A DNA stretch of 64,000 bases from a virus, in the IMG/VR virus record IMGVR_UViG_3300036770_008728, positions 1 through 64,000 of that record, one strand, 5' to 3'. Below the pieces are notes generated by a model that was given only the letters and a program-made list of their open reading frames with translations, did not search any database and was not told the origin of the DNA. Positions 1 through 64,000 of the stretch are shown here, one piece after another. Numbering within the stretch: position 1 is the first letter of the stretch; every line of letters begins with the position of its first letter. The position numbers and the translations under genes were made by a program.

Positions 1-1194
1 ATGGCTATTACAGTTACTTGGCTAAACGCCGTCCTGAATAAGCCCCGAGATAAAATACTCCGAAAAGCCGATACCAATGGGTTGAGTGTCCGTGTCACCC
101 TTCGAGGTAAAGTCATTTTTACCTACCGCTACCGGCTAGACGGGAAACAAACCTCGGTGGATATCGGGTCTTACCCCAGCACATCGCTTAATGAAGCTCG
201 AACCAAGGCACTCGAAATCATGAGCCAGCTGCAGGTTGGGGTGTCTCCCAAAACCACAAAGGACGAGCCGACTGAACCACAGATCCTCACTATTAAAGAC
301 CTGTGCCTCCGATGGTACGAGGATTACGTGAAAGTCCAACGCAAGAACGAAGCACCTGCAGTATTGCGGATAATGGAGTTGCACCTCTTCCCGGATTTTG
401 GTGACGTACCCGTTAACAGTCTTACGGTCAAAGGCGCTTTTAATATGCTGTCTGTGCTGGCCAAGTCACAGACCACCAGTAGGTTCATCACTCTACTGCA
501 GCAACTGAAGCAGGCATTCAGATATGGTGTTAAGTTCTACGATGTCGAACAGAACCCACTGAGTGAAATCACGAGCCGGGACTTTGGTAAGCAGGTGAAG
601 GACCGAGACCGTGTGTTATCCGAAGATGAGCTGGTTCAAATCATTCGGCTTATAGAATCTGATGAGTTCACCATTGAGCAGCGTTGTGTGTTCTGGATTG
701 TTCTCCATACCGGGTGCCGGCACTCTGAGCTCACCCAGGCACAGCACAGTAACTTTGATCTTGATACCGGGGTATGGACTGTGCCACGAGAACTCAGCAA
801 AAACAAAATCGCTGTGGTAAGGCCTTTGAGTCCTGAGTGTATGGTGTATGTGAAACGACTCATGGATTGGAATGTACACAGCCCCTTTATCCTACCGGGC
901 CGTAACCCATCCTCTCCAGTCCAAATCACTTGGGGTTGTCACATCGCCAGAAAGATGCGTGAATTCCTTAAAGAAACACCCGATTTCGAGGAATGGACCC
1001 TGCATGATTTAAGGAGAACGGCCAGGACGGCATGGTCAAAATGGACCCAACACCACGTTGCCGAACTAATGCTGGGCCACAAGCTGACAGGCGTTCATGC
1101 GGTGTACGATAGGTACAAGTACCTTGATGAGATGACCGAAACTTATAAACAGTGGGCGAATTATCTGGAGGGGTTAAAAAACAAAGGGGCTTAA
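1..1194 (+). CDS. int: Tyrosine integrase, P4-like, with N-terminal arm-binding domain
   Basis: N-terminal GLSVRVTLRG..FTYRYRLDGK..IGSYP..SL.EAR; catalytic TGCRHSE, HDLRRT, LGH, VY. Confidence 0.95.
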   Translation: MAITVTWLNAVLNKPRDKILRKADTNGLSVRVTLRGKVIFTYRYRLDGKQTSVDIGSYPSTSLNEARTKALEIMSQLQVGVSPKTTKDEPTEPQILTIKDLCLRWYEDYVKVQRKNEAPAVLRIMELHLFPDFGDVPVNSLTVKGAFNMLSVLAKSQTTSRFITLLQQLKQAFRYGVKFYDVEQNPLSEITSRDFGKQVKDRDRVLSEDELVQIIRLIESDEFTIEQRCVFWIVLHTGCRHSELTQAQHSNFDLDTGVWTVPRELSKNKIAVVRPLSPECMVYVKRLMDWNVHSPFILPGRNPSSPVQITWGCHIARKMREFLKETPDFEEWTLHDLRRTARTAWSKWTQHHVAELMLGHKLTGVHAVYDRYKYLDEMTETYKQWANYLEGLKNKGA

Positions 1195-1406
1195 GAGCCC
1201 CTTTTATTTTCCAAGCAGTCGACATACTGCATCAGCTTTGCGATATCAGGATCAGCGATGTATATCCCCGGTCCCAGTAACGGATGGTGATGCCGCACCG
1301 CTTTCAGCTGTGCTGGTAGACACTGAGGGCTTTGAACTGGGGTCGTCGTGCAACTCGCCAAAGCGCTGCTCAAAACTACCAACAGGATTGGCCGTAATTT
1401 GTTCAT
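1191..1406 (-). CDS. Putative o-spanin (Rz1-like lipoprotein)
   Basis: Signal peptide with lipobox ALASC, Pro-rich body, start embedded out of frame in 1252-1497. Confidence 0.65.
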   Translation of the reverse strand: MNKLRPILLVVLSSALASCTTTPVQSPQCLPAQLKAVRHHHPLLGPGIYIADPDIAKLMQYVDCLENKRGS

Positions 1407-1497
1407 TCCGTTTGTCCTGTTTTTGTTTGTCAGACATAGCCAATAGCCGAATAACGCCCTCAGCTATGACTCCCAGTATTTTCAGGATTTGGTTCAT
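1252..1497 (-). CDS. Putative i-spanin-like lysis protein
   Basis: Weakly hydrophobic N-terminus; follows holin and overlaps a lipoprotein gene (Rz/Rz1 arrangement). Confidence 0.45.
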   Translation of the reverse strand: MNQILKILGVIAEGVIRLLAMSDKQKQDKRNEQITANPVGSFEQRFGELHDDPSSKPSVSTSTAESGAASPSVTGTGDIHR

Positions 1498-1706
1498 TGA
1501 ATTTTCTTTTGTGCTTTAAGTCGGCCAACCAGCGCCATCACTGAACCCACGGCGGTACCCAGGGTGGAAAGTACTTCAACGAGGTCCTTCTGAGCCTGCT
1601 CATCCACGTTGTAACCGTAAATACTCCCAATCTGGGAAATCACGATTACCACAACGCCAATAATGGTTTTTGACTCATACCACTTTTTTGTCACGTAGCT
1701 GTTCAT
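1494..1706 (-). CDS. Putative holin (2 TM segments)
   Basis: 70 aa, KKWYESKTI start, two hydrophobic segments, basic C-terminus; full-length conserved RBS motif upstream. Confidence 0.7.
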   Translation of the reverse strand: MNSYVTKKWYESKTIIGVVVIVISQIGSIYGYNVDEQAQKDLVEVLSTLGTAVGSVMALVGRLKAQKKIQ

Positions 1707-1738
1707 TTGTTAATCCTAATGGTTATTGCTGTTGGGCA

Positions 1739-1948
1739 TTAGCCCTCTGTTTTTTCAATCTTACTTGCTGAGACCACTGCTCCTACAGCGTCGACTATCG
1801 CTTGAATCCCACAGGACCCATCTAAGGGGATCCCCACCAGTTGTGCAATCTGAGTCAGCGCCACATTAAGTTGCTGATTCGCTTGCTGCATCTGTTCCAG
1901 CTGCAGTTGTTTGTCAAAGGCCCAAGCCTTTACTTCGTTAATATCCAT
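1739..1948 (-). CDS. Hypothetical coiled-coil protein
   Basis: Start overlaps upstream stop; Q/L heptads. Confidence 0.6.
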   Translation of the reverse strand: MDINEVKAWAFDKQLQLEQMQQANQQLNVALTQIAQLVGIPLDGSCGIQAIVDAVGAVVSASKIEKTEG

Positions 1949-2304
1949 TATTCAGTCGCCAGAACATTTGTCAGTAACCACTGCTCACAAGCACTTACCA
2001 TTTCTGACTCAGCTAATGGCTGTTGAAGCTGCATATTAAAATATTCTGGAAAATTGTTAGGCCGGAAAGTCAGCGGGGGTTTACGTTCCTGTAAGGCCGC
2101 TAAGGACGGATAAATCAAGGCAGTGAAGCCAATTTGAGAATGAGACTGCTGACTGGTATTCACGTACTGTGGGCCAGTTTCAGTAATTTCCAGATTTAAT
2201 TGAGTATGTTGATTGGAACTGTGACTCACATGATTAATAACCACAACTGCTCCGGTATAAACAATACCGTGTGCATCTTCATAGCCATCGGGTACATTGA
2301 TCAT
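1948..2304 (-). CDS. Hypothetical protein, tail-fibre associated
   Basis: Start moved to ATG 2304 (MINVPDG), preceded by AAGGAG; follows fibre genes. Confidence 0.6.
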   Translation of the reverse strand: MINVPDGYEDAHGIVYTGAVVVINHVSHSSNQHTQLNLEITETGPQYVNTSQQSHSQIGFTALIYPSLAALQERKPPLTFRPNNFPEYFNMQLQQPLAESEMVSACEQWLLTNVLATE

Positions 2305-2366
2305 TGAACTCTCCTTTTGATTGATAGAAAAAATAGTGTGCAATAATGGCTCTAATTGAAAAGCCC

Positions 2367-3644
2367 CTAAACACCATAAAAGTTGAAACTGTAGTTTGCT
2401 GAAATGCTGACAATCACTGCGTTATTAAATTTGCTCCGTATTTGAATCGTAACTACACCAGAATATCGACGTTCCAAATTTTGGTGTGTTTGACTTAGTG
2501 TTACGCTGGTATTGTCTTCAGACCATGTGCCAGGTGAGCCCGTATTTGAGGTCATTTGTATTCCAGTAGATAACATGCCACCTGAAGACTGAGACAGGGT
2601 GTAGCGGTATTCTACGGCGCCCTTCATACCCGGCCCATATCCAACATCAAATCCCATATTTCCAGAGAGACCCACACCCCAAGTGATGCTAAGAGTTCTC
2701 ATCACCCCACTGGTGCTACCAGAGACAGATTGCGCCTTTGGGTAAACACTGAAGATCAGTGAGGTTCCAGAGCCGGCAAATTGGGATAATGAGAGGTTTC
2801 CAGAAGAGGGCACACTGGCATTTTTTGTAATGTTGGGGACATAACTCCCCCCCTTTAGATAGGCCCGTAAATTCCGATATGGGGGGTAGGCCAAACTGGT
2901 CCCTCCGAAGAAGTTTATGACATCGGTAAGGCTGATCGGCAGACTTACTTTTGGGAAATTGATTACTTGGCCGGTACCTGGGTCTGTCGCCGTCGTAACT
3001 GTAAAACTGGCACTGACCCCTCCGACGGTCATAGTTCCCGTTCTGGACGCTCCCCAACTAGAGGGCGAAGTTACAAACAGCTGAATTTTATCCCCGGCTT
3101 GCACCGTTGCACTGGTGACACTTGATCCACCATTTACAGTAAAATCGGCGCCGGCGCTGCAGGAGGCTGAGACTGGCGTGTTAATACCCGTTACCGTAAA
3201 GGGTGCTCCAGCAATCCGGTCACTTGTAGATACGCCAGAGTAACTGGGTCCTACACTAAAGGCATCTGGAGTGGCATCAATTCCGTCCGTAATTTTTATG
3301 TAGAGATTGGGGTACATCGAATGCCCCGGCCCGTACATATCTACAACCAGGGTGTCAATATAACCGGAGCCCACAACTGCGGACGCTATGGTTTGTCGAG
3401 TAACGGTTCCGTTTGGATTGGTTATCGGGGAGTTTGATGTGTCTGTCCAATACCCAGAGTCAAAAGCATAGACAAGAAAGAGGTATCCCGTAGCATCGCC
3501 AGTTTCCTGAAATATAAAATTTACGATGTCTCCCTTGGTAATCACTATGGGGTTGGCGTAACTGTTTGCCGGCAAAAAACTGGCCGTGCGGGTACCGAGC
3601 TCTTGGTTATAGTTTGCTCGGCAGTAAACGTTTATTGTGGCCAC
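2367..3644 (-). CDS. Accessory tail fibre / receptor-binding protein
   Basis: S/T/G-rich beta-type sequence, DATPDAFS segment, and ISL....FGG..GGSYVPN...VPSSG.LSLS.F.G motif typical of genes after S74-containing fibres. Confidence 0.65.
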   Translation of the reverse strand: MATINVYCRANYNQELGTRTASFLPANSYANPIVITKGDIVNFIFQETGDATGYLFLVYAFDSGYWTDTSNSPITNPNGTVTRQTIASAVVGSGYIDTLVVDMYGPGHSMYPNLYIKITDGIDATPDAFSVGPSYSGVSTSDRIAGAPFTVTGINTPVSASCSAGADFTVNGGSSVTSATVQAGDKIQLFVTSPSSWGASRTGTMTVGGVSASFTVTTATDPGTGQVINFPKVSLPISLTDVINFFGGTSLAYPPYRNLRAYLKGGSYVPNITKNASVPSSGNLSLSQFAGSGTSLIFSVYPKAQSVSGSTSGVMRTLSITWGVGLSGNMGFDVGYGPGMKGAVEYRYTLSQSSGGMLSTGIQMTSNTGSPGTWSEDNTSVTLSQTHQNLERRYSGVVTIQIRSKFNNAVIVSISANYSFNFYGV

Positions 3645-6600
3645 CGCGGTCCTCCACTAATGGCCCGAACCTCACGTTTCAGAGCTTTCAATGCTTCAAC
3701 AATTAAGCCCGTAACTGCCAAGTTTGAGACATGCAATTTCCCCTCGGACTCGTAAACTCCTTCAGGTAGAACCTTCTTAACATCTTGTGCGATAAGCCCG
3801 GCACATCTACGGTTATTTTGGTCAATCCGGTTAAAGGTTAAACCTGCCAGGTGCTCAATCAACTCCAAAGCGTTCTCTATGGGCGCCAGTCCTGTTTTAA
3901 CCCGAGCGTCCGACGTCGAAATACAGTCCGTGGCTGTTAATGTTCCCGCACAAGACGCATTACCCGCCTGTGTGACTCGGAAAGCCCAGTTCAGTTGATT
4001 ATTCAAAAATCCAATTTCTGATCCCGTGGCCATTGCTGCCCCGTGGCTCCCGAGGTACACGTAAACACTGGAACCCGCGGCGCTGTTAGCCGTCCATCCA
4101 TAATAGTTAGGTGTCCAGCTAGTTCCACCAGAGCTCAGAGATGTTACTGTTAATGTCGCATTGGTAGCAGATGTTACCCGACCCTTCGAGTCAATTTGTA
4201 AGACGGGAACCTGTGTACTGGAACCATAGGTGTTGGCTACAACCCCAGTCGTGGACAATGAAGCCGTGCCGGATAATGCTGCTTGACCATCAAAAGTACC
4301 GGGGTTCCAAACAACATCCCCACTCATACTCACAGACCGGGCAGTCGCCAGTTTGACCGCCGAGGTGGCCGTGGTGGCACTGGTGGCACTGGTAGCCGTC
4401 GTGGCGCTGGTGGCATTCCCATTTAAACTACCGTTAAACACGTTGGCGGTCAGATTACCTGAAGCATCCCTGGCGGCCACAGTACTTGCCGTGGCGGTCG
4501 TCACAGCATTTACCGACCAGGTGACAGAGTTTGATCCCGTGAAGGCGGACCCGGTAAGGTAGCTCCCTGGAGTGAGAGTTCCCCCTCCTCCGGTAGCAAT
4601 CGTAATAGAGCTTTCCCCTGTAAACGCAACACCGTTTATAGTGATGTTGTTTTTTAGCCGGGTCGCCGTTGCGGCGTTAAAAGAATTCACCGCGAGTTTT
4701 AACTGAGCAGCAGTGGCTATTTTCGCCACCGTGGACGTGCCGGCTACAACCTCGGGATCCGTCATCAGCGGTTTATTAGTAATGTTTGCCCAATCACTGG
4801 TGGTCCCTGCGGCGCCTGAGGGTACTTGGTACGCCCGGAAGTTGTGCGTTCCTTGGTAAGCTTCAGGCCAGTTATAAACCATGATCTGAACGCTGTATGT
4901 TAGAGGACCGGCCGGGGGGGTTGCTTCTGACGGAGACCAGTCAATCATGGGTAACTGCAGAGCGTACAAACCAGGCTCATCCAATGTAGCCGAACCAGAA
5001 AAGGTCTGGGTGGCAACTGTGGTGGTTCCCCGCTTAATTGTGACTTCAATAAGTGGAGTACTCGGAGCTGAGGGATAGGCTTTCATAATGCCCCGGCCAC
5101 CGTAGTTGTAATTGAATGAGATGGATGTCGCGTTGGAGTTTAGCGATGGCAAAGGAAATGTATTGGAAGAGAAAGCGCCGGAGTATGTCCGTAAACCCCC
5201 AAACTCGGGGTTCCCCGCACCGAGTTCAGAACGAAGCCAGCTGACTACACTGGCGTCGAGGTGCTTTTGTTTAACGGAGCTACCGCGGAGATATTCACCG
5301 TCCACGAACCCTACACCATTACCTACGGCGAACAGCTGAGAGTTGCTGGACATGGCCTCGATGTAGTAATTCCCCCCGAGTCTTAAATAGTTAGTGGCGT
5401 TACCGACCATTAAACTCCCAGTAATGGTGGCTTCCGTCGCAAACAGGCTATTTATGTTAATCTTGTCGGCGGTGATGGATCCTGTCACCAACAAGCTACC
5501 ATCAATAACTTCTGCAACAGTCGACCATGCACTACCTGTCCACGTTCGGGTTTCAGACCACTTTCCGGCGGGGTAACTTTGAGTTACCCGGTCAGCGACT
5601 ATTTTCCCATTGTGAGGAGCACCAGTCAGAGCAGAGTTCGCCGCAGCATCGGACCAGACTGCAGAGGAGGTTAGAACATAAACGTGAACAGTTCCCCGTC
5701 GGCCCTCGGCTCCCTTATCACCTGTTAGTTGCACCGGCGCTGACCAGCTACCAATCAGGGTGCCATCGGCATTTTTCTTCGCAGAACTCATGTAAAGGGG
5801 ATCGGTACCCGTCGGCGGGGCATCAAACCACCCAGCAGGGGCTTGACCTGTTGGGGTTGTTGGAGGTGTTGCTGACCGAATAAAGATGTAATCCACGTAT
5901 GGACCATCTTTACCTTTTTCCCCCACGATTCGAATGGCTGCAGACCACGTTACACCATTATCTGTACTCTGGCGCATGAACACGTCGAAGGCTTGGAACC
6001 CACTATGCCACGCGGCACCATCGACTGAATATTGAACCAATGTAACTGGAGCATTATCACCAGTTATTTTAACTGGCGTAGACCAAGTAACTACAATCGC
6101 CCCTGCCGCGTTTTTTGTGGCCTGTACCATCCACAGCGCGGTAGTACCCGCAGGAGTACTTGTTGTCCATCCGGCGGGTGTGGCTCCCGTTGGCGTTGCT
6201 GGCTGAGTTGCTGACCGCTGGTACCTGAACTCGATATAGTTACCATCCTCACCAGACAGTTTAATTACGTTGGACCAGGTACCTTGCAGCTGTCCCAAGG
6301 CGTTTTTTGTACCTCTGATCATCCAAAGGGCGCCTGCGCCACCCGGAGGATAATCTAACCAACCAGCGGGACTATCAACGTTTGTTGGTTGTGCCGGTTG
6401 TGTCGCGGCTCTTTGGAATCGGAAATCAATGTATTTCCCACCTTGGCCGTCTTCCCCCACAATTCGAATGGCTGTCGACCAGGTTACACCGCCGTCCGTG
6501 CTTTGGCGCATAAACATGTCGGTTTCACGGAATGCAGAGGACCAGTCATTAATACCATCTGGTGAGTACTGCACAGTTAATGTCTGAGCTGCACTGGTGA

Positions 6601-9600
6601 CCTCATTCCACTCAGTACTTGTACCATCCAAATAGAAAATTCGGCTGGTCATCCACAAAGTATCAGATCCCGGAGGAACCGCCAGGCTCCACCCAGCAGG
6701 TACCGGTGCTAAATAAGTCCCACTGACTTTAGTGGGTCTTAGAGGTTTACTGGTCGCTCGTTGATAAACGAAAACCGTCTTTTCCAGATTAAGTCCAAGC
6801 TCATCGAAGCTGGCTTTTTGTGTTTTTATGATTTGTCCAGGAGCGGGCTCCATTTGACCAGTCGTTGAGTTAAATACATCAGCCGGCCAAAACGACGAGT
6901 AATAACCGGCGTATTTAAATCTAACCCACACCTGACAATCCATTTCTGGCACACCGACGTAGAGGCCATACATGGACGCCCCAGTGTGCGCCAGTTTTCG
7001 TGGATTCATTACGACTTTTAATGGGTAGTTACCCTGACCATCCGGGGGCTGCTGAGTGTCTGGAACCTTATCGGAGTCCGCTACCCACCATTCAACTTCT
7101 GCAGGAACTGTGCCTCCCGAGCTGCTGAGCTCCCCAGAAATGGTTCGTGACGAACTGATTAGGGTGATACCTTGAACCGTGGGAAATTCAGGTTTCGTTA
7201 CATTGATCTGGCGCTTCTGCCAGGGGAATTCGTTGTAATTTGGAGGAGTAACTGTGCTGTAGACAAAAATATACCGTGGGTGTGTTGCCGACGTGGAGTA
7301 ATCCACAAAGTTTACGCTGGCACTCCATGCACCATAAACGTTACCACTGCCATTGTTCGTAACCGTTCTGGTTCGGTAAAACTTGTGTGTGGACAAATAA
7401 CCATAAACCCAGGTAGAACCATTGGCAGAGAACTGAATTTCTTGACCCAAAGTGAGATTCTGCAGGCCTCCCCACTCACCAAGAGCCACGCCACCTGCCG
7501 TGTATTGCCTCGACTTTCTCCACAGGTAACCACCTGAACCCGTCGGAGTTGAGTTCCACTTGAACGGCAATTCGTTCAGTAGCGCCTCGCTATCGCGTGA
7601 AATAAGGCGAACGTGTAAGGACCACCCACCATTGGCTGTATTCAACGCCGTTAGAATCGTGCTGCCTTCCAAGAGAATTTCTGGGGAGGTTTGAGTACCT
7701 TGCAATATGGTGGTCGGATAACTGGGACCGGTTGGTGGAACGACCGTACCAATCAGTTCGAAATTAAACCCAGATATTTCGTTAGAACCAAACAAATCGA
7801 GGGTCTGGTCCGTGCCGGGGATCAAGTAAGTCGCGGCCAGTTTTAGTTTCATACTCAGATAGTTAAATTCCTGAGTCACACTTATGGCCAGATTGGATTC
7901 CACGATATCTGCCGGCCGCAGTCGGTAAGACTGCCAATCCAGGATGTTGGAATTGAGTTTGATGTCCTGATAGCGCAACTGGACATAGAACTGATAAACA
8001 ATATCTCTCTTGATCGGGAATTCGTAATAACTGGTTCGAGTTACGGCCGCTTCATAAAATGGGTTACCGTTCTCGCTTACGTAGACTGCATAGGCAAGTC
8101 CCAAGAATGAATATTGTTCGGTGTCCCACTGCAGACGAACCATTGGGCTGAGTTCACCGTTCACAATGAGAGAGGTCTCACCGATATAGCTGAGGTTATT
8201 CGGCCCTTTAGGCATACGAGGTTGTTCAAAGTTGTACCGAGGCTTTTCTCCGAGTACACCATCTAAGGCCTGTTGCCACTTATTCCGGTTTACTTCAACA
8301 CAGGTAATAGACCTGAGATGTGAGGCTCCATCTACCCGGCTAATAGCCACAATACGGAATGGTTTGGAGACACCCGGGGCCGCACCGGTTTTCTGAATGG
8401 AGAACGCGGGGTATTCCGCCAATGAGGCTGTCACCGCCGCGGTCAGTGTTAGAGTGCTATAACTGCCCACTGCCGGAATATTAAAGCTATGGGTCACGGT
8501 AGATCCATTAGCTGTCTGCAGCAAAAAGCTGTAAGTGCCTATGGCTTCAAAATACAACGGATCACGCAAAATAACGGTGGTGCCGGTGATACTGCGGGCA
8601 CGGCCTGACATCCCCCAGTCCATATCCGGATCTACGATATTAATGATGTCGTAGATTTCCCAGCTGATGGCCATCAGTGGAATGGTGAAGGTGCATGTCA
8701 GAACTTCGGTCTGAGCGCTGATGAGTCGGTAAAACGCCTTGTACGTGGCTTCATAAATATTGGTGCAACCGAGAGCCTTGAACTCATAGATGTTTACGCC
8801 CTGAGATTTCTGCGCCTCTTCATCGCGGAACGGGCCAACGAACTGTTCTTGCCAATCCAGTTCCGGCTCAATATATGTGGCTTGGACCTCGTTAGGTCGG
8901 TCTTTCAATGCGCTGGATGAGTAGTTAAAAACAATGCCGCTATCTTGCTGCACACACATTTCTGGTGTGACATCCATGATAGCTGCGACGTTACGGTCAG
9001 AAACAATTTTTAGAAAGCCCGAGGCATATTCAATGGCCTGTGCGTGAGCTGAACCAAGGATAAAGTTAATCAACTCCAGACCCAGCATTGGATCCCGAAT
9101 CACACCGTTGAAGGTGAACAGTGGAATAGTTTTACCATCCACTGTTCTCATGGTGTCGGCGTACTTCGCTTCCTCATACAGGCTGAAATCGTCCACTGTA
9201 ACCCGCGGGTTATACCGAGCCATACCGAAGCGTGGGTTGGTGATGAGCTCTCTGACTATCCAGAAGGGGTTGTTCGTCCACACGCGAGATGTTTTAAAGG
9301 TCCCATCCCACGGCGTTGACTCGTTGTATGTCCGAGCCACTGGATCATAGTTACTGGGTACCTTACACAGCAAACCTCGCCACACAGCTGTAAGGCCAGG
9401 GATCCGGTTAAAGTTCTCACCAATTTTGGACACGAACGTCATCATTGCCGTGCCAGGGTGATACTCTTTAGTGACCTGACCATCCTTGTTCAGAGACTCT
9501 GACAACTCATAGTTCAGCCAGAACAGTTCGCGGATGGTCGTTTCAGGGTCGTTCACATCCAACATGGTGACCCGAAGGTCCCTATCTACGCTGGTGTCTG

Positions 9601-10189
9601 GTAAGAAAAATGCAAACGACCGGACAAAACCACCACTAAGGGTTTTACCAGAAATAGTGTGTGTCTCAGTGTTCCAGCTGGCGTCCGCGGATTTTTTGTG
9701 ATCAATACGAACTCTAACTGAAAGCTCTTTCGCGCCGTCCTTTGTGACATTCGCCAGACGAGCAACCATCAGGCGGATTTCAATTTTGTTGTATTTGTTC
9801 CGGTATAACGAGGGAACCGTACGAGTGATTGATACATCCTGTTCAAGACTGGCCGATACTGCGACAGGTGTGGCCGTACCGCCAAGCATGTAGGGGATAG
9901 GTGTCTGGCCATAGACCGGATCTTCCACCTCGGTAACGGCGGTACCCGGTTCGAAGTTAATGACAACCTGACTTTCTTTGAACGACTTGTCGCCCGACGC
10001 CGTGAGAATGGGTGTACCATCGAGATAAACATTTTTCAGCTTCTCTTCGATTGTCGCCCCTTTAATGCCCTCAATCGGGCCTTCAGAAATACCGAGCACA
10101 ACCTCAACGGCATCCCCACTGAATAGTGAATCCCGAGAGTTTTTTGGGCCACTACCGCCGCCCGCCCCTGAAGTAAAAGGCTTTGTCAT
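3632..10189 (-). CDS. Tail tip protein J fused to fibre repeats and a C-terminal intramolecular chaperone (peptidase S74)
   Basis: ISEGPIEG, VPSNYDPVARTY..WDGTFK..WTNNP.W (gpJ-like); GEDG/GEKG repeats; SDARVKT..IENAL..L.G.TF..GLIAQDV..VLPE.V. Confidence 0.9.
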   Translation of the reverse strand: MTKPFTSGAGGGSGPKNSRDSLFSGDAVEVVLGISEGPIEGIKGATIEEKLKNVYLDGTPILTASGDKSFKESQVVINFEPGTAVTEVEDPVYGQTPIPYMLGGTATPVAVSASLEQDVSITRTVPSLYRNKYNKIEIRLMVARLANVTKDGAKELSVRVRIDHKKSADASWNTETHTISGKTLSGGFVRSFAFFLPDTSVDRDLRVTMLDVNDPETTIRELFWLNYELSESLNKDGQVTKEYHPGTAMMTFVSKIGENFNRIPGLTAVWRGLLCKVPSNYDPVARTYNESTPWDGTFKTSRVWTNNPFWIVRELITNPRFGMARYNPRVTVDDFSLYEEAKYADTMRTVDGKTIPLFTFNGVIRDPMLGLELINFILGSAHAQAIEYASGFLKIVSDRNVAAIMDVTPEMCVQQDSGIVFNYSSSALKDRPNEVQATYIEPELDWQEQFVGPFRDEEAQKSQGVNIYEFKALGCTNIYEATYKAFYRLISAQTEVLTCTFTIPLMAISWEIYDIINIVDPDMDWGMSGRARSITGTTVILRDPLYFEAIGTYSFLLQTANGSTVTHSFNIPAVGSYSTLTLTAAVTASLAEYPAFSIQKTGAAPGVSKPFRIVAISRVDGASHLRSITCVEVNRNKWQQALDGVLGEKPRYNFEQPRMPKGPNNLSYIGETSLIVNGELSPMVRLQWDTEQYSFLGLAYAVYVSENGNPFYEAAVTRTSYYEFPIKRDIVYQFYVQLRYQDIKLNSNILDWQSYRLRPADIVESNLAISVTQEFNYLSMKLKLAATYLIPGTDQTLDLFGSNEISGFNFELIGTVVPPTGPSYPTTILQGTQTSPEILLEGSTILTALNTANGGWSLHVRLISRDSEALLNELPFKWNSTPTGSGGYLWRKSRQYTAGGVALGEWGGLQNLTLGQEIQFSANGSTWVYGYLSTHKFYRTRTVTNNGSGNVYGAWSASVNFVDYSTSATHPRYIFVYSTVTPPNYNEFPWQKRQINVTKPEFPTVQGITLISSSRTISGELSSSGGTVPAEVEWWVADSDKVPDTQQPPDGQGNYPLKVVMNPRKLAHTGASMYGLYVGVPEMDCQVWVRFKYAGYYSSFWPADVFNSTTGQMEPAPGQIIKTQKASFDELGLNLEKTVFVYQRATSKPLRPTKVSGTYLAPVPAGWSLAVPPGSDTLWMTSRIFYLDGTSTEWNEVTSAAQTLTVQYSPDGINDWSSAFRETDMFMRQSTDGGVTWSTAIRIVGEDGQGGKYIDFRFQRAATQPAQPTNVDSPAGWLDYPPGGAGALWMIRGTKNALGQLQGTWSNVIKLSGEDGNYIEFRYQRSATQPATPTGATPAGWTTSTPAGTTALWMVQATKNAAGAIVVTWSTPVKITGDNAPVTLVQYSVDGAAWHSGFQAFDVFMRQSTDNGVTWSAAIRIVGEKGKDGPYVDYIFIRSATPPTTPTGQAPAGWFDAPPTGTDPLYMSSAKKNADGTLIGSWSAPVQLTGDKGAEGRRGTVHVYVLTSSAVWSDAAANSALTGAPHNGKIVADRVTQSYPAGKWSETRTWTGSAWSTVAEVIDGSLLVTGSITADKININSLFATEATITGSLMVGNATNYLRLGGNYYIEAMSSNSQLFAVGNGVGFVDGEYLRGSSVKQKHLDASVVSWLRSELGAGNPEFGGLRTYSGAFSSNTFPLPSLNSNATSISFNYNYGGRGIMKAYPSAPSTPLIEVTIKRGTTTVATQTFSGSATLDEPGLYALQLPMIDWSPSEATPPAGPLTYSVQIMVYNWPEAYQGTHNFRAYQVPSGAAGTTSDWANITNKPLMTDPEVVAGTSTVAKIATAAQLKLAVNSFNAATATRLKNNITINGVAFTGESSITIATGGGGTLTPGSYLTGSAFTGSNSVTWSVNAVTTATASTVAARDASGNLTANVFNGSLNGNATSATTATSATSATTATSAVKLATARSVSMSGDVVWNPGTFDGQAALSGTASLSTTGVVANTYGSSTQVPVLQIDSKGRVTSATNATLTVTSLSSGGTSWTPNYYGWTANSAAGSSVYVYLGSHGAAMATGSEIGFLNNQLNWAFRVTQAGNASCAGTLTATDCISTSDARVKTGLAPIENALELIEHLAGLTFNRIDQNNRRCAGLIAQDVKKVLPEGVYESEGKLHVSNLAVTGLIVEALKALKREVRAISGGPRWPQ
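5700..6790 (-). repeat. Internal protein repeats in tail tip/fibre (boundaries approximate)
   Basis: Two copies of VQYSxDG..W...F...D.FMRQSTD.GVTWS.AIRIVGE and four of (F/Y)xR....P..P....GW...PP.G...L(W/Y)M. Confidence 0.8.
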
Positions 10190-10217
10190 TGTTTGTTAAT
10201 CCCTAATTTGTGCTCTA

Positions 10218-10952
10218 TTACGGCCAGTATTCGCCTTCGCCACCACGACCAGGACCGCCCGGTCGTCCGCCCGGAGATGGACCATTAGTACTAACACCAC
10301 CACTACCATCATGAAGTAAAAACCATGATTTTGAACCGGTGATAGCGTAGGTATCTTTAAATGCCTTGAGATCAAGGTCTTTGCCCTGACGAGTCTCAGT
10401 ATTCAGGCTGAAGATGTGACCACCATGAAGATGTTCACCTAAAACAAATGGAATGGGTGTACCGGACTTCACGGTGTTTTCGTAGCCGGTGAGACTTTTG
10501 TTTCGTTCCTGCTCCTCGGCCTTTGGGTCCTTTGTGAAGAGCTGCATAACACCACCCAGAACCATACCGAAGCCAGATGCGGCCATGGCCAGACCCAAGT
10601 TACCAATAGTCTCGCTACCGGCTCCCATCATCATGACCCCCACAACGACCAGAACCACACCAATAATAATCCGTACATAGGGATTATTGCCGGCGCCACG
10701 ATATGCCGAACGGTCGATTACGGCATCACAACTCACATGTAGTTCCTCCGTTTCCAGCGGAGCATCCAAATCCAGAACATGATTAACACCCCGGACCTTG
10801 CAGTTATACAGCTTTTTGTTTGTCTCAGGATTCAGCTCTGGCTGTAGTCTCAGCGCCGACAGCGCCAGTCGGGCCGTTTTTGCTTCAACGACAATTTCCC
10901 GAGGACAGGCTTCTTTTAAAGCGCCATGAAGAATTACTTTAACGAGTGACAT
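10218..10952 (-). CDS. Tail assembly protein I
   Basis: VILHGAL start, hydrophobic Gly-rich centre, NTVKSGTPIPFVLGE; between K and J. Confidence 0.85.
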   Translation of the reverse strand: MSLVKVILHGALKEACPREIVVEAKTARLALSALRLQPELNPETNKKLYNCKVRGVNHVLDLDAPLETEELHVSCDAVIDRSAYRGAGNNPYVRIIIGVVLVVVGVMMMGAGSETIGNLGLAMAASGFGMVLGGVMQLFTKDPKAEEQERNKSLTGYENTVKSGTPIPFVLGEHLHGGHIFSLNTETRQGKDLDLKAFKDTYAITGSKSWFLLHDGSGGVSTNGPSPGGRPGGPGRGGEGEYWP

Positions 10953-11301
10953 CCAGCCTCCGCCGAATTATGTTCATGACTTGACCATCAACGACACCAT
11001 ACAAACCAACCTGGCCGGGAGTAATAATTGCGTGTATTACGTGGGGGAGGTCTGAAACTGCGTTGTAGTCATCAATCGAGAGATTGGCGGGGCCTCGTGG
11101 ATGCGTATGCCAGATGCCGGCCAGTTTATCCTTATACGGTGAAATCTGGGCTTCTGAAATGACAAATGAAGAGTATGGGTCGGAGGACTCGTTGACTAAT
11201 TCAATGATCTGAAAATCCTGGAGAACTACGCCGCAACGCTCATCACCCTCGTAATCAACTCCCAGTTTTTCCCAGAGCAAAGCAATTATTTGTTCTGTCA
11301 T
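10939..11301 (-). CDS. JAB/MPN domain protein (gpK N-terminal part)
   Basis: ERCG ... WHTHP....LS..D metal-binding motif. Confidence 0.85.
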   Translation of the reverse strand: MTEQIIALLWEKLGVDYEGDERCGVVLQDFQIIELVNESSDPYSSFVISEAQISPYKDKLAGIWHTHPRGPANLSIDDYNAVSDLPHVIHAIITPGQVGLYGVVDGQVMNIIRRRLDVTR

Positions 11302-11780
11302 GAGGGGTTCCTTTTTGATAGGCGCTGTCTGACCGCAAATGGTAACTGTGCCAGGGTGTCCATAGTCAGATTTTCAAAAGTGAGCTCATAAGTCGGGTGC
11401 CTGAGAACCCGCGTCACCCGTTCACGCCATTTCAGGTTATATGGGTCAAGACGAGATTTTTGGCCGGTCAGATGATGCAGAATCATTCCCTTGCCCACAT
11501 AAATAGCGATGTGGTTGCTGGTCTCAGTTCTCCCCATCGCCATCAGTAACGCATCACCAATAACAACATCATTGGGGTTTGTGGTGGCCTGCTGAAAACC
11601 TTCGTCGGGGAACAGTCGATCAAAGAAATTAAATCCAGGCAGCATGTACCATTGCGAGGGGCGGGCATAATCTTTCAGCTCCAGCCCCATCACTTCTTTG
11701 TAATACTGGCGGGCGAGGGTATAGCAGTCCTGCCAACCCTCTTCAAAATCAATGCCCAATAAATGTTGAAGGTGCTGCAT
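11298..11780 (-). CDS. NlpC/P60 tail protein (gpK C-terminal part)
   Basis: DCYTL, GD.L, NHIAIY.G.G.ILHH. Confidence 0.9.
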   Translation of the reverse strand: MQHLQHLLGIDFEEGWQDCYTLARQYYKEVMGLELKDYARPSQWYMLPGFNFFDRLFPDEGFQQATTNPNDVVIGDALLMAMGRTETSNHIAIYVGKGMILHHLTGQKSRLDPYNLKWRERVTRVLRHPTYELTFENLTMDTLAQLPFAVRQRLSKRNPS

Positions 11781-12271
11781 CAGAGCCTCACCAATCCAAA
11801 TTCTGGTTGAATAAACCGGCGACCCGGAAGTTTAAAGCTGTTGCCGTCAGACAGCGTACTGAGCTGCAGGCTGATAGCGATAGCATTCAGTTCTTCAACC
11901 TGAGATACATACCACACAGACATGGATGATTGTCCACTGGCCAAATCATCCGGATGCACCTCATACTTGGTGATACGGGCACCATCCATCCAACCTTCAG
12001 AGATGTAGTAGCTGAACAGGCTTTCCGGGTTGGCCAGAACTAAGCGTGGTCTGGACTGTTCGCCTCCGGCACGTTCACCCTCACCGGTCAGGCTAAAGGG
12101 AGCCAATGCCCATGTCTGGCTCTGCCAGTTCACAGTCTTTTCAGCGCAATAACGTAAAGTGACCACCGAAGCATCCGGGGCAGTAATTTGAATTTTCAGG
12201 AGTGTCAGAGGTTCGACCTGAGAGAGGGCGGCAGCATTGGCACGATAGATCTGTGGTATTTGCTGGTTCAT
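11780..12271 (-). CDS. Minor tail protein L-like
   Basis: Start moved to ATG 12271 by conserved RBS motif; VNWQSQTW...PF...G......RP.L..AN; between M and K. Confidence 0.75.
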   Translation of the reverse strand: MNQQIPQIYRANAAALSQVEPLTLLKIQITAPDASVVTLRYCAEKTVNWQSQTWALAPFSLTGEGERAGGEQSRPRLVLANPESLFSYYISEGWMDGARITKYEVHPDDLASGQSSMSVWYVSQVEELNAIAISLQLSTLSDGNSFKLPGRRFIQPEFGLVRL

Positions 12272-12307
12272 GTCTGTTAATCCCGAGTTTTTTCTGCATG
12301 ATAGCTG

Positions 12308-12339
12308 AAAAAACAAAACCCAGCCACAAGGACTGGGTT
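12308..12339 (-). terminator. Intrinsic terminator of the sRNA
   Basis: AACCCAGTC CTTGT GGCTGGGTT then TTGTTTTTT. Confidence 0.85.
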
Positions 12340-12383
12340 AACCATTAGGATTAACAAACATTGACACGAGGCCACTGCTTGCT
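12308..12383 (-). ncRNA. Predicted ~76-nt antisense sRNA complementary to the conserved RBS motif
   Basis: Promoter, 5' hairpin with G-U pairs valid only on this strand, 22-nt AUGUUUGUUAAUCCUAAUGGUU, intrinsic terminator; intergenic. Confidence 0.75.
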
Positions 12384-12390
12384 AATCCAA

Positions 12391-12419
12391 ATATTATTGG
12401 ACAACTGCGGACAAGTCAA
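12391..12419 (-). promoter_or_regulatory. Sigma70-like promoter of the sRNA
   Basis: TTGACT (12419-12414), 17 bp, TAATAT (12396-12391). Confidence 0.7.
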
Positions 12420-12448
12420 GACAACCGCAGACAAATGTTACAAATTGT
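12399..12448. repeat. Five phased (G)ACAA direct repeats over the sRNA promoter
   Basis: ggacaactgc/ggacaagtca/agacaaccgc/agacaaatgt/tacaaattgt, 10-bp period. Confidence 0.7.
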
Positions 12449-12843
12449 TAGGTTGGCTGCTGAATCAGTTTAATCGTGATGTCTTTTACCAGCCCATTTC
12501 CGTTTTTCACTGCCTCAGGTATAACCAATGGTTCCTCAAACCTAACGATCATATTCCCGTAGCGATCACTTGGATAAATAAATTCCTGATGCAGCTCATG
12601 TGCGGCATAGAAGTTTTCCAACGCCAACAAATTGAGTTTCGGCTGAATCGTCGCGGATAGCACGTTGTTACTGTCCTTGAACCACCATAAACCATCAAAC
12701 CGAAGTTGCAGGCTCTTCATCGCTGGGGCATTTGGCTTTGTCGTGTAAGTCCAGTTACCACCCAGTTTTACCTGGGCGCCACGCTTTGGATAGGACACTG
12801 AAGTCACATGGGTTGGAAAATCGAAAGTTTGTAGGGCCATCAC
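12448..12843 (-). CDS. Minor (distal) tail protein M-like
   Basis: Directly after tape measure; LENFY..H.....F motif; size. Confidence 0.7.
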   Translation of the reverse strand: MMALQTFDFPTHVTSVSYPKRGAQVKLGGNWTYTTKPNAPAMKSLQLRFDGLWWFKDSNNVLSATIQPKLNLLALENFYAAHELHQEFIYPSDRYGNMIVRFEEPLVIPEAVKNGNGLVKDITIKLIQQPT

Positions 12844-15800
12844 ATATCTCCAGTGCTAATACGTTTGACTAATTTCTTCGTGGTAGAGTCCCGCATCAGC
12901 GCCTTGTTAACGACAACCAACATGGAATTCTCATCCATCGAATTGGCCTTCTCATCTTCCGATACCACCCAGACGTTAACTACGGCTTCACGCCCGGAGG
13001 ATTCTGAACGTTCTCCGGACGGCATCGCCTCCAGAGACTTCACCGAACCACGGTCCATATTGTTCAGCGTTCTTACGGTATCCACACCCAATGCCTGAAC
13101 AGCCGCACGACGCAACACGAATTCACCCTGGGCCGCGTGAACCAAAGTGCTATCTCGTGTTTGCATACCGCTGGTGATTAAACCACCGGAGGCATATCGT
13201 TTTGGTGCACCCACCTGACCACCGTTCCATAGAGGTTGAGCTCCAGTAGCCATCGAAAGATCCATCTTTGGCGCGAATGATGAAATCGCAAAACTTATCA
13301 GTTGCTGCATCAGGGCGTTGGCTGCAATCTGCATCGCCACATCAGTCAAACTTTGCAGAATGCTGGCAGCAAAACCACGGAAGGATTCACCCGCAGTCAT
13401 GGAGCCTGTTGCGAACTGAGTAAAGAAGTTGCCCAGGCTGCTCCCTGCACCATCCAAAACACTCTTAAGACCCAGAGCTGCTTCGGTCAGACCATCCATG
13501 CCTTCGTAAGCCTTTGACGATTGTGTCAGGGCATAGTCAAACGCATTACGGGCTTGCTGGCCCAGTCCGCCGGCTGCAGTGCCCGCAGAGGTAAACTCAC
13601 CTTCACCGGCCAGTATCTGCTTATCCGTCTGATATGAACCACCTTTAACAATGGCCTGTACCCGGCGACGATCTTGGCTGAGAAATGGTTTATCGCGGAG
13701 CTCAGCCATGGCGGCATTGCCCCGCATCGCATTAGTTTGTTGGCCTGTCTCATAGGTGTTTTTGTCGATTGAGCCCTGCAGTTCCTGAATTTTCTTATTG
13801 TTGTCCTCGATAGTGGGCGTCAGCTTGTTAATTTCCTCCTGATACCGGCGGGCTTCAGCAACGCTCATATTTGGTAATGCTGCAGTTAATTCACTGACAC
13901 GGGCCTGCTTGACTCTGTTGTCCGCCTGATAGGCCGAGATTTCCTGCTGCATCGATCTGACAGCTGTTTGGCTGGCCCGCTCAATCAGAGGGATGCTGAG
14001 CAGGTAGGCCTGTTTCTGACCCTCACTACCCAAGCCGGCGTCATCGGCACGGCCCACCAACTTATCGGCTTGGCGCTTCAGTTCATCCGCCCGGTTTTTC
14101 TCTTTTTCCGCGGCGGCAAGCTGCGCCTTCAAACGGGCAGATTCCTCAGCGTTCGTTTTGTCAAAGTACTGATCGGCGGCCCGGGCAATTTCCTTGGAGT
14201 AGGTCCTCGACACACCGGACAGACGGAAGTCACCTTTTGCAAACAATGAACCGGCTTGCAGGCGGGCCCGTTGCCGGTTTGCGTTCTCGGCGTTACTCCC
14301 CAGACGACTGTCGAGCGCATCACGGGAACTGGCCTGTATTTGTTCCAGCTGCGTCAGGTCTTCACCAGCTTCAGCCTTTGAAATCTCCAGCTGCAGAGCC
14401 GATTGTTTACGTAGCAACGCGGCAATAGCTTTCTCCAGTCGCTCGATATCCTTCAGGTTGTTCGCATCACTGAGCTCCAGTTCCCGAAGCTCCAGTTCGG
14501 CTTCAACACTTCCACCCTCAGCCCGATTCTGACGTTTGAGGGAACGTAGAGCAGATGGGGCGGCAGAGGACTGTGCACTACGTGTTTTGGCCAGGGCACC
14601 ATTAATAAACTCGGGGTAGCGTGAGTCCGTCAGTACTTTGTTGAGTAGTTCCGCCGGCAATTTAGACTTAGCCAGTTCGGTTTGAACGAAGGCTTTAATT
14701 TCTTGGTTGAGGCCCCGAGCCTCAGTCTCAGACTGGCCACGGTACTCCGTCAGGCCCCGGTACAGTCCCAGGGCGTCTTTACCGTATTGTTTTGAGATCT
14801 GCCCATTTCGTTCGGCAACAGATTCCACAAATGTATTGGCTCGTGCACCGAACTGGCGTTTTACGGCCTCCACGATTGCAACGATTTGCTGTTGTTGTGG
14901 GAGCCTGTCTGACTTCTGCAGTTGATTCAGAATGTCATCCACAATCTGAATTTGACCCTCAATATCTTTTTTGGCCAGCTCCAACTCGGCCATTACGCTT
15001 TCCGGTTTTACATAATTGGCGTTGGCTCGGGCCTTCAACAGCTCGGGTTTTGCATCCATTTCCTGCGTTAAAAGAATGAGGTCTGTCAGTCGACCTTTTA
15101 GGGTTTTTTCCAATGCCACGATATCTTCTCTCGGGCTGTTTAGATTTAAACCCTTACCGGCTGATAGCAGTTTTGTGAATGGAGAATCACCGGTATTGAA
15201 CTGGCGATTATTCGCTTTCAAACCCAAGAAATTTGCGAGTTCCGGGTTAAAGGTAGACACAACACTGGTGGTATACCGGTTCTGAGGCCCCATGATGCCC
15301 TGACCGGATTGAGACTGCCCCTGATATCCGGCCAGTAAACCGAACTGGGCCTTAGCTTCATTTCTGGCGGCATCCGACTGACGTGCCAGGTCGATCTCAG
15401 TAAAGGCAATCATCCGACCGCGTAACTCTTCCAGCTTCCCAATCAGGGTATCAAATGCCGGGTTGGTCTCTTCCATGTAGAAGCCCAGATTTTTCAGCTC
15501 TGAGTTCAGCTGACCCACGAACTGGCGCATCATTTCCGGCCCGGTCTTGGCATCTTCCAGAGCCCCGCGCTTGTAGTAGGCATCAGAGATAATGGAGTCG
15601 ACTGATTTGGTACCCGCGGAGTACCTGTCCAGTCTGGCCTGTATCTGGTTGCTTTCAAACTTCGCCATATCCAATGGCTGTTGTAATCGAGCACTGCGAT
15701 TGTTGGAACTCATGGCGTAAGCAGTCAGCGCCGCCACACCTGATAAACCCCAGATCCAGGGGCCACCCAGCACTGTTCGGACCACGGCAAGCACCGCTGA

Positions 15801-18800
15801 GGTACTGGCCGTGGAACTTAATGCCGCGGTAGTGGCGATTGCGGCGGCGGTTCCTACGCCAGAATCTGAACCGGGAATTCCAGATTTACCACCACCTAAA
15901 ACACGGCCAGCCAACTTCCCGACGCCCACGACACCTCCTACGGCAAGACGTGTCGCTCCGATAGCAAGCAGCCCGTTCAGTAAAGGCCCCGCACCTTTTA
16001 GGTTAGAAACCAGATCTGCAGTCAATCGGACTAAATCGGTCAACACTTCAATCATCGGCGCCAGGGCATCATAAAACACTGACTTACCAATAGAGGTGAA
16101 CCGTGCCCATTGGTTGGCCAAGGCGCCCATCTGGACGGCGTTGGCGCCCGCTGCGGCACCGCTTTGATTCATCGCAGTAGTAATATCCCGAGCGGTCTGG
16201 ATGTTGTTGGCAAAGGCGCCGTAAGCGTTCGCTGCACGAACTTCCATGGTTTCCATGGCATCCACTACGGTAAAGCCGCTGCTGGACAGTTTTGCCATGA
16301 CATCCGTGAGGCTGTATGTGCGAAGATCCAAATCCTCCATTGTCAGGCCAAGGTCGAAGATTTTCTTCTTGAAGCCCTCGGTAGGTTTCTGGAGTGTGAT
16401 CAGGATCTGGCGTAAACCGGTACCCAGTGTCGAACCGGATTTAACACCCGAGTTAGCCATTGCGGCCAGTGCTGCCACCGTATCTTCAAAGCTGACATTA
16501 CTCTGTTCCGCAATGTTACCGGCGTACTGCAGGCCTAAGCTGACTTTATCCAGGTTCAGTTTTGATTGGTTGATGGAAATCGTTAGTTTGTCGACTATCT
16601 CAGGCATCCGGGTTGCTTCGAAGTTGAAGACACCCATTGCCGAAGTAGCAAGGTCGACCGCGGATTTCAGGTCGGTACCCACCGCGGTTGCAAAGAGAGT
16701 GATACCGGGTAATGCTTCCAGAATTTGGTCTTTACTCAAACCTGCTTGACCCAGGATAACCGCAGTATCCACCACTTCCACGGCATCGAATTTCGTCAGC
16801 TCAGAGATTTCGATCAGGGAACCCTTCACCTTTTCCATGTCGTTGTAGGTCAGTGCAAGGATGGCCTGAAGCTGGGCAAAGTTCTTATCGAGCTCCACGA
16901 TGAAGTTACCCGTAGAGTAACCAGCCGCCACCCCGCCACCCAACACCGCATAGTTCCGAAGCAACATGGCTTGGTTGCGGAACATATCCGCGCCACCATC
17001 AACATCTCGTCGGATTTGGTTTTGGTTAATCTGACTCAGTACACGAGCACGGTTTGCCGCGTAAGAGTCGCGCTCTGCAGCTTGCTGCGCGGCTTTCTCT
17101 TGCTGGGCCTGCCGGTAGGCTGGGTCATTCTGCTTTGCCGCCGTATTGCCCAGCTGGCGCTTAATTGTCAGCTGCTGTTCCAGAGTCCTCAGCTGTTCTT
17201 TCAGGAGGTTGAGTGATTCGACCTCGGCTTTAACATTGCCGTTCGTTGCTGCCGCTTGGTCAACCCGGAGCTGCTGGGCCCGCAGACGTTCATCCGCCCC
17301 CCGTTTAAAGTTTTCCAGATCCGTTAGTGCTAAACCACTGAGCCGGCTGGCGTCCGGTAGATAGCGCCCATCATAGCGGCTGCTGGCATAAGTACCCAGA
17401 CGCTGGTTCAGCAGTTGCGCTTGGGTTTGTGTTGCTGTGGGAGCTGCAGTGGCCTTGCCGCCAGATTTTGGCTGCAGCTCGTCCAGAGCCCGAGATAACC
17501 GGTCCAACACCAAACGTAACCGCTCTGATTCGCCCTGGGTGGCTCTATCGTTTTTGTAGAGTGTATTGGCATCAACCTTCAGCTGTTCAAGAGCTGAAAT
17601 AGATTTGCCGCGTACCAAGGCATCGAGCTGGGACTGAAAGCTCTGATCCGTTTTTAAACCAGACAACCGTTTGAGTTCTTCCAGCCGGCCGGTACTGGGG
17701 TTACTAATATCAGCCAGAACCTTTCCAACCAGTTCGGCGCTCTTGGCATACTGATTACCGGTCTTTTTATCACCATCAGAAAAAGCGCTTCTGGCCTGCC
17801 GGTTTAAAGCCGATTGCTGAGCCTTCAAATAGGCAGGGTCTTCTTTCTGTAAGGTGGCCACCAGCTGTTTTCTGCCCGCGGCAGTATTAGCCTGGGTGGC
17901 AAACGCTTTCAGCTGCTGAACCGCCGGCGCCATCTGTTGCAGTGCGGTTTGTAGGGAGTTCGCCAGCTGCGCGTAGTCTTGGGCCTTTCCAGAGTTACCA
18001 AACTGTTGGGCTTCGGTACTGGCCGTTTTCCGGGCGGTTTTAATCAGGACCTTAAGGTCTTCAGTATTCGAGCCGGCAATCAATGAATTTAAGGCGGCTT
18101 TGTTTCCAACGGCCGCCGCTAACTGTTCCTGCCGCCGACGCAACCCCGGAGCAGCCTTATCAGACATGTACTTATCAATGGTTTCCAGTGCGTTGCTTGC
18201 CGCCTTCATACCCATTTTGTTGCCGAGGTCTGAGCTCTGTTTAAGCAATTGAGCTGCAGCTGCACGGGTGGCTTTTACCTCATAAGCCGGGAGGCCCCGC
18301 AAGTACTGTTCTGGATATTTGGAATCGCCCGCAATCTGACTAATCCGACTTTGCCGACCACGCTGGGCCGCTTCTTTCTGGCTATTACGGATCTCAGCTT
18401 CAATTTGCCGGCGCTGACGAATTAATTCCTGTTGGAACTTCTGGCTCATCTGGCCAAGAACTTCTTTTTGGGTGGTCAGTTGCTGGTCGAGAGATTTCTT
18501 AAAGGCTTCCAGCTGCATTTTAACTGCCGCTTTTTGAGCCGGGTCTTGAAGATTGTTGTAAATGGCATCCGCTGAACTCTTGCCGGCCCGACGAGCCGTG
18601 GCCTGGTCACGAAGCAACTCCGCCAGTTTGGTGTTCAGACTTTTCAGCTCGGCCTCGGTGGTTTCCCGGGCGGTTCCAGATTTAGCCCCTTTACCCAGGT
18701 TGGCGAGTTTAGTACTGAGTTTTTCAACATCCCGGATAGTGGCGAGGATTGATTGGTCGAGCTGCTTGATCTGTTCCGCCGCAGCTTTTAGAGTCCCGCC

Positions 18801-18839
18801 GTCCTGAACACCAAGATCGAGAATTACGTCTTTGGTCAT
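12840..18839 (-). CDS. Tail tape measure protein
   Basis: 1999 aa, Ala/Gln/Leu-rich helical, TP901-type core (LGQAGL, LANSGVKSGSTLGTGLR), C-terminal YASGG..GEFVL. Confidence 0.95.
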   Translation of the reverse strand: MTKDVILDLGVQDGGTLKAAAEQIKQLDQSILATIRDVEKLSTKLANLGKGAKSGTARETTEAELKSLNTKLAELLRDQATARRAGKSSADAIYNNLQDPAQKAAVKMQLEAFKKSLDQQLTTQKEVLGQMSQKFQQELIRQRRQIEAEIRNSQKEAAQRGRQSRISQIAGDSKYPEQYLRGLPAYEVKATRAAAAQLLKQSSDLGNKMGMKAASNALETIDKYMSDKAAPGLRRRQEQLAAAVGNKAALNSLIAGSNTEDLKVLIKTARKTASTEAQQFGNSGKAQDYAQLANSLQTALQQMAPAVQQLKAFATQANTAAGRKQLVATLQKEDPAYLKAQQSALNRQARSAFSDGDKKTGNQYAKSAELVGKVLADISNPSTGRLEELKRLSGLKTDQSFQSQLDALVRGKSISALEQLKVDANTLYKNDRATQGESERLRLVLDRLSRALDELQPKSGGKATAAPTATQTQAQLLNQRLGTYASSRYDGRYLPDASRLSGLALTDLENFKRGADERLRAQQLRVDQAAATNGNVKAEVESLNLLKEQLRTLEQQLTIKRQLGNTAAKQNDPAYRQAQQEKAAQQAAERDSYAANRARVLSQINQNQIRRDVDGGADMFRNQAMLLRNYAVLGGGVAAGYSTGNFIVELDKNFAQLQAILALTYNDMEKVKGSLIEISELTKFDAVEVVDTAVILGQAGLSKDQILEALPGITLFATAVGTDLKSAVDLATSAMGVFNFEATRMPEIVDKLTISINQSKLNLDKVSLGLQYAGNIAEQSNVSFEDTVAALAAMANSGVKSGSTLGTGLRQILITLQKPTEGFKKKIFDLGLTMEDLDLRTYSLTDVMAKLSSSGFTVVDAMETMEVRAANAYGAFANNIQTARDITTAMNQSGAAAGANAVQMGALANQWARFTSIGKSVFYDALAPMIEVLTDLVRLTADLVSNLKGAGPLLNGLLAIGATRLAVGGVVGVGKLAGRVLGGGKSGIPGSDSGVGTAAAIATTAALSSTASTSAVLAVVRTVLGGPWIWGLSGVAALTAYAMSSNNRSARLQQPLDMAKFESNQIQARLDRYSAGTKSVDSIISDAYYKRGALEDAKTGPEMMRQFVGQLNSELKNLGFYMEETNPAFDTLIGKLEELRGRMIAFTEIDLARQSDAARNEAKAQFGLLAGYQGQSQSGQGIMGPQNRYTTSVVSTFNPELANFLGLKANNRQFNTGDSPFTKLLSAGKGLNLNSPREDIVALEKTLKGRLTDLILLTQEMDAKPELLKARANANYVKPESVMAELELAKKDIEGQIQIVDDILNQLQKSDRLPQQQQIVAIVEAVKRQFGARANTFVESVAERNGQISKQYGKDALGLYRGLTEYRGQSETEARGLNQEIKAFVQTELAKSKLPAELLNKVLTDSRYPEFINGALAKTRSAQSSAAPSALRSLKRQNRAEGGSVEAELELRELELSDANNLKDIERLEKAIAALLRKQSALQLEISKAEAGEDLTQLEQIQASSRDALDSRLGSNAENANRQRARLQAGSLFAKGDFRLSGVSRTYSKEIARAADQYFDKTNAEESARLKAQLAAAEKEKNRADELKRQADKLVGRADDAGLGSEGQKQAYLLSIPLIERASQTAVRSMQQEISAYQADNRVKQARVSELTAALPNMSVAEARRYQEEINKLTPTIEDNNKKIQELQGSIDKNTYETGQQTNAMRGNAAMAELRDKPFLSQDRRRVQAIVKGGSYQTDKQILAGEGEFTSAGTAAGGLGQQARNAFDYALTQSSKAYEGMDGLTEAALGLKSVLDGAGSSLGNFFTQFATGSMTAGESFRGFAASILQSLTDVAMQIAANALMQQLISFAISSFAPKMDLSMATGAQPLWNGGQVGAPKRYASGGLITSGMQTRDSTLVHAAQGEFVLRRAAVQALGVDTVRTLNNMDRGSVKSLEAMPSGERSESSGREAVVNVWVVSEDEKANSMDENSMLVVVNKALMRDSTTKKLVKRISTGDM

Positions 18840-18857
18840 GTTTGTTAATCCTTATTT

Positions 18858-19235
18858 TTATCCGAAGACGGAAGCAAACGCCGCATCCATTTGAGCCGCT
18901 GTTTGAGGCTCAAAGGCCCTCTTAGGCGTTGGAGTACCGTTACCCTTGCCGCCCCCCAGCGCTTGATTTATCACTTTGACCAGTGCTTCAAACTGCTGGT
19001 GGTGCCCAATCATAAACTCGCCGGATTTAATTCGAAGTTTGTAGCGCAAATCGGCATAAGTGAAAGTCCAGTAGATCCGCAGAACCTGACTTGGGACCAC
19101 ATCAAAGGACCAACAAATTTGCTCTTCAAAGTTCAGTTTTTCATACCACTCACGAAAAACGGTTAACCCTTCAGAATCTCCGCGTTTGTCCGCGTCTGAA
19201 GCTCCTGCTGACACTTCAGACGTTTGATAAAAAAA
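18858..19235 (-). CDS. Tail assembly chaperone, frameshifted (GT) extension
   Basis: -1 frame ORF entered at slippery T TTT TTT, ends just before tape measure. Confidence 0.75.
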   Translation of the reverse strand, partial: FFYQTSEVSAGASDADKRGDSEGLTVFREWYEKLNFEEQICWSFDVVPSQVLRIYWTFTYADLRYKLRIKSGEFMIGHHQQFEALVKVINQALGGGKGNGTPTPKRAFEPQTAAQMDAAFASVFG

Positions 19236-19528
19236 TCCTGCAGATGTGCCACCACCCAAGCCAATAAGAGTTCACCCTGCTCAATGGTTAGCTGGAAATC
19301 TTCAGAGTCCGGATTATAAGCCTTGGTGATTTTGCCCTCACCATCCCGAATACTTAGAGCAAGTGCAAAGACAGCATCCCTTAGGGAGGCTTCACTCTGT
19401 AACAGGGGGAGGTCTTGAATACTACCGCCGATTGCGGAGATTTGATTGAGCAGGCCAAAACTCATAAAGAGCTTTTTATCGGTGCCATTTGCAAATTGAA
19501 TAGTGAGATGTGCCGACGGAGCTGTCAT
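19163..19528 (-). CDS. Tail assembly chaperone G
   Basis: Start ATG 19528 by conserved RBS motif; between tail tube and tape measure. Confidence 0.8.
   Translation of the reverse strand: MTAPSAHLTIQFANGTDKKLFMSFGLLNQISAIGGSIQDLPLLQSEASLRDAVFALALSIRDGEGKITKAYNPDSEDFQLTIEQGELLLAWVVAHLQDFFIKRLKCQQELQTRTNAEILKG
19229..19235 (-). other. -1 programmed ribosomal frameshift site
   Basis: GA[T TTT TTT] ATC in G frame; -1 frame open to 18858. Confidence 0.8.
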
Positions 19529-19579
19529 GTCTGTTAATCCTATAGTTGTCGTCATAATAGTAAACCACAGGACCAGAAC

Positions 19580-19606
19580 AAAAAAGCCCCGAGCAATCGG
19601 GGCTTT
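19580..19606 (-). terminator. Intrinsic terminator after tail tube gene
   Basis: AAAGCCCCGA TTGC TCGGGGCTTT TTT. Confidence 0.9.
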
Positions 19607-19622
19607 AATCACCAGGGAGCGG

Positions 19623-20423
19623 TTAGACCAATGCTGACTTAACCGTATCTTTCGCCAAGCTGGCCACCCGGTTAGTGAAGTCAGAATAGTACTTGTCAGT
19701 ACTCACCAACTGCATTGGGCGCCACTCTAAAGGCATATTGCCATAGTTGTCGGTCTGGAACGCCATGTTCAGACCTGACGTGATCCGAATACGTGGGAAC
19801 AACAGCGCAATCCAGGTACCATCAGCCAGCTGACCCGTAACCTTGGCCGCGTATTCCGTGGCTTCGTTTGTTGAACCCATAGCCAGGACGTCACAACGCG
19901 AAATCACAGTACCAATCGGGAACTGACGAGTACCCGTATCACATTCAACAATTAAGTTCGGCGTGATAGCGGTCACTTTACCGATGTTAATGTTTTGGCT
20001 GTTTGGCTCACGCAGCATCACGGTATTGCCGATGGCATAGGCTTGAGGTGACGCCGGACTATCCGTTGTAAACGTGTGTAACTTGGCGTTCAGCGTACTC
20101 AGGGCCGTCGAGGTTTTTGGTGTACCCGGCACATCCACAAAACCCGAACCGTCCAAGCTCAGTGCATAAGCCAAGTTCTTAGACGTGTATTCGTAGAGTT
20201 CACAGGAAGCACGAGCAGTACTGCCCGCATTACGGATATGCACCAGCGTATTAGAAATACCCTGACCAAGTTCTACCTGATCACGAGTTACTTCACACAC
20301 GAAGTTTTTGACCAGACCCACGGAGTTTAAGTCTGGAGTGAATTCGTACAGCTTGTCCCGAGGTCCAATCATAACCTCAGCAGTGCCTAACATAAAATTG
20401 GTCGTGCGAGCTTCACCGGCCAT
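19623..20423 (-). CDS. Major tail tube protein
   Basis: Position before chaperones, own terminator, beta-rich, ends MPLEWRP. Confidence 0.8.
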   Translation of the reverse strand: MAGEARTTNFMLGTAEVMIGPRDKLYEFTPDLNSVGLVKNFVCEVTRDQVELGQGISNTLVHIRNAGSTARASCELYEYTSKNLAYALSLDGSGFVDVPGTPKTSTALSTLNAKLHTFTTDSPASPQAYAIGNTVMLREPNSQNINIGKVTAITPNLIVECDTGTRQFPIGTVISRCDVLAMGSTNEATEYAAKVTGQLADGTWIALLFPRIRITSGLNMAFQTDNYGNMPLEWRPMQLVSTDKYYSDFTNRVASLAKDTVKSALV

Positions 20424-20477
20424 GTTTGTTAATCCTTCAATTGTGATAAAATCAGCTATAAACGGAACAATATAATC

Positions 20478-20819
20478 ATGCTAAAAAATATAGCCGTTAG
20501 CGTCCCGAGTGAGGTGTATGAAATACTGAATTCAATGACAGTATCATCACCCCGGTCATTACTCAGTATAAAGTTACTGAGAGCCTTTTTCAAAGAGAAC
20601 CCACCGCTTCGGGATATGTCAGGCCTTTTGGACCAAGACACGCATTCCTTCACTCTGCGCATTCCCCAGGATCTCATCGAACAACTGGAGCGGTTTGCTA
20701 ACCGTATGGCCTACAACCGCCATACGGCTCTGCTGGTCGCTCTGGTCGCTCAGATTGCTGCAGAGCAGCCTTACTTCAGAGAACCGACATCAATGCCGGC
20801 CGGTAACGTAAAGTGGTAA
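20478..20819 (+). CDS. Tandem ribbon-helix-helix DNA-binding protein
   Basis: IAVSVPSEVYEIL and SFTLRIPQDLIEQLERFA...NR, two Arc/CopG-like units. Confidence 0.65.
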   Translation: MLKNIAVSVPSEVYEILNSMTVSSPRSLLSIKLLRAFFKENPPLRDMSGLLDQDTHSFTLRIPQDLIEQLERFANRMAYNRHTALLVALVAQIAAEQPYFREPTSMPAGNVKW

Positions 20820-21283
20820 GCCATAGTAGGTGTTACTGCCCAAGGCTGGCCACAATACTCAGCTTCGCTTAACATAAATTCAATGCAGGATAGTTTATCC
20901 AACTGATTGAATTTCTCTGCGAGACCTAACGCAAAACCCAAAAGATGCGACGTATCATATTCTGTCGCTGCCTTAGCTTTCGCACGATAACCCTCCAGAG
21001 CTTTTTGCTTATCACGCACGGCCAATAACCGGATTTCGACCCGACCGTTGTAACGCTTTAAAAACTCAGCAATCGGAGTTTCAACTACCCGATTGTGGGT
21101 TTCTTTTAAATGTTTCTGACCCAGTACCTTGAGCTTGAAAAGAGCACTAAATGAACCCTTGGATTCAATGGCTACTTCGCGCTCACGGTCATACACAGCG
21201 CCATGGCTGAACTTACCCGTGAGCCGGATTAACCAGCTTACGGGATGATTCCCAATGGCGAACAACGTTTCTACATACTGCAC
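20771..21283 (-). CDS. Permuted papain-like (YaeF/YiiX) amidase
   Basis: SWLIR..GKFSH.A, YD, C.E in His-before-Cys order. Confidence 0.75.
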   Translation of the reverse strand: MQYVETLFAIGNHPVSWLIRLTGKFSHGAVYDREREVAIESKGSFSALFKLKVLGQKHLKETHNRVVETPIAEFLKRYNGRVEIRLLAVRDKQKALEGYRAKAKAATEYDTSHLLGFALGLAEKFNQLDKLSCIEFMLSEAEYCGQPWAVTPTMAYHFTLPAGIDVGSLK

Positions 21284-21292
21284 AGGGACCTC

Positions 21293-21739
21293 CTAATTAA
21301 CGCTCTGGATTGAGGCTTGGAAAGTGATTCCCTGCATTGCTACTTGCGAGTTTTTCATAACGGGCATCAGTCGCGTGGTACCCATCATCTTCAACTCGCC
21401 AACCCTTTGGTTGTTATTGTCATAATATGGAATAACTGACCCCGGCTGCAGAACTTCAAAAATCACATTAAGCCGGCTCATCAAACGCATGTTGTTCGCA
21501 TCGTTGTAGGTGGCGCACACGATCATGGCGGACGTTGCGGACAAGGCTGAACCATCGTTGGCCGAGTACATCGCAAAGTTTTGCATCCCCACGAAATCAT
21601 TGCTCGGAAGCTCTACTTCACTGGCCAGCGCATCGAGGTTAATTGGCTCGACCGTCATCTGGTCGACGCTGGCGAATTCGCTGGCCATCTCCGTGATAAA
21701 CCGCAGCACCGACTGGTGAGTAAATTCAAGCTTATTCAT
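21293..21739 (-). CDS. Putative tail terminator/completion protein
   Basis: Size, acidic, position before tail tube. Confidence 0.5.
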   Translation of the reverse strand: MNKLEFTHQSVLRFITEMASEFASVDQMTVEPINLDALASEVELPSNDFVGMQNFAMYSANDGSALSATSAMIVCATYNDANNMRLMSRLNVIFEVLQPGSVIPYYDNNNQRVGELKMMGTTRLMPVMKNSQVAMQGITFQASIQSVN

Positions 21740-22161
21740 TAAAACCTCTGGTCTTCTAATCGTTCTGAAATACGATCCAGCATTTCCCCAAAGAATGGGT
21801 CTATCACCGACCGGTCTTGGTCTCTCAAAAACATCAACGTGGCCGACGAGTGACTATTCATTCGGTTCAGAATGGGCATCATGGCCAATAAGAAGCCGTA
21901 CTCGTTGGATTCCACCTTTCTGAAAAACGTGTCTTCTACTCTGATTTTCATGGGGACCCGGATCAGCCCCTCAACAATGGCCCGCTCTACAGAAATCCGG
22001 CGCCGAGTTACGGGGTCGTAAAAGTATTCACCCTTAAAGTCCAGGTTCCCGCGGCCCACCACCAGACTTTGTTTACTGGTTTGCACACGACGAACTATCT
22101 CTGGAGGTACGATTTCCGACCACTTTGGAACTCGGTACTTTGGCTTCAGGCTATCCGTCAT
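21739..22161 (-). CDS. Hypothetical protein, head-tail region
   Basis: Translationally coupled in late operon. Confidence 0.6.
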   Translation of the reverse strand: MTDSLKPKYRVPKWSEIVPPEIVRRVQTSKQSLVVGRGNLDFKGEYFYDPVTRRRISVERAIVEGLIRVPMKIRVEDTFFRKVESNEYGFLLAMMPILNRMNSHSSATLMFLRDQDRSVIDPFFGEMLDRISERLEDQRF

Positions 22162-22691
22162 ACCCGCACATTCCGTCTTCGCTGGGCTTGTGCATCGTAA
22201 AGGCGCTGATCGGGTACATATCTTCCCAGTTCATAGCCCCGTTTAAACTGAAGTCCCCCGAACGCCATAAACAGGGTTTCAGCAATATTCGCTTGATTGC
22301 CCAGTTCACTCAGTAGCGCCACCAGCGATTTTTCTTTGGTTGGGCCATAGTAGTTCTGAAATTTCAGGGGATATTCACCCCCTGATTTGCGGTGATAAAA
22401 AAACTTCCGCTTAACGGTTTCATCCGACAGCGGGCGGTACTGGTAGATACCACCCATCCAATCGTTATTTACCCGGAACTGCTTTGATGAGCTAAAGCCT
22501 TCAACCGAATCCGCGATGGATTCAACACCCAGGCGACCAGAACCCGACACTGTTGCACTGATTTCTTCTTTTATCAGCGACGTGATCCGCTGCTCGACCG
22601 TTAAATTCACATCGGCTGCAGCCTGATGCTGAAGGCTTTTCAGAACCCCAAACAGTTGCTTGGATAGCGCGGCCATGACCGGGCCACTCAT
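22158..22691 (-). CDS. Hypothetical neck/virion morphogenesis protein
   Basis: PLSDETVKRK motif reminiscent of neck proteins; coupled ORF. Confidence 0.55.
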   Translation of the reverse strand: MSGPVMAALSKQLFGVLKSLQHQAAADVNLTVEQRITSLIKEEISATVSGSGRLGVESIADSVEGFSSSKQFRVNNDWMGGIYQYRPLSDETVKRKFFYHRKSGGEYPLKFQNYYGPTKEKSLVALLSELGNQANIAETLFMAFGGLQFKRGYELGRYVPDQRLYDAQAQRRRNVRV

Positions 22692-23182
22692 GAGCCAACC
22701 TCGACCCGGTATACGCCGTTTAGAAGCGCCACATGGCTGACACGTAGGCCATTTATCTTGTGATTCGTCGTCGCCGGGTACGCCATGTAGTAAACGAGCT
22801 GAGGGACTTTCAGGCCCAGAACTTCCGAACTACTGACTAAATCCTGACAAACCTGAACTTTAATTGCAGGACCATCCACAGGGTTCCCTTTCATCTGGGT
22901 CACTGGATTGATGGTGGTGAGAATTTCACGAATGGTGACTTCTGCGTTCAGCTCTAATGCTGCAAACACAGTGCTGTCAGAGTTCAAATGGTGGTTTGCC
23001 AACACAAAAGCCGGCCGGCCACGTTGGTAAAGAAACTCTCCGGGCTTAACCGCCGAACCGTCAAGGATATGAACAAGGCTTTTCACCGGACCCAGTAGGC
23101 GAAACCCGTCTGCCGGTTTGGTCAGTACCGCAGAAACGTTTTTATTTCCAATCCGGTACTTCCGATGGTCCATGTTATTCAC
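22688..23182 (-). CDS. Putative head closure protein
   Basis: Beta-rich, follows adaptor-like gene. Confidence 0.5.
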   Translation of the reverse strand: MNNMDHRKYRIGNKNVSAVLTKPADGFRLLGPVKSLVHILDGSAVKPGEFLYQRGRPAFVLANHHLNSDSTVFAALELNAEVTIREILTTINPVTQMKGNPVDGPAIKVQVCQDLVSSSEVLGLKVPQLVYYMAYPATTNHKINGLRVSHVALLNGVYRVEVGS

Positions 23183-23873
23183 CCGTCAGCGGGTCAGTGA
23201 CTGAGACCACCGTCAGAAGCGGTTCATAGTCATCCACTGGTACGTAATTGAAGTGAGTCACTAACAACGACTGGAACTGGGCATACAGTTCGCCCTGCAG
23301 CTTCACATAGTCAATGCTCTGCCGGGTCATTTTGTGGTCATCTACTTCTCGGGTTTTCAGTAAACGCAAAGGCAGAGTAGGGATCTGGCTTATGGCCACA
23401 TGCAGCAAAAGGGCCTTGTTTGCATGACTGACCTTACTGACATCTGTAAAAAGGTCCTGATTCAGGATTTCAGAAACCTCCAGATAGCCGGCATAGATAT
23501 CAAATACTGAATCTGGTAGCTCCTCGTTTGAGGCTCCCAGCAGATTCCGCACTTGTAATGGTGTGACTGTGATTGGTTTGAAACGCACCACGCGAACCGG
23601 TGAGCTCCAAGTGATTTGCTGGCTTGCCGAAACAAACGTCACTTCCATAAACAGGAATTTAGACAGCTCATTTGAGTCCAACGAAAAATTGCTGGCCGGA
23701 ACTAACCAGTCCGGCTCAGCCAAATCCAGATAAACCTTGTTACCCAGAGCCACACCAGACACATCACGCAGTACTACAAACAGGTCCTCTGCGGGATCTG
23801 GTGTGTAGAACTCATCATTTACCAGAAATTCCTTTTGTAATTTCAATGGTGTCTGTGTGCGAATTTCGATCAT
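23175..23873 (-). CDS. Putative head-tail adaptor
   Basis: VT..QVR.LLG....ELPD motif; position after capsid. Confidence 0.55.
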   Translation of the reverse strand: MIEIRTQTPLKLQKEFLVNDEFYTPDPAEDLFVVLRDVSGVALGNKVYLDLAEPDWLVPASNFSLDSNELSKFLFMEVTFVSASQQITWSSPVRVVRFKPITVTPLQVRNLLGASNEELPDSVFDIYAGYLEVSEILNQDLFTDVSKVSHANKALLLHVAISQIPTLPLRLLKTREVDDHKMTRQSIDYVKLQGELYAQFQSLLVTHFNYVPVDDYEPLLTVVSVTDPLTGE

Positions 23874-24406
23874 TATTTTTTGCCCTTGTTGGCGCCAGCG
23901 TCGGCTTCTTCCTGAGCCTTTTTCGCAGCTTCAGCAGCCGCGGCAGCATCGGCTTCTTCCTGAGTCTTTTTCGCAGCTTCAGCAGCCGCGGCAGCATCGG
24001 CTTCTTCCTTGGCCTTTTTCGCAGCTTCAGCCGCAGCGGCAGCGTCGGCTTCTTCCTTGGCCTTTTTCGCAGCTTCAGCCGCAGCGGCAGCGTCGGCTTC
24101 TTCCTGAGCCTTTTTCGCAGCTTCAGCTGTAGCCTGTTCGTCTTCCACATCACCACTCAGAATGGCTTTGAATGACGCTACGGCCAGTTCGAAATCACCC
24201 TCAGCGGCCTGATAGCATTTCAACCATTCAGCATCCGTGGCATGACCTGGCAGTTCTTCAGCCACACAGAGCTTTACCTGACCACGAGCAATATTCTGAT
24301 CCAGAAAACTGGATTTCGACACGACCGAAGGCCGGTCATGGTGATATTCGTCACCGTTAAAGTCCGTCAGATAAACCGGACCAACTGTTTCAACTAAACA
24401 CTTCAT
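23873..24406 (-). CDS. Hypothetical protein with Ala/Glu/Lys helical repeats
   Basis: Follows capsid gene, GGAG SD; five 15-aa repeats. Confidence 0.75.
   Translation of the reverse strand: MKCLVETVGPVYLTDFNGDEYHHDRPSVVSKSSFLDQNIARGQVKLCVAEELPGHATDAEWLKCYQAAEGDFELAVASFKAILSGDVEDEQATAEAAKKAQEEADAAAAAEAAKKAKEEADAAAAAEAAKKAKEEADAAAAAEAAKKTQEEADAAAAAEAAKKAQEEADAGANKGKK
23896..24128 (-). repeat. 45-bp tandem repeat, about 5 copies
   Basis: Encodes AEAAKK(A/T)(Q/K)EEADAAA. Confidence 0.95.
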
Positions 24407-24424
24407 AGAAGCTCCAGAAGTACT

Positions 24425-24444
24425 GGGAGGTCCGAAGACCTCCC
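24425..24444 (-). terminator. cUUCGg hairpin after capsid gene (no U-tract)
   Basis: GGGAGGTC TTCG GACCTCCC. Confidence 0.65.
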
Positions 24445-24459
24445 TTATTAGTTCAAGGC

Positions 24460-25677
24460 TTACGCCATGTTCAACACAGTGCGGGTATCACCAAAGATCA
24501 GCTTGTAACCTGAGTTGATAGTGCGTGTGTAGGTGATAGTCTGGTTCTTAATGGCTTGCTCAGACTCACGGATATCTGAGTTCGCTTCAATCAGCTCTTC
24601 CAGAGTATCTGCACGGCTGTAACAAATCAGTTTGTTCGCCGGAGCTGCAGACGCCAGTTTGAAAGACACGCCTTTCAGCAAGTCCATGGCCAGGCTGACT
24701 TTCGGCGCACCTTTCTCTTGCAGGTGCTCTGCAACAGACTTATTGGCCGTGGTTGGGTTGAACATCAGGAACAGTTCCAGATACATGTCCAGGTTACCCA
24801 CCATGGTATCCACTGGGGTACCGGCTTTGGCACGGGCTACCAGGAACTTCATCAGCGCGATGTAGTTGTCTTTCAGCGTTTTACCAGCAGAGAAGTCCGC
24901 ACCATGCACAGACAGGTTAACTACTGGAGCCGCACTATAAACCGCATCGCCATTAATGAGTTGGCCTACCGCAGCAGAGACTTTACTGATTTGCAGCTGA
25001 CGTTCTACGCGGGCAGCGTAAGGCTTCAAAATGTCCATTGCTACACGGCGTTCGAACTCATAGGTGGTACGAATCGCAGAACCATGTTTATAGAAACGAA
25101 CGTTGTTTTCAGTCGCTGTGATGTCATACACAGGAATGCTGGCGCCTTCAGCGATCATCGAAGTACTACGGGCTTCTTGTGAATCCTGCAGGATTGCACG
25201 AGTCAGAACTTCCGTACCACGAATGGTCCGTGTCTGGGCTACGAGACCTTCCGTCGATTCCATTTCATCCATGCGGGTTTCCCAGCGAAGCATGTCATCA
25301 ATGACTTCTGGAAACAGGGCACGAGTACCCGGCTTGAAGTTGAAGGTATCCGCTGCAGCTTCTAACAGGATGCCCTGTTTGAAATCCTGGCGAGTTGGTA
25401 AGCCTAAGTGCATCAGCGCAGCTTCGTAACCACTTAAATGGTCGCCACCGGCTAACAGATATGGATTGATCTGTTGGTTGTTTACTTCAATCGTAGACTT
25501 TGGAATATCTACGGCTAAGGTCAGGTAATCGCGCAGGTTCAAACCATATTCTTTGGCCTTGGAGCAAAGAATATGGCCGGCTTGAGCAGATTTGAACGTA
25601 TCTTCAGATGCGATATCACCCAGAACTAAAGCCAATGGTTGGCGCTGGATCTCGGTTAAACGACGGTATGCTGTCAT
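24460..25677 (-). CDS. Major capsid protein
   Basis: 405 aa, LFPEVI, IAEGASIP, KHG.AI..TYE (HK97-fold-like); follows protease and decoration genes. Confidence 0.85.
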   Translation of the reverse strand: MTAYRRLTEIQRQPLALVLGDIASEDTFKSAQAGHILCSKAKEYGLNLRDYLTLAVDIPKSTIEVNNQQINPYLLAGGDHLSGYEAALMHLGLPTRQDFKQGILLEAAADTFNFKPGTRALFPEVIDDMLRWETRMDEMESTEGLVAQTRTIRGTEVLTRAILQDSQEARSTSMIAEGASIPVYDITATENNVRFYKHGSAIRTTYEFERRVAMDILKPYAARVERQLQISKVSAAVGQLINGDAVYSAAPVVNLSVHGADFSAGKTLKDNYIALMKFLVARAKAGTPVDTMVGNLDMYLELFLMFNPTTANKSVAEHLQEKGAPKVSLAMDLLKGVSFKLASAAPANKLICYSRADTLEELIEANSDIRESEQAIKNQTITYTRTINSGYKLIFGDTRTVLNMA

Positions 25678-25738
25678 GCTTGTTAATCCTATTCTAATTT
25701 TAGTGGAGGCGGGCTAGGCCCGCACGACCAACGAGCTG

Positions 25739-26137
25739 TTACTTCAACAGCACTTCACAGGTCAGAGTTGTGGTGTTTACGGCAACAACCACGGTGTTCA
25801 TACCGACGCCGGCACCCGCCGTTTTCACACCACCCAAACCATTGCCCACGACGCGACCACCGCGAGTAGGAGCCGTACCTGTGTAGCTGAACTTCTGATA
25901 CATCAATGGCTGATATGAACCGGTCTTCACACCGTCCTGAGAGCGGTTTTCAAAAGCAGTCAGAACGCCGTTGATGTCCACACCGTCTGGAGAGATACCA
26001 ACTGTGAAGTCCGCTGCAGGGTCAATCGAGACTGGTTTACCCACGTCGGCAATACCGGTAACCGTGGAATTTAAATACGCGGTGACCGCCAGGTCTTCGA
26101 CGCGAATACCCTTATAACTGGTAATTGTATTCATCAT
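25739..26137 (-). CDS. Capsid decoration protein
   Basis: Small Gly/Val/Thr-rich gene between protease and capsid. Confidence 0.7.
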   Translation of the reverse strand: MMNTITSYKGIRVEDLAVTAYLNSTVTGIADVGKPVSIDPAADFTVGISPDGVDINGVLTAFENRSQDGVKTGSYQPLMYQKFSYTGTAPTRGGRVVGNGLGGVKTAGAGVGMNTVVVAVNTTTLTCEVLLK

Positions 26138-26143
26138 GGGTCC

Positions 26144-27292
26144 TTAACGTGGTGACTTGTAAAGTGCCGCCTGACCCAGCATGGCTGGTACTGCAGCAGG
26201 TTGTTGTTTATCCGCCGGGTCAGTAACACCACCACGAGGGATTGCCGCCAGTACAACCTTGGCTTCGTCAATCGCTGCGATCATCTGTTCCGGAGTTGCG
26301 TTTGGAACTTCTGTCAGGTTTGCCGCAACACAAGCTGCCTTGTACTGTCCTGACAGGAAAGTTGTTACTGTCGCGTGAGAGGCCTTGATCGTGTCCAGCT
26401 CTTTCACGGTATCCGTTGAAGCCGCTTCCAGCTTGGTTTTCAGCTCAGCGATTTCGGTATTAGCGGTTGTCAGTGCAGCCTGTGAAGCAGTTAACTGGTC
26501 AGCCAACGTCTTCTTCTCACTTTCTAACCGCCCATTGGTTTGCGCCAGTTCCAGCATTTGTGGATCCATGACATCTCCTGTGGGGTTGGTTTTTGGGGGT
26601 TGTGGTGCCAGGGTGACGGCACTAAACAGGAAAGACAGATCTGGTTGTGCACCAGATGCCGCCAGTCGCTGGTAAGTTTCAGCACCCAGACGTTGCTTGG
26701 CTGCGCCAAGGATTTTTGCTTTTGATGAAGCGCCACGGTTCACCAAGCTCAGCTCGGTCCATGTGTTCATCTCAGTTAAACGAAGGTGAACGCCGTCTTT
26801 ACCCAGCTGATGTTCATTGGGACATTCACGGGCATACAGGTAGTACGGTTCTGACATGTAATCAAAATCACACTGACTGCAGAAAGCATGTTTGGGTAAA
26901 GTGCCCACGGATACTTCGTCAATAATGCTGGTATCAATTTTTTCCAGCAGTGCCGTTTCCGTCGCCAGAAGATAAAACGCGGTATTTAATTCCCAGTGAC
27001 CAGCTTCGGCGGCAAACACGTCAGCCATGAACACCCGGCCGGTAGGCAGGGTGTAGTCGTCGTGCATGATTTGAAGAGTTACAGGGTTTGATTTGAGGTG
27101 TGCAGACATCTGACGCAGATACGCTTCAGTCATCTGAGCACCGTTATATGGGGAGTAACGCTGGGAAATCGGGCGCGTAGAAGCTGCCACAGCTTCGTAG
27201 GCAACGATTTTGCTGAAATCCATATCTGGATCACCAGCAACAGCACGAATGGCTTCTTTGTGCTTTTCAGTCAGCTCAAGGCGTTTTGCCAT
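26144..27292 (-). CDS. Prohead protease with C-terminal scaffold
   Basis: MH....P.GR, VSVG, CxxC insertion, ELSLVNRGA, coiled-coil tail. Confidence 0.85.
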   Translation of the reverse strand: MAKRLELTEKHKEAIRAVAGDPDMDFSKIVAYEAVAASTRPISQRYSPYNGAQMTEAYLRQMSAHLKSNPVTLQIMHDDYTLPTGRVFMADVFAAEAGHWELNTAFYLLATETALLEKIDTSIIDEVSVGTLPKHAFCSQCDFDYMSEPYYLYARECPNEHQLGKDGVHLRLTEMNTWTELSLVNRGASSKAKILGAAKQRLGAETYQRLAASGAQPDLSFLFSAVTLAPQPPKTNPTGDVMDPQMLELAQTNGRLESEKKTLADQLTASQAALTTANTEIAELKTKLEAASTDTVKELDTIKASHATVTTFLSGQYKAACVAANLTEVPNATPEQMIAAIDEAKVVLAAIPRGGVTDPADKQQPAAVPAMLGQAALYKSPR

Positions 27293-27345
27293 GTTTGTTA
27301 ATCCTCAAATTGTCTATTTATGCTAGAGCATTTTATTTCGAACTT

Positions 27346-28809
27346 CTAGCGGTTTATTTTGTTGGTGTTTGATTTGACAGTTTTATTCGCTGCCGAACTG
27401 GTGCTTCTGCCCAATGGATCACTGTTTGGTGTTATTTTTTCAGCATCAACCATCATTCCACCACTCACGAACATGGTCCCGCTCATTTCTGGAATATGGT
27501 CCGGTCGGATCTTGCCGTACATGGCCAGATGGTATTCATCATCATCAATCAGACCATCACTCAAATCCTGGCGTAGCCGGTTACCTTTCAGCTGGCGCTG
27601 TGGCTCCATTTCCAGCTCAGAACGCAAATCAATCTGCGGGTAAACGACCTCGACCCGGCTTTCAGAACCCTGCAGACGGAGTGCCTGCGTCAGGATGTTA
27701 CTGAATACTCGACCAATACCCTGATTCAAAGAACCGGCGTTTTTACTAAAAAGCTGGGCTTCCACGGTCGCCGTGTTCACACCACTTTCGCCACGGCCAA
27801 GTACGGTGGCCATCGTCCGAAGCCCCGCTTGGTTCTGGGCATTGAGAACGTCGATGATGCTGGTGATATCCAATCCCACAGCAGGGTTTTTTTCATTCAG
27901 AATATTCAGCTCAGCACTGTCGTAATGAACCATCGGCTGGTCGGCACGAATCGAACCGAACTGCTGTACCAGTTCATTGCGCCTTGCCCGCAAATATTTC
28001 CGGAACTCTGCAGCATCGGCCTTTAGGTGAGCCGGGGCACTGCGGGCAATCACTTCTTCCAGAACCTTCACGGTCAGACGTGGAAAACCGGTAATTTGCA
28101 TGATCCGATACAGGTCATTAATCACCTGCTGACGTGCGGCCATGGAGTTAATCGCCGCAATAAACGGACTGTTGCCATAGGCTTCCATTGGACTTTTCCG
28201 GTACCAGTGCATGAAGAACGTCGGGATATCGAGCTTGATTTCTTTATCACCAACCACCTGCCAAGGCACCATGACACCCGGGGACTTTTCCTGCAGTTGG
28301 ATTTGCGCGATGTCTACCAAACGCAGTTCGTTCAACACCAGAAGTTCGTTGTACACGGCCTCAACGGCAATCCCGCCGCGGGCCAGAATCATGTAACGCA
28401 GGTCTTCAGCAATGGTCCTGAAATCTTTTCGTTCTTCATAGCCTTTCGAGTAATCCCGTCGGGTTGTCAGAACTTCGATGATTTCATTGACCAGCTTGTA
28501 TCCATCACGGTCAATGGCACCGTCTGGGTCACGAACAATAATCTTTGGTTCAACGTCGGCAGTTGTCAGGTAAGCGGACAGGGCACTGCTGGCATCCGGG
28601 TCAGCCTTCAGCAAACTCAACATCAGTTCCCGCGAGTTTTTGTTGATCCGGTCATCGTAAAGATTGGCCAAATGCTCCTTAAACGCGGGTAAATCAAGGG
28701 TGTCGCCTGTGCGCTCGGGGTCGAACGTCGCTGTCTGTGTATTGCCCTTGGGTTTGGTGCGCGTGGGCAGCAGGATTTTAATCTTAGCGAGAATGCCGGA
28801 GCTGGCCAT
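27346..28809 (-). CDS. Portal protein
   Basis: 487 aa between terminase and protease; YG.SP..AA. Confidence 0.85.
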   Translation of the reverse strand: MASSGILAKIKILLPTRTKPKGNTQTATFDPERTGDTLDLPAFKEHLANLYDDRINKNSRELMLSLLKADPDASSALSAYLTTADVEPKIIVRDPDGAIDRDGYKLVNEIIEVLTTRRDYSKGYEERKDFRTIAEDLRYMILARGGIAVEAVYNELLVLNELRLVDIAQIQLQEKSPGVMVPWQVVGDKEIKLDIPTFFMHWYRKSPMEAYGNSPFIAAINSMAARQQVINDLYRIMQITGFPRLTVKVLEEVIARSAPAHLKADAAEFRKYLRARRNELVQQFGSIRADQPMVHYDSAELNILNEKNPAVGLDITSIIDVLNAQNQAGLRTMATVLGRGESGVNTATVEAQLFSKNAGSLNQGIGRVFSNILTQALRLQGSESRVEVVYPQIDLRSELEMEPQRQLKGNRLRQDLSDGLIDDDEYHLAMYGKIRPDHIPEMSGTMFVSGGMMVDAEKITPNSDPLGRSTSSAANKTVKSNTNKINR

Positions 28810-28818
28810 AAAGAGTCC

Positions 28819-30588
28819 TTAGTATCGAGTAATGATGTTTTTGCCCCGGCGGGTCTGAGGCTCAAAGCCAATCAGGTCCATCGCAGCCCAAATTTTTGTG
28901 TCATCGAGTTCAACTTCATCCATCACAATCGAATCATCAACGTGCTGGTAATCGCCGGCAAAGCTTTGGAAATCGAAGTTCCGAACACCCGCAACCATGA
29001 AGGCCAGTGCGTGGAAGTAGTGATCGTTTTCGTTGAGCTTGACCCAGGTGGCCTCGTCTTCACCGGTACCTTCTTCCCGAACCATGTCCATCAAATGGGT
29101 CGTCAGTGTGGATTTGTCGTCCCGGTAACCGGCTAGTTTCCATGTGCCGTTCCGGATGCCGTTCGCCACGGTATCGAGCATCGCCGTCCGGCCTGCCCGT
29201 ACCGCAGCCTGTTCCAAGAACTCATCTTTGATGGGCATGAACTCCCGGCCCTTGCCATACTCGACCGGCATAATCAGACCAAAGCTCTGGTCCCGGATAG
29301 CATTCGAAGTCGGGGTGTATGGGTAGCGGTCGATACCGCCGGACACAATGTTGTACTGCTCCCTGAGTCCCTTAACCTTCAACGAAAGGTTGTCAGCGCT
29401 GCAGGTTTCAAACCGAAACACGGTCAGGTTATCCACGTCTGGACCAACAGCCAGAACGATATGGCAGGTAGCGCCAACGTCGATTCCAATGAAGACAGGG
29501 TGACCCTTTGCCGGCTCAAGCACCGAATCCTGAATCATCACAGCTTCGATTTGTTCCTGGGTCAGCCGGCTATTGCCCTGATCGTAGGTTTCACCTAAAA
29601 CCGTGTTGTGGAAACCCTTGAGGTTATTCCGGCGCTTGTAGTCAAACAGCTGGGTAACAACGTACTTCGCATCCAGTGTGTGGGTGGAAAACGGCCGAAC
29701 GTGATAACCCCGGTGGTGCGTCCGGTTCGGATACTTGGCCACCCAGGCTCGGGATTCATAGTCGGCCATGTTCAGCCGGCGCCGGCACTTCTCACAGGTG
29801 ATATGCAGGGCATCAAGGTCAATCAGACCGTCATCCAGTAACCGCGGCTCCAAATCAATGAGCGAGTTCACCCGGTCAGTCAGGCCGGGGATCCGGATGA
29901 ATTCCTTGGTGAACAGCGGAATTTGCCAGTGATTGCAGGCGCGGCACTTAATCATGAACTCGTGCTGGTCACTGGCCGCATAACCCTTGTGAATCCCGAA
30001 CCCGTTGTAGGTGGGTGTACTGAAGCGCTGCCGGATACGGAGGTCTGAACCCTGCAAACGCGAGTTGAACAGCGCCAGCATACTCTGGTCAGTCAGGTCC
30101 ACTTCGTCGTTAAAAATGAAGTCCGCGTTGATACTGGTGGCATCGCCCTCAGTCGAGCCGGTGACATACATGAACGAGGTCCCGATTTGCATCAGGCCCA
30201 TCGAGTTTTTCACGTCGCCGCTTAGTCGGAACGCCTTGGCATCCGACTGCAAAATTGGCTGAATACGGGTTTTCGATATCCGCTTGAACATCTTGTCATT
30301 CGGCATCGTGTAAATCAGTGACCGGTTATCCGTCCGCGTCAGAATCGACAGGGCCTTTCTGATTTGGATTTCAGTCAGGCCCACCTGTGATGGCTTCATG
30401 CAGTCCAAGTTTTCGTGCATGTCGTCCGCGATGGCTCTCTGAAAAGGGTACTTGTCAAAGGTAAACGGCTTTTTGTTCAGCGTGGTGTTGATGCACATGA
30501 ACTGGCCGTGCGACATCCCGCTACTGTCCTTGTTGTAGCGCTTTGTCGCATCCTTGATGAAGCCACCGAGGTACTGGTTCGCCATCAC
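28819..30588 (-). CDS. terL: Terminase large subunit, gpA-like
   Basis: PFQ, KPSQVGLTE, DEVD, STPT, two CxxC, LGE, GIDVG, DHYFHA. Confidence 0.92.
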   Translation of the reverse strand: MMANQYLGGFIKDATKRYNKDSSGMSHGQFMCINTTLNKKPFTFDKYPFQRAIADDMHENLDCMKPSQVGLTEIQIRKALSILTRTDNRSLIYTMPNDKMFKRISKTRIQPILQSDAKAFRLSGDVKNSMGLMQIGTSFMYVTGSTEGDATSINADFIFNDEVDLTDQSMLALFNSRLQGSDLRIRQRFSTPTYNGFGIHKGYAASDQHEFMIKCRACNHWQIPLFTKEFIRIPGLTDRVNSLIDLEPRLLDDGLIDLDALHITCEKCRRRLNMADYESRAWVAKYPNRTHHRGYHVRPFSTHTLDAKYVVTQLFDYKRRNNLKGFHNTVLGETYDQGNSRLTQEQIEAVMIQDSVLEPAKGHPVFIGIDVGATCHIVLAVGPDVDNLTVFRFETCSADNLSLKVKGLREQYNIVSGGIDRYPYTPTSNAIRDQSFGLIMPVEYGKGREFMPIKDEFLEQAAVRAGRTAMLDTVANGIRNGTWKLAGYRDDKSTLTTHLMDMVREEGTGEDEATWVKLNENDHYFHALAFMVAGVRNFDFQSFAGDYQHVDDSIVMDEVELDDTKIWAAMDLIGFEPQTRRGKNIITRY

Positions 30589-30950
30589 TTGGTCTTCTTT
30601 TCGAGCTCAATCGACAGCTGGTTCAGCTTCTCGTTGAGCTGGGTGAGTTGCGTCAGCACCCGATCCGTTTGTTGTGCTGACGCCGCCTGATTTGCATCAA
30701 GCGTTTTCTGGAACGCGGCTAACCGGTTGTCCACAGAGGTCTCAAGCCGGCCGACGGCGCCATTGAAGTCGGCCTTCGACAGATACTCGTCTTTCATCGA
30801 GTACTGCCGGTCATCGAGTTTCTGCATCCACACAAACATCACCGTTAAGCCGGCCATGATGAATGGACTCACGAAAATCGCAGCCTGGTGTAACCAGTGC
30901 AGCGCTGCGTGGGCATTCTGAGTGCCGAGTTGTTTGTTATCTTCAGACAT
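30585..30950 (-). CDS. Membrane-anchored coiled-coil protein
   Basis: One TM then coiled coil; start MSEDNKQ overlaps endolysin end. Confidence 0.6.
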   Translation of the reverse strand: MSEDNKQLGTQNAHAALHWLHQAAIFVSPFIMAGLTVMFVWMQKLDDRQYSMKDEYLSKADFNGAVGRLETSVDNRLAAFQKTLDANQAASAQQTDRVLTQLTQLNEKLNQLSIELEKKTK

Positions 30951-31488
30951 TGCCACCGGCCTTACGGAAAATTTCCCGGGCACACTTCAGGTCGATGTCA
31001 TAGAAAATCACGCTGTCTTTTTGTTTGATGGTGAAGCCCATGCCGGCCAGGTTCCCGCAGCCGATGTGTAGCCACGTCACCGAATCACCTTCTTCGACAA
31101 AGGTGATGAACGGGTAGAGTTCCGGATGTTTTTCAATATGGTCGCGGACTTCCGCCGCCGGTGTGGTACTGAACGTGATGTCCAGTGCTCGACCAAAACT
31201 ATGGTCTGAGAATTGTTTGAAGTGCGGGTCGCCCGGTAATCGCAGGCCACGGTACTGCAGGTTCCCGCCAAACGACCAGTTGTTTATCGTCGCGGTACCA
31301 ATCTTCTGGCCTTCTTCGTCCAGACAGAACCTGTCGGCCAGAGCGTCGGCCATCATCAGGATCCGTGGGTCGATATAACGCAGAACGCGGTTTTCCCCTA
31401 ACTGCTGGAACGCCTTCTGACTTACCAACTCTGCGGGCTTGAAGTGGCGCGGGCGGTAAAAATTAAGCGCGGTGCTCACGTCCGACAT
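30943..31488 (-). CDS. Peptidase M15-type endolysin
   Basis: RG.R ... S.H..GRA.D ... WLH zinc-peptidase motifs. Confidence 0.85.
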   Translation of the reverse strand: MSDVSTALNFYRPRHFKPAELVSQKAFQQLGENRVLRYIDPRILMMADALADRFCLDEEGQKIGTATINNWSFGGNLQYRGLRLPGDPHFKQFSDHSFGRALDITFSTTPAAEVRDHIEKHPELYPFITFVEEGDSVTWLHIGCGNLAGMGFTIKQKDSVIFYDIDLKCAREIFRKAGGNV

Positions 31489-31621
31489 GCTTGTTAATCC
31501 TCTGATTGTATTGCCTGATTTTGTGCGGCAATTTCAGTATATCACCGGATAATTTGAATGTGGAACGGCAATATTCCGGTATGATTCACTGGAAAGTAAC
31601 ACATCGACAGGATTAACAAGC

Positions 31622-32146
31622 ATGTCAGAGCAGAAAAAAGAACCCCGTGAGTACCCCAGAATCACCCCATCCATGGAAGATATGCTGGTCGAACTGGCTC
31701 AAATGTACCGCCAGTACCCGGATTTTCTGACCCATAAAGACTGCAAATACCCACTGGCAGTAAAAAACGCCATCGCCGCGATTGCAGCCAAAAATGGCTC
31801 TGTTGCACCGGTTTCAGCTCAAAAGCTCGCAGATACCAATCAAAACTCAACCGAAACCACCGAAATCTCTCTGGAAGAGGTCGATATTCACCAAGAATCC
31901 ACGCTTTTGTTCCAAAACCTGAAGACGTTTATGAAGGACATGAGCAAGATGGAGACCAGTGAAAAGGCCCAAATCTTCCGAACGGCCACAGCACTGCTCG
32001 AAAAATTACTCACCATCAAAGAGAAATCGAGCGGCATCCAGAAGTATGAGGATTTCAAAGCGCTGGTTATGAACACCCTCGACCGGCATCTGACGCCGGT
32101 TCAGATAACCGGATTTATCGAGCAGCTGGAAGAACTGGAAAAGTGA
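31622..32146 (+). CDS. Hypothetical helical protein (possible small terminase subunit)
   Basis: Conserved RBS motif; divergent from endolysin/terL; function inferred from proximity only. Confidence 0.5.
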   Translation: MSEQKKEPREYPRITPSMEDMLVELAQMYRQYPDFLTHKDCKYPLAVKNAIAAIAAKNGSVAPVSAQKLADTNQNSTETTEISLEEVDIHQESTLLFQNLKTFMKDMSKMETSEKAQIFRTATALLEKLLTIKEKSSGIQKYEDFKALVMNTLDRHLTPVQITGFIEQLEELEK

Positions 32147-32148
32147 CC

Positions 32149-32182
32149 CAAATAAAAAACCCCAGTGTCTGGGCTGGGGTTT
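32149..32182 (-). terminator. Intrinsic terminator (possibly bidirectional)
   Basis: AAACCCCAG CCCAGACA CTGGGGTTT TTTATTT. Confidence 0.8.
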
Positions 32183-32237
32183 AAGCAATGCAGGTTTCGT
32201 ATGGCAACAACAGGGAGTGGAACACCTCAGGTTCGAT

Positions 32238-32260
32238 AAAAACCCCTCAGAGGCAGGGGC
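32238..32260 (-). terminator. Intrinsic terminator after 32297-33028
   Basis: GCCCCT GCCTCTG AGGGGT TTTT. Confidence 0.7.
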
Positions 32261-32296
32261 TTAAGAATCGGAGTCTTTGATGTTCCGCTTTTTAGG

Positions 32297-33028
32297 TTAC
32301 GCCTGCGCCACTCCAATGGCAACCAGAATTTTCATCAGCGCCTGAGACCGGCTGCAACCAAAAGCCGATTCGATTTCCCCCAGTAATTCCACCTGCCAGG
32401 GTAGCAATGAAACCGCCATCACCGGCCGGTCAGTCCGACCAGATTCCAGCTGAAAGTTGCTGCAGTCCACAAACGGAACCGGGTTGTCCGCATACTGTTT
32501 CATCCACTTCCGCAGCAGGTTCCCATACTTGGCGCCGTAATCCAGTAACCGGCTTTCCAGTTCAGTTGTCAGTCGAATGGGTGCCCTTTGTCCCTGCCCA
32601 GACTTCGGCCGACCCTTTGTTTTGGTCTCAGGTTTAGTTTCATCGGGTAAGGTCGGAGCCTTGGCCACCACCGGTAACTTGGCCAGGTCCTTCCCATGCC
32701 GGTAGTTCAGGCCCGACCAAAAGAGCAGGTCCGCGGCCGCGACCAGCGTCGTGCCATGCTTCTGAGCAAAGCGCTCGACCAGACCGGCCGTTTTCGCACT
32801 CACCCGAATCGACTCCGTTGGCCGGCTCGACTTCAGCCCCAAGGCATCATGCCGGCTCACCCCCTTCAGCAGCCCCAAGGTCACCAGCTCGTCCGGGTCC
32901 AGCCCGTCCAGCAAAGCGGCCAGAGGCAGCTCGTCATCCGCCGGACTGTGGACGTGAAGTTTTACCCGAGTCTGAAGCGGGGCGGTGTTTGGGTGTTGGA
33001 GGTGGTTCAGGGGCGGGCTGGTATCCAT
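32297..33028 (-). CDS. Multi-ribbon-helix-helix DNA-binding protein
   Basis: SIRVS..T...V..FA..HG, PIRLT.EL...L, AVSL....ELL.EI...G.SRSQA. Confidence 0.6.
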   Translation of the reverse strand: MDTSPPLNHLQHPNTAPLQTRVKLHVHSPADDELPLAALLDGLDPDELVTLGLLKGVSRHDALGLKSSRPTESIRVSAKTAGLVERFAQKHGTTLVAAADLLFWSGLNYRHGKDLAKLPVVAKAPTLPDETKPETKTKGRPKSGQGQRAPIRLTTELESRLLDYGAKYGNLLRKWMKQYADNPVPFVDCSNFQLESGRTDRPVMAVSLLPWQVELLGEIESAFGCSRSQALMKILVAIGVAQA

Positions 33029-33131
33029 GGCATACCTCTAAATTTTTAAAATTTTTTCCGGGAGCTATCTTACCCCACATCGCGCTTCGGACACAATAGC
33101 ACAGAAAAAACCTGTACACCTTGCCAGATAT

Positions 33132-33140
33132 TGCCATAAT
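33132..33140 (+). promoter_or_regulatory. Extended -10 promoter element
   Basis: TGcCATAAT upstream of gene 33264. Confidence 0.45.
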
Positions 33141-33263
33141 GCAAGGGCAGACCAGCTGCAAACGAGGCCCACCGGCTTCGACGCTCTAGTACTGCCCTTA
33201 GCCAGGACACGGTTGGAAACTTCCAACCGAACCGAACCAAGCCAAACAATGGGATTAATAAAC

Positions 33264-34007
33264 ATGAACAAATTAGCTGCTTTCTCTAAAAACATCGTTG
33301 CTGCAATGGAATCTCAGCGCTCCGGTGCGTTGGTTGTAAATTTACTGCTGACGCAGCTGCAGGTAGGTCAACCAGCTTTAACTACTGCTGACTGCTGGAC
33401 TTTGGTCGGCGGTGCGGGCAAACCAACCAAAAAGAATTCGTTAGTTTACTACCGCGCCAGTTCACTGCAGAAAACCGCTAAGCAGGTGAGCGAGATTTTG
33501 CAACAGCCAGCGGCAACAGATTGGGATCAATTCAATACGCTGCTGAATGCCGTTGACTTTGCGGATGAACAACTGCAGGCCCAACCGGCATATCTGGCGC
33601 TGCAGGGCTTCATTGCAATGAAAGGTTGTCATGCCTGCAATGGTTCTGATATCCGTGAATTTATCGCCACATTGCGCCCAGCCAGTGAACAACCTGCAGC
33701 GGGCAAAGCACAGGGCACAGAATCACAGCAAACAGCCACAGCCAGCGCACCGGACACGGTATCAGCTGAGGCCGGCACCACAGCGGGCAACACTGAAGCG
33801 GAAATTGATTTAGCCGCGTCAATGCTGGCAGATCTGGCAACGGCGGATAATATCGTTGGCAAAACTATTGCCAGCCTGATCGGCCTTGATCCGGTTGTTG
33901 CCATGCAAAAACTGGCTGAGGCTTGGCAGGCTGACCGCGCCAGACTGCTGAAAGAGATCAATACTCTCGAAGCTGCAGCGGAAAAACGCGAGACCAAAGC
34001 GGCGTAA
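33264..34007 (+). CDS. Hypothetical Ala-rich protein
   Basis: Start ATG 33264 by motif variant GGGATTAATAAAC. Confidence 0.75.
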   Translation: MNKLAAFSKNIVAAMESQRSGALVVNLLLTQLQVGQPALTTADCWTLVGGAGKPTKKNSLVYYRASSLQKTAKQVSEILQQPAATDWDQFNTLLNAVDFADEQLQAQPAYLALQGFIAMKGCHACNGSDIREFIATLRPASEQPAAGKAQGTESQQTATASAPDTVSAEAGTTAGNTEAEIDLAASMLADLATADNIVGKTIASLIGLDPVVAMQKLAEAWQADRARLLKEINTLEAAAEKRETKAA

Positions 34008-34119
34008 TCCAGCCCGACCGACGAACGGGGCCACCACCTGGCCCCGTCAATCCCTATTTGTACACATGCACCGCCCAGGCGCAGGCCCGGACGGCCGTTG
34101 TGCATTTGTGCGTAAGAAA

Positions 34120-35060
34120 GACTTTTTCAAATAATCAGGGTGGGGAAGTTACTACCGGTTATTTGAAAGGGCCTTGAATTTCCGCGAAGGCCGGAATTTG
34201 GACGTTTTTTCTGAAAGTAGAACCACAGGAGGTTCTGACTTGCATGAAAAAAGTGAATATATGCAGGTCAGACCCTAGGTTCTAATTATAAAGAGAACCA
34301 TTTCATTAATGGTTAGGATCTGAACCTAGGCGGCGCCACGTCAGACAAGGGCTGCAGAGGAGTTGACCATCACCATTTTAGGGTCGTGTTCCGATTATGG
34401 TTAAAATCAAAGTGAATAAATATTCATTGAATGGTTATTTATGCAGTTTTTATTCACTTTTGTTTTGCTCAGGGTCTGACCCAGACTCAGGTTGACGTTT
34501 TTGGCCTGTTCGACTACTCGCGTCAGGGTGTTTTTGTGATGTAGTCGGACGGCTCAAGGCGTCGTTGTGGTGCTGATTGTACGTCGCGGCCAGCGCGTCG
34601 TTGTAGTTCTGGCTGTGAATTCCGTGACGGAACCCGAACGGGAGTGTATTTACTACCCGAACCACAGCCGGACCCTGACCCGGACCCTAAAAGTATATCT
34701 AAAGTGGACCCTGACCCGGACCCAACTAATCAGCATCTGACCCGCTACAGCCCTACTCCCACAAGGCTTTCAGGCGTTCAGACCCTAACCCTTTTTCACA
34801 GTCACACCCTTATTTTGACCCCCGCAAGCAGCTGGGTGTGGCTGTGGTTTTTATTCCGACGCTGACCTGACCACTGCGCCAGGTTGTGTCCTTTGTGGCC
34901 TGGGGCGCGTTCAGACCCTTTTGCCTACCCTGAAACTGGTGTTTTTCCGACTTATAATTTTGACCCGCTCAAACCCTTGAATTTGCGCGAGTTTTGGAAT
35001 TTGGACGGTTTTTCACCTATGAATTAATCGAAAAATTTGGGTAGTAACTTGCCCACCAAT
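34120..35060. repeat. Non-coding repeat-rich control region (origin or operator array)
   Basis: Many GACCC/CTGACC units, 18-bp inverted repeat 34139/35040, ~39-bp imperfect direct repeat 34172/34975. Confidence 0.7.
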
Positions 35061-35079
35061 CAAAATTAAGGATTAACAA

Positions 35080-35379
35080 ATGAGCTCAGCACTGCACCAG
35101 AAAATCGACGCGATGATAGTGAACAAGCCGGGGCGCTTTGTGCTTCTGACCCAGACCATGAATGGCCAACAGGAGCAGGAGTTCACCAACGCTCTGGACC
35201 TGCTTGCTGCAGCCAAATCCTTTGCGGCCACCAGTCTCTTTAACGGAGAACCTCTGTGTCCTGTGGACATGATGTATGTCCAGGCTGGCCAGAAGAAATG
35301 GACCTGGACCCCGCAGGACTACAACGAGCTGCGGGGCCTTGAGCAGACCCCGAACTTCCGTATTTGGCGAGCTGCTTAG
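35080..35379 (+). CDS. Hypothetical protein
   Basis: Conserved RBS motif. Confidence 0.75.
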   Translation: MSSALHQKIDAMIVNKPGRFVLLTQTMNGQQEQEFTNALDLLAAAKSFAATSLFNGEPLCPVDMMYVQAGQKKWTWTPQDYNELRGLEQTPNFRIWRAA

Positions 35380-35385
35380 TGGTGC

Positions 35386-35413
35386 TTGACGAATGTGGTG
35401 TGGGTAGTATCTT
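35386..35413 (+). promoter_or_regulatory. Sigma70-like promoter
   Basis: TTGACG, 16 bp, TATCTT, followed by CTGACC. Confidence 0.45.
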
Positions 35414-35464
35414 TCTGACCGTCACCTGACATTCAGGGACAGAACAATTAGGGATTAACAAAAC

Positions 35465-35668
35465 ATGACTGCTACAACAGCTTCTAAACAGGCCCCAGAC
35501 TGGGCCAGTCGAATTACCTGCGACCTACCCCTTGCCTCGGTGGGTTCTGCTGCACCTGAAGCGATTCAGGCCGACCTCCGTCGATTTACGAACCAAGCTC
35601 TTGCTCTGGTTTGGCGCAGACTCTCAAAATCGACCCGTGAATGGCTCACTCAGTGGTGGGCATCATGA
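35465..35668 (+). CDS. Hypothetical protein
   Basis: Conserved RBS motif. Confidence 0.7.
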   Translation: MTATTASKQAPDWASRITCDLPLASVGSAAPEAIQADLRRFTNQALALVWRRLSKSTREWLTQWWAS

Positions 35669-35790
35669 ACCACTTCCACTACCGCGAGGGTTACCCCGCT
35701 CAAAGCAAAATGCCTGTGCGTGTCCTGTTCACCATTCTGGCCGTGGCGGAGCTTTGTCTCCTGGTTGGCGCGTTTATGGTGTCCAAATGA
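35665..35790 (+). CDS. 41-aa membrane peptide (not in ORF track)
   Basis: ATGA overlaps at both ends; VLFTILAVAELCLLVGAFMV. Confidence 0.6.
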   Translation: MNHFHYREGYPAQSKMPVRVLFTILAVAELCLLVGAFMVSK

Positions 35791-36074
35791 CTCCGGTTCA
35801 GCTGTCGGTCGCAAACATGGACGCGGGCCAGCTGCCGGCTGATTTTCACCAATGGTTCCCGATTGTGGATGCACTTCTGAAGGTGACTGGCGCGGCCGTC
35901 ACCTGCTGGTACAACCCACGCAGTGGCTACGTCGAGGTTTTAAACCACGACATGGTTGTTGCTGAGTGCGCCAGCCACATTGAGCTGCATTGTTTCTACG
36001 CCGGGATAGTGATTCAGATTCAGAACTCTGGGGCGGTAGTAGATTTGCTACCACTGAGCGTTCGAAAGCATTGA
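35787..36074 (+). CDS. Hypothetical protein
   Basis: Start MTPVQ by ATGA coupling. Confidence 0.6.
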   Translation: MTPVQLSVANMDAGQLPADFHQWFPIVDALLKVTGAAVTCWYNPRSGYVEVLNHDMVVAECASHIELHCFYAGIVIQIQNSGAVVDLLPLSVRKH

Positions 36075-36081
36075 GGTTTGT

Positions 36082-36369
36082 ATGCAAATTGATGGCAAAG
36101 ACTTCACGGGTTTAACCGATAAGCAGGCCGAGTGGCAGCTGCACCACATGAAGGGCGCTGACATGGTATGGCATCTGGGGATCTTTTTCCTGGTGTTCGC
36201 TGCCTTGATGATTTCGGCCTTACCCATGCCTCTGGTGGTACTTCTGCAGTACCCATTCCTGTTCCTGGCAATATCCAACACCGAGGCCGCAAATGACCGG
36301 CGCTGGGAAGAATATTTGAATTGGTATTGTGGCTCACTGTGGCTGGATAACCTTGAGGAGGTGGAGTGA
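36082..36369 (+). CDS. Hypothetical membrane protein
   Basis: GAGG SD, long hydrophobic segment. Confidence 0.7.
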   Translation: MQIDGKDFTGLTDKQAEWQLHHMKGADMVWHLGIFFLVFAALMISALPMPLVVLLQYPFLFLAISNTEAANDRRWEEYLNWYCGSLWLDNLEEVE

Positions 36370-36593
36370 TGCGAAAACAAAAGGGTTACATCGACACTTC
36401 CGGTTTCGCGTTTTTCTTTTTCTTTGGGCTGGTTGCTATGGCTGTGCTGGTACTGATGACTCCAATTGTTATGTACGACCAGTATCAGGCCTACAAAGAA
36501 GAGTCCAAGTTAATTTCAGACTGTGAGCGGGGGCTTCCTCGGGAGAAGCGCTGCGTCATTGTCAAAATTGCCAAGCTTGAGGAGCAAAACTGA
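36369..36593 (+). CDS. Hypothetical membrane protein
   Basis: One TM, C-terminal C...LPR...C. Confidence 0.7.
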   Translation: MRKQKGYIDTSGFAFFFFFGLVAMAVLVLMTPIVMYDQYQAYKEESKLISDCERGLPREKRCVIVKIAKLEEQN

Positions 36594-36802
36594 TGGGCAA
36601 CAAAATGTACGTTTCACCAACCCATGAACAAGCAGCCGAGTTCTACAACCGATTGTTCCCGTTCCCTCAGGTTTCCACCACACCATACAAAATCACAGGC
36701 CCTCTGCGGATTAACCTGGTGGCCAGGGCGGTGCGTGTTGCTCTGAGTGACTGGGCCTATTGGGATTTTCCTCGTGAAGTGGTGGAGGTGTGTGATGTCT
36801 GA
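36593..36802 (+). CDS. Hypothetical protein
   Basis: GAGGAG SD, coupled start. Confidence 0.65.
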   Translation: MGNKMYVSPTHEQAAEFYNRLFPFPQVSTTPYKITGPLRINLVARAVRVALSDWAYWDFPREVVEVCDV

Positions 36803-37367
36803 ATTTCAAAAAGAAACTCGCTATATCGTCCTGAAGTTATCGAAGCTGACCGACCACCAGAAAACCGCCTTAGGCGCGGTGCTGGCTGAAATCAATTTGG
36901 AGGAGTCGGCAATGCCTGAGTGTGTGGTCGTTGAGCATGACTGGCCGAACTTCGATGAGACCTGGGCGGCAATTCAAGCCATTTCTGAAGGAGGCTTTGT
37001 CAGTGGTAAAGAACTGGTGCTGGAGCGTGATCGCTTACGCCGTGATTTAGACAATTCCGAAGAAAATGCCCGGCAGCAGTCGGCAATGAAAGTTCAGGCC
37101 AGACAACAGCGCAATGAGGTGATGGCTTCATTGCTGCAATTGAAAGCCGCCGCGGTGAATGCTTTTGATAACTGGAAAAACAGCCAAGACATTTTTGGAG
37201 CCATGCAGCGTCTGAAGAACACTTATGAGGCCAAAGCCGAAGATACCTTGGATGATGTCAGGGCACATGTGGCACTGGACATGGCCACAGACTTCCGAAG
37301 ATATGTCGAAAATGGAACGTATCTGGCGATGCTCGAATATGCCGTCAAATTGAAAAAAGGAGAGTAA
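36795..37367 (+). CDS. Hypothetical protein
   Basis: GGAGGT SD; RYIVLK..ECVVVE.DWP motif plus coiled coil. Confidence 0.75.
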   Translation: MSEFQKETRYIVLKLSKLTDHQKTALGAVLAEINLEESAMPECVVVEHDWPNFDETWAAIQAISEGGFVSGKELVLERDRLRRDLDNSEENARQQSAMKVQARQQRNEVMASLLQLKAAAVNAFDNWKNSQDIFGAMQRLKNTYEAKAEDTLDDVRAHVALDMATDFRRYVENGTYLAMLEYAVKLKKGE

Positions 37368-37369
37368 TC

Positions 37370-37561
37370 GTGGAAATCATATTTAAAGTATTTTCGGTTG
37401 TGTCTGGCTTAGTGGGTGTCTTAAGCCTAGTCGTTGCCGCAATAGTTCAGTTCGCAAACAACGCCAAAGGCTTAGAAAACCGTATTGATTGGAATGTTTG
37501 GTTGGTATGCGCAGCGATTTCTGCTGTGGCCTTCAGTTTGGCTCATTACTTGTGGCGGTGA
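37370..37561 (+). CDS. Small 2-TM membrane protein
   Basis: AGGAG SD, two hydrophobic segments. Confidence 0.65.
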   Translation: MEIIFKVFSVVSGLVGVLSLVVAAIVQFANNAKGLENRIDWNVWLVCAAISAVAFSLAHYLWR

Positions 37562-37564
37562 GCG

Positions 37565-37888
37565 ATGGCATTTAAAGAATTTAAAGGTCCTCCCGAGGAT
37601 TACAAACAGCCTGAAAACCTAACAGTATTCCAGTGCAGTCACATTGGAGTTTCTGGCACAACGCCGGTCATGGTTCGTCAGACAGGTCCGGAGTTTGAAG
37701 CTCGTATGGGCTTTGCTCTGTTCGGCTCAGCTCAGATGTCGGACGCTGAGTTTGAGGCCTGTGGCTTTAATCCGTTTCACGATGACTTCCATGACAATTA
37801 CGTTCGTGGCATGGGTGCCAGCCAGGATGCAGCCATTGCTGCACTGAAGGTTGAACTCGACCAGCTTTCTGAATCAATTTGGATTTAA
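37565..37888 (+). CDS. Hypothetical protein
   Basis: Tight packing in operon. Confidence 0.7.
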   Translation: MAFKEFKGPPEDYKQPENLTVFQCSHIGVSGTTPVMVRQTGPEFEARMGFALFGSAQMSDAEFEACGFNPFHDDFHDNYVRGMGASQDAAIAALKVELDQLSESIWI

Positions 37889-37891
37889 AAC

Positions 37892-38098
37892 ATGGCCTTT
37901 GTTGAATTTAATGGTTATTCCCACGGTGCTAAAAAATTCGTAAACCCGGCGCGAATTGTTCATTTTGAGCAGATCGGTTTCAACGGGTGCAATGGAACAG
38001 AGCTTCACATGGATGACGGTTCAAAAATCCGTGTGGGCCACTGGCCTCAGGACGTTCAAAAAATGCTTCAAGCAGCAGAATTACAGGACGGTGCGTGA
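37892..38098 (+). CDS. Hypothetical protein
   Basis: FVNP.RI...E..T...M.DG..I.V small beta-domain motif. Confidence 0.7.
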   Translation: MAFVEFNGYSHGAKKFVNPARIVHFEQIGFNGCNGTELHMDDGSKIRVGHWPQDVQKMLQAAELQDGA

Positions 38099-38367
38099 TG
38101 GCCTATATACACGAAAAAGAATGCGAAGCCGCGGGGCTGGACCCGAAGGAAGTTCTCCGGATAGCTCGGGGCATTAGCAAATACGCCAAGCAGGCCCAGG
38201 CTCTGGGTATACAGGTGTTTGGTGGTTCCGGCACCGGGTCGCTGAGATTTCCTGACGGCTGGAACGGTGATTTAGTGCTTGCCGATTTAGATGGAACCTT
38301 CGATGGGGGCGATGGCAAGGCCAATGATTTCGGTGATGATGGTTTAATGAGAGGAGAAGTTGGGTGA
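38098..38367 (+). CDS. Hypothetical protein
   Basis: Coupled start; FGGSGTGSLR..FDGGDG. Confidence 0.7.
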   Translation: MAYIHEKECEAAGLDPKEVLRIARGISKYAKQAQALGIQVFGGSGTGSLRFPDGWNGDLVLADLDGTFDGGDGKANDFGDDGLMRGEVG

Positions 38368-38522
38368 TGGGTGAAGAAAAACCATTCGCTACTTTAACAG
38401 GATTGCTTTCACGGGTTTCAGGTTCGATTTACGGCCGGCAGACCCGTGAAGACCGGCAAATTCAAAAGGCTGAACGCCGGCGCCAAATGAAAAAGCCGGC
38501 GCGTGGTGGTGGCCGGCCTTAA
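38367..38522 (+). CDS. 51-aa basic peptide (not in ORF track)
   Basis: GAGGAG SD, TGATG coupling. Confidence 0.5.
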   Translation: MGEEKPFATLTGLLSRVSGSIYGRQTREDRQIQKAERRRQMKKPARGGGRP

Positions 38523-38530
38523 TGCCAAAC

Positions 38531-38665
38531 TGAGTGCATGACTCTGGCGCTGGGGAAAGTAGGGCTCATAACCCGAGCGGACCAGATAGCGCGTGTTGAC
38601 TTCTCACCAGCACAATAACCGGTGGTCGCCCGGTTGTCGCTTCCGGCGCCAGATTCATACACTCA
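38531..38665 (+). ncRNA. Predicted multibranch structured RNA with initiator-tRNA-like anticodon arm
   Basis: 25-bp closing stem, inner hairpins including GGG CTCATAA CCC. Confidence 0.55.
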
Positions 38666-39241
38666 CACCATTTGATGGCGGTTCATTTTGCGAACCGCGT
38701 AGGCATCCAGAGTCATGGACCAGATAGCCAGGAGCATCAGGAATTTTAAACTGATCATGGCCGTAGTCTGATGGCTGTAGAAGAACGGTGCCGCTATTGG
38801 GTGGTAAATTTCCCACTTGTAGGCCATGACTTCAGCCAAAACCAGCGCGTTGTAAACGATGTTGGTCAGTAACACGTAACCCATGAATTCCACTTGAGGG
38901 ATTCTGCGGGGGGCCAGAGAACAGCCGGCAGCAAGCCACATCTTGGGGTGACTATAAAAATTCAGCAGTACCCAGTATGTAATGGCGTCCAGAAACAAAC
39001 TACCCATGAGATACCATTGAACGGCGTATTTAGTATTCAGGGTGTCAAACATTAAGACATCAATGATTTTGCTGAACATTAAAATCAGCAAAGGTACGAA
39101 TATTTCAGGTTTATCCCGGTTGGCCACGGCAATGAATGCCGCAGCCAGTTCCAGAACAATCACCGGTAAATAGGGAACCTCGCGACAAACAAAGAGCGCC
39201 ACGATTGAAACTAAAAACAAAATGATGTTCAGGATAAACAT
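38663..39241 (-). CDS. Polytopic membrane protein (about 6 TM)
   Basis: Multiple hydrophobic segments; last gene of XRE operon. Confidence 0.8.
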   Translation of the reverse strand: MFILNIILFLVSIVALFVCREVPYLPVIVLELAAAFIAVANRDKPEIFVPLLILMFSKIIDVLMFDTLNTKYAVQWYLMGSLFLDAITYWVLLNFYSHPKMWLAAGCSLAPRRIPQVEFMGYVLLTNIVYNALVLAEVMAYKWEIYHPIAAPFFYSHQTTAMISLKFLMLLAIWSMTLDAYAVRKMNRHQMV

Positions 39242-39246
39242 AAATA

Positions 39247-39513
39247 TTAAACCGGTGCTGGTGGTTCTTCAGGTGGCCACGGTGGTAAATCGCCACCACC
39301 GCTCATTGGTGTAGGCGTTGGGCTCGGTTCTGGTTCAGGTGTTTTTTCCGCCGGGGTCTCAGCGGCGAGTAAAGCCTGGCCTTCAGAAGACAACGTGACC
39401 TTATCGCTTACCGATTGCTCGATCCCAGAAGCGACTGGGTTTGCTGTCACCACGGGGCTCTGGCTCGGTAATACCGTCATTTCCTTGTTCTGGTAACGGG
39501 TGTTGATATCCAT
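39247..39513 (-). CDS. Small disordered Pro-rich protein
   Basis: AAGGAG SD; DKVTLSSEGQALL and GGGDLPPWPP motifs. Confidence 0.7.
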   Translation of the reverse strand: MDINTRYQNKEMTVLPSQSPVVTANPVASGIEQSVSDKVTLSSEGQALLAAETPAEKTPEPEPSPTPTPMSGGGDLPPWPPEEPPAPV

Positions 39514-39799
39514 CTGTTTCTCCTTTGAGGGATTTTAACCAGTGGTGAGGTAGGATTTTTGCTAACCACTGCGGTAGTACGGGATTCTGTTCAATGTTGT
39601 CTTCAGAAAATAAATCCAAGACCACTAACGGATCTGGTTCCGTCAACCAAACCCATTTTCGAACAATATCAAAGCTCGTGTTGATATTGGCCTCTATGTT
39701 GTAAACGGTTTGTCTTGAGCATTTTAGTTTCTCAGCCATTTCTGCAACAGACCAATTTTTGGCCTCTCGCATTGATTTTAAGCGTTCACCTGTATCCAC
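39401..39799 (-). CDS. XRE-family HTH regulator (candidate repressor)
   Basis: GERLKSMRE...WS..EMAEKL..SRQTVYNIE; divergent from early operon. Confidence 0.85.
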   Translation of the reverse strand: MDTGERLKSMREAKNWSVAEMAEKLKCSRQTVYNIEANINTSFDIVRKWVWLTEPDPLVVLDLFSEDNIEQNPVLPQWLAKILPHHWLKSLKGETDGYQHPLPEQGNDGITEPEPRGDSKPSRFWDRAIGKR

Positions 39800-39910
39800 C
39801 TTAAGCCTTATTGTAATTATCTGTTAAGTTCTGATTATTTTTCGCTCGAAACCCTAGAAAATCATCTTTTTATCTAATTTCCGTAAGATTTTCTGTATAA
39901 AAATTCGACA

Positions 39911-39975
39911 CTTGTCCAATTAAATTGACAAGCGATTATGTATAGTCTGGGCACAAATGACAAGGTGGATTGTCT
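39911..39975. promoter_or_regulatory. Immunity-type control region
   Basis: Near-palindrome CTTGTCCAATTAAATTGACAAG; minus-strand TTGTCA (39963-39958), 17 bp, CATAAT (39940-39935). Confidence 0.6.
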
Positions 39976-40193
39976 GTTATTTGTACTATTTAGCCATTAG
40001 GATTTAAAACAAAATTAAGAGCGCCAAAGGGCGAACTTTTAGTGTCAGAGGGATTTGCACGGATCGCCACTGACCATTAGGATTAACAAACATCTGTTTG
40101 TCATGGGGCTGTACATCGGCCCCTATAACTTGCTCTGTAAACCGGAGCCATTTGCTTCTAAAACGAAGTAACGAACCATTAGGATTAACAATT

Positions 40194-40520
40194 ATGCTGC
40201 ACTTCTACAGTCAAGCTGATCATCAGCTGTACCTCCAAGCTATATCCCAGCCAGTCACCGGCAAAGCACTACAGGAAATGGTTAACCGCAAAATTAGCGG
40301 CGATGAGCCACGCTCGTTATTCCTGGCGCCGGGTAATTCCAGTACAGACAAAGACGCGAATGGTGTCTCTACGTATTTCGACTGGATGTGGTTCAAAACT
40401 CCCTACAACGAAGAGGGCCAGCCAATTCCTGTTGTTATTGGCCAGACAGATTTAAAGCCATACCGGATTATGAACGGCGGTTTTCTGCTGAGTAACGGTC
40501 AGTGGTCTTCACACTCGTAA
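40194..40520 (+). CDS. Hypothetical protein
   Basis: Start ATG 40194 by conserved RBS motif. Confidence 0.75.
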   Translation: MLHFYSQADHQLYLQAISQPVTGKALQEMVNRKISGDEPRSLFLAPGNSSTDKDANGVSTYFDWMWFKTPYNEEGQPIPVVIGQTDLKPYRIMNGGFLLSNGQWSSHS

Positions 40521-40530
40521 GATTTTTCGG

Positions 40531-40554
40531 AGCCCTGTAAACCGGGGTTTTTTT
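40531..40554 (+). terminator. Intrinsic terminator with TAAAC-loop hairpin
   Basis: AGCCCTG TAAAC CGGGGTT TTTTT. Confidence 0.7.
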
Positions 40555-40577
40555 GACTAACCATTAGGATTAACATC

Positions 40578-41087
40578 ATGTTTCACATTTCAAAGCACAT
40601 CTTCAAGCATCTGGAGTTCTTTGCTCTGGGCGCTCCGGAACCAGAATACGTCTTACCAAACCTTGAGCTGGATGCGGTGGCCCAGTTCGTGACTGACTTT
40701 GATATAGAAATCAAAGAAGTGGCCATTCAAGGTGAATGTTGGGCTATGTGTGATGTCACACGAACTCCATCTCTTTGCAACGTGGTCAATATCCGAGTGG
40801 CTGAGCCAGTAGTAAAACCCCCACCGAAGCGTAATTTCTACAGCGATGCGATGTTTATCCAAGGGGGGGCCAGCAACCCTCGGGCAATCGTCAACACCAT
40901 TCAAGACTTCATGAAAGGCCCATTGAAGGATTTCGGTACTGATGCGCTGCGAAGTGATCCTGGCCTGCGTTTGATGGTGCATCAGCTGGCTTATCTGATG
41001 AATGTGTACGAAATGGACAGCCGCCCGTTGATTTACAGTGAGGTGTGCGAGGCCTGTGTGAAACTGGGTAATGGTGAACCGCAATGA
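40578..41087 (+). CDS. Hypothetical protein
   Basis: Conserved RBS motif. Confidence 0.75.
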   Translation: MFHISKHIFKHLEFFALGAPEPEYVLPNLELDAVAQFVTDFDIEIKEVAIQGECWAMCDVTRTPSLCNVVNIRVAEPVVKPPPKRNFYSDAMFIQGGASNPRAIVNTIQDFMKGPLKDFGTDALRSDPGLRLMVHQLAYLMNVYEMDSRPLIYSEVCEACVKLGNGEPQ

Positions 41088-41353
41088 GTGAAGTGATTTT
41101 GGATGGTGTGACCTTCGAGGTCAATATTGAGAGTGGTAACGCCGCACTGGTGCAGGACCCGAACGCAGAAGTCATCCGAATCCTGCAGAAGATCATTGCG
41201 GTGCTGGCAGACAATCCACCGGCCAGTGGTGTGGGTGGTGTCGTGAAGGACATCAACGGCAATACCGTGGGCGACTGGGGTCTGTACGTTGAGACCAAAC
41301 AGCAAGACGACGAAGGTGAGTTGGACTTGCCGTATCGTGACGTGAACGTTTAA
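41084..41353 (+). CDS. Hypothetical acidic protein
   Basis: ATGA coupling; D.NGNTVG.W motif. Confidence 0.75.
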   Translation: MSEVILDGVTFEVNIESGNAALVQDPNAEVIRILQKIIAVLADNPPASGVGGVVKDINGNTVGDWGLYVETKQQDDEGELDLPYRDVNV

Positions 41354-41373
41354 CAATCAGGGGATTAACAAAC

Positions 41374-41592
41374 ATGAAAAAAGGTTTTTTGGCCGCGCTG
41401 TTCGCCGCTACGGTGTCGTTCATAGTTCCGGATAATCGCCGGCAAAAGCGCAAACCTCAGCATTACCGGGCACTGCCGGAAACCAGTACCGGAACGCCAA
41501 TGCCGGTAGTAAAAACCCCACCGATGACTGAAGCGGATGCGAAGCGTGTGAAACAGCGGCACCGTCAGCGTAAAGCGAAGCGGGGTTACTGA
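41374..41592 (+). CDS. Hypothetical basic protein
   Basis: Conserved RBS motif. Confidence 0.7.
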   Translation: MKKGFLAALFAATVSFIVPDNRRQKRKPQHYRALPETSTGTPMPVVKTPPMTEADAKRVKQRHRQRKAKRGY

Positions 41593-41593
41593 G

Positions 41594-41923
41594 ATGCGGG
41601 GAGCAAATACAGCCGGCGGTTTTAATCACCGCCGCCATGATGTGGCCCGTCGTGAACTGCAGGAACTGAGCGCTGTCATCCAACTGAATTATGTCCCTTC
41701 ACGGAATTTGAATGGTGATGTGGAGCTGCGTGGTGGTGGTTTTATGGTCACGTTCCGTGAGGCTGAAACGGTGCAGGTTGTGTTTGTCTGGGCGGATTCC
41801 GTTGCCCAGGCCCGGCACAAAGCCGCGAAGTACTGCACGTTGGTCAAAGTTGAAGAAGTCGTAGCTCGGCCAACGGGTTTGACCTCTGCCAACCGTGCTG
41901 TGGGTCTTATCCAAAACAATTAG
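41594..41923 (+). CDS. Hypothetical protein
   Basis: Tight packing. Confidence 0.6.
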   Translation: MRGANTAGGFNHRRHDVARRELQELSAVIQLNYVPSRNLNGDVELRGGGFMVTFREAETVQVVFVWADSVAQARHKAAKYCTLVKVEEVVARPTGLTSANRAVGLIQNN

Positions 41924-41967
41924 TCCTGTACATCGGGACTGTCACTAACCATTAGGATTAACAAATT

Positions 41968-42600
41968 ATGCCGTGGCAAACTTTCAAACACATCAAAGAC
42001 GTGCGTAAAAGCCGTTTCTCTAAAGTCATTCGTTCAGCCATTACCCTCAACGAAGCTACGCAGCTTCAGGTGGTCTTCGATATCCAGATAGCGCAGCGCC
42101 GAAATACTTTTGAATACCACGGGGACCATCAGGCCATTGCCCGTTGGCGCTGGATGAAGCGCAAGCTGAAAAAACTGGTTGCCTCCGGCGTCATCCCGCC
42201 GGAATACAACAAGCTTGGCTCTAAAGTGACCCGGGATTTCTATTCCCGAAATCGTTATTACTACGACAGTCGTCTGACCTCTGAAGACGGCTGGGAGCAA
42301 TACGACACGGACCAAGATGCGTGGTACTTCGGCGTGTGGGTGAATCTGCGTGAGCGGAAGACTTTCAGCTATGTCGAGGGCGATCTGATTCTGGTCGAGT
42401 CTCCAACGCAGGAAATCTTCATTGCTGAGCTGAAGCAAATGGCGGAGTTCTACGAACCGGCTCGGGCCTTCAGCACCATCGATGAGGATGGAACGGTGAC
42501 ACGTCACTACTGCTCACGTCCTGGCGATGACCTGATTGGTTTCTCCATTGAAGAATGGGTGGCCAAGCAGCAGGCCCAGAAGGAGGCGGTGAATGCCTAA
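41968..42600 (+). CDS. Hypothetical protein
   Basis: Conserved RBS motif; GW.QYDTDQDAWYFGVWVN. Confidence 0.8.
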   Translation: MPWQTFKHIKDVRKSRFSKVIRSAITLNEATQLQVVFDIQIAQRRNTFEYHGDHQAIARWRWMKRKLKKLVASGVIPPEYNKLGSKVTRDFYSRNRYYYDSRLTSEDGWEQYDTDQDAWYFGVWVNLRERKTFSYVEGDLILVESPTQEIFIAELKQMAEFYEPARAFSTIDEDGTVTRHYCSRPGDDLIGFSIEEWVAKQQAQKEAVNA

Positions 42601-42802
42601 GTACCATATCACCTCGCCCAAAAAGCCCGAAGGCGCTGTGTTTGATGAAAAGCAGTTCGCGGAATTTCTGGTCTGGCTTTTCAAATGCCAGAGCGAAGAA
42701 CAGACCAAGCAGCTGATGAAGTTCCGTCACGAACTGCACGAAAAGGGCAAACACAGCTTCCCTGAGCACGGTGTAGAAATCACTGTGATGGAGTCTGCGT
42801 GA
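42593..42802 (+). CDS. Hypothetical protein
   Basis: AGGAGG SD. Confidence 0.7.
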   Translation: MPKYHITSPKKPEGAVFDEKQFAEFLVWLFKCQSEEQTKQLMKFRHELHEKGKHSFPEHGVEITVMESA

Positions 42803-42912
42803 AACTAATGCTTATGCAGCTGTCAGCAATCCTGCTGGTAGTCAGCTGCCTAATTTTGATTGTCTGGGAAACCCTATGCTGGCTTGGCCGGCGAATTCGG
42901 AGATGGTTATGA
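42799..42912 (+). CDS. 37-aa membrane peptide (not in ORF track)
   Basis: GGAG SD, GTGA/ATGA overlaps, TM plus basic tail. Confidence 0.55.
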   Translation: MKLMLMQLSAILLVVSCLILIVWETLCWLGRRIRRWL

Positions 42913-43277
42913 CGGAAATAACAGAAGACCAACGTTTGGCTTTGTTGGAAAGCACGATGCGGGAATATTCGGACACCTTGGGTGACCACCACTGGCAGGC
43001 CGCTGAAGGATTAAAAAAGCTGCGTCAGTTCCTGAATACAGACGTGATGCAGAAGCCGGAAATAGGCGAAGTTCTGGAGCGAGCGCGGGATTTAATCGAA
43101 GCTGGCACCGATACGCTGGAAGACGAAATTGCCATGTTGTGGGATTTAGTCGGTGCTCTGTCAGGACATGTGAATCGTGCTGAGTTCGATGAGATCATGA
43201 TTAAGGGTCTACATCAAGCTCAGGAAAATATGCAGTACGCCCCCCAAGACGAAGAGAACGGTGACTGGAATGTGTGA
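42909..43277 (+). CDS. Hypothetical acidic protein
   Basis: GGAG SD before MTEITED. Confidence 0.7.
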   Translation: MTEITEDQRLALLESTMREYSDTLGDHHWQAAEGLKKLRQFLNTDVMQKPEIGEVLERARDLIEAGTDTLEDEIAMLWDLVGALSGHVNRAEFDEIMIKGLHQAQENMQYAPQDEENGDWNV

Positions 43278-43530
43278 TTGCAAAACGAAATATGAAGAAG
43301 AAATCGTTAAAAGTGCCAAGGAGCAGTTGCCGGATTCAACTGACCACACGGCAGAGCTGCAGGGATATGTGCTGGGTATCCAAAAGGGTACGAATGACAT
43401 CGTACAGCGTCAGGCAATGCAGGTCGTGATTAAGTACACGGCACATCGCAAAGGTGTCTCGCGTTCGAAAAAGCTGGTTCAAAGTGTGATGGCCAGCTTC
43501 TGCATGTTCTGTGGCGCTTCGTTGAAATAA
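43270..43530 (+). CDS. Small Zn-finger-like protein
   Basis: MCDC ... FCMFCG. Confidence 0.75.
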   Translation: MCDCKTKYEEEIVKSAKEQLPDSTDHTAELQGYVLGIQKGTNDIVQRQAMQVVIKYTAHRKGVSRSKKLVQSVMASFCMFCGASLK

Positions 43531-43588
43531 ACCGGCCCCCGCCAAAGGGGTGGGGCCTTTAGTACCCTAACCATTAGGATTAACGAAT

Positions 43589-44392
43589 ATGAGTAATTAT
43601 TACGGTTATACCGAAAAGTACTTAGACCAGTGGCCGCGAATGGTGGAGCTTGAAACACTCTTTCCAGTCGCAGGGTATCGGGCTGGAATGTGGCATGGTG
43701 CGGTTATTTCGGAAGATTTGAAAACCGTAGTAACCCCGTCACACAACGTAAACATGAATGACCCTATTGGCCATTTATTAGGTATCTGGGATTCTGGGTA
43801 TGTCCCAGACCCGCTGTTTGAGAGCTCTGCAGGTGTTTTTGGTCGCTTTCTTCAATATAGTTATAACCGTACAAGTGATCCCTTCGCAGATGACCCGTTT
43901 TTGGATCAAATCAAGGGCGGTTTTACCTTCACAGGGAACCATCTTCAAATTTCTCACGGGTTCACTATCTACACTGCGAATTTAGACTTGGCTAAGTATC
44001 TGTTAACCCGGCTGTCTGAAATTTTTTCCAGGGATGTGTACTGTACAAGCGCTCTATTAGCCAGACATGGACGCACCCAGGCACACCATCTTTACTACTC
44101 AAAATTATATGGTTTCTCGACAGTACGTGGAGATCAGCACGAGCAGATCCAGCAGATTTTGTCGGGCCAAGTCCTGTGTAAGGCCTCAGACCATCATAAC
44201 CGACAGTCTTGGATTACGTACCTGGCCAGTGAAGCCACCTACTTGGGGTTTCGAAAAGATGTCGATTTGGGCGAATTTCTTCGCAAGAAATTATCTGACC
44301 CCGAGGAGTACTTTAACCAGAAGTTACCTTGGAATTATTCACCGAAGTATCCGGTGATTTCTAACTACTTACTCGACCAGTACGTAGGTTAA
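43589..44392 (+). CDS. Hypothetical protein
   Basis: Conserved RBS motif; bounded by two hairpin-motif cassettes. Confidence 0.8.
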   Translation: MSNYYGYTEKYLDQWPRMVELETLFPVAGYRAGMWHGAVISEDLKTVVTPSHNVNMNDPIGHLLGIWDSGYVPDPLFESSAGVFGRFLQYSYNRTSDPFADDPFLDQIKGGFTFTGNHLQISHGFTIYTANLDLAKYLLTRLSEIFSRDVYCTSALLARHGRTQAHHLYYSKLYGFSTVRGDQHEQIQQILSGQVLCKASDHHNRQSWITYLASEATYLGFRKDVDLGEFLRKKLSDPEEYFNQKLPWNYSPKYPVISNYLLDQYVG

Positions 44393-44447
44393 TTTTCCCC
44401 CGCCAAAGGGTGGGCTCTTTACTACCAACCATTAGGATTAACAAATC

Positions 44448-44927
44448 ATGTCAAAAACCAAAGGTATTGCACCGCTCAATCTGATTTACACGTTCATTTC
44501 CCACAATGAAGGCGAACGTCCTTACATCTGCACCCAGGGTCTGGAAGTTCAGAGCTTCAAGATGTCTCAAACTGAGACCACGTTCGGTTTCGGCAACGAT
44601 AGCGTGAAGATTGACGATGAACCGATGCAGGCCTACGCCGACAATCCGACGCCAGAAACATTGGAAGCGATGGCAGCAGCCATTCACCGGACGATGCACT
44701 TTGCCTTGTTGAATTCTGGCATGGCCGTGGCCGGGATGCGCTGGCCGGTGACTGAAGAAATCTACTGGTACTTCCTCGAAATCCTCCCGCCGATGGATTA
44801 CCACAAGTCTGAAGGCTTCCGTATTTGTGAAGCCAAAGGAACGGACCCCCTGGGGAACTACATCCGTTCGGCTTACTACTTCGAAAACGGCACCTACTGG
44901 CACGAATACGTGGCGGATAAGAAATGA
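44448..44927 (+). CDS. Hypothetical protein (DUF1419-like C-terminus)
   Basis: Conserved RBS motif; EE.YWYFLEILPP. Confidence 0.75.
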   Translation: MSKTKGIAPLNLIYTFISHNEGERPYICTQGLEVQSFKMSQTETTFGFGNDSVKIDDEPMQAYADNPTPETLEAMAAAIHRTMHFALLNSGMAVAGMRWPVTEEIYWYFLEILPPMDYHKSEGFRICEAKGTDPLGNYIRSAYYFENGTYWHEYVADKK

Positions 44928-45109
44928 GCCGGCGCCGGTTTGGTGGTGTTGCACAGCTGGTACTCCGGCTGTGTCTTTTCTGGTTTGGCGTTGTTCTGTT
45001 TGTGGCGGTGGTAGTCAGCCGCCTACCAGATCGAGTGCCCTGTAAAACCGTTGAGTGGACCGCGCAGCAAGATGCTGTGTGTATTACTCGTGATGTGGGA
45101 GGTGAATGA
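44924..45109 (+). CDS. Small membrane protein
   Basis: ATGA coupling, one TM. Confidence 0.6.
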   Translation: MSRRRFGGVAQLVLRLCLFWFGVVLFVAVVVSRLPDRVPCKTVEWTAQQDAVCITRDVGGE

Positions 45110-45327
45110 TGTCAAGAATGGATATGTGTCGCTGTAACACTTGCGGGTCGACGTTTAAGGTCTCTGCATGTATCCCTGACTTTGGTAATCACGATGGTTG
45201 GGAGTTACCACCCTCAACACAGCACTACTGCCCGAACTGTCCCGATGCCGAGGCTATTGACGATTATTTCTATTCTGAAAGCCCTACAAACAACGTACAG
45301 CAAGGGGAGGTTCCCGATGTCAGTTGA
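45106..45327 (+). CDS. Zn-ribbon protein
   Basis: CNTC ... CPNC, GGAGG SD. Confidence 0.7.
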   Translation: MMSRMDMCRCNTCGSTFKVSACIPDFGNHDGWELPPSTQHYCPNCPDAEAIDDYFYSESPTNNVQQGEVPDVS

Positions 45328-45664
45328 ATCCTACCCAACGAAAGCCCGGTTCTACCTGCTGACGATGGTACTGCAGATTGACTCTGGGCTGGCTTACGGC
45401 GGCTTTGAGTGGCACGAGAAATACGTGGCCAAGATACCGGCTGAGCTTTCGAACGAGGCGCTGCTGAATGCTCTTATGGCCGTGAACCGCAGCTTAAGCT
45501 CGGCGGTTTTGATTAAAACCGGCTCGGGCCACCGGTTAAAGCTGGGTAATTGCCTGATATTTGCGACCCGAACTGAACTCCGGCCGACGACGGCCAAAGA
45601 GCTCTTGGAGCAAAAAGTACTGCCATTACTAAATTTTCAACACAAGGTGGAGGTGGCCCTGTGA
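45317..45664 (+). CDS. Hypothetical protein
   Basis: GGAGG SD before MSVESYP. Confidence 0.7.
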   Translation: MSVESYPTKARFYLLTMVLQIDSGLAYGGFEWHEKYVAKIPAELSNEALLNALMAVNRSLSSAVLIKTGSGHRLKLGNCLIFATRTELRPTTAKELLEQKVLPLLNFQHKVEVAL

Positions 45665-46101
45665 GTGTTAAACAGATTCAAGCACGATTTCAAAGTATGC
45701 GCTTTGAAATCGACAATTTAACCAGCGCTAACCAGAACCTGAAGTCCCAGCTGGATGACGCCACAACGTTACTCAACACCATTCGTCACAGCCTGGGTGC
45801 TCAACCGGGTGAAACGGCGCTGGATACAGTGAATCGTGTTGTTGCTCTGTATCAGGATCGGGCTGAAAAAGCTGAAACAAATGTTCGACTTTTTAAATCA
45901 CGGAATACCGTGTTGGGGAATATCGTTTTAGAACGAACCGTCGACGCGGGGCGTATCAATGCTTTGGAGGCGGCGTTGTCTGTACTCCAGTTTGCAGCTT
46001 TCTTGGTGTGTGAAACCGATGAAAACCTTAAGAGGGTACTCATCGACACGCTGAAAATTCACAACGATGCGCCTGAAGAATTTAAGGACCTCAAACCATG
46101 A
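45661..46101 (+). CDS. Hypothetical coiled-coil protein
   Basis: GGAGG SD, GTGA overlap. Confidence 0.7.
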   Translation: MSVKQIQARFQSMRFEIDNLTSANQNLKSQLDDATTLLNTIRHSLGAQPGETALDTVNRVVALYQDRAEKAETNVRLFKSRNTVLGNIVLERTVDAGRINALEAALSVLQFAAFLVCETDENLKRVLIDTLKIHNDAPEEFKDLKP

Positions 46102-46508
46102 ACCTACGTGAACAATTAAGTTTTGGGCGTGGTGTCCGCTGCTTTATCAATCAGCCGAGTACACTACAGCCATTGCATCAATACAGTGGCCAGCGTTGTA
46201 TTGCCTTTCAGGGCGATCATTCACCGGAAAGCGGTATGGTCGATATCTACTTCACTCATGGTGAAGTGAGTTCCATAGTGGCGCCCATTTTGAGTCTGAG
46301 CCCACTGCATAGCCCAGGAGACAAAGAGCTGTATGTCGTTTGTGGTTATGACGGTGATTACGATAACCAGTGGACTCGGCTTATCGAGGCAGATAGTTAT
46401 GATGCTGCTGAGACTCGGCTGAGGGACACCCATTTTCCGGACGTGAACAAGGTCCACATACACTTCTCGGGACGACTGACCGATATGTTAAACAACGTTC
46501 TGAAATAA
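46098..46508 (+). CDS. Hypothetical two-domain protein
   Basis: INQPSTLQPLH motif; C-terminal domain shared with next gene. Confidence 0.75.
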   Translation: MNLREQLSFGRGVRCFINQPSTLQPLHQYSGQRCIAFQGDHSPESGMVDIYFTHGEVSSIVAPILSLSPLHSPGDKELYVVCGYDGDYDNQWTRLIEADSYDAAETRLRDTHFPDVNKVHIHFSGRLTDMLNNVLK

Positions 46509-46531
46509 ACCCTCAGAGGAAATAAATCCAA

Positions 46532-46927
46532 ATGACTGAACAAAAACACTCACCCATAGATATTGGTGTTCGACTGAATTTGACGAGCAACTTCAACAAG
46601 GAAGCTGGTTTGCTTGAACTCACGGTTGAATCAAAAATCAACTCTGTCACGGAGCAGCTGAGTCGTGATGTCTTCAACCTGCGGGAGCAAGCGCTTCGCA
46701 ATGCGTTGATTGAGCTGGGCTGGATCCCCCCAGAAACGGCTGAAAAGCTCTATCTGGTGTCCGGCTATGTTGGAGATCCAGAATCCACGCAAACCAGCCT
46801 GGTTGAGGCGCCGAACTCGAAGGTGGCCGAGGACATCTTTGTTCGTAAGCACTTTCCCGATGAGATGAACTGGGACATCCATTTTGTCGAGACATTGACC
46901 AACCTACTGGCCGATTCGCTGAAATAA
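46532..46927 (+). CDS. Hypothetical two-domain protein
   Basis: C-terminal domain paralogous to previous gene. Confidence 0.75.
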   Translation: MTEQKHSPIDIGVRLNLTSNFNKEAGLLELTVESKINSVTEQLSRDVFNLREQALRNALIELGWIPPETAEKLYLVSGYVGDPESTQTSLVEAPNSKVAEDIFVRKHFPDEMNWDIHFVETLTNLLADSLK

Positions 46928-46979
46928 CCACGGTCCTGCCAAAGGGTGGGACTTTCACAACCATTAGGATTAACAAACT

Positions 46980-47450
46980 ATGAAATCTCCGTATCAGGTG
47001 TACGTGTTCAACCTCAATGATTTTGCAACACTGTCGGCTGCAATGGCGGCCAGTTCAGAGATCCCCGAGAACGAGACCGGCCACTACCAGGCGCATTCGT
47101 TTGCAACAAAGGACGAGCGGTTATCGTTCATTGATGGGGTAAAAGCCGTCAATTCATTGCCCGGTCCTCACCATTTTGATGCAGTGCCTCTGGATTATTA
47201 CCTGCTGCAGGTTTACCGCGGTGCGGACTTTGACGAGAGCTATACAGCGGCTCGTGAAGACGGCGCTGTATATGACCTGGGTGTACGAGTCTCAATCGAA
47301 GAATTGAAGAATACGGATTTGCTGTCTTCATACCTGCGAATTGGGAACCGTACCGAGCGGTGTATCAATGATGGTCAGTCCAACATTCAGATGCTGCTGG
47401 TAAACCCTTTTGAGCCGTCAGAGTTTTATCGCTTAGAAGACCTTCTTTAA
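46980..47450 (+). CDS. Hypothetical protein
   Basis: Conserved RBS motif. Confidence 0.75.
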   Translation: MKSPYQVYVFNLNDFATLSAAMAASSEIPENETGHYQAHSFATKDERLSFIDGVKAVNSLPGPHHFDAVPLDYYLLQVYRGADFDESYTAAREDGAVYDLGVRVSIEELKNTDLLSSYLRIGNRTERCINDGQSNIQMLLVNPFEPSEFYRLEDLL

Positions 47451-47474
47451 TCAAACAATTCGGGATTAACAAAC

Positions 47475-48833
47475 ATGACAGAGCAGGTTAGCTATACCCA
47501 GCTGAAAGGGCACCGGGGCGGCGTTCGCCTTTGGATTGAAGGTAGTAAATTATCTACCGCCGGCTTCAAACGTGAAGCTCGTTACAACCGCGTCATCAAT
47601 GGTGATGAGATTCACCTGCAGCTGGCGACGAACGGGGAATTCAAAGTCTCTGGCCGCAGCCGCAACGGTGTTGACATTCCCATCATCGACATGTCGTTGG
47701 GCCGGCATAAAGATTTTCCGGAAGGCACTCGTATCCGTGCCGTGTTCTCCAGCGGCAACATCCATATCAGCATCCACCACGAAGACGCGGCACAGAAAGC
47801 CCGTGAAGAGCGCTTTGTGGCCAATGCCTCATCTGGCCAGTTGAGTGAAGGTTCGGCCTGTACCGGCGGTGGCATCAGCACTGCAGCGGTTCACATGGCG
47901 GTGGGTGATGCCGGATTTAATTCCCGGGTCGCCTGGGTGGTCGATACAGAGATTAAGTATCTGCAGTCCGCCTACGCTCAGAACTTCGCTATCACCGATG
48001 AAACGGTGTGTTTTGAGGCCCGACTGGAAGAGCTGGAGCCACACCTGCTGTCGCCGGTGGATATCTTCAGCTTCAGTCTGCCGTGTGCCGGCTTCAGCCG
48101 GTCCGGTACCAGTAAGCATGGCTTGAGTCCGGAAGAGCACGAATCGGGCGTCAGCTTGTTTGGGCTGATGTCGATGATCCGCGCTGCAAATCCGGCGGTC
48201 CTGTTCTCCGAAAACGTTCGGGAAGCACAGGGCAGTCCGATGTACATCCTGATGCAGCAGGAGCTGATCCGCCGTGGTTACCGGATTGTTGAAGCGGTTC
48301 TGGATAACAGCCACACCGGCACCTTTGAAAACCGGCAACGTTACTGGTTCATGGCTATTTCAAATGGTCTGCCTGCTGAGCTGCTGGCCGATGTCTTTAA
48401 GATGGAACCGGCCCGCAAGTTCCACAAATTGGCCGAGCTGCTGGACGCCGAGGTTCCGGACGATGTGTGGGCGGATAACCAGTACCTCAAAGACAAGCAG
48501 GTGCGGGACCAGGCCGCAGGCAAAGGATTCGCAACCAGACAGCTTCTGAGCGGTTCTGAGAGCAAGGTTGGTACCATCGGTCGCTTCTATCACAAACGTC
48601 GCAGCACAGAGCCATTCGTTGTGAATGCTGAGGGGAAAGAGCGCCTGCTGTCGGTCGCTGAACATGCCCGCTGCAAATCCATCCCTGAAGTGCTGGTGGC
48701 CAAATGCAATATGACCACCGGCCATGAAATCCTGGGCCAGTCGGTGGATTTCCAACAGGCCCTTCAACCCATGTACCGACTGATGGTGGCTGTCCGCCGC
48801 TGGCTCGGTATGGACTTAGCGGAGGCTGTATGA
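47475..48833 (+). CDS. DNA cytosine-C5 methyltransferase with N-terminal extension
   Basis: CTGGG (variant motif I), LPCAGFS (IV), ENV (VI), E.RQR (VIII), R.LSV.E.AR (IX), LGQSV (X). Confidence 0.9.
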   Translation: MTEQVSYTQLKGHRGGVRLWIEGSKLSTAGFKREARYNRVINGDEIHLQLATNGEFKVSGRSRNGVDIPIIDMSLGRHKDFPEGTRIRAVFSSGNIHISIHHEDAAQKAREERFVANASSGQLSEGSACTGGGISTAAVHMAVGDAGFNSRVAWVVDTEIKYLQSAYAQNFAITDETVCFEARLEELEPHLLSPVDIFSFSLPCAGFSRSGTSKHGLSPEEHESGVSLFGLMSMIRAANPAVLFSENVREAQGSPMYILMQQELIRRGYRIVEAVLDNSHTGTFENRQRYWFMAISNGLPAELLADVFKMEPARKFHKLAELLDAEVPDDVWADNQYLKDKQVRDQAAGKGFATRQLLSGSESKVGTIGRFYHKRRSTEPFVVNAEGKERLLSVAEHARCKSIPEVLVAKCNMTTGHEILGQSVDFQQALQPMYRLMVAVRRWLGMDLAEAV

Positions 48834-49285
48834 ACACCGGCAAGGTTTTTTACTCCAACTCACGGCGGTATTTGGAAGGCGTTGCCGCCGGCGTTGAGCA
48901 TGTTGGCGACTCCGTTCTGGAAATTGGCGATATCGAGAAGTCCGATAAACCGGGCTACCCGCTCAAACTCGTCATTGAAGATCGTGAAGCCACGGAGCTG
49001 CACGAAGATTTCACCCATTTCGATGCCCGCAAAGGTATCCCGCATATCGAAATCGACAAGCTGTGCTTTGACGACCTAATGAAACTCGGGGAGGAAGGTT
49101 ACTACTTCCCGAAAATTCAAAGTGCCCCAATGCACGAAAGCATGATTATCGACATGCAACTGCTGACACTCAACTGTACCGACGTTGACCGTGAATCGGT
49201 GATTGATTTGCTGGTGCAGTTCACCGACATCCCCCGTAATACGTTGCGCCGGGTGGCCATGATTTACGTGAAGTGGGAGGTGTGA
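48830..49285 (+). CDS. Hypothetical protein
   Basis: GGAGG SD, ATGA overlap. Confidence 0.7.
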   Translation: MNTGKVFYSNSRRYLEGVAAGVEHVGDSVLEIGDIEKSDKPGYPLKLVIEDREATELHEDFTHFDARKGIPHIEIDKLCFDDLMKLGEEGYYFPKIQSAPMHESMIIDMQLLTLNCTDVDRESVIDLLVQFTDIPRNTLRRVAMIYVKWEV

Positions 49286-49286
49286 C

Positions 49287-49514
49287 GTGAACAATCCAAT
49301 TCCACCACACCTCCAGTTTAAAAAGGGCGACAAGCTGGTGTGTGTGAGTACCGTTCTGGGCTCGAATTTGGTTATTGGCCAGGTCTATGAAGCCACTGAG
49401 GACACAGAACCCGGCAATCACCATACACCAGATCCGTTTGTCTGGATTAAAGGTCGTAACGGGAATTCGGTCGGTTGTTACGCTTGGCGATTCGTAAAAG
49501 CGGAGGCCGCATGA
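49287..49514 (+). CDS. Small SH3-like hypothetical protein
   Basis: FKKGDK.VCV...L..G..Y ... WRF. Confidence 0.7.
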   Translation: MNNPIPPHLQFKKGDKLVCVSTVLGSNLVIGQVYEATEDTEPGNHHTPDPFVWIKGRNGNSVGCYAWRFVKAEAA

Positions 49515-49717
49515 CCTGTGAGACCCCGAAGCCCATACGGATTGAGTGTTCTATCTACGGTTATTACTACCCGGACCGAACAACGTTCAGTTGTACTCAC
49601 GGCGGTTGGGAAAGCCAAATCGTGCTGATAGACGACTCCACTTGCCGGGTTCGAGCGCTTGAACGTGTCTCGACCTATGAATTTCTTGAAAAACTTCCTG
49701 AAGAATACGGAGGCTAA
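49511..49717 (+). CDS. Hypothetical protein
   Basis: GGAGG SD before MTCETP. Confidence 0.65.
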   Translation: MTCETPKPIRIECSIYGYYYPDRTTFSCTHGGWESQIVLIDDSTCRVRALERVSTYEFLEKLPEEYGG

Positions 49718-49719
49718 TT

Positions 49720-49920
49720 GTGACCGTCGATGAAATCAAAACGGCTGTTGAAGCCGGCCAGAAAGTTTTCTGGTGCAATCCTGGCTATCAAGTGATTAAG
49801 GACTCGATTGGCCAGTACCTGATTAAATTCATCCCCAACGGCCACTGTATTGGCCTGACCGGGCAGGACGGTGTGACTTTAAACGGCGAACCCGACGAAT
49901 TTTTTGTAGACAACAACTAA
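49720..49920 (+). CDS. Hypothetical protein
   Basis: GGAGG SD; EIK.AV.AG..V.W....Y.V. Confidence 0.75.
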   Translation: MTVDEIKTAVEAGQKVFWCNPGYQVIKDSIGQYLIKFIPNGHCIGLTGQDGVTLNGEPDEFFVDNN

Positions 49921-49948
49921 CCCGCAACAACCAGAAGGATTAACAAAC

Positions 49949-51067
49949 ATGACGGTACTTTATACCGAAAAACTGTATATCAACCACTCCAGCGGCCAAG
50001 CCGGCAGCTGGGAAATCGAAGTGACTGACGCCGGCGCTGACGGTGCTCGAATTGTAACCACGGCCTGTAAAGTAATTGGCGGCAAACCGGTGGAACATAT
50101 TGAGTTCGTGAAGGTCGGCAAGAACGTCGGCCGTGCCAACGAAACTACTCCGCTGCAGCAGGCTATCTCTGAGGCCCAGTCCAAGGCTCAGAAGAAAATG
50201 GACAAGGGTTACACCCGTGAGATCCCAGAAGCCGGCCAGAAAGCGGTGAACAGCCTGGGCCTGACTAAGCCGATGCTGGCGCAGGAATTCACGGGCGTTT
50301 CAAAATGGCCTGTATTTATTCAGCCAAAGCTCGACGGCAATCGCTGTCTGGCTGCTCGTGTTGACGGCAAAGTGAAGCTGTGGAGCCGGGGCGGGAAGGA
50401 AATTAACCTCCCGCATATCATTGAAATACTGGAAGCCAAACTGCCTGAAGGTCTTACTTTGGATGGTGAGCTGTACCTGCATGGTATTGCGTTACAAACC
50501 ATTACCAGCTGGATTAAGAAGCTGCAGCCGGAGTCAGCCAACATCCAGTATCACATTTACGACGTGGTTTCGCCTCAGTGCTACTCAGAACGTGCCGAGG
50601 TATTCAACAACCTGTTCGGTGGCCAGTGCGGCTTGGTCCGGGTGGTTGAGACTTATGCTTCACAGAACGAAGAAGCTATGAACAATCAGCACTCTTCATT
50701 TGTTGCCGCCGGTTATGAAGGCACCATGGTCCGTATGCCCGGTGTGGGCTACGAAGATGGCAAACGCTCCAAGTCCCTGCAAAAACTGAAAGATTTTCAG
50801 GATGGCGAATTTGAAATTGTTGGTATTGAGCGTGGTGTACCTCGGATTGTAAACGGCGGGCAACTGGAAGTTCCGCTTTATGTCTGTAAGGCGCCGAACG
50901 GCAAGACTTTCAATGTTACGGCCCCCGGTGATATGTACCAGAAACATGCTGCATGGGTAAATTCAGAAAATGCCCTGGGTAAGCAACTCACCGTGAAGTT
51001 CTTCAACTGGACACCGGACGGCCTGCCGTTCCTGCCGGTTGCTCTGCGTCTTCGTGACGATCTGTAA
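49949..51067 (+). CDS. ATP-dependent DNA ligase
   Basis: PMLA, QPKLDGNRC, LDGELY, YD, EG.M.R, KLK, C-terminal OB domain. Confidence 0.95.
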   Translation: MTVLYTEKLYINHSSGQAGSWEIEVTDAGADGARIVTTACKVIGGKPVEHIEFVKVGKNVGRANETTPLQQAISEAQSKAQKKMDKGYTREIPEAGQKAVNSLGLTKPMLAQEFTGVSKWPVFIQPKLDGNRCLAARVDGKVKLWSRGGKEINLPHIIEILEAKLPEGLTLDGELYLHGIALQTITSWIKKLQPESANIQYHIYDVVSPQCYSERAEVFNNLFGGQCGLVRVVETYASQNEEAMNNQHSSFVAAGYEGTMVRMPGVGYEDGKRSKSLQKLKDFQDGEFEIVGIERGVPRIVNGGQLEVPLYVCKAPNGKTFNVTAPGDMYQKHAAWVNSENALGKQLTVKFFNWTPDGLPFLPVALRLRDDL

Positions 51068-51098
51068 TTCAATTCAACAATCAGAAGGATTAACAGAC

Positions 51099-51353
51099 AT
51101 GCCTCAGTTATTTCAAATCAGCGTCGGCGGGATGGTGAAGCACATTGACCAAACCGACGAGCAAGCGTTCAACATCCTGAATCAGCAGCTGCGTGGCCCA
51201 GAGGCCCGTGCTCAGGCTCAGGAGCACGACTACAAACTGCCGGAAGAATACGAAGTGACCAAGCTGCTACGCCTCGCTCGGTCCGGGATTTCGGCCTCGA
51301 TGAACGGTGTGGCCATTGACCTTCAGAAACAACCTTCTGAGGTGGCCGCATGA
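51099..51353 (+). CDS. Hypothetical protein
   Basis: Start ATG 51099 by conserved RBS motif. Confidence 0.75.
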   Translation: MPQLFQISVGGMVKHIDQTDEQAFNILNQQLRGPEARAQAQEHDYKLPEEYEVTKLLRLARSGISASMNGVAIDLQKQPSEVAA

Positions 51354-51514
51354 GCAACGTAAATGCTTTCGTTGAAAGTGAAAAACTGTTTGAAGAATTT
51401 GGTGAAGAACATCCTGAATATGCCCGCTATGAATGGGAATCCGCCGTGGTCAATGGTGAAACCATTCTCGGTTACTGGATGTGGGTTCAGGACCAGATAG
51501 AACAGTCCAAGTAA
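51350..51514 (+). CDS. 54-aa acidic protein (not in ORF track)
   Basis: GAGG SD, ATGA overlap; EHP.Y...EW...V.NG.T.LGYW.WV. Confidence 0.7.
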   Translation: MSNVNAFVESEKLFEEFGEEHPEYARYEWESAVVNGETILGYWMWVQDQIEQSK

Positions 51515-51568
51515 AACAAAAAACGCCGGCGGCAACCGTCGCCGGCACAACAATTAGGATTAACGAAC

Positions 51569-52591
51569 ATGAACATGCGTTTTGAATTTCCGGCAGTCAA
51601 AGGTCGCCAGGGTGACCGTGATTTTTATATTGCCTCTATCCCATTTTCAGTACTGGGACGTCTTTTAGAAATTGATGCAGGTAACCCCCTGCAACGAAGC
51701 CAGCGCGTCGTTGATGCTGGCCGAGCAACGGCGATTGTCGATTACTTCTATCAAAACAACGACAACTACGTGCTTCCAAGTTTAACTGGCGTGGTTGAAG
51801 ACCCCAGTTTGGATTTCAAAGATGTCGGCGGTGGCGCCGGAGTTTTATCACTGAAGATGGATGCCATCATCAAGCTGTTTGATGGACAACACCGTGCGAC
51901 GGCTATTACTTCAATTGTGAAATCACATGCTTTCCGCAGTAAATGGGAAGACCAGACCATTGGTGTGCAGCTGTTTGTTGGCATGACCTTGCCACAACGT
52001 CAGCAGGCGTTCTCCGATATCAACAGCAAAGCCAAGGCCGTGAGTAAGTCCCTGAACCTGGCCTACGATGTCCGCGACAAAACAACGGCTGAGTTCCGGC
52101 AACATGCTGAATGGGTGTTCGGGATCCATGTGGACTACGAAAAGAACATAGCGACGAAGGGGCAACTGACGTGGTTCAGCTTCAAACATGTTGTGGATTG
52201 CTTCCGGCTGCTCTGTGGTATGAAAGCCAAAGACAAGTTTACCAAGGCGTCCAGTGAATTAATCATGCGTTGGTTTAACCATGTGGAATTGCGTCGGTCC
52301 TGTGACTGGAATCATGGCCATAAACCAGATCATATCAGCCGAACGGCACTGGGCTTGCTGGCACTGACTCGCGTCTTTAACTATGCCCATTCGGCTCAGA
52401 TCACTCCAGACGAGCTGGCTGTCAGCTTGGCTAAAATTGATTTTAACCGTGAGAACCCGCTGTGGTTAAACGTCTGTGTGGATGCGAAAGGCCGGATGAT
52501 TGCGAACCCGCAGTCAATTAAGGCCACGGCACGGAAGATACTGGAAGCCTGTGAATACACAGTCCCAGCGGATTGTCCGGCTCTTCAGTAA
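51569..52591 (+). CDS. DGQHR-domain / DndB-like protein
   Basis: FPAVKG.QG..FY, QR, DGQHR, Q.FSDIN..A..VS.SL...YD.RD. Confidence 0.9.
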   Translation: MNMRFEFPAVKGRQGDRDFYIASIPFSVLGRLLEIDAGNPLQRSQRVVDAGRATAIVDYFYQNNDNYVLPSLTGVVEDPSLDFKDVGGGAGVLSLKMDAIIKLFDGQHRATAITSIVKSHAFRSKWEDQTIGVQLFVGMTLPQRQQAFSDINSKAKAVSKSLNLAYDVRDKTTAEFRQHAEWVFGIHVDYEKNIATKGQLTWFSFKHVVDCFRLLCGMKAKDKFTKASSELIMRWFNHVELRRSCDWNHGHKPDHISRTALGLLALTRVFNYAHSAQITPDELAVSLAKIDFNRENPLWLNVCVDAKGRMIANPQSIKATARKILEACEYTVPADCPALQ

Positions 52592-52647
52592 TTTAAGAAC
52601 CCGCCGGCGGCAAAGGTCGCCGGCATCAACCATTAGGATTAACGATC

Positions 52648-53445
52648 ATGTCAGCAATGAAATTTCTAAACGGTGTCCTGCACCGCATCACGATTGAACA
52701 AGATTCAGATCCGTTTAACCCACGAACCGACCGCGACAACGTGGGTACCATGGTTTGTTGGCACCGGAACTACAAGCTGGGCGACGAGCAACCAAAAATG
52801 GCGTCTGATGAGTACCGTAAAAATCTGGCTATTAGCTTTGACCCGAAACTCGAAGACAGGCTGGCACGGATTGAAGACCGGTTTGATAAATCGTACTACC
52901 AGCTGACAGGTCCACAGGGTCGTCAACAATGGCGTATTGACTATGATAATGCTCTGGATTCGGCGGTGAACGCGGTGCTGGATAAACACATTGTGCAGCT
53001 TCCGCTGTATCTGTACGACCACTCAGGTATCACGATGCGTACTGGTCCGTTCGGTTGTCGCTGGGATTCCGGCCAGGTCGGATTCATCTACATCACCCGG
53101 GAAAAAATCCAAAAAGAATGGGGATGGAAGAAACTGACCAAAGAGCGCCGTGAAAAGCTGGCTTCCTTCATGGAGTCCGAGGTCGAGGAGTATGATCACT
53201 ACCTGACCGGCCAAGTTTACGGCTTTAAACACGAAACCGCTCAATTGCCCGAGGACTACCTGGTTCTGGGCTTACTGAGCGACGTTCAGGCCTTTGACAT
53301 TCTGCAGCGCAACGTTGATGTCGACCGGCTGGACTGGGAAGAGCAGGACAGCTGCTGGGGCTTCCTCGGTGATGACATAGAGAAGAACGGGATTATGGAT
53401 CACATCCCGAAAGGTCTGGAGCAACTGGCGAGGGACGCCGCATGA
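52648..53445 (+). CDS. Conserved hypothetical protein
   Basis: Conserved RBS motif; LPLYLYDHSG..WDSGQVG..Y.TG.VY..DSCWGF. Confidence 0.8.
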   Translation: MSAMKFLNGVLHRITIEQDSDPFNPRTDRDNVGTMVCWHRNYKLGDEQPKMASDEYRKNLAISFDPKLEDRLARIEDRFDKSYYQLTGPQGRQQWRIDYDNALDSAVNAVLDKHIVQLPLYLYDHSGITMRTGPFGCRWDSGQVGFIYITREKIQKEWGWKKLTKERREKLASFMESEVEEYDHYLTGQVYGFKHETAQLPEDYLVLGLLSDVQAFDILQRNVDVDRLDWEEQDSCWGFLGDDIEKNGIMDHIPKGLEQLARDAA

Positions 53446-53747
53446 TCCAGTTGCATAATCCAATCCCCAAGGAAGTGCTGATTAAGCTCGGCAAGACCCT
53501 GCAGGAGTCTCAAGGATATGAGCTGGGTTATTTCTATGCTGACAAAGAAGAGTTTGGCGAGGTGGGCCTCTGGTTGTGTTTGCCAGGTAATGGTCACCTC
53601 GTAGGCCGACATGTCACCGTTCACTTTGTGGAAACCCACGGAAACTCCAAGGAGTACTTGGAAAGTTTTCAGAAACTGGCTAAGGACCTCAACACGTTAC
53701 TAAGCCTCAAAGTTCCTGAGGCTTGTCGAATACACCTGAAGTGGTAA
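53442..53747 (+). CDS. Hypothetical protein
   Basis: ATGA overlap. Confidence 0.7.
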   Translation: MIQLHNPIPKEVLIKLGKTLQESQGYELGYFYADKEEFGEVGLWLCLPGNGHLVGRHVTVHFVETHGNSKEYLESFQKLAKDLNTLLSLKVPEACRIHLKW

Positions 53748-53797
53748 ATTCCCTGTCGGGGCAAAGGCCCCGACTCTCTAACCATTAGGATTAACAA

Positions 53798-55087
53798 ATG
53801 ACCAATGCACTGCAGAACCTGCCGCCTTTTCCCGAGCCGGTACCCAACCAATACTTCATCGACGGCCGCACCGTAGACCTCTCTGAAGACCAAATTTTAG
53901 TCCGGGATACCATTTTGTCTGGCCGGAACGTTTTCCTGACGGGGGAGCCCGGTACCGGCAAATCGGTGCTGACCAAAGTATTAAAATATGAATTTGCTAA
54001 ACGCCGGAAGTCACTGGTGGTTCTGGCTCCTACAGGAATTGCCGCTTTGAACGTCGGTGGTTCCACCATCCACAAGTTCTTCAAATTCAAAATTGACCCG
54101 CTGGAACCCTACTACGGCGACTCGGTGGGGCGCTCTTTCCGGATGCGTGAACTTATCCGGGCAACAGATGTTCTGCTGATTGACGAAATTTCAATGGTCC
54201 GCAGTGACGTGTTTGTTGCGATGGATAAGGCAATGCGGGGCGCGATGCTGGAACCGAATAAACCGTTTGGTGGTCGGCAAGTGATCTTGGTTGGTGACTT
54301 TTTCCAGCTTCCACCCGTAGTTTCAGACCCGAACCTGTACCCGTGGCTCGACCAATTCTTTGGTGGCCGTGCCGCCTACAACACAGCCAGCTGGGTCGAA
54401 GGTAATTTTGAGTGCCTGGGCCTGACTGAGATGCACCGTCAAACGGGAGACCCGATGTTTGTGAACGCCCTGCGGCATATCCGCAACCGGGACACTCAAG
54501 GTTTTGGGATGGTGAATCAGATGTGTCGGGTGACTCGGGATTTAGAGGGGACCATTATCGTGTTCACTCGGGATGCCGCTCGGGTTATTAACGGCCGGCG
54601 CCTGAACGAACTGGATGCCACACCATTCACCTTCGTTGCAGAGATTGAAAAAGGTGCGGTGGCGCCGGTTGATGCTGAAATCACATTGAAAGTCGGTGCC
54701 CGCGTCATTCTGATGGCCAACACTGATGCTTTTGTGAATGGGGACATGGGTGAGGTTATCGAACTCCGTACAGATACCATTGTGGTGAAACTCGACCGAG
54801 GCCACCGGATTGAAGTATGCCGGCATGTCTGGGAGCAAAAAGAGTACGTGGTGGCTTCCGATGGCCAGATCACGGAAAAGGGTGGCGCTAAATTCTCCCA
54901 GTTTCCTCTGGCACTCGGCTGGGCCATCACAGCGCACAAATCACAAGGCCAGACCCTCGACAAGGTGACGCTGCTGCTCGATACCCGCCCTTTCGAACCT
55001 GGCCAGCTGTATGTGGCCCTGAGCCGCGTTCGCCGTGCAGAAGACCTGCTGCTTGGCCGTCCGTTAGATAACTTTGACATGGTGTGA
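53798..55087 (+). CDS. Pif1/RecD-like SF1B helicase
   Basis: GEPGTGKS, APTGIAA, DEISMV, GDFFQLPPV, AITAHKSQGQTL, YVALSR. Confidence 0.95.
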   Translation: MTNALQNLPPFPEPVPNQYFIDGRTVDLSEDQILVRDTILSGRNVFLTGEPGTGKSVLTKVLKYEFAKRRKSLVVLAPTGIAALNVGGSTIHKFFKFKIDPLEPYYGDSVGRSFRMRELIRATDVLLIDEISMVRSDVFVAMDKAMRGAMLEPNKPFGGRQVILVGDFFQLPPVVSDPNLYPWLDQFFGGRAAYNTASWVEGNFECLGLTEMHRQTGDPMFVNALRHIRNRDTQGFGMVNQMCRVTRDLEGTIIVFTRDAARVINGRRLNELDATPFTFVAEIEKGAVAPVDAEITLKVGARVILMANTDAFVNGDMGEVIELRTDTIVVKLDRGHRIEVCRHVWEQKEYVVASDGQITEKGGAKFSQFPLALGWAITAHKSQGQTLDKVTLLLDTRPFEPGQLYVALSRVRRAEDLLLGRPLDNFDMV

Positions 55088-55094
55088 GGTGAGT

Positions 55095-55583
55095 ATGTCT
55101 GCTGCTGAAAATTTGGATGTGCAAACCGAAATCAAAAAAATGCTGGTCAATCATCCGGATTCGGCGGATGCAGTTATCGCCCAGCTCAAAGACCAGCTGT
55201 TGGCTGAGCTGGTACCAGACGAGCAGTTCCGGGAAATGATTCTGGAAGTAACCGACGGCCTGAAGGGGTATTTAGAGAGCCAAATCGAAAAGGTTTGGTT
55301 TCAAAAACTAATGCCCGAGCTCATTGAGTTCCTGAAAGATACCGGTCGCGACAAAGCGTTTTTGGACCTGATTCGCGCCGACGATCTCTTGATGGATTCT
55401 CTCCGTGAAGACTCAAAGTTCATTGAGATGCTAATTGGGGAGCTTCCAACCCCGAGCGAACTCGACAGCGACGAACTGATTGGTGAAGTGATGAAACGCT
55501 ACCATGCCCATGACATGGATATCCGTCACTTCATCAACGACGTTCAGCTGAACAATCCACTTGTGATGCGGCGCAGGGAGTAA
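55095..55583 (+). CDS. Hypothetical acidic helical protein
   Basis: GAGGTG SD before MSAAEN. Confidence 0.75.
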   Translation: MSAAENLDVQTEIKKMLVNHPDSADAVIAQLKDQLLAELVPDEQFREMILEVTDGLKGYLESQIEKVWFQKLMPELIEFLKDTGRDKAFLDLIRADDLLMDSLREDSKFIEMLIGELPTPSELDSDELIGEVMKRYHAHDMDIRHFINDVQLNNPLVMRRRE

Positions 55584-55586
55584 CCA

Positions 55587-55775
55587 ATGCGTGAAACTTT
55601 TGAGCTGAAGATTTTTGAACGTAACGACCATTTCAATAAACGGAAATGGTTCGAGCTAACCGAACTGAAATCCGGTGAAGTCATTTTTGAACACGAGCTT
55701 CAAGAGCGAGTTCTCAACTATGCAGAAGAGTTCGTGAAACTTCGGCCGGGCCAATACAAACTTCTAAAAAATTAA
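55587..55775 (+). CDS. Hypothetical protein
   Basis: GGGAG SD. Confidence 0.7.
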   Translation: MRETFELKIFERNDHFNKRKWFELTELKSGEVIFEHELQERVLNYAEEFVKLRPGQYKLLKN

Positions 55776-56072
55776 GGAAATTCAAATGCGTATTAATGTT
55801 TACAGTCAAGAGCTTACAAACGAAGTGATTTTGGTTGCCAAAGAAAGTAACACCGAAGTCACTTATCATGCAGCACAACTGATTTTGCATAGCAGTGAAC
55901 GACTGCACCATCCACCACAAGATGATGACCGCAGCGCCGTTACTTTTTGGCTTCCAAAATCTAAAGCTCGGCGGGAAGAAATGGCCGTAGCTTTTGAACG
56001 TATAGCCGAAATTTTTCGGACGGCTCCTTCAGAGACTGGCTTGGACTAACCCGCTTCTAAAAAATTAAGGAA
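55761..56072 (+). repeat. 19-bp direct repeat flanking gene 55786-56049
   Basis: CTTCTAAAAAATTAAGGAA at 55761-55779 and 56054-56072. Confidence 0.9.
55786..56049 (+). CDS. Hypothetical protein
   Basis: AAGGA SD; MRINVYSQELT..DDDRSAVTFW. Confidence 0.8.
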   Translation: MRINVYSQELTNEVILVAKESNTEVTYHAAQLILHSSERLHHPPQDDDRSAVTFWLPKSKARREEMAVAFERIAEIFRTAPSETGLD

Positions 56073-56105
56073 TTCGACAATGACCCACCGTACAATCCAT
56101 CCACC

Positions 56106-56405
56106 ATGACTGCAGGTATTACCATGAAGAAGAAAAAAGTCCCGACCCTCAACGCACAACTGACAGATCTGCCCGAACTCACCCAGATGCAGCAGCTGAG
56201 TAGCGATATTCAGAAGCTGCTACCTTTGGCTTCACAGGACATTCCAACCATCCACAACGGGAAGTCCTGGCGCCAAGTAGACTTCCTAAAACTCTGTCAC
56301 CAATGGTTTGTGCTTGCACAGAAACATCAGGTACCCAGTGATGGGATGCGGGCATTCCTTCAGCCTCACCGTGCGAAACTCACTGAGTTAGGTCTGGACA
56401 TCTAA
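56106..56405 (+). CDS. Hypothetical protein
   Basis: ORF followed by hairpin AAGTTTGGGGG..CCCCCAAACTT. Confidence 0.65.
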   Translation: MTAGITMKKKKVPTLNAQLTDLPELTQMQQLSSDIQKLLPLASQDIPTIHNGKSWRQVDFLKLCHQWFVLAQKHQVPSDGMRAFLQPHRAKLTELGLDI

Positions 56406-56496
56406 AAAGTTTGGGGGGCTTTTCGTACCCCCAAACTTCGTTAAAATACGCCAAGGACGACAAAGGTCGGCCGTTAAATGATTAGGATTAACAAAC

Positions 56497-57303
56497 ATGC
56501 AACTCAATGCGTCTGCCGCTTTTACGGTAATCACACGTCATCGGAAAATTCCACCAGCCACGGATACCCGGCCACAAGCAGAACCACAGCCGCACTTCGG
56601 CGTGTCTGAAGTCAACGGCGTGAAATACATCTTCCAGGATACATGCCCAGAGGGTATGCCTTTGGTCGCTTGGGAAGACCGTTTCTCCAAGCGTTCCGGT
56701 CGCAGCACAGAAGAAGCAGGTATCGGCGGGTGCTGTGCTCACAACCTCAATACGATTAACCTGTACCGCAAGGTTTCAAGCAATCAATGGGCTGAGTTCC
56801 TAAAGATTGCCAGCGACCCGCTGGTTCAGCTGTTTATGCCAGTACCGGCCGAGGCAAAGCCATTTCAATCCAATGTGCTGATCTTGGACCAGAACCTGTG
56901 TAAGAGCTGGTACTTTCTGCTCAAAAATTTAGAGCGTTTGTGCTCACCGATGTACACAAAAATCTGGCCATGGGGTGACCAGCAAGCACAGGACCGCTAC
57001 CGTGAACTGTCACTCACCAATATCCACCCGGTTGTTTACACGTTCAAGGCCGCGAAGCATGACTTCAATGAAATTCGCCAGTTTATTTCAGCGGCACGAA
57101 ACAGCGACGTTCGCCGGCCAGTGTTACTGGTGGCTGATACACCTCTGGTGGCCAAGCTGGCAGAAATCAAAGGGACGGAGGTTATCCAATCCGGTCTGGT
57201 TGATAACTGCCTGACCAGTAACATGATCACCTTACCGTTGGAGCACATTGGTACCCGAGTTCTGGGTTACTACGCCCAGCATGACACCATAGAGCTCCGC
57301 TGA
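56497..57303 (+). CDS. Hypothetical protein
   Basis: Conserved RBS motif. Confidence 0.8.
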   Translation: MQLNASAAFTVITRHRKIPPATDTRPQAEPQPHFGVSEVNGVKYIFQDTCPEGMPLVAWEDRFSKRSGRSTEEAGIGGCCAHNLNTINLYRKVSSNQWAEFLKIASDPLVQLFMPVPAEAKPFQSNVLILDQNLCKSWYFLLKNLERLCSPMYTKIWPWGDQQAQDRYRELSLTNIHPVVYTFKAAKHDFNEIRQFISAARNSDVRRPVLLVADTPLVAKLAEIKGTEVIQSGLVDNCLTSNMITLPLEHIGTRVLGYYAQHDTIELR

Positions 57304-58058
57304 TGTCTCGTAATGGAGGCCCCCGGCTCCACGGGGGCGACTTCAGTTTTGTTCAGGGGCTGGACCGGCAGAAGTTTTTCACTTACGTATCGTTCAATGA
57401 AGTGCCGAGGTTTATCGGCCTGATTGACGAAGAGGAACGGCTGGGCCGTTTCAAGGCGTTGGTGGCCGAGATACGGGCTGAGCACAAAATTAAAAGCCTT
57501 CATGCCATGGCAAAAATCATGGGTAAAAACGCCGATGATTTCAGGAAACTGCAGTTCCATTCAGCGAAGACAGTTCCATTCGGCATGACCATGGACATGT
57601 GTTACCTGTTTCAAAAAGACCCTGCCAGGGTATTCCCAGAGCTTATCTGGATGCGTGACCTCTGGTTGGAAGACATGAAGCTGGTAATTGCAAGCGCACA
57701 GGCTTTTGCAGCGATTGGCGACCTTAAAGGTGTCACTGAGTGCCTTGAGGCATTAAAGCTCGGCATAGGCGTTTACACAGAGCCAGAGACCGCCTCAAAA
57801 CTTACCCCATTACTCCAGAGCACCGACGCTCACTTTACACAGCGCTACTGTTCCAACCAATGGATCCGGAAACAGATGCGGAATCAACTTCAGACGATGC
57901 CCTATCAACGAGCCGAACAGCTCAATCAGCAGGTGGCAGACCGTTTAGAACATGACAGGGGCGAAATTTATGAAATCCTCAGCGCAGAAAAGGCTAATAC
58001 CGAAGCAGCCGATAGACGACGGGCTGATCGACTTCGAAGAAGTGCAAAAAAACCGTGA
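57303..58058 (+). CDS. Putative HTH (XRE-like) transcription regulator
   Basis: SLHAMAKIMGKNADDFRKLQ....VPF.....MC..F..DP..VF. Confidence 0.5.
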   Translation: MSRNGGPRLHGGDFSFVQGLDRQKFFTYVSFNEVPRFIGLIDEEERLGRFKALVAEIRAEHKIKSLHAMAKIMGKNADDFRKLQFHSAKTVPFGMTMDMCYLFQKDPARVFPELIWMRDLWLEDMKLVIASAQAFAAIGDLKGVTECLEALKLGIGVYTEPETASKLTPLLQSTDAHFTQRYCSNQWIRKQMRNQLQTMPYQRAEQLNQQVADRLEHDRGEIYEILSAEKANTEAADRRRADRLRRSAKKP

Positions 58059-59502
58059 GCTGTTAAGCCTCCGGCAATACCAAACGAACCACCTGGGTTT
58101 TTTCCTGAAGGAATGGCGAGCGGTCGACCGTTCCGATGCCGGCACCGGTAAAACTCCGGTGATGTGCTTGTGGCTTTATGCCCGGTCTCAGGAAGACCGC
58201 TGCATCTGGGCCATGCCAAAGTCACTGCTCTCGAAAAACTACGAAGAGCTACTGCTCTGGAGCAACCTGCAGCCGCATCAAATCGTGCTGGTCGACGGTA
58301 CCCCCGAGCAGCGTAAGAAACAGATGGACTGGAAAGACGGCCGCGTCTTCTTGATGGGCTTTGACACCTTTGCCAACAACTGGGAGTACCTGCGGAGTAA
58401 GTATTCCAACGTGGTGCACTTTTGCGGGGATGAGTTCCACCGGGGATTCAGTACTCACGGCGTTCGGAACTGGCGAAATCCGCTGAAGTTCGACGGTCCG
58501 CGCCGGACAGTGATGCTGTACGAGTTCCTTCACAAGGGCGGTAGCATGTTGGCTACCACCGGAACGTTGATTAACGGCAGGCTGACGTCGGCATTTCCGG
58601 TCATCCACCTGATTAATCCGGTGTACTACGGAACCTATTCAACCTTCGAGTCATGGCATTGCATCCTGGATAACTGGGGCAAGCCCATCATGTACAAGAA
58701 CCATGACCGACTCTCAGCCATTTTAGACAAGCATGGCCGGCGTATTACATACCAAGAAGCATACGGTGAGGAGAACAAACAAATCTTCGTCATCCAGTGC
58801 AACATGGGTGTAAACCAGAAAAAAGCCTACAAGCAGTTTGAAGAGCGGGCGATTTTGGAGCTGGAAGACGGGTTCATCGAATCGAAGAGCTCAGCCACCA
58901 CGCTGCGAAAATGTATGGAACTGATGCAGGTCCCGGAGCTGTTTGATATTCAGGACAACAACGACGATGGCAAAGAAGCCCATTTGCGGGATGAAGTGGA
59001 GCTGGCCATTGAAGAGAAGCAGCAGTTGCTGATTTTCGACCCGATTAAGAATGCCCAGGCTAAATGGGCACGTATCCTCAATGACATGGGGCGCAAAGCC
59101 GAGGTCATGAATGGGGATGTGACGGGCACCCAGCGGATGTGGCAGGACAAACGGTTCCGTGAGGGTGAAATCACAGATCTGGTTTGCAGCCCGGATGTGG
59201 CTGGTGTCGGTTTTAACTGGGAGCATGTCAACACCGTCATCTTCATGATGTTGGACTGGCAGGACACCACGTTCATTCAGAACTACCGGCGAGCACTGAG
59301 GGGCACTCGGACAAAACCATTGCGTATCTTGGTGTTTCAGTATCGGGCCAGCATCGACCAGAAAATTGCCCAAAAGCTCAACTGGAAATCGGAGAACCGG
59401 TTGCGGGTTGAAGGGGGCACCGAGGTCAATATTGGTGGCAAACCGAAAGCCGACAAAATGAGTTTGTCGATGGAAGATATCGTAAAAACGGGTACAAATT
59501 GA
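57952..59502 (+). CDS. SF2 (SNF2-like) helicase; start uncertain
   Basis: LRQYQ, DAGTGKT, DEFH, TGT, GVGFN, QNYRR. Confidence 0.9.
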   Translation: MTGAKFMKSSAQKRLIPKQPIDDGLIDFEEVQKNRELLSLRQYQTNHLGFFLKEWRAVDRSDAGTGKTPVMCLWLYARSQEDRCIWAMPKSLLSKNYEELLLWSNLQPHQIVLVDGTPEQRKKQMDWKDGRVFLMGFDTFANNWEYLRSKYSNVVHFCGDEFHRGFSTHGVRNWRNPLKFDGPRRTVMLYEFLHKGGSMLATTGTLINGRLTSAFPVIHLINPVYYGTYSTFESWHCILDNWGKPIMYKNHDRLSAILDKHGRRITYQEAYGEENKQIFVIQCNMGVNQKKAYKQFEERAILELEDGFIESKSSATTLRKCMELMQVPELFDIQDNNDDGKEAHLRDEVELAIEEKQQLLIFDPIKNAQAKWARILNDMGRKAEVMNGDVTGTQRMWQDKRFREGEITDLVCSPDVAGVGFNWEHVNTVIFMMLDWQDTTFIQNYRRALRGTRTKPLRILVFQYRASIDQKIAQKLNWKSENRLRVEGGTEVNIGGKPKADKMSLSMEDIVKTGTN

Positions 59503-59580
59503 CCTGTGGATAGAATTCTGCAAGCGAGGAACGGCGGGCACTCCAATTAGATCAGATACACATTCTAATTAAAATGTGTG

Positions 59581-59612
59581 TCTATATAATTAGAACCGAG
59601 GGTCTGACCCGC
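59581..59612 (+). promoter_or_regulatory. Promoter -10 plus operator-like element, repeated inverted at 34263-34294
   Basis: TATAATTAGAACC(G/T)AGGGTCTGACC, 29/32 identity between copies. Confidence 0.7.
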
Positions 59613-59642
59613 TAAAAACAATCAAAATTAGGATTAACAACC

Positions 59643-59939
59643 ATGGCTAAATCTGCCTTGAATTTCAAAATTTTTAACCTGTTCACCAGTGCGATTGGGA
59701 TGAATGAAGCTCAAACCAACCCACACAACGACCGGTTGAACGAGCTGTCCATTATGTCCAATTCAATGCTGACCCATTACCTGGTGGCTCCCGCTGCCGA
59801 GCGGCAACAAGTACTGACTCAGCTTCAAGAAACGTTGAATTTGGCGCTGGACCAGCTTCAAACCGGCCTGGCTCTCATCGAAGAAGAGCAAGCCCTCCTG
59901 CAGGCGGAGATTACCCCCTTGTCGAATACAGAAAGCTGA
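59643..59939 (+). CDS. Hypothetical coiled-coil protein
   Basis: Conserved RBS motif. Confidence 0.75.
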   Translation: MAKSALNFKIFNLFTSAIGMNEAQTNPHNDRLNELSIMSNSMLTHYLVAPAAERQQVLTQLQETLNLALDQLQTGLALIEEEQALLQAEITPLSNTES

Positions 59940-60114
59940 TTACACTTGTCCTCAGCTAATACCTCGTAACATTGGTCAACCCCCGGTACTGGGGGTTTCT
60001 TTGAGGTTTAGCTTGAGACTGAGCGTATCGGCCTTGGACCTTCCAAGGTTCAATTCCGATGCTCTTAGCATCTCCACAATCTGGGATTAACAATCATAAT
60101 CGAGGTAAAAAATC

Positions 60115-61068
60115 ATGACTATGAACATTGACGCCATGATCGCAAACGCTAATCAATCTGCTAATCAACAAACTCAACAAGCGGTCACTATCGACCAGAC
60201 CGTTGTCCACACTCAAACTGTAAATCAAGCTCAGAATACCCAGGTAGACGTCGTTGACGACGAAGAAGCTGAACTGATGCGTCAGTTAGAAGCCAAACGT
60301 GCGGCGAAAGCGGCCGCGGCAGCGCAAGCAGCCAGCCCTCAAGCCGGCCAAGCTGTGAGTCAGGTTCAACCACAGTATCTGCCTGCAGGTGCCCAGCAAA
60401 CTGTCGCTGTTCAGCAAAATGCTCAGGTCCCTGTTGCAGGTGCCACCGGTGCGGCGGCTCTGCCAGCGCACTTAGCGGCGTCGTTAATGCAGCCGATGAG
60501 CATGGATATGGAAACCTTCATGTCCATGGGGATGTCGGTGGACCTGTGGCTGAAGCCAAGTTATGCCGGCCTGACTGTGGGTGACAATGCCACACCAGTA
60601 CCTCACATGGATGTCGTTATTGATATGACTGAAAAAGTGGGTTTCCAGCTGGCCATGGCTATTCGTTATGGCAGTGAGCCAAATGTGAAGTACGACTACA
60701 CCCATGACTGCGTGACAAACAAAGATGGCCGCCCTTGGGCGGATGCTTTGGCTTTAGCATATCAACTGGATCCTAAAGTCAGCCCATACCGCTGCGTTCA
60801 GCTGCCGATGGTCGTGGCAGACGAAACTAAAAACTTCCAGAACCAGGTTGTTGCCCTGCCGGGTCAAACCGTGGGTTACACCACCGCTGTTACCGGTTGG
60901 AGTGCATGGCAGAACTTCTACATGCAAGTTCAACGGGCAGGACTACTGGGCCATAAGGTGAAAGTTCGCCTGACCAACGAAGCGAAAATGAAAGACACCA
61001 ACAAATGGGGTCTGATTAAGTTTGAGCTTCTGGGTGTTGCTGACGCGACACAGCAAAAAACAGCGTAA
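60115..61068 (+). CDS. Putative single-stranded DNA-binding protein
   Basis: Gln/Ala-rich N-terminus, aromatic/beta C-domain, between helicase and exonuclease; call from gene order. Confidence 0.5.
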   Translation: MTMNIDAMIANANQSANQQTQQAVTIDQTVVHTQTVNQAQNTQVDVVDDEEAELMRQLEAKRAAKAAAAAQAASPQAGQAVSQVQPQYLPAGAQQTVAVQQNAQVPVAGATGAAALPAHLAASLMQPMSMDMETFMSMGMSVDLWLKPSYAGLTVGDNATPVPHMDVVIDMTEKVGFQLAMAIRYGSEPNVKYDYTHDCVTNKDGRPWADALALAYQLDPKVSPYRCVQLPMVVADETKNFQNQVVALPGQTVGYTTAVTGWSAWQNFYMQVQRAGLLGHKVKVRLTNEAKMKDTNKWGLIKFELLGVADATQQKTA

Positions 61069-61136
61069 TCGCTACCGGAGGCCGGCAAACGCCGGCCTCC
61101 ACAAACAATTCGGATTAACAAACAAGCAGGTGACCT

Positions 61137-61934
61137 ATGCTCCGCATAATCGACGGTAACAACCGTTTCCGTGCTCACTTCGAAAAACAAGGCCCACAGG
61201 CCCTCAGTAATCTCTACAACCACAGCGTGACGTTCAACTCAGGTGACAAAGTGATCTGGGTGTGGGATGCCCCGGGTGGTTCCGGTGCCAGAAAGTCTAT
61301 TTATCCGGCCTACAAAGGCGCAACGGATAATATCCCGACAGACCATTTCTTTGAGACCATGAAGTTCTTCAAAGAAATCCTGCGGCATTCAAACTGCCTG
61401 CAGATTGAAGTACCTGAGTTTGAAGCGGATGACGTCATTGCCGCTCTTGCCTTGGGGAGTTCGCAAGAAATACTTATCGACAGTAGTGATGCTGATTTCC
61501 TCGTTCTGGTGAATGACCGGATCCAGAGCACACGAGACCCCATCAAAGGTGTTGATGCTCGGCATGTCCGGCTTTACAAAACGCTGGTGGGTGATACCTC
61601 GGATAATATTCCGGGCCTTAAAGGTTTTGGGGAGAAGGGCTTTATTACTCTTCCCGACAGCACGAAAGACCTTTTGGTCAGCCACTTCGCAGGAACTCAA
61701 AACCTGACTGGTGCAGACACCATGCAACTCTGTGGCTTCAAAAAGGCCCAGGCAGCGAACTGGGATTTGATGCAGGCCGACCTTCAAACCTTCTGGCGGA
61801 TCGTGGGGTTCTTCGACTTACCGCCTGAACTTCTTCAAAAACATATCACTGCCGGTGTTCACAACCCGCTTGAAGCTCAGAAGCTGTTGGCTTCTCAGCT
61901 GATGACGATGGCACCGACAATGGGAGCTGTCTAA
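61137..61934 (+). CDS. 5'-3' exonuclease (PolI N-terminal / FEN-like)
   Basis: IIDGNN, WD, R..IYP.YK, EADDVI, D.D, LVGDTSDNIPG.KG.G. Confidence 0.95.
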   Translation: MLRIIDGNNRFRAHFEKQGPQALSNLYNHSVTFNSGDKVIWVWDAPGGSGARKSIYPAYKGATDNIPTDHFFETMKFFKEILRHSNCLQIEVPEFEADDVIAALALGSSQEILIDSSDADFLVLVNDRIQSTRDPIKGVDARHVRLYKTLVGDTSDNIPGLKGFGEKGFITLPDSTKDLLVSHFAGTQNLTGADTMQLCGFKKAQAANWDLMQADLQTFWRIVGFFDLPPELLQKHITAGVHNPLEAQKLLASQLMTMAPTMGAV

Positions 61935-62941
61935 TGCAGAACATCCATGTAGAACTGATTCAGGCCAGCGTAGGCCCGAACGGTATTCCAATCCACACCT
62001 TTCGAATGACTTACCCGCGGTTTATTCATGCTGAATGTAAGACACACCGGTTACTGAAAATTGACGATGAAAATTGGATTGTCGAGCAGGAACTGGCGCT
62101 GATGGACGATGTGAACCTGAGCCGTAACGCTGCCAGTAGTCGTGCTATCCCAGTTGAAAAAATGCTGGAACAAATCACCAACCAACCGGCGATGCCCGTG
62201 CACTGGGGTAAAAATCAGTCCGGTATGCAGGCTCGGGAAGAGTTAAGTCCAGAAGAAGCGTCAGCAGCTGAAGTGTGGTGGCGCCAGGGTGCCCAGCTGA
62301 TGGTGGACCACGTTCGTAACTGTCCCGTCCCTCTGCACAAGCAGGTTATCAACCGGCCGCTGGAAACGTGGATGCTAATGACCGTTGTCGTCACCGCAAC
62401 CGACTGGAACAACTGGCGGGCGTTAAGAGCGCACCCTGATGCACAGCCGGAGATTTATGAGCTGGCCAAGCAAGTGGTTGAGCTGCTGGACAACACCGAG
62501 CCATTTCAGTTGAGAGCTGGTGATCTGCATGTGCCGTTTGTTGAGAGGCAGCGTGAACCTGAGGGGTACCTTCATTATTTCATTGTTGAAAACGATGGCA
62601 CCCGTGTCTACCTGAACTCAGACCAAGTACTTCAAGTCTCAGCCAGTTGCTCGGCTCAAACCAGTTTCCGTGCTTTGGACTTCTCGTTGGACAAGGCCCA
62701 GCGGATCTACAAAAAACTGGTGGAAGACCGTCCGGTCCACGCCTCTCCATTTGAACATCAGGCCATAGCTTTGTTTAGTGACGAAGATATCAAAGTCCGG
62801 ACTATCAATGGTATCTGTGGGGGGCTCGAATTCCCTGAAGGCATCACCCATATCGACAGAAACCTTGAACTGTGGTCAGGCAATCTGCGTGGCTGGGTAC
62901 AACATCGTCAACTCATCAATGGCCACCATGTGCCAGGTTAA
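61934..62941 (+). CDS. thyX: FAD-dependent thymidylate synthase
   Basis: PRFIHAE..THR ... SRNAASSRA, HPDAQPEI..LA, HASPFEH. Confidence 0.85.
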   Translation: MQNIHVELIQASVGPNGIPIHTFRMTYPRFIHAECKTHRLLKIDDENWIVEQELALMDDVNLSRNAASSRAIPVEKMLEQITNQPAMPVHWGKNQSGMQAREELSPEEASAAEVWWRQGAQLMVDHVRNCPVPLHKQVINRPLETWMLMTVVVTATDWNNWRALRAHPDAQPEIYELAKQVVELLDNTEPFQLRAGDLHVPFVERQREPEGYLHYFIVENDGTRVYLNSDQVLQVSASCSAQTSFRALDFSLDKAQRIYKKLVEDRPVHASPFEHQAIALFSDEDIKVRTINGICGGLEFPEGITHIDRNLELWSGNLRGWVQHRQLINGHHVPG

Positions 62942-62950
62942 GGACCTCCT

Positions 62951-63865
62951 ATGTTTTTTGAAAATCTGAAGATTTACCGTGTGACTGAAAAGCTCCCGTT
63001 TGTTAAAGACGAAGACGCGCTTCAAGCCCAGTTGGAAGAGCATCAGTTCACTCCCTGCATGGCACATGACATGTTGAAGATGGGCTTTGTATCTCCGTTG
63101 GTTCCTGGCGGTAAGCAGCTGTTCCGAAACGTCGGCGGTAACTACTACTTTGCCCTGAAGCGTCAGTGGAAGGTGTTGAAGTCCACCATGATCAACGAGC
63201 AGCTGCAGCCGCAGATCACCCAGAAAGAACAGGAACGGGGCCGGCCGCTGGGACGTAAAGAAAAGTCGGGTCTGAAAGATGAAACCATCCAAAGTCTGTT
63301 GCCACGGGCGTTGACCGAATCATCTACTATCGTTGGGATGTATGTCCCGGCGAAAGACCTGCTGATTTTCAATACCAGCAGTCATGGCCGTGCTGAAGAC
63401 TTTATGGCTTTGTTACGTAAAGCTCTGGGCAGTTTACCCGCGGTACCATGGTTTGATGCGAACAAACTGTCCTTTGCAATGAATTCCTGGTTGGGCCAAC
63501 AACACCTGCCACAGGATTTTGTGCTGGGTCACACCGTAGAGCTGAAAGCGCCCGATGAAGACGGTGCAGTGGCACAGTTCAAATCTCACCTGTTGACCGG
63601 CGCCGACGTTCAAAGCCATTTAGAAGACAAAATGGTGACGAAGCTGGAGCTCTATAAGCCTGAGCATTTAAGTTTCACGATTGTTGAAGATGGCCGGATC
63701 TGCAAACTCCGCTGGCGAGAGCTCCTTATTAACCAGAACGATGAGCTGGGCTGGGAAGATTTGGAGGCCCGACTTGAAGCAGACAGTCTGCTGATGTTGG
63801 ATACCATTACAACTTTGTTGGACAAACTGACGGGCTCAATGCAAGCCGTTGACGACGCAGCGTGA
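62951..63865 (+). CDS. rdgC: Recombination-associated protein RdgC
   Basis: MFF.NL.IYR, F.PC....GFV.P, LLPRA, LLRKALGSLP, V.KL.L. Confidence 0.95.
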   Translation: MFFENLKIYRVTEKLPFVKDEDALQAQLEEHQFTPCMAHDMLKMGFVSPLVPGGKQLFRNVGGNYYFALKRQWKVLKSTMINEQLQPQITQKEQERGRPLGRKEKSGLKDETIQSLLPRALTESSTIVGMYVPAKDLLIFNTSSHGRAEDFMALLRKALGSLPAVPWFDANKLSFAMNSWLGQQHLPQDFVLGHTVELKAPDEDGAVAQFKSHLLTGADVQSHLEDKMVTKLELYKPEHLSFTIVEDGRICKLRWRELLINQNDELGWEDLEARLEADSLLMLDTITTLLDKLTGSMQAVDDAA

Positions 63866-63870
63866 CAATC

Positions 63871-63893
63871 AGGGTGGCTTCGGCCACCCCTTT
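63871..63893 (+). terminator. cUUCGg terminator hairpin
   Basis: GGGTGGC TTCG GCCACCC CTTT. Confidence 0.75.
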
Positions 63894-63913
63894 AAAATTT
63901 GGGATTAGCAAAC

Positions 63914-64000
63914 ATGCGGTTATTTAACGAAATCACAGGGCGCTGGGAGCAGTTGGTCGATGCCACCAATATGCACATCTTCATCCCCCAGATTGTAGCG
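63914..64000 (+). CDS. Partial hypothetical protein (runs off window)
   Basis: Motif variant GGGATTAGCAAAC ATG. Confidence 0.6.
   Translation, partial: MRLFNEITGRWEQLVDATNMHIFIPQIVA

Follow-up and report, generated by a model that had tools for sequence, protein, structure and literature searches.

The untranslated leader at the front of the early operon of this provirus contains two copies of a phage-wide ribosome-binding-site (RBS) motif that stand before no gene. The sequence comparisons presented here indicate that these gene-less copies are functional sites related to a phage-encoded small RNA (sRNA) and not chance occurrences, since they equal or surpass real RBSs in their match to the sRNA, the leader is conserved between the provirus and a close relative, and such copies recur in relatives in which motif and sRNA have co-varied. 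The reading that we favor, tentatively and at a little less than an even chance, is that the sRNA would dock on these copies in the leader and thereby shut the early transcript off, beginning at its 5′ end.

The window, that is, the whole stretch of DNA analyzed, comprises bases 1-64000 of an 84,406-bp IMG/VR provirus record (G000). Structural genes, among them those for the terminase, the capsid and tail proteins of 1999 and 2185 aa, lie on the minus strand, and a plus-strand early/replication block that includes a methyltransferase, a ligase and a Dda-like helicase begins at ~40 kb. The untranslated leader of the early operon is ~230 nt long (about 39960-40193), and TTGTC/GACAA boxes are found at 39912-39975, beside the promoter-like site of a divergent regulator gene. 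The main features of this region are as follows.

39401-39799, minus strand: gene of an HTH (XRE-type) regulator, divergent and facing the first early gene
39963..39935, minus strand: promoter-like site of the HTH/XRE gene
39993..40004, plus strand: leader copy 1, a gene-less partial motif with 11 nt exact (39994-40004)
40071..40093, plus strand: leader copy 2, a full motif without a canonical start, with 23-nt complementarity to the sRNA including one G-U pair
40175..40196, plus strand: copy 3, the real RBS motif and ATG of the first early gene
40194-40520, plus strand: first early gene (gene 1), 108 aa, matching no known family

The first-pass annotation had read three motif copies in the early leader, only the last of which serves a gene, and this description holds: the copies lie at 39993-40004, 40071-40093 and 40175-40190, and a start codon (40194) follows the third only. 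Copy 1, said to have no ATG, reads CCATTAGGATT at 39994-40004, and the first ATG, GTG or TTG after it is a GTG at ~40041. It represents the 5′ half of the motif, the degenerate remainder of which extends to ~40021. Copy 2 is ACCATTAGGATTAACAAACAT at 40073-40093 with CTG next, as claimed, and its 21-mer is identical to 12341-12361. Copy 3 is ACCATTAGGATTAACA at 40175-40190, then the ATG at 40194, and is the real RBS that it had been taken for. That copy 2 has no ATG is correct insofar as CTG follows directly, but the copy is not wholly start-less, as an ATG at 40103 and a TTG at 40098 lie downstream. The ATG opens a 22-codon frame (40103-40171, TAA at 40169-40171) that ends 3 nt before copy 3 and overlaps leader hairpins, the TTG is in frame with gene 1, and relatives conserve neither of these frames. 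The possibility that gene 1 extends N-terminally from the TTG was rejected, the frame being broken in the close relative L135 by two 1-nt deletions. A lambda-type boxA near 40017-40024 was also rejected: by our reading it is on the wrong strand, L135 does not retain it, and chance alone would give ~2 such 8-mers. A second sRNA gene, encoded by the leader's minus strand, was likewise rejected, as no promoter-like site is present there. Upstream of the G000 leader the scan called no promoter-like site on the plus strand, and an early transcript starting at ~39996 would truncate copy 1.

The closest phage in GenBank is Pseudoalteromonas phage KB12-38, which has the same gene order and a terminase (TerL) that is 54% identical. 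In the accessible literature KB12-38 is named only in a listing within an Acinetobacter phage study, and no description of the RNA system of its phage group was found. Relatives were obtained by tblastn with TerL, from one metagenome scan and from a TerL-alignment scan of IMG/VR. G403 is a complete 78.7-kb IMG/VR genome, G405 is 81% complete and G409 is a 45%-complete fragment; a 68% relative, P0003, is encoded on an 83,864-bp contig. No dominant RBS word was seen in 15 of the 28 TerL-related IMG/VR loci, and these were left out of the comparison. Contigs of four runs (80% likeness) include relatives spanning the leader, and from them only an indel at 40150 was used as evidence. Achromobacter phage JWF (TerL 48% identical) has no gap at the position of the sRNA. 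The leader and the sRNA region had no match by megablast/blastn among GenBank phages, E. coli genomes and plasmids, and exact 16-mer and 20-mer scans of IMG/VR gave nothing or single chance matches only. No relatives emerged when the first early gene and a tail protein served as queries in single-protein and small-alignment scans, and there was likewise no match by tblastn of the first early gene against phages, in a DNA search of two MAGs containing TerL fragments, or in a search of 401 genomes of one order.

The motif itself is far too frequent to be accidental in the window, where 21 occurrences of the 16-mer ACCATTAGGATTAACA (up to 3 mismatches) compare with 0.40 expected and 13 of its 11-mer core (at most 1 mismatch) with 0.82 expected, the maximum for the core over 100 shuffles being 4. 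It includes a Shine-Dalgarno (SD) core, and among 54 occurrences examined in the whole record with five 8-mer variants an ATG follows 2-7 nt later in 34, always in gene orientation. The other 20 have no ATG, and 12 of these were discarded by eye as chance words without the motif flanks. The motif was also considered as a −35 promoter element and rejected, as no −10 at proper spacing could be read in G000, KB12-38 or G408.

One plus-strand copy of the motif, at 12341-12356 between two minus-strand tail genes, reads as an anti-motif on the minus strand, where the signals of a small transcription unit surround it.

12308..12419, minus strand: anti-motif sRNA gene, with a promoter-like TTGACT-17-TAATAT at 12419..12391, an RNA of ~12384..12308 and an intrinsic terminator at 12339..12317 plus T-run

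The predicted sRNA is ~76 nt long and its terminator is a 9-bp hairpin followed by the T-run. It is complementary to ~30-40 RBSs throughout G000, and its gene, within the tail genes and 27.6 kb from the early leader, is distant from every target. In the predicted folds of the G000 and KB12-38 sRNAs a motif-like 5′ arm masks part of the anti-motif, and a short stretch before the terminator is exposed. The exposed stretch in G000 pairs with the 5′ half of the motif, the very part that copy 1 retains, and in KB12-38 it pairs with a 5′ extension that is present in the leader copy, the first RBS and site 66180. Phage antisense RNA families in Rfam include C4 and IsrK. The window has no Rfam match at the gathering score, 39850-40300 has none at E values up to 1, and at 12250-12450 there are only far-below-threshold matches to unrelated families. 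A FinO/ProQ domain (PF04352) is encoded in G000 at 74346-74867 (43.3 bits) and in KB12-38 at 70661-71140 (49.6 bits; cut-off 27), and by tblastn such a protein is found in five of the six records tested (G000, KB12-38, G403, G404 and G406, but not the 81%-complete G405). The presence of this gene would fit an RNA-pairing system.

Homologous sRNA genes with co-varied anti-motifs are present in KB12-38, G403, G404/G405, G406, G408 and G409. The KB12-38 motif is of the GGATTGAC type, and the sRNA gene in the homologous tail-gene gap bears the matching anti-motif; a gene-less copy stands in its leader ~45 nt after a promoter-like TGGACA-17-TATTCT and 50 nt before the real RBS. In G403 the motif is slightly changed and the sRNA matches, and the leader, which runs from a divergent minus-strand gene to the first early gene, has two gene-less copies. 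The KB12-38 and G403 motifs differ at two positions (one substitution and one 1-nt indel), and each leader copy tracks the sRNA of its own phage. G408 has three motif copies with frames of 1-16 codons before an early gene of 567 aa; two of them are in tandem repeats, and these duplications may be young. The leader of G406 has no gene-less copy, the only comparable gene-less copy in G404/G405, complementary over 12 nt, belongs to another leader and is followed by a strong terminator, and the G409 fragment yielded nothing.

In G000, KB12-38, G403 and G408 the gene-less copies are among the best sRNA matches of the genome, as judged by the longest stretch that can pair with the sRNA of the phage concerned, a ranking made by the identical method for all genomes with the sRNA gene excluded. 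Copy 2 of G000 ranks first of 56 non-self sites (runs of at least 13 nt), its 21 Watson-Crick pairs being the genome maximum, and with G-U pairs allowed its run of 23 nt is tied with that of site 43559. As other early RBSs in G000 pair almost as far (20-23 nt), copy 2 appears to stand out only slightly among the G000 sites. The KB12-38 leader copy ranks first of 22 non-self sites (22 nt), the two G403 leader copies rank first and second of 23 (18 and 17 nt; the run of the real first RBS is 13), and the best gene-less copy of G408 ranks third of 46 (17 nt). The first early RBS itself ranks first of 34 in G406 (17 nt). Hence the top-ranked site is at the 5′ start of the early operon in four of the six full or near-full records (G000, KB12-38, G403 and G406), and in G404/G405 it is the RBS of an internal gene. 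By duplex energy, computed with the anti-motif segment on motif sites, the predicted duplex of copy 2 (−33.3 kcal/mol) is the sole uninterrupted 23-bp helix in G000, and among 51 motif sites of KB12-38 the leader copy ranks first (−40.3 kcal/mol) and the first RBS second (−35.9 kcal/mol). A duplexfold search of the whole genome with the full-length sRNA was discarded, the energies being inflated by huge interior loops.

Gene-less copies are not confined to the early leader. ATG-less copies had been noted near 60083 and 61112, upstream of genes with their own SD, and both are real, with GGATTAAC at 60084 and 61112 and ATGs with SDs of their own at 60115 and 61137.

60084..60117, plus strand: gene-less motif copy; the ATG (60115) of a kinase-like gene with its own SD follows after 23 nt
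61112..61139, plus strand: motif copy with AAG in place of ATG; a 5′-3′ exonuclease gene with its own SD starts 17 nt on (61137)

Beyond the window the 84,406-bp record has another two, at 70768 and 75312, and gene-less copies upstream of the homologous kinase-like gene also occur in KB12-38 (58740) and G403 (23503). At 75312 in G000, 39384 in KB12-38 and 35320 in G403, AGG replaces the usual ATG and provides the SD of a start a few bases on. The copies at 60084, 61112 and 75312 stand 17-23 nt before starts with their own SD. A duplex formed there with the sRNA would still extend to the ribosome site, and these copies would therefore represent displaced rather than idle sites.

The early leader is in addition the best conserved part of the 5.8 kb that can be compared with L135, a metagenome contig that encodes a first early protein of 83% identity and has all three leader copies. 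The two leaders are 94.9% identical and their core (40020-40170) is 98% identical, with 3 differences in 151 nt, against 61-92% identity in the other nine segments; the next gene is 79.8% identical, and 41 of its 66 differences are at third codon positions. Copy 2 is 100% identical in L135, and the L135 match at copy 1 is slightly longer than in G000. The high identity of the leaders could partly reflect a recently exchanged immunity module.

Folding of the leader bears on the first-pass annotation's remaining observations. The proposed ACAAAC-ATCT-GTTTGT stem-loop (40086-40101) does fold as a predicted hairpin, and the several hairpins said to lie between the copies are borne out by five more predicted in the leader.

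40014..40043, plus strand: hairpin H1, an A-tract, CGCC-AAAG-GGCG and a U-tract; weakly terminator-like, not called by the scan
40044..40074, plus strand: hairpin H2, the 3′ arm of which ends with the first two bases of copy 2
40086-40101, plus strand: hairpin h3, ACAAAC-ATCT-GTTTGT
40105-40123, plus strand: hairpin H4, loop TACAT
40132-40148, plus strand: hairpin H5, loop TAAAC, a weak terminator-like call
40152-40171, plus strand: hairpin H6

The leaders of G000 (z = −2.8, with 3 of 200 shuffles folding as well) and KB12-38 (z = −4.2) both form rows of stable hairpins. At 40019 L135 has A instead of G, by which a G-U pair of H1 becomes A-U, and H2 differs from L135 by a single substitution (40060). 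In the centroid folds the copies are unpaired between hairpins in the G000 and KB12-38 leaders, as is copy 2 of G403. That the copies are displayed in this way is to be taken as a soft statement, however, since the ensemble unpaired probabilities suggest only moderate accessibility (0.39-0.70 for the copies, with copy 1 at 0.61, versus 0.39-0.47 for the whole leaders). No conserved intrinsic terminator follows the copies, there being only the weak call at 40132-40148 in G000 and none in the KB12-38 and G403 leaders. A structural switch triggered by pairing was considered and rejected, as the hairpins fold independently of the copies.

We infer that transcription of the leader starts upstream of the copies and that the sRNA binds the leader there, with consequences that might take the following form. 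Probably with the aid of the FinO/ProQ-like protein, the sRNA would bind the early transcript, nascent or finished, upstream of gene 1, where copy 1 would offer the part of the motif that pairs with the exposed stretch of the sRNA and copy 2 the longest perfect duplex. Docking would lower the whole early message from its 5′ end, either because a double strand of two helical turns is cut and the message is exposed to decay, or because transcription is stopped before gene 1 by factor-dependent termination, and in both cases it would add to the blocking of single RBSs downstream. The first-pass annotation had proposed that the copies are decoys that titrate the sRNA or P4-CI-like sites of RNA-triggered premature termination. 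The sites on which this proposal is built are real, match the sRNA at least as well as real RBSs, are conserved and recur in co-varied relatives. The strict P4-like version is weakened, because the sRNA has its own transcription signals 27.6 kb away and is not processed from the leader, and because no terminator is conserved after the copies.

The decoy version of that proposal, which we consider unlikely, holds that harmless high-affinity sites in the leader capture the first sRNA molecules and perhaps destroy them by coupled cleavage. The consequence, to which we give equally little weight, would be a timer in which the early genes are translated until the sRNA outnumbers the leaders, or in which a lysogenic pool of sRNA is cleared on induction. 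It is consistent with the finding that gene-less copies are the best or near-best sRNA matches in G000, KB12-38 and G403 and with the position of the leader copies 90-190 nt before the first start codon, too far for a direct block. In G000 and KB12-38, TTGTCC-type boxes are present at the sRNA promoter as well as at the early promoter region, which suggests joint switching of the sRNA and the early operon, as would be expected of a timer. As a sponge, however, the leader would contribute just two sites, compared with the 9 sites in G000 with runs of at least 18 nt and the 57 with runs of at least 13 nt (counts that include the sRNA gene and copy 2), and a plain decoy has no need for 98% conservation of the hairpins between the copies.

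It is also rather improbable that the leader copies act independently of the sRNA, as a ribosome standby or enhancer element for gene 1 or as sites for a motif-binding protein, with the match to the sRNA as a mere by-product. The SD core of the motif and its usual place 2-7 nt before an ATG would agree with such a role, and the start-associated sequences of Cluster K mycobacteriophages, a few of which lie off gene starts, offer a precedent without a known partner (PMC3203893). On the other hand, the leader copies retain flanks outside the SD that pair with the sRNA, the copies in KB12-38 and G403 match the sRNA better than the real RBSs do, and flanks and sRNA co-vary between phages.

We regard it as very unlikely that the copies are relics with no function of their own, left behind by the loss of gene cassettes or by duplication events at a repeat prone to recombination. 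The leader does look like stacked cassette parts, in that its hairpin types recur before a motif and gene: the loop types AAAG, TACAT and TAAAC each have one or two paralogues downstream, 5-11 nt before motif and gene, and the AAAG-loop type of H1 is found at 43541 and 53760, in each case before motif and ATG. Moreover, the G408 copies are in tandem repeats, copy 1 is degenerate and G406 has no such copies. Relics would nevertheless not be expected in a leader core that is 98% identical while neighboring genes differ by 10-20%, nor to turn up again in leaders of phages whose motif is a different one, nor to hold top ranks of complementarity, which decay would erode. Finally, we give very little credence to a leader peptide, in which copy 2 would be the RBS of the 22-codon frame, hairpin 40086-40101 would join its SD and ATG, and the sRNA would block the frame such that the untranslated hairpins fold or Rho acts, much as transcription is controlled through translation by P1 c4 with icd-ant: although the frame exists, ends just before copy 3, has the hairpin exactly between SD and ATG and is open in L135 (~25 codons by our reading), loss of one nucleotide at 40150, seen in L135 as well as in contigs from the two runs X11 and X9, shifts the 40103-40171 frame and leaves the peptide without conservation, by our estimate roughly one frame in three would stay open for 22 codons at random, no corresponding ATG could be read after the KB12-38 or G403 leader copies, and an SD at normal spacing is absent.

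The docking of an sRNA on an untranslated early leader has its closest known counterpart in the immunity of the satellite phage P4, where the CI RNA pairs with the untranslated leader sites seqA and seqC and keeps the replication/early operon off (PMC4825925, citing Sabbattini 1995 and Briani 2000). G000 is similar in having two untranslated complementary sites (39993-40004 and 40071-40093) before the first start codon at 40194. The differences are that CI is cut from the same leader between its targets and acts by premature termination, whereas here the sRNA gene lies 27.6 kb off with a promoter-like site and a terminator of its own, the sRNA also matches ~30-40 RBSs, and no conserved terminator follows the sites. 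In P1 and P7, c4, a phage RNA of ~77 nt, pairs around an RBS and blocks expression in the control of ant (PMC12197685). Unlike the case described here, with its genome-wide RBS motif and gene-less leader copies, c4 controls a single operon beside its own gene. Extra upstream copies of the c4 target and Rho-dependent polarity are also part of the c4 system.

An RNA pairing with an RBS and a chaperone are combined in F-like plasmids, where the FinP antisense RNA pairs with the traJ RBS aided by FinO from the same element, and proteins of the FinO family are described as usually holding RNAs by their terminator hairpins (PMC9977716). The FinO/ProQ-domain gene in G000 and four relatives is a point of likeness, but FinP is cis-encoded opposite a single target, and the RNA described here is predicted to act in trans on many sites, including gene-less ones. 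The start-associated sequence (SAS) of Cluster K is an asymmetric, SD-containing motif 3-7 bp before many non-structural gene starts, with no known partner and with rare copies away from gene starts (PMC3203893). The present motif is likewise asymmetric, with an SD core and one orientation before many starts, a likeness in kind only as the sequences are unrelated. It differs from SAS in the host phylum, in the complementary RNA gene that co-varies with the motif and in the clustering of gene-less copies in the early leader. In common with sRNA sponges and target mimics, among which a review of phage sRNAs credits SprY with sponge-like activity (PMC12197685), an untranslated stretch of RNA mimics the targets of an sRNA, and a leader site ranks first for the sRNA run in G000, KB12-38 and G403. 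Sponges, however, are usually separate or processed RNAs shown to act by titration, and here the predicted sites lie within the regulated mRNA itself.

As described in the sources cited, an RNA acting in trans, an RBS motif spread over the genome and gene-less leader sites of top affinity do not occur together in any of P4 CI, c4, FinP/FinO and SAS, and the accessible part of a 2025 review (PMC12197685) lists no phage antisense RNA directed against a phage-wide RBS motif. It is conceivable, though we think it doubtful, that a clade of temperate siphoviruses of ~75-85 kb uses one sRNA with a FinO-like chaperone as an early RNA master switch that reads an RBS code, the gene-less front sites being the decision point, whether as an off-switch or as a threshold timer. 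If the leader sites work as proposed, a single RNA would order the whole phage program, the leader first and the genes later. Two short sites would then offer a simple handle for testing RNA-based early control, and the co-variation across phages supplies natural compensatory mutants. While known phage antisense RNAs control one gene or operon, the sRNA described here matches dozens of RBSs, and the system, if true, would be a trans-acting, genome-wide counterpart of the RNA immunity of P4 and P1 with a built-in hierarchy of target sites.

The leader ahead of the first early gene (about 39960-40193, with the ATG at 40194) contains hairpins that recur elsewhere in the window, where three families are found in which the loops are conserved and the stems differ:

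40023, 43541 and 53760: hairpins with an AAAG loop
40110 and 41927: hairpins with a TACAT loop
40136 and 40536 (the latter with a run of seven T): hairpins with a TAAAC loop

Each family has one member in the leader, and the remaining members lie 5-11 nt upstream of the phage-wide ribosome-binding-site motif and its gene. The hairpins may be protein-binding or termination/antitermination elements. A single related-phage contig (from run X9) diverges from the window just 5' of the gene-less motif copy at 40073, and directly 5' of that copy it has an AAAG-loop hairpin with a different stem together with a T-run, which hints that a hairpin-plus-copy module has been retained and that hairpin H2 (40044-40074) is optional.

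Motif copies lacking a gene are also present outside this leader:

G404 (a related phage genome) 46330-46560, equivalent to about 6330-6560 of locus L175, minus strand: gene-less motif copy plus a degenerate second copy
70768 of the full 84,406-bp record (6768 of L136, its part past the window) and 66180 of the Pseudoalteromonas phage KB12-38: motif copies without a start codon

The two copies in G404, a stretch also found in G405, are adjoined by iteron-like repeats and followed 3' by a 12-bp intrinsic terminator, and the stretch may encode a short RNA that carries the motif in sense, or be a leader under attenuation, with the promoter (15-nt spacer) read by eye only and not called by the promoter scan. 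The copies at 70768 and in KB12-38 have a strong GC hairpin immediately 3' and are upstream of a large origin-binding-like helicase region. In G408 (43800-43995), four GTGTGACACC repeats alternate with three to four motif copies upstream of a gene for a 567-aa protein, and this arrangement, in part a tandem duplication, resembles an array of operators merged with sRNA sites.

The ~76-nt antisense sRNA itself is predicted to pair part of its anti-motif with its 5' arm (12352-12384, minus strand), a degenerate motif copy that in this model is a built-in motif mimic, and the same fold is predicted for the KB12-38 sRNA. Its promoter is overlain by short boxes, four direct repeats in 10-bp phase, that are found again around the early/XRE promoters:

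12390-12435 and 39912-39975 of the window: GACAA/TTGTC(C) boxes
41397-41447 and about 13905-13930 of L123 (KB12-38): GACAA/TTGTC(C) boxes

In KB12-38 a TTGTCC box is immediately 5' of the sRNA -10 hexamer and also forms the -35 element of both divergent promoters. A single DNA-binding protein may act as a joint switch for the sRNA and for the early operon.

Among 28 IMG/VR loci with a related TerL (L137-L164), a dominant TTGACGA/TCGACGA-type word precedes start codons in only about 13 (L137-L146, L152, L153 and L156; TerL identity of at least 50%), and none was found in the remoter relatives, including the Achromobacter phage JWF. The motif-sRNA system seems to be limited to a single subclade.

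By domain match or homology, the sRNA-bearing phages also encode an RNA chaperone of the FinO/ProQ family:

74346-74867 of the full record (10346-10867 of L136), past the window: gene for a FinO/ProQ-domain protein (PF04352, 43.3 bits)

Homologues were found in KB12-38, G403, G404 and G406. In G406 a motif-like word (about 1570-1589, minus strand) is located within the opening codons of the FinO-like gene, and hence its sRNA might pair also with the mRNA of its own presumed chaperone, or the word could be there by chance. FinO-family RNA chaperones are described as helping antisense RNA to pair at ribosome-binding sites (PMC9977716).
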